A stretch of DNA of 11,065 nt from Sulfurimonadaceae bacterium (GTDB lineage: Bacteria; Campylobacterota; Campylobacteria; Campylobacterales; Sulfurimonadaceae), in contig JBFEXS010000073.1 of assembly GCA_041562555.1 (NCBI GenBank), positions 1-11,065 on the forward strand, in the 5' to 3' direction. The notes under the pieces are model-generated. The model searched no databases and was not told the DNA's origin. It was given only the letters and a program-made list of their open reading frames with translations. This document shows positions 1 through 11,065 of this stretch, one piece after another. Made by a program: the position numbers and the translations under genes. Positions within the stretch are counted from its first letter, which is position 1. Each line of letters begins with the position of its first letter.

Positions 1-153
1 GATGTTGTTACCCGGGTGGATCTTCGTACCACGTTGACGGATAATGATATTACCCGCACGTACAGTCTCACCGCCATATTTTTTAACGCCTAAACGACGT
101 CCAGCAGAATCTCTATTATTCTGTGTACTACCCTGACCTTTCTTATGTGCCAT
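1..153 (-). CDS. rpmA: 50S ribosomal protein L27 (5' part; runs off the left edge)
   Basis: Not in the ORF track. Manual translation from ATG at 153 gives [51 protein letters not shown], the classic L27 N-terminus. SD AAAGGA at 161-166. Directly downstream of rplU. Confidence 0.98.
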
Positions 154-186
154 CTTAGTGTCCTTTTAGTTTAGTTAAAACTGCTA

Positions 187-495
187 TTAAGCAGCGATTT
201 TCGTGATACGTACACGAGTAAAGTCACGACGGAAACCGCGCTTAACTTTAGAGTCTTTACGACGACGTTTTTTGAAAGAGATAACTTTTTTCTCACGACC
301 TTCGTTGATCACCTCAGCAGTAACAACCGCACCGTCAACATATGGAGCACCATATTTAAGCTCACCAGCGTTAACTGCAAGTACTTCTTTGATTTCGATA
401 GCGGCTTTTGGCTCTAAAGACATTTTGTCTAGAAGAAGGATGTCACCCTCTTGAACCTTGTACTGTTTACCACCATTTTTGATAATTGCGTACAT
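187..495 (-). CDS. rplU: 50S ribosomal protein L21
   Basis: [14 protein letters not shown]...[18 protein letters not shown] is the L21 signature. SD AAGGAA at 501-506, tandem TAA TAG stops, canonical rplU-rpmA order. Confidence 0.98.
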
Positions 496-765
496 TTATT
501 TTCCTTATTATTGTTAGAGTTCTCCAAAAACACTCAGTGTTAGGCGTAGACCTAATCATCACAAGCCAAATATGGCCCTTGAATAAAGTCACTTGGTGAC
601 TTCTTTTCAGAAAACTCGAAAGTACAACCCGAAGGAAATAGATCAAGATTGGTGATAATCAGGCCTGCGCCAGTAAAGAGAAGGAGTTTCACCCTCTCCG
701 ACACCAAGAATTACAAAAACTCTTTTAGTCTTTGACAGGACACTCGTGATGCCCTGCGATAAAGT
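496..765 (-). ncRNA. Putative ~270-nt structured 5' leader RNA / ncRNA upstream of rplU-rpmA
   Basis: Nested helices read by eye on the minus strand: 5' hairpin 735-757; 715-723/516-524 (9 bp); 701-708/533-540 (8 bp); hairpin 677-699; 652-671/543-562 (19 of 20 paired). Inner hairpins carry UUCG and GAAA loops. Many G-U pairs form only on the minus strand. Confidence 0.75.
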
Positions 766-777
766 GGGCGAATTATA
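765..777 (-). promoter_or_regulatory. sigma70 -10 box (TATAAT) with GC-rich discriminator for the rplU-rpmA leader; TSS about 765
   Basis: Minus strand reads CAG-TATAAT(777-772)-TCGCCC-A. A perfect -10 followed by a GC-rich discriminator is typical of r-protein/stable-RNA promoters. Confidence 0.75.
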
Positions 778-795
778 CTGGTATTTGCTTTAAGA

Positions 796-1239
796 TTACT
801 TTAACCCTCTGTCTTTTCTGACACATCTCAAGTGATTCGTATCACGCTTATAGTAGTAGTCTGTACTCCCGTTTCGAAAAAGGATCATCCATCCATATTC
901 CGTACCGTTTTGTGAAGATGACCAGTAATACTCCGAGGCAGTGTATTTAAAGACACTGATGACAGTCTTGGGATAGTTATCCACATTCACAATCGTTTTG
1001 AGTTCTGATAATGTAGGCAGATACCAATCATCATGCCCTGCAAAATCAAGGTCTTCACAATATGCGATTGCCTTATCAAAGCTAAGGTCCTGATCACTGG
1101 AGAATTCATCATCCTGCCACATCAGACCCCTTGTCTTATCGATAACGACATCTTTAACATCATCCCTGTAAAACTCATCCGCCTGCACCGAAGAGATCGG
1201 GAGGAAAACAAGAACTGCCCATACCAAAAGAGATTTCAT
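796..1239 (-). CDS. Secreted DUF1566 (Lcl C-terminal-like) domain protein
   Basis: Signal peptide ending VQA. Motifs VIDKTRGLMWQ, AIAYCEDL, DWYLPTLSEL, YWSSS and LRCVR are characteristic of DUF1566. ATG overlaps the upstream TGA (ATGA). Confidence 0.85.
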   Translation of the reverse strand: MKSLLVWAVLVFLPISSVQADEFYRDDVKDVVIDKTRGLMWQDDEFSSDQDLSFDKAIAYCEDLDFAGHDDWYLPTLSELKTIVNVDNYPKTVISVFKYTASEYYWSSSQNGTEYGWMILFRNGSTDYYYKRDTNHLRCVRKDRGLK

Positions 1240-2639
1240 TCAGAAAACTCCTCAATCACCTTAACATAACTGTCCATGTTTTCGAGAACTATATCAACAA
1301 GCTTGGCTTCAAAGTGCCTATCCCTTTGCTCCTGCAAAAAGGCGCACACCTCTTCGGCCGGCCATGCCTCTTTGTAAACACGTTTGCATAAAAGGGCATC
1401 CAATACATCCACAACTGCTACAATTCGGGCACATACCGGTATTTCATCACCCTTAAGTCCCTGAGGATACCCTGTCCCATCATATTTTTCATGGTGTGAA
1501 TAAGCAATCTGTGCAGCGACCTTCAAAACAGCACGTTCTGAATGCTTTAGAACTTTATAGCCTAAATCTGCATGCTGTTTCATGATCGTATACTCTTCTT
1601 CAGTCAATTTTCCCGGTTTGTTCAGAATACTGTCCGGAACGCCTATCTTACCTATATCATGAAGGGCTGATCCAAGTTCAATCAGGTGTACTTCATCCTC
1701 ATCCAGACCATATGACCTTGCGATCATACCACTGAGCATCGAGACACGACGGGTATGATGCTTGGTGTCATTTGAACGGATCTCCTCGATCTCACCCATT
1801 GCAATCATCGTCTCACGTAGTGTCTGCTCAATCTCATCGTTGAGTATTCGTAACTGCAGATTCTTTTCTTCCAAAGCAGCTTCTTTTCCCAATACATCAA
1901 AATTAAAATCATTGATGTTTTCGACAACAGCCTTTAACTCTTTACTCTCATACTTTTCGACATCTATACTCTTATGGGATGTGTAAGCCGCCTGACCTTC
2001 TTTAATCAAGTTTGAAAGGGGTTGACGGATATACCTCTCGATCACATGAAACATGTTGAAAATGATCATCAGAGCAAAAAGAGCCATAATCCCCGCCAGG
2101 ATATAGCTGTAATGTAACACCATCTTTTGATAATCACTGATATTCATGTGCATTTCGATAGCGCCCAAGAGTTCCCCATCCTGGACATTGTGGCACGCAA
2201 GGCAATTCAATTCACCCTGTGAGTCTGCTATATAGGGGATCGTTATCTCGACGCTGTTTTGCATATCTTTCCAAAGAAATCGAGGTTCTTTGTTGGATAA
2301 GACGGTATACAGCTCGGAATCCAAGGTCTTTTCATAACTTTTGGGAGGACCAAATTGTCTAGTGACTGCATCAGAACGGATGATATGGATTGCCTCGATC
2401 TCATGAATCTGCGATATCTCTGCGAGAAAATAGTCACGCTTATCCATCACACCTACTTTCATGTGTGCCGTCAAACCCGCTTTGACCACTTCTGCAATAG
2501 CATGAGATTTGTCTTCGATCGTCACCTGAAAAAAACTGCGGTAACTTAAAGCGACCATAGCAACGATGATAGTTATAGACAGAAGAAAGACATTCAGAAG
2601 ACGAGAAAGCGTGATTCTTTTAATACTCTTCTTCATCAT
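1236..2639 (-). CDS. Membrane-bound HD-GYP cyclic-dinucleotide phosphodiesterase with periplasmic c-type heme (CxxCH) sensor domain
   Basis: Two hydrophobic TM segments flank a periplasmic domain containing CLACH (2190-2204). C-terminal motifs HTRRV, LHDIGKIG, HHEKYDGTGYP and DVLDAL..KRVYK. Start moved from TTG 2651 to ATG 2639 or 2636 because GGGGGA at 2643-2648 looks like the SD. Confidence 0.9.
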   Translation of the reverse strand: MMKKSIKRITLSRLLNVFLLSITIIVAMVALSYRSFFQVTIEDKSHAIAEVVKAGLTAHMKVGVMDKRDYFLAEISQIHEIEAIHIIRSDAVTRQFGPPKSYEKTLDSELYTVLSNKEPRFLWKDMQNSVEITIPYIADSQGELNCLACHNVQDGELLGAIEMHMNISDYQKMVLHYSYILAGIMALFALMIIFNMFHVIERYIRQPLSNLIKEGQAAYTSHKSIDVEKYESKELKAVVENINDFNFDVLGKEAALEEKNLQLRILNDEIEQTLRETMIAMGEIEEIRSNDTKHHTRRVSMLSGMIARSYGLDEDEVHLIELGSALHDIGKIGVPDSILNKPGKLTEEEYTIMKQHADLGYKVLKHSERAVLKVAAQIAYSHHEKYDGTGYPQGLKGDEIPVCARIVAVVDVLDALLCKRVYKEAWPAEEVCAFLQEQRDRHFEAKLVDIVLENMDSYVKVIEEFSE

Positions 2640-2699
2640 ACTTCCCCCCAATGTAATATACTTTGTATCAGTCTAATTGTTTTTGTGTTAAATCAGCTA

Positions 2700-3101
2700 T
2701 TAAAAGGAATAGCAATCCGGACAAAGAGCGATCACTTCGATCTCTACAAGTGCATTTTTGGGAAGTGTCTTCGCTGCCACTAAAGAACGTGCCGGCTTAT
2801 GATCCCCAAAGGCTTCCGCATAGATCTCGTTCACCACAGCAAAATCGTTGATATCCGCAACAAAGGCCATCACCTTCACTACCTTGTCCAAAGAGGTTCC
2901 CGCTTCATCCAGTACGGCACGCAAGTTTGTAAACACCTGCTTGGTTTGCAGTACGATATCATCCTCTACCATCGTCCCATCCGGACGCAATGCGATCTGG
3001 CCGGAAGTATAGACCATACCATTGACTTTGACCGCCTGCGAATACGGACCGATCGCTGCAGGTGCTTCACTTGTTGCTACAAATTCAATTTTTTGACTCA
3101 T
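2700..3101 (-). CDS. ridA: RidA (YjgF/YER057c/UK114) family enamine/imine deaminase with C-terminal CPDC tail
   Basis: [29 protein letters not shown] (catalytic Arg) and [13 protein letters not shown] motifs. SD AAAGGA upstream. Confidence 0.92.
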
Positions 3102-3163
3102 TGTTTTATATTCCTTTGATACATAAAAAGATCTTCCTAAAGTATCTTTATTAAATTTATATA

Positions 3164-3169
3164 ATTCTA
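3164..3169 (-). promoter_or_regulatory. Probable -10 box (TAGAAT) for ridA
   Basis: attcta on the + strand, about 60 nt upstream of the ridA start, in an AT-rich intergenic region. Confidence 0.4.
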
Positions 3170-3193
3170 CTCTAAATTTATTATTTTTTGAGC

Positions 3194-3604
3194 TTAATAG
3201 CTCTTTTTCCCAAGTTTATAATCAACGTCATCCAGATAAGAGAGATAATCCTCTACATTCCAATATCCCATCACCCGCTTGATGATCGGTTGTCCTGCAC
3301 GGTTTAAGAAGTAAGTGGTCGGGACTCCCTTTGTATTTAGATAGCGAGGGTACTCATCTTCATCCCGCGTCAGATGAACACTTATATAATCACGATTCAA
3401 ACGTTTGGTGACCCTTGCATCTGTCAAGGTCTGCGACTCAAGCTTCCGACACCAGCGACAGCTCTTCGTCGTAATAAGTACCATCATGTTTTTGTCTTCG
3501 GCCTGTGCCTGCAGCAATGCTTCTTTAAAGGAGCTTGCCCATTGAACCTCATCAGCACATAGTGTTAAAAAACTGAATGATAGGATTAAAAAAAGTCTGC
3601 CCAT
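3194..3604 (-). CDS. Exported thioredoxin-fold protein (SoxW/DsbD-like thioredoxin family), CRWC active site
   Basis: Signal peptide (…TLCA-DE), W..SFKEAL..A..E.K motif, CRWC at 3449-3460, cis-Pro motif GVPTTYF, terminal GY. Confidence 0.85.
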
Positions 3605-3632
3605 AAAGTATCCCGCTAGTTATTTCCTCCGT

Positions 3633-3638
3633 ATTCTA
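3633..3638 (-). promoter_or_regulatory. Probable -10 box (TAGAAT) for the thioredoxin-family gene
   Basis: attcta on the + strand about 30 nt upstream of ATG 3604. Confidence 0.4.
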
Positions 3639-3737
3639 ACACAAGGAGTTTAGAAACAGCCAAAGGATATGCGTTAAATATAATCAATAATAAAGCGCTT
3701 CCCGGAGTAAAAAAATGAGAATCAATCTGCCGCTATA

Positions 3738-3761
3738 TGCTATACTTAGTTATTCGAGGTG
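3738..3761 (+). promoter_or_regulatory. Extended -10 promoter (TGcTATACT) and SD (GAGGTG) for the ATPase-GNAT gene
   Basis: TGCTATACT at 3738-3746 and GAGGTG at 3756-3761 precede ATG 3769. They lie inside the ORF-track N-terminal extension, which argues for the later start. Confidence 0.6.
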
Positions 3762-3768
3762 CTTTATC

Positions 3769-5205
3769 ATGCAAGACAGTATAGAGATCAAGATCAGTAA
3801 CACCGCCTACACTCCGTTCATCCTTTCTGCCTTTGATCAAATACACGCAAGACTGCACCAAACAAATCTCGCACCCATCAAGGAAGCTCTGGAGATACTC
3901 TTGGATAATGTCATCACCCACGCTTTTGAACAAGAGTACGAGATAGACCTTCGTGTCCATTTCATCATCCAGAGTTGTGAACTTCGTATTGATGTCATCG
4001 ATGCAGGTCTTCCTTTTGACTTCACACCTTATCTTTTTCAACCCTTGGACCAGCGTTACAAAAGACACACCGGACTATATCGGGTATACGAACTGGTGGA
4101 GAAGTTTGCGTATGAGGACTTGGGAAAAGAGGGAAAATGTTTGAGTATCACCCAAGAGTTCAATCTCTGCTATGACCTTAAAAACAACACCGTTGAGACA
4201 AAGATGTTTGACAAGGAAGAGGTCTTGAAAAAACTCAAGATACGCACCTTCCAGATCGGCGATGGTGACGGGATCGCGAAACTCATCTATCGGAATTACA
4301 ACTTCTCTTACTACAAAGACACCTTTTACATCCCGCACAAGGTAAGAGAAGCCAATGAGAACAACAGTGTTACCTCCATTGTCGCGTATTACAAAAAAGA
4401 ACTCATCGGACATTTCGCCCTTTTAAAATCAAAAGAGTCTAACATCTCGGAGATCGGTGTCGCCTGCGTAGATCCAAGGTTTAAACGTATGGGGATTATG
4501 AACCTCATGTTTGATGAGCTTATCCTTACGGCAAAAAAAGAAGGGCTAAAAGCGATCTATGGAGAAGCCCTTACCATGCACCCCTACTCACAAAAAGCCA
4601 ATCTCCGCCACAATATGATCGAATCCGCTATAGCTCTGGGGACGGTTCCTGCTTCCATGGAGATTGAGGAGAGTATCAAAACTGCCCAGAAAAGTGGAGC
4701 GATGATCGCATACTTGCTTTTTGATCCAAAACCCCGCAGTCTGTACCTACCTCATATCTATCAACAGGAAATCTTAAAAGTCTATACAAGAGCTGGTCTC
4801 ACGCTCCTTCCCTCCCAGAGCCATCCCGAAGATCGTCAGAATCTACGGTTTCGTATCAGCGATGTACTAAACTCTGCCACGATTATCATCGAAGATAACT
4901 TTGATATCAAAGCCTTTGAAAAGCTTTTTGAAGATCTCCGCCATGAACAACGGGATATGATCTTTGCCGATATCAATCTACATCATATCCAAGAGATTGA
5001 CAAGATCGTCTCTATGCTCAATACCCTTCATTTTTTTTATAGCGGCCTTCTTTTTGAGTACTATTACAATGAAGACTACCTGCGTCTTCAGTATATGAAC
5101 TCCCACAGTATTGATATCCAGGGTGTGATCTGCTATTCCGATGATGCCAATGCGATGATGGACTTTATTCGCCGGGATCATCTCCGGGTAATTCATCAAC
5201 AATGA
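3769..5205 (+). CDS. Fusion of RsbW/SpoIIAB-like HATPase domain and GNAT N-acetyltransferase
   Basis: N-terminus has EILLDNVITHAF (N box), IDAGLPFD (G1) and HTGLYRV (degenerate G2). Centre has EIGVACVDPRFKRMGIM (GNAT motif A) and EALTMHPYSQKAN. Start reassigned from 3715 to 3769. Confidence 0.8.
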   Translation: MQDSIEIKISNTAYTPFILSAFDQIHARLHQTNLAPIKEALEILLDNVITHAFEQEYEIDLRVHFIIQSCELRIDVIDAGLPFDFTPYLFQPLDQRYKRHTGLYRVYELVEKFAYEDLGKEGKCLSITQEFNLCYDLKNNTVETKMFDKEEVLKKLKIRTFQIGDGDGIAKLIYRNYNFSYYKDTFYIPHKVREANENNSVTSIVAYYKKELIGHFALLKSKESNISEIGVACVDPRFKRMGIMNLMFDELILTAKKEGLKAIYGEALTMHPYSQKANLRHNMIESAIALGTVPASMEIEESIKTAQKSGAMIAYLLFDPKPRSLYLPHIYQQEILKVYTRAGLTLLPSQSHPEDRQNLRFRISDVLNSATIIIEDNFDIKAFEKLFEDLRHEQRDMIFADINLHHIQEIDKIVSMLNTLHFFYSGLLFEYYYNEDYLRLQYMNSHSIDIQGVICYSDDANAMMDFIRRDHLRVIHQQ

Positions 5206-5355
5206 AAAAAAAACACTATAAGGTTCCAAATAGAAGTGACAGACATGGAGATGAACCCATAGCCTAATAGACAAAGCAGGTATGCAGCCTCTCTTAACAA
5301 TTTCTTATCAATTATAAGATAAGATAGCCTACCAATCATACGAAAAAGAGATACC

Positions 5356-6114
5356 ATGAAACGATTCACACATATGCTCATCCTGCTGATCAGCAGTGGT
5401 ACGATAGCCTCTGCCGATGGATGTTGGGATGCACTGGAGCTTGCCAAATACGGACAAAAATCCCTGGATGATGTCGCTGTCTTTTCCTTTAAAGATGCGA
5501 TCAACTGTCAACCGCTGAAAGATGTCAAGCTTAACTTTTTGGGAAAAGAGTTCATCAGTGACGGTAATGGGACGATCACCATGCCCCAACCTCCTGAAGA
5601 GATTGACGCCTTTGTTCCCATGAGTATCAGCAAAGAAGAGTACATTCCTGTAAAAAAGAACATGCATGTCAGCCTGGGGAACTACTGGCAAACCCTGTTC
5701 CTACTTACCAAAGAGATCCCTCTTGACTCTGCACGGTTTATCCTCTCGTGGGGGAAAGACCCTGCTGATCTGGACTTGCATCTTAAAAGTGATGACTTTC
5801 ACATCTCCTACCGTAAGACCCGTTCTATCCCGAACAAGGTCAAACTTGACCGCGATGCACGCAAAGGTTATGGACCAGAGACAATCACTCTGGATAAACT
5901 CAGAGCAGATAAAGAGTACACACTCCTTGTACATCGATACTCCACTACAGGCAAGATCAATAACAAGGCCAAAGTCTCTGTCTATCTGAACAATAGTTTT
6001 GATAAGACACTGTTTATGAAAGAGACCAATGCCAAATGTGTTCAAATCGCTACTATCAAAGACAAAAAGATCACCTATAAGATAGAAGAGGTCAAAGAGA
6101 GAGAATGTCAATAG
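5356..6114 (+). CDS. Secreted protein with YfaP/DUF2135-like domain
   Basis: Signal peptide ending ASA. LSWGKDPADLDLHL, LDRDARKGYGPETIT and YTLLVHRY motifs resemble DUF2135. Four Cys. Confidence 0.7.
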   Translation: MKRFTHMLILLISSGTIASADGCWDALELAKYGQKSLDDVAVFSFKDAINCQPLKDVKLNFLGKEFISDGNGTITMPQPPEEIDAFVPMSISKEEYIPVKKNMHVSLGNYWQTLFLLTKEIPLDSARFILSWGKDPADLDLHLKSDDFHISYRKTRSIPNKVKLDRDARKGYGPETITLDKLRADKEYTLLVHRYSTTGKINNKAKVSVYLNNSFDKTLFMKETNAKCVQIATIKDKKITYKIEEVKERECQ

Positions 6115-6187
6115 CCCCTCAAAGCTCTTATTCTCCCAACTCTTTTATAGGTTTTCCTTCGTAACTCCCGCTAATGAAAGACCAATA

Positions 6188-6218
6188 ATGAACTTCTTAT
6201 CATCACTCAGAAGTTCAT
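6188..6218. repeat. Perfect 10-bp inverted repeat (ATGAACTTCT-N11-AGAAGTTCAT): hairpin or operator
   Basis: Arms at 6188-6197 and 6209-6218 in the 216-nt intergenic region. No U-tract on the + strand. Confidence 0.6.
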
Positions 6219-6294
6219 CAACGCACGATACCTGTACATACTACAGATGTCACGACTACAAATAAGTATCATTTTTGTATAAGAAACTCTTTAC

Positions 6295-6300
6295 TATAAT
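6295..6300 (+). promoter_or_regulatory. -10 box (TATAAT) for the PAS histidine kinase
   Basis: Perfect TATAAT 30 nt upstream of ATG 6331. SD-like AAGGG at 6320-6324. Confidence 0.55.
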
Positions 6301-6330
6301 AATTCATTATCAATATATTAAGGGTTCTAT

Positions 6331-7482
6331 ATGATAACAGCAAAGTTGATTCAACTAGACGATCTCAAAAACTTTCTTAAAATAGTTGATAATTATGTTA
6401 TTACTTCAATTACTGACGAACGGGGCATTATTACCGATGTTTCAAAAGCCTTTTGCGATATCTCCGGATTTTCTGCAGAAGAACTCATTGGCCAGCCTCA
6501 TAATATCGTACGGCATAAGGATACACCCAAATCTGTCTTTCAGGAGATGTGGGACACGATATCTTCTGGCAAGATGTGGCAAGGCGAAGTTAAAAACAAT
6601 AAAAAAGATGGTGGTTTTTACTGGGTTGTCAGCACGATTTTTCCACGATTTGATGAAGAAGGAAAAATCACCGGTTATATCTCCTTACGACAGGATATCA
6701 CCGACTCCAAACTTTTGGTCGAACGCGAACGACTCTTAAAAGCACAATCCAAGAACGCTGCTATGGGCGAAATGATCAGTATGATCGCCCATCAATGGAA
6801 ACAGCCACTTAGTTCTATCTCAGCTATAGCGGGAAATGTTATTATCAAAAAAGAGCTGGATACACTTGATCCAGATACCCTTATGTCCAACATGCAAGAC
6901 ATACAAAAACTTACGACGCATCTATCTGATACCTCCGATGCCTTTTTAAACTTTTTCAATCCACAAAGTTCTGAGGGAACTGTTTTACTGTCCAGTGTTT
7001 TAAGTTATACCATCCAACTTATCGGTCCGCTTATTCTCGAAAACAATATCAATCTTTTCTATCAGTGCATGAACCAGCTACCAAAATCATTTACCGAAAA
7101 CCAACCCTTCAATTGTTCGATTGAGAATGATGACATCCATCTTCACATCACTAAAAATGACCTGGTCCAAGTCTTATTGAACATAATCAAAAACTCCATT
7201 GATGCCTTTTTAAGCAACCATATCAAAGACCCGACTATAAACATCCGACTCGAGAATGAGAACGGCTTTATCTCACTTGTAATCGAAGACAATGCAGGAG
7301 GGATAGAAACGGATATAATGGAACAAATATTCAGTCCTTACCGAACAAGCAAAGGGGATGCGGGAACTGGTCTAGGACTGTACATGTGTAAAATGATCAT
7401 CGAAGAACATCTCAATGGAACGATTTCCGCAAACAACACGCAAAATGGGGCACAATTCATCATCAAACTTCCCCAAGCCTGA
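6331..7482 (+). CDS. Cytoplasmic PAS-domain sensor histidine kinase
   Basis: Aer/NifL-like PAS (LIGQPHNIVRH..P..F..MW.TI..G..W.GE..N..KDG..YWV), H box MIAHQWKQPL, N box NIIKNSIDA, DNAGG, GTGLGLY. No TM segment. Confidence 0.92.
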   Translation: MITAKLIQLDDLKNFLKIVDNYVITSITDERGIITDVSKAFCDISGFSAEELIGQPHNIVRHKDTPKSVFQEMWDTISSGKMWQGEVKNNKKDGGFYWVVSTIFPRFDEEGKITGYISLRQDITDSKLLVERERLLKAQSKNAAMGEMISMIAHQWKQPLSSISAIAGNVIIKKELDTLDPDTLMSNMQDIQKLTTHLSDTSDAFLNFFNPQSSEGTVLLSSVLSYTIQLIGPLILENNINLFYQCMNQLPKSFTENQPFNCSIENDDIHLHITKNDLVQVLLNIIKNSIDAFLSNHIKDPTINIRLENENGFISLVIEDNAGGIETDIMEQIFSPYRTSKGDAGTGLGLYMCKMIIEEHLNGTISANNTQNGAQFIIKLPQA

Positions 7483-7523
7483 GTTTAATGACAGAGCCCC
7501 TAATACAATAAGTATCTACAAGA

Positions 7524-8618
7524 CTAAAATGTATCGATCAGTTCTCTGAAGACCTCATAGAGTTTTTGTACCTCTTCTTTCGAGGTACGCTCATTCGGCG
7601 CATGGATCGTGTCATTCTTCACTCCGAACTCTACGACATCGACACCGCAGGGTGCAATGAAACGGGCATCGGACGTACCACCGGCAGTAGAGTGTTTTGG
7701 TTTGATCCCCGTCACCTTCTCAATCGCTGCATCCAGACTGCGAACGATATGGGTGTCAGCATCAGTGACAAAGGGATACGCCGACTGATCAAGAGTTAAG
7801 GTATAGTTCATCTCACTGAAGTATTTATGCACAAAGTCCTCAATGTCTTCTTTCGTCGTCTTTGTCGAGTTTCGGACATTAAACATCATCTTGAGTTTGC
7901 CCGGTGTCACATTGGTCACTTCCATACCTGCGCGGATATCCGTTACCACGAACTGTGAAGGGGAAAAATATTCGTCTCCCTCATCCAGATCTACGCCTGC
8001 CATATGGTGCAGTACCTTCGCGACCTTGTGAATAGGGTTTGTCGCCTTTTCCGGATAAGCTGCGTGTCCCTGCTTTCCGATCTTTTCGATCACTCCATTG
8101 ATCGAACCGCGACGCCCTATTTTCATCGCATCACCGAAAACTTTCTCACAAGTCGGCTCTGCTACGATACAGGCATCAGGCATCAAATTCTTCTCTTTTA
8201 ATACTTCAAGAACTTTGACCGTACCGTTTTTAGCCGGTCCCTCTTCATCTGAAGTCAACAGCATAGAGAGCGTTCCCTTGAACTCCTTCGTATCATGTAC
8301 TGCCTGAATGAAAGCGGACAGACCCGATTTCATGTCCTGTGCACCGCGGCCATAGATATATCCGTCTTTTTCTATTGCGGTGTATGGGTCGGTATCCCAA
8401 CCCTCACCCGCCGGTACTACGTCGACATGCCCGGCGAAGCATAGATGTTCACCCTCACCGAACTTTTTATAAATAAAAAGGTTTTTCACCTCTTCTCTAT
8501 CAATAACGATAGAGGTATATTCCGGAAGATATTCACTGATCCACGCCAGCGCACCTGCATCATCAGGTGTCTCGCTCTTACGCTCGAGCATTGATTTAAA
8601 CAGTTCGATAACGTCCAA
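7524..8618 (-). CDS. dapE: Succinyl-diaminopimelate desuccinylase
   Basis: FAGHVDVVP, YGRGAQDMKS, TSDEEG, AEPT, GRRGS, QGHAAYP, GGTSDARF and TIHAPNE are M20 DapE motifs. TTG start with SD AAAGGGG inside the end of the upstream gene. Confidence 0.95.
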   Translation of the reverse strand: MDVIELFKSMLERKSETPDDAGALAWISEYLPEYTSIVIDREEVKNLFIYKKFGEGEHLCFAGHVDVVPAGEGWDTDPYTAIEKDGYIYGRGAQDMKSGLSAFIQAVHDTKEFKGTLSMLLTSDEEGPAKNGTVKVLEVLKEKNLMPDACIVAEPTCEKVFGDAMKIGRRGSINGVIEKIGKQGHAAYPEKATNPIHKVAKVLHHMAGVDLDEGDEYFSPSQFVVTDIRAGMEVTNVTPGKLKMMFNVRNSTKTTKEDIEDFVHKYFSEMNYTLTLDQSAYPFVTDADTHIVRSLDAAIEKVTGIKPKHSTAGGTSDARFIAPCGVDVVEFGVKNDTIHAPNERTSKEEVQKLYEVFRELIDTF

Positions 8619-8620
8619 GC

Positions 8621-8965
8621 CTACCCCTTTGTGTTTTCATAGAAGACATATGAAGTAGAATAGTCCGATATCTCAAAATAGACTTTTTTCTCTCCATCAT
8701 CGACTTTTAGATTGAAATTCTCATCCATCACCCCATATCCGAAACGATAAGGGCGTGCTTCATTGGTCTGTGTAGCGATAGCTGTACTCAGCTTATCGAC
8801 CTTGATAAAACGTTTGACCAGTTTCTCACCGGCATAGACATCTAAAACCCCATTGGTCCCCGTCCAGTTCTGGATTGAACGACCAAACTTGTTTTGCGTC
8901 TCTTGGGTACATCCCGTAAACAGTACAAAAGCGGTTACTGATAACAATAGTATTTTTTTCATCAT
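8621..8965 (-). CDS. Hypothetical lipoprotein
   Basis: MMKKILLLSVTAFVLFTG-C lipobox. Stop is 2 nt before the dapE start. Start is 8965 or 8962 rather than 8977, given the -10 at 8995-9000. Confidence 0.75.
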   Translation of the reverse strand: MMKKILLLSVTAFVLFTGCTQETQNKFGRSIQNWTGTNGVLDVYAGEKLVKRFIKVDKLSTAIATQTNEARPYRFGYGVMDENFNLKVDDGEKKVYFEISDYSTSYVFYENTKG

Positions 8966-8994
8966 GGCTTCTTTCATCTTATTTTATAAACCTA

Positions 8995-9000
8995 ATTATA
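8995..9000 (-). promoter_or_regulatory. -10 box (TATAAT) for the lipoprotein-dapE operon
   Basis: attata on the + strand, 30 nt upstream of ATG 8965. Confidence 0.55.
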
Positions 9001-9126
9001 ACGAGTCTTACTTGCAGCTGGATACTTCATAGAGACTAAAAGTTTTAATATATAATTTTTTTTAATATAATTATGATAGACACTACATCATAATGTTTCA
9101 TACATCATCTAACCAAAAGGACAATA

Positions 9127-9591
9127 ATGAAGATATTGTTATCTGTACTATTCATGCTTGCGATCTCCTTACAGGCATCCCCTCTACACATCGACGGAGT
9201 CAAGAAGATGCTTGATGAAGCGAGCAAGGTCGTCGAACATGTCTCGCCCAAAGAACTTAAACGCATGCTTGATAAAGAAGAAGACTTTTACCTGATAGAT
9301 CTCAGGGGGTCCGATCAGGTGGAACGGGGAGAGATCTACTGGATAGACAGCTTCAAAATCCCGAGGGGTTATCTGGAGTTTAGAGTGGAACTGAAGATCC
9401 CCGATAAAAATGCAAGGGTCATTCTCTACTGCTGCAGTGGCAAACGCAGTATCCTTGCAGCAAAGAGTATGATGGACATGGGATATACCAATGTAGCTCA
9501 TCTGGAGGGAGGAATCCGCGCCTGGGTCGAGCAGGACTACCTTCTTGACACCACCTATGGAGAGATGCAAAAATATCAAACAGAAGAATAA
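9127..9591 (+). CDS. Exported single-domain rhodanese-like sulfurtransferase
   Basis: Signal peptide (…ISLQA-SP), LIDLR, IPRGYLEF, active-site loop YCCSGKRS, GYTNVAHLEGGIRAW. SD AAAAGGA at 9115-9121. Confidence 0.88.
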   Translation: MKILLSVLFMLAISLQASPLHIDGVKKMLDEASKVVEHVSPKELKRMLDKEEDFYLIDLRGSDQVERGEIYWIDSFKIPRGYLEFRVELKIPDKNARVILYCCSGKRSILAAKSMMDMGYTNVAHLEGGIRAWVEQDYLLDTTYGEMQKYQTEE

Positions 9592-9594
9592 AGT

Positions 9595-10749
9595 CTAAAC
9601 TCTAGACTTTTCTTCCTCCATACTCAATTCCATTGGGAATGTTATTGTAAACCGTGCACCTTTATACTGTTTGTTGTGATACTCAAACGTGCAGTTTTCA
9701 ACATCCAGTTCCCCCCGTAAATGTACTATCACAAATTTGCGTGCCATATACAGTCCCAGTCCCGTTCCTTTATCATCAGACTTTGTAGTAAAATATGCAT
9801 TAAAGATATCGCTGATATTTTCCTCTTTAATACCTCCTGCCGTATCCTTGACAATAATCGTACACTGTCCATCTTCCTCTTTAACCTCTATGAATATGTA
9901 TCTGTCTTCGACAGCCTGTTTGTGAAAAGCATCACAAGCATTGGTAATAAGGTTCATCAACACATGCAAAAGCTTATTTTGATATCCCCGAAGAATTAAT
10001 CCCGTCTCGGGGATGAGCAGTGCTACTTTGTCATCGTGCAGTTTATCTCCGATCAATGAATTGATCCTTTCAAAAACTGTCTGCAGCTTAAACCTTTGTA
10101 TCGTATCTCTGGGTTTCAAATAGTCTCTGAAGTCATTGATCGTCTGACTGAGGTACTGCACTCTCTCGGCAGCATTATCCATAAAGTCCAGCATGTCTTT
10201 TTCATCCAGTTGCCCCAGTTCATGTTGAACCTGCAAATGGCTGATCTCAGCACTGATAGCGCTCAGGGGCTGTCTCCATTGATGCGTGATCAAGCCGATG
10301 ACCTCTCCAATAGCAGCATATTTATTCTGGTGTTCAAGGTTTTTCGTGAGAATCCCTAACTCTCTGTTCTCTTCAAGTCTTTTTGCTATGTTGTTCAAAG
10401 GGATTGTGAGTTCATCCTGAGATTGGATCGGTTTGTTGATATAACTGTCGACCCCTATCTTGATAGCTTTTTTCAAGTCGTCTATATTATTGAATGCCGT
10501 CAGTAATACCACCGGTTGCTTCGGGAAATGCTCTTTAATATGCTCACTCATCTGAAGCCCGTCAAGTTTTGGCATGTATATATCACTCAAAACGATGTCA
10601 GGCTTATACTGTTCATACATCCTTAACCCTTCTTCCCCGTCATGGGCAATATACAAATCCCCCACCTCATCCTCAATGAGCTCTTTCATAAGCTCTGTTA
10701 TCTCTCGCTCATCCTCTACGTACAAGACAGATAAGTTCTTTAATGACAT
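9595..10749 (-). CDS. Hybrid response-regulator receiver / histidine kinase (REC-HisKA-HATPase)
   Basis: REC: LYVEDE, LSDIYMP, LTAF, INKP. H box ITHQWRQPL, NLITNACDA, DTAGG, FTTK, GTGLGLY. Start reassigned to ATG 10749 (SD GAGGAG 10755-10760, upstream stop at 10751-10753). Confidence 0.92.
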   Translation of the reverse strand: MSLKNLSVLYVEDEREITELMKELIEDEVGDLYIAHDGEEGLRMYEQYKPDIVLSDIYMPKLDGLQMSEHIKEHFPKQPVVLLTAFNNIDDLKKAIKIGVDSYINKPIQSQDELTIPLNNIAKRLEENRELGILTKNLEHQNKYAAIGEVIGLITHQWRQPLSAISAEISHLQVQHELGQLDEKDMLDFMDNAAERVQYLSQTINDFRDYLKPRDTIQRFKLQTVFERINSLIGDKLHDDKVALLIPETGLILRGYQNKLLHVLMNLITNACDAFHKQAVEDRYIFIEVKEEDGQCTIIVKDTAGGIKEENISDIFNAYFTTKSDDKGTGLGLYMARKFVIVHLRGELDVENCTFEYHNKQYKGARFTITFPMELSMEEEKSRV

Positions 10750-10750
10750 T

Positions 10751-11065
10751 TTATCTCCTCCTTGGCAATGAAATCGTGATTTCTGCCCCAACATCTGTAT
10801 TTTTAGCTTCTATATCTCCCTGCAGAGACTCCTCTATGATCATCTTGCTCATGTACAGGCCTATACCCGTACCTTTGTCTTTGAACTTCGTTGTAAAATA
10901 CGGTTCAAAGATATGCGAAATGACATCCTCTTCAAATCCCCCGCCATTATCACTGAACACGATTGTCCAATTACTTCTGGAAGCCTCCAGGGTAATATGT
11001 ATATGCCCTTTTTGAACCTTATTCTCTACAATAGCATCAATACTGTTTTTAATCAAGTTAAAAAA
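10751..11065 (-). CDS. Sensor histidine kinase, C-terminal HATPase domain (partial; runs off the right edge)
   Basis: Frame is open to the window edge: [33 protein letters not shown]. Confidence 0.9.

Follow-up and report, generated by a model that had tools for sequence, protein, structure and literature searches.

A long structured leader RNA upstream of rplU-rpmA in uncultured Sulfurimonadaceae-like genomes, probably a new regulatory leader

RNA-based feedback has its textbook example in ribosomal protein operons. To our knowledge, the sole catalogued leader of an L21 operon is a short Firmicute motif, the Rfam L21_leader, which spans about 80 nt and whose ligand is, as far as we know, unproven. 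In Bacillus subtilis, the infC-rpmI-rplT leader (about 200 nt) is presented in the account of PMC1865079 as an L20-dependent attenuator, which works through alternative folds and a terminator. In Escherichia coli, rplU-rpmA is one of two operons reported to lack feedback and shows no response when its products are in excess (Aseev et al. 2016, cited in PMC10931766 and PMC7297116), so that, as far as these citing texts go, feedback on rplU-rpmA would be without a tested precedent in that model. As regards the Campylobacterota, the 5′ UTRs of Campylobacter jejuni range from 0 to 158 nt with a mean of 30.6, as summarized in PMC3847290, which makes a leader of 270 nt exceptional for the phylum.

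The window analyzed here, that is, the whole stretch of 11,065 nt of contig JBFEXS010000073.1 from a Sulfurimonadaceae bacterium, carries on its minus strand rplU (L21, 102 aa; 187..495, start ATG at 495-493; Pfam Ribosomal_L21p, E 2e-34) and, cut at the window edge, the 5′ part of rpmA (L27; 1..153; Pfam Ribosomal_L27, E 2e-24). The Shine-Dalgarno (SD) AAGGA of rplU lies at 502..506, and far upstream on the same strand stands a -10 hexamer TATAAT (772..777), preceded by the upstream part of a promoter block (TTAAAGTAATCTTAAAGC, 787..804) that overlaps the stop codon of the upstream Lcl_C ORF (796-798). A generic sigma-70 scan missed this TATAAT because a TTGACA-like -35 is absent. In the upstream regions of relatives, a block TTAAAyAAAACTTAAAGC-N11-TATAAT is visible, and the motif formed by the -10 plus TCnnnACTTT occurs in all 77 classifiable rplU loci; the hexamer at 777-772, singled out in the original prediction, belongs to this conserved block. 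Judging from the position of the -10, transcription would start at the A of position 765, 7 nt past the hexamer. No conserved -10 was found in the sequences of the relatives between the U-run described below and the SD, and an internal promoter near the SD was rejected on that ground. The gap also contains two small frames with TTG starts (467-646 and 552-707), neither of which includes any Pfam family and both of which are broken by indels in relatives, so that a coding gap was rejected, as expected from the earlier view that no credible gene lies there. Minus-strand positions 765-496 form the 5′ untranslated leader of rplU-rpmA.

On this strand, RNAfold gives the leader -92.9 kcal/mol, against -64.9 +/- 4.5 for 200 dinucleotide shuffles (z -6.27), none of which equals that energy, whereas the plus strand of the same interval reaches -58.7 (z -1.15) and is matched by 26 of the 200 shuffles. 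The minimum free energy (MFE) structure has 88 pairs, 18 of them G-U, which together with the difference between the two strands indicates a strand-specific structure. The original prediction fares well in this respect: all its helices are reproduced in the MFE structure at the same coordinates, the G-U pairs, put at 10 or more, come to 18 of 88, and the sense fold is clearly better than that of its shuffles (0/200 as good).

The ground state is predicted to be a closed rod. Its 5′ hairpin P1 (736..756, minus strand as for all the features below) has 8 bp, with CAGGGCAU at 756-749, a CACGA loop at 748-744 and GUGUCCUG at 743-736. The outer helix (723-715/524-516), formed by P2 and the 3′ tail, pairs AGAGUUUUU with GAGAACUCU, and is followed by P3 (701..708 and 533..540), where CUUGGUGU pairs with ACACUGAG, and by a three-way junction that bears the hairpin P4 and the long helix P5. 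The former (677..699) reads GGAGAGGG-UGAAACU-CCUUCUCU, with GAGAGGG-UGAAACU-CCUUCUC at 698-678, and the arms of the latter (652..671 and 543..562; GGCGCAGGCCUGAUUAUCAC/GUGAUGAUUAGGUCUACGCC) have 19 of 20 positions paired. P5 leads to a variable apical domain (563..651), which in the window folds into three hairpins, one of them with a UUCG loop. The P2 region (707..723) can pair in two ways, with AGAGUU (723-718) joined either to the local AAUUCU (712-707) or to the distal AACUCU (521-516) of the conserved 3′ tail GGAGAACUCU (516..525), which joins the P2 arms to close the rod. In the full-length RNA, the distal rod would be 6-15 kcal/mol more stable than the local P2 pairing, and it is the lowest-energy fold in the 10 leaders tested. 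Just past P3 lies a G-U5 run (526..531), and its GUUUUU can pair with an invariant AAAGAC (728..733). The outer helix ends 9 nt ahead of the SD, close to the 10 nt or so first estimated, and the SD itself is mostly unpaired by prediction, with a mean P(unpaired) from SD to AUG of 0.75 in the window and of 0.34-0.85 across 11 leaders. An SD predicted to be free leaves simple translational occlusion out, and SD sequestration by the 3′ arm of P4 was rejected as well, given that the complementarity is confined to the subgroup of the window.

Among the best 80 of 433 L21 relatives, 77 were classifiable, and their leaders fall into three classes: 41 short, 26 with a single hairpin and 10 long like that of the window. 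An additional long leader (L074) lies on a cut contig, which brings the long copies to 12 with the window included. The common promoter drives leaders of only 39-98 nt (from -10 to ATG) in 67 of the 77 relatives, and in 26 of them a simple covarying hairpin occupies the leader position. Within this sample of best relatives, the long leader is confined to a small set of uncultured Sulfurimonadaceae-like genomes, and the lineage-specific nature originally proposed for it is borne out by its presence in 10 of the 77 loci and in the cut L074. When the 12 long rows were placed on a tree built from rplU and the 1.9 kb downstream of it, only 2 changes accounted for them, against a mean of 11.3 for shuffled labels, and none of 500 shuffled label sets went as low as 2; the long leader would be an old element, retained across deep branches. 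A covariance model made from 7 long leaders, with the window excluded and trimmed to AAAGAC...GUUUUU, matched the window copy from the first to the last of the 164 positions (102.3 bits, E 2e-27) and also recovered L002, L021 and L074, with no further matches below E 0.4 in 388,455 bases. Both nhmmer and the covariance model match only upstream of rplU, with a single copy per locus, and blastn of the element against plasmids and phages gave no match.

The relatives share the operon order rplU-rpmA-obg-proB (obg and proB confirmed in L072). Downstream of rplU, all 10 long loci show an L27-sized frame and two larger ones, which in L072 correspond by Pfam to L27, Obg and an amino-acid kinase (proB-like). 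The upstream neighbour differs among the long loci (Lcl_C, ArsR-type, RidA, HD-GYP-like or cadherin-like), which supports a leader that goes with rplU, whatever gene lies upstream. This combination of a variable upstream gene with a constant rplU-rpmA downstream points to a real, lineage-restricted cis leader, and we regard it as highly probable that the element is a genuine conserved cis leader RNA.

Conservation of the fold was followed through the long leaders, 11 of which give sense-strand z values between -2.2 and -6.6; on the antisense strand the values lie between +0.1 and -2.1, except for L071 at -3.95. The leader of L071, GC-rich and highly structured (sense z -5.75), is possibly homologous to the others, as its short motifs and layout look alike by eye, although neither nhmmer nor the model (5.9 bits, E 0.13 in 601 nt) supports the homology. 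In 10 sequences, standard pairs are kept in 91.6% of 526 cells, compared with 44-54% with slid partners; across tests, about 91% of cells are kept and the slid controls reach 44-57%. Changes on both sides affect 9 pairs in these sequences, versus 2-3 with slid partners and 3.2 +/- 1.3 when shuffled (0/500 shuffles reach 9), a comparison in which related sequences can beat the shuffle control without any structure. Across tests, the pairs with both-side changes range from 5 to 10, and this modest covariation comes from few lineages, mainly L066, L079 and L063. Core identity between the two subgroups is 0.76, versus 0.57 for rplU third-codon positions and 0.49 for the apical domain (24 sequence pairs). 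The selection at the RNA level advanced in the original prediction is supported by the strand-specific fold, the retention of pairs and a core identity above that of third-codon sites, and the relatives provide the expected conservation, together with modest covariation, in their long leaders.

The contribution of each helix is uneven. P1 is dispensable, being missing in L067 and L069, and has both-side changes at 4 of 8 pairs, for which L079 and L063 are mostly responsible. The AAAGAC/GUUUUU pairing is standard at 6 of 6 pairs in all 10 sequences and never varies, and in the MFE structure of L071 an equivalent AAGAC pairs with GUCUU; it was adopted instead of a pairing between the A-run (CUAAAAG) and the U-run, which is broken in L067 and L069 and was dropped. 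The local P2 pairing is kept in 100% of cells, with one compensatory change from A-U to C-G in L066, and the distal one in 89%. P3 is paired in 100% of cells with wobble changes only, and P4 likewise in 100%, with one pair changed on both sides, a nearly invariant stem and a variable loop. Since P2a, P3 and P4 hardly vary, they say little for or against the structure. P5 is paired in 81% of cells, with 3 pairs changed on both sides and with mismatches and bulges in relatives, among them a G.G mismatch in 8 of 10 sequences that is a G-U in the window and L021. The apical domain is rich in indels among relatives. A K-turn or box C/D reading of the P5 motif CUGA...UGAUGA was rejected by eye, as the Watson-Crick register offers 10 continuous pairs with one G.G, pairs that a K-turn register would break. 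CsrA-type GGA sites were also rejected, the GGA of the 3′ tail being missing in L002 and L021.

An alternative fold is suggested by the region around the U-run. G-U5-7 lies immediately 3′ of P3 in 11 of the 12 long leaders, and in six of them (L001, L002, L066, L072, L074 and L079) it is abutted by a hairpin of 8 bp, here called T, with -4.7 to -7.4 kcal/mol, which is weak for a terminator. In the other six (window, L021, L063, L071, L067 and L069), T is absent or weak. When 7 leaders were cut at the U-run, the RNAalifold consensus was the T-containing fold. This alternative fold keeps 91.7% of its cells paired, and both-side changes affect 9 of its pairs, including two within T. A pattern scan for a G+C-rich hairpin with a loop of 3-8 followed by a U-run found no intrinsic terminator in 496-765 of the window, minus strand; it flagged T in L072 and L001 at 2443-2462, with counts of terminator-like sites in these two not above those of shuffles. 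The absence or weakness of T in half of the leaders, its weak energies and these shuffle-level counts speak against attenuation. Three features had gone unnoticed in the original prediction, namely the conserved U5-7 just past P3, the T fold found in half of the relatives, and the short leaders that the common promoter drives in most of them.

The leader does not correspond to any catalogued RNA. Rfam 15 gave no matches at the gathering score over the whole window, so the novelty originally claimed stands. At E<=10, region 400-900 showed two chance-level matches, both rejected, MIR395 (24.5 bits, 56 needed) and DUF3800-III (16.3 bits, 43.8 needed), and none to L21_leader, 6S, RNase P, SRP or riboswitches. 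ARAGORN found no tRNA or tmRNA, which, with the Rfam result, agrees with the early remark that RNase P, SRP and tmRNA signatures are lacking. As for rRNA mimicry, the best 12-mer against the 23S rRNA of E. coli, which is not that of the host, had an E of 0.034, within the range of 20 shuffled sets. In literature searches on rplU, L21 leaders and Epsilonproteobacteria, the element was not found described. Altogether, the leader is a new RNA family of about 200-270 nt with no Rfam match, and the original interpretation stands in part, namely for a structured, strand-specific and lineage-specific RNA that is tied to rplU and has no Rfam family.

A further question is what such a leader may do. 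It is probably a new regulatory leader, and we lean towards a regulatory rather than a merely stabilizing role. A feedback or attenuation element is the reading that we prefer, held with somewhat less than even confidence, and ribosomal protein feedback through attenuation is a more tentative proposal within it. The leader would act in cis, by feedback or attenuation of the rplU-rpmA operon, and a trans factor would recognize two sites, the P3-P4-P5 junction, whose sequence does not vary, and the conserved non-canonical G.G of P5. On the simplest assumption, admittedly a guess, this factor would be one of the ribosomal proteins that the operon encodes, L21 or L27, in its free form. Its binding would shift the balance between two folds, the closed rod and a second one in which P2 pairs locally, CAGG and CCUG form a hairpin and a short T sits at the U-run. 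This balance would set how often the polymerase reads through the U5-7, which comes after P3 or T and lies 28-33 nt ahead of the start codon. In the window copy, with a degenerate T and a nearly perfect P5, the rod would be strongly favoured, and any termination would have to rely on P3 together with the U-run. A broader version, in which an attenuator of 200-270 nt with two exclusive folds would sense either free L21/L27 or a growth-state nucleotide and set rplU-rpmA-obg-proB expression, seems unlikely.

Several features would also fit a processing or stability element, in which the rod and the roughly 20-bp P5 would be an RNase III substrate or a barrier to 5′-end-dependent decay by RNase J. 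Such an element would determine how long the rplU-rpmA mRNA lasts or where its mature 5′ end lies, and would sense nothing. P5 is paired at 19 of 20 positions in the window, the rod is the ground state in the 10 leaders tested, a free SD is what a stabilizer would show, and the simple covarying hairpin of 26 relatives looks like a plain stabilizer; moreover, the account of PMC10700544 names RNase J as the main ribonuclease in Helicobacter pylori. Such a role, however, needs neither invariant helix sequences nor a conserved G.G mismatch or a U-run, most relatives have a broken P5 (81% of cells paired), and P1, which begins 9 nt into the RNA, does not occur in L067 or L069; we consider this role rather unlikely. 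The closing helix followed by U5-7 in 11 of the 12 leaders, the terminator-like hairpin in six of them and the compact closed domain with UUCG-capped stems could instead suggest a separate trans-acting sRNA of about 200-240 nt, ending at the U-run or cut out, with rplU expressed by read-through, a reading close to the co-transcribed ncRNA among the original options. Against this stands the only conserved rplU promoter, which directly drives rplU in 67 of 77 relatives, so that an efficient terminator would starve an essential operon; nor is there a second or free-standing copy in 388 kb, or a conserved -10 from the U-run to the SD, and an sRNA is an unlikely reading.

A small-molecule riboswitch, for example for a nucleotide or alarmone tying the synthesis of ribosomal protein, Obg and ProB to growth, would use the rod and T folds as its expression platform. 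The two mutually exclusive folds fit the alignment equally, the size and multi-stem junction architecture are compatible, and the operon includes the GTPase gene obg. Riboswitches before ribosomal protein genes are unusual, though, the riboswitches of Rfam give no match, conservation lies in helices and not in junctions or loops (with short junctions and a P4 loop that varies), and hairpin T has been lost from the window copy, all of which leaves this possibility quite improbable. Least credible of all is a functionless relic, whether a selfish or palindromic DNA insertion or some feature acting at the DNA level, that the leader tolerates. Its presence or absence among close relatives and the variable apical part with insertions could be read in that way, but a strand-specific fold with 18 G-U pairs, a core more conserved than synonymous sites, one copy per locus with none elsewhere in 388 kb, no match in plasmids or phages, and retention across deep branches make it very hard to believe.

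If the broader version is correct, the leader would be the first feedback device described for rplU-rpmA outside the Firmicutes, unrelated to known leaders. A large multi-stem leader at rplU-rpmA in Campylobacterota would mean that the operon has gained an RNA control element independently. It would also be a sizeable new structured RNA in a phylum with typical 5′ UTRs of ~30 nt, and its two alternative folds and conserved U-run bring the idea within direct reach of in vitro tests. In addition, one promoter with three leader forms (none, a hairpin or a domain of 200-270 nt) offers a natural series on leader gain and loss.

The E. coli operon has the same genes and a promoter just upstream, and we know of no large structured leader described for it. 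The candidate leaders of Eckert and Weinberg are said to be smaller than the one reported here. Like it, those candidates (Eckert and Weinberg 2020; PMC7247131) are lineage-restricted conserved structures upstream of ribosomal protein genes, found by comparative analysis; the text of PMC7247131 does not mention L21, L27, bL21, Epsilon or Campylobacter, and rplU appears in its reference list only. The Rfam L21_leader (RF00559), from the rplU-ysxB-rpmA operon of Firmicutes, is likewise a presumed cis element in the 5′ UTR directly upstream, but it gives no covariance-model match to the present leader, which comes from Campylobacterota, spans 200-270 nt and contains a three-way junction. Finally, the infC-rpmI-rplT leader differs in protein and operon, shares no sequence or model similarity with the rplU leader, and has binding and termination where these are only proposed here and T is missing in half of the members; in any case, it provides the closest parallel to the mechanism that we prefer, in which a ribosomal protein of the operon would pick the fold of its own leader.

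On the minus strand, an HD-GYP-like protein gene (2651-1236) and a small Lcl_C-domain protein gene (1239-796) are followed by a gap of 300 nt, then by rplU (495-187) and by rpmA (153-1, cut by the window edge); two TTG ORFs within the gap gave no protein family match. The leader held in this gap was laid out by reading the sequence and, for the helices, also with RNAfold: the -10 hexamer TATAAT (777-772), the P1 hairpin (756-736), an outer helix that pairs AGAGUUUUU with GAGAACUCU (723-715/524-516), P3 (CUUGGUGU with ACACUGAG, 708-701/540-533), the P4 hairpin GAGAGGG/CCUUCUC (698-678) and P5, with 19 of 20 positions paired between its 20-nt arms (671-652/562-543), ahead of the rplU SD AAGGA (506-502) and start codon ATG (495-493). 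All the coordinates of the original prediction, made from the sequence alone, were borne out on this strand, and its nested helices are exactly the minimum free energy (MFE) structure. This fold reaches -92.9 kcal/mol versus -64.9 ± 4.5 in 200 dinucleotide shuffles (z -6.27, no shuffle as good), whereas the complementary strand gives a z of -1.15, with 26 of 200 shuffles as good; 18 of the 88 MFE pairs are G-U, where at least ten had been claimed. The structure is therefore real, far above chance, and specific to the RNA strand running into rplU. The SD is predicted to be mostly unpaired across leaders (mean probability 0.34-0.85).

Genome contigs were searched with the window L21, and the best 80 of 433 relatives (L001-L080, 84-97% identity) are nearly all Sulfurimonas or Sulfurimonadaceae, mainly MAGs. 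Upstream of rplU lies a strongly conserved promoter block of ~45 nt, consisting of TTAAAyAAAACTTAAAGC, ~11 nt, TATAAT and then TCCGAACTTTTT (window 772-804, minus strand), and the -10 and start-region pattern is present in all 77 of these loci not cut by a contig end. In the window the block extends over the stop codon of the ORF before it, and its distal AAACTTAAAGC resembles a UP-like element or a binding site, not a -35. Three leader forms follow this promoter among the 77 loci: a short one, with 39-72 nt between the -10 and the ATG (41 loci), a single-hairpin one with 90-98 nt (26 loci), and a long one, resembling the window copy, with 213-271 nt (10 loci: L001, L002, L021, L063, L066, L067, L069, L071, L072 and L079). 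L074, cut by a contig end, retains the 3′-terminal 143 nt of a long leader. As PMC3847290 gives a range of 0-158 nt and a mean of 30.6 for C. jejuni 5′ UTRs, a leader of 270 nt stands out within the phylum. The single hairpin (L004-L007, L010-L017, L020, L022-L024, L026, L033, L034, L043, L050, L051, L054, L055, L070 and L080) represents a second structured insert at this site, behind the shared promoter, with a stem of ~10 bp located ~80 nt before rplU that is variable but covarying (both-side changes in all five consensus pairs).

The gene 5′ of the long leaders varies (Lcl_C, ArsR-type regulator, RidA, HD-GYP-like or cadherin-like protein), whereas rplU is followed in all 10 long-leader loci by an L27-sized frame and two larger ones, which in L072 are L27, Obg and an amino-acid kinase by Pfam, the last presumably proB; the structured element thus belongs to rplU and not to the upstream gene. 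On the upstream side, the rplU promoter comes directly after the end of ridA (Endoribonuclease L-PSP) in several relatives (compared in L063, L071, L073, L078 and L061), but ridA lies at 2700-3101 in the window, where the HD-GYP-like (1236-2651) and Lcl_C-domain (796-1239) genes intervene, an arrangement that suggests an insertion or rearrangement. On the downstream side, the rpmA-obg spacer measures 100-200 nt in long-leader loci (L001 3093-3289, L072 3091-3191), and terminator-like hairpins were flagged there (L072 3083-3096, L001 3145-3164), so that co-transcription of obg and proB with rplU-rpmA may be only partial. Elsewhere in the window, a 496-aa ORF (3715-5205, plus strand) matches, in an unusual combination, both a histidine-kinase-like ATPase domain in its N-terminal part and, at residues ~205-282, a GNAT acetyltransferase domain, though weakly (E-values of only 1e-3 to 4e-6), and ORFs of 252 aa (5356-6114, plus) and 118 aa (8621-8977, minus) matched no Pfam family at E≤0.001.

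The long leaders form one family. An nhmmer search with a 10-sequence alignment matched only these leaders and L074 (E <1e-34, everything else at 0.09 or worse). A covariance model built from seven long leaders, trimmed to AAAGAC...GUUUUU and excluding the window, L002, L021 and L074, recovered the window copy end to end (733-526, all 164 model positions, 102.3 bits, E 2e-27), as well as L002 (114.7 bits), L021 (104.1) and the cut L074 (91.4), with nothing further better than E 0.4 in 388,455 bases. In all 11 long leaders the sense strand beats its shuffles (z -2.2 to -6.6), the antisense much less so. Between the two subgroups (24 sequence pairs), identity is 76% in the core versus 57% at rplU third-codon positions and 49% in the apical domain beyond P5, so the core is under purifying selection exceeding that on synonymous sites. 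An unrooted tree of rplU and the 1.9 kb after it was built from the window and 73 loci, with seven cut or overly short loci removed. All 12 long rows lie on one side and need two changes, versus a shuffled mean of 11.3 (none of 500 as low); nested among them is a clade of 61 rows with short or hairpin leaders, and short-leader L073 is sister to L071. Either the element was ancestral, with two later losses, or a single gain was followed by a single loss; under both histories it has been maintained across deep branches. The family sample comprises 11-12 sequences that represent perhaps 6-7 lineages, none of them cultured, drawn from the best 80 of 433 L21 relatives. Three Sulfurimonadaceae-like loci come from MAGs labelled Nitrosopumilaceae archaeon (L001), Flavobacteriales (L074) and Arcobacter sp. 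(L021), likely mis-binned or mislabelled, and L074 sits on an extreme branch, as if its downstream part were foreign.

When P1, AAAGAC/GUUUUU, local P2 (5′ AGAGU with a nearby ACUCU), P3, P4 and P5 were counted on a MAFFT alignment of 10 leaders, 91.6% of 526 cells were standard pairs, versus 44-54% with partners slid by 1-3 columns, and nine pairs changed on both sides, versus 2-3 slid and 3.2 ± 1.3 shuffled (none of 500 reached nine). The rod originally predicted, with 5′ AGAGU paired to the 3′ tail, scores 90.4% and 10 both-side pairs, and a model-based alignment of 11 sequences 91.0% and five (0-3 slid). Both-side changes fall in P1 (four, in L079 and L063), P5 (three), P4 (one) and local P2 (one, in L066), whereas P3, P4 and AAAGAC/GUUUUU are nearly invariant or show wobble-only changes, which fit RNA pairing but are not strong covariation. 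With so few lineages, R-scape-grade significance cannot be claimed. P5 carries a G.G mismatch in eight of 10 sequences, replaced by G-U in the window and L021. The apical domain varies in length and hairpin number and is often UUCG-capped; the window (563-651), L002 and L021 have in common an extra insert (AGAGUUUUCUGAAAAGAAGUCA...UGACUU) that MAFFT places opposite the P5 3′ arm region AGAGUCUUGUGAUGAUGAG of other leaders, which may point to an internal duplication. The GC-rich leader of L071 is strongly structured (z -5.75) and by eye has the same layout (AAGAC/GUCUU, AGAGUGU/ACACUCU, a GGAGAG/CUCUCC hairpin, CUGAU/AUGAG with G.G mismatches), but scores only 5.9 bits against the covariance model (E 0.13 over 601 nt), which leaves homology as no more than a possibility.

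Two sets of pairings compete in these RNAs. The 5′ AGAGU pairs either with the nearby ACUCU or with that of the 3′ tail, and in L066 a compensatory A-U to C-G change in local P2 breaks the distal pairing. Likewise, two partners are available to the P3 3′ arm, ACACUAAG: the P3 5′ arm and GUUUAGUG, the base of the P5 3′ arm. Pairing with the latter gives a short hairpin, T, that abuts a U-run. T is predicted as a clean 7-8 bp stem (-4.7 to -7.4 kcal/mol) in L001, L002, L066, L072, L074 and L079, takes a weaker form at another position in L067 and L069, and is absent from the window, L021, L063 and L071. A pattern scanner independently calls it terminator-like in L072 and L001, where the number of such sites is not above shuffles. 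For seven leaders cut at the U-run, which mimics the RNA while the polymerase sits there, the RNAalifold consensus combines T and upper P5 with local P2 and a CAGG/CCUG hairpin; this alternative pairs 91.7% of cells in the 10-sequence alignment and has nine both-side pairs, including two in T. Over its full length the leader favours the rod by 6-15 kcal/mol over the fold with local P2 and AAAGAC/GUUUUU. The U-run itself, G-U5-7, comes immediately after P3 in 11 of the 12 long leaders and is 28-33 nt upstream of the ATG.

The leader is, then, a conserved, structured RNA that belongs in cis to the rplU-rpmA operon and whose closing helix is followed by a conserved U-run; half of the family members carry a predicted terminator-like hairpin competing with that helix. 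A factor recognising the invariant P3-P4-P5 junction and the G.G site might set the balance between folds, and hence read-through into rplU. Following the L20-dependent attenuator described for the B. subtilis infC operon (PMC1865079), the most economical candidate would be a free ribosomal protein of the operon itself, an assignment that we favour but consider less likely than not. Against it, T is missing from half of the members, the window included, the leader has no detectable similarity to E. coli 23S rRNA, and E. coli rplU-rpmA is cited as lacking autogenous control (Aseev et al. 2016, in PMC10931766 and PMC7297116). Among the rivals, the rod and its ~20-bp P5 could act in processing or stability, as an RNase III site or decay barrier, or a small RNA could be released at the U-run. 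A metabolite riboswitch is a further alternative, and all riboswitch models of Rfam were absent from 400-900 even at E≤10. A functionless insertion is disfavoured; the constrained core and the persistence of the element are set out above.

Rfam 15 gave no match in the whole window at gathering score, and at E≤10 within 400-900 L21_leader, 6S, RNase P and SRP were absent too; the two matches there, MIR395 (24.5 bits, 56 needed) and DUF3800-III (16.3, 43.8 needed), are at chance level. The original reading of no RNase P, SRP or tmRNA signature agrees with this and with an ARAGORN search that found nothing. Nothing similar to the leader was found by blastn in plasmids and phages, a full-text literature search returned no description of it, and L21, L27 and Epsilonproteobacteria go unmentioned in the text of Eckert and Weinberg (2020, PMC7247131). 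The leader is thus a new RNA family, a structured leader of a ribosomal protein operon, unusually large for its kind and with signs of a two-state switch. By location its nearest counterpart is the Firmicutes L21_leader of Rfam, whose covariance model does not include it; by proposed mechanism, the L20-dependent infC attenuator of B. subtilis; and by kind of element, the lineage-specific leader candidates of Eckert and Weinberg.
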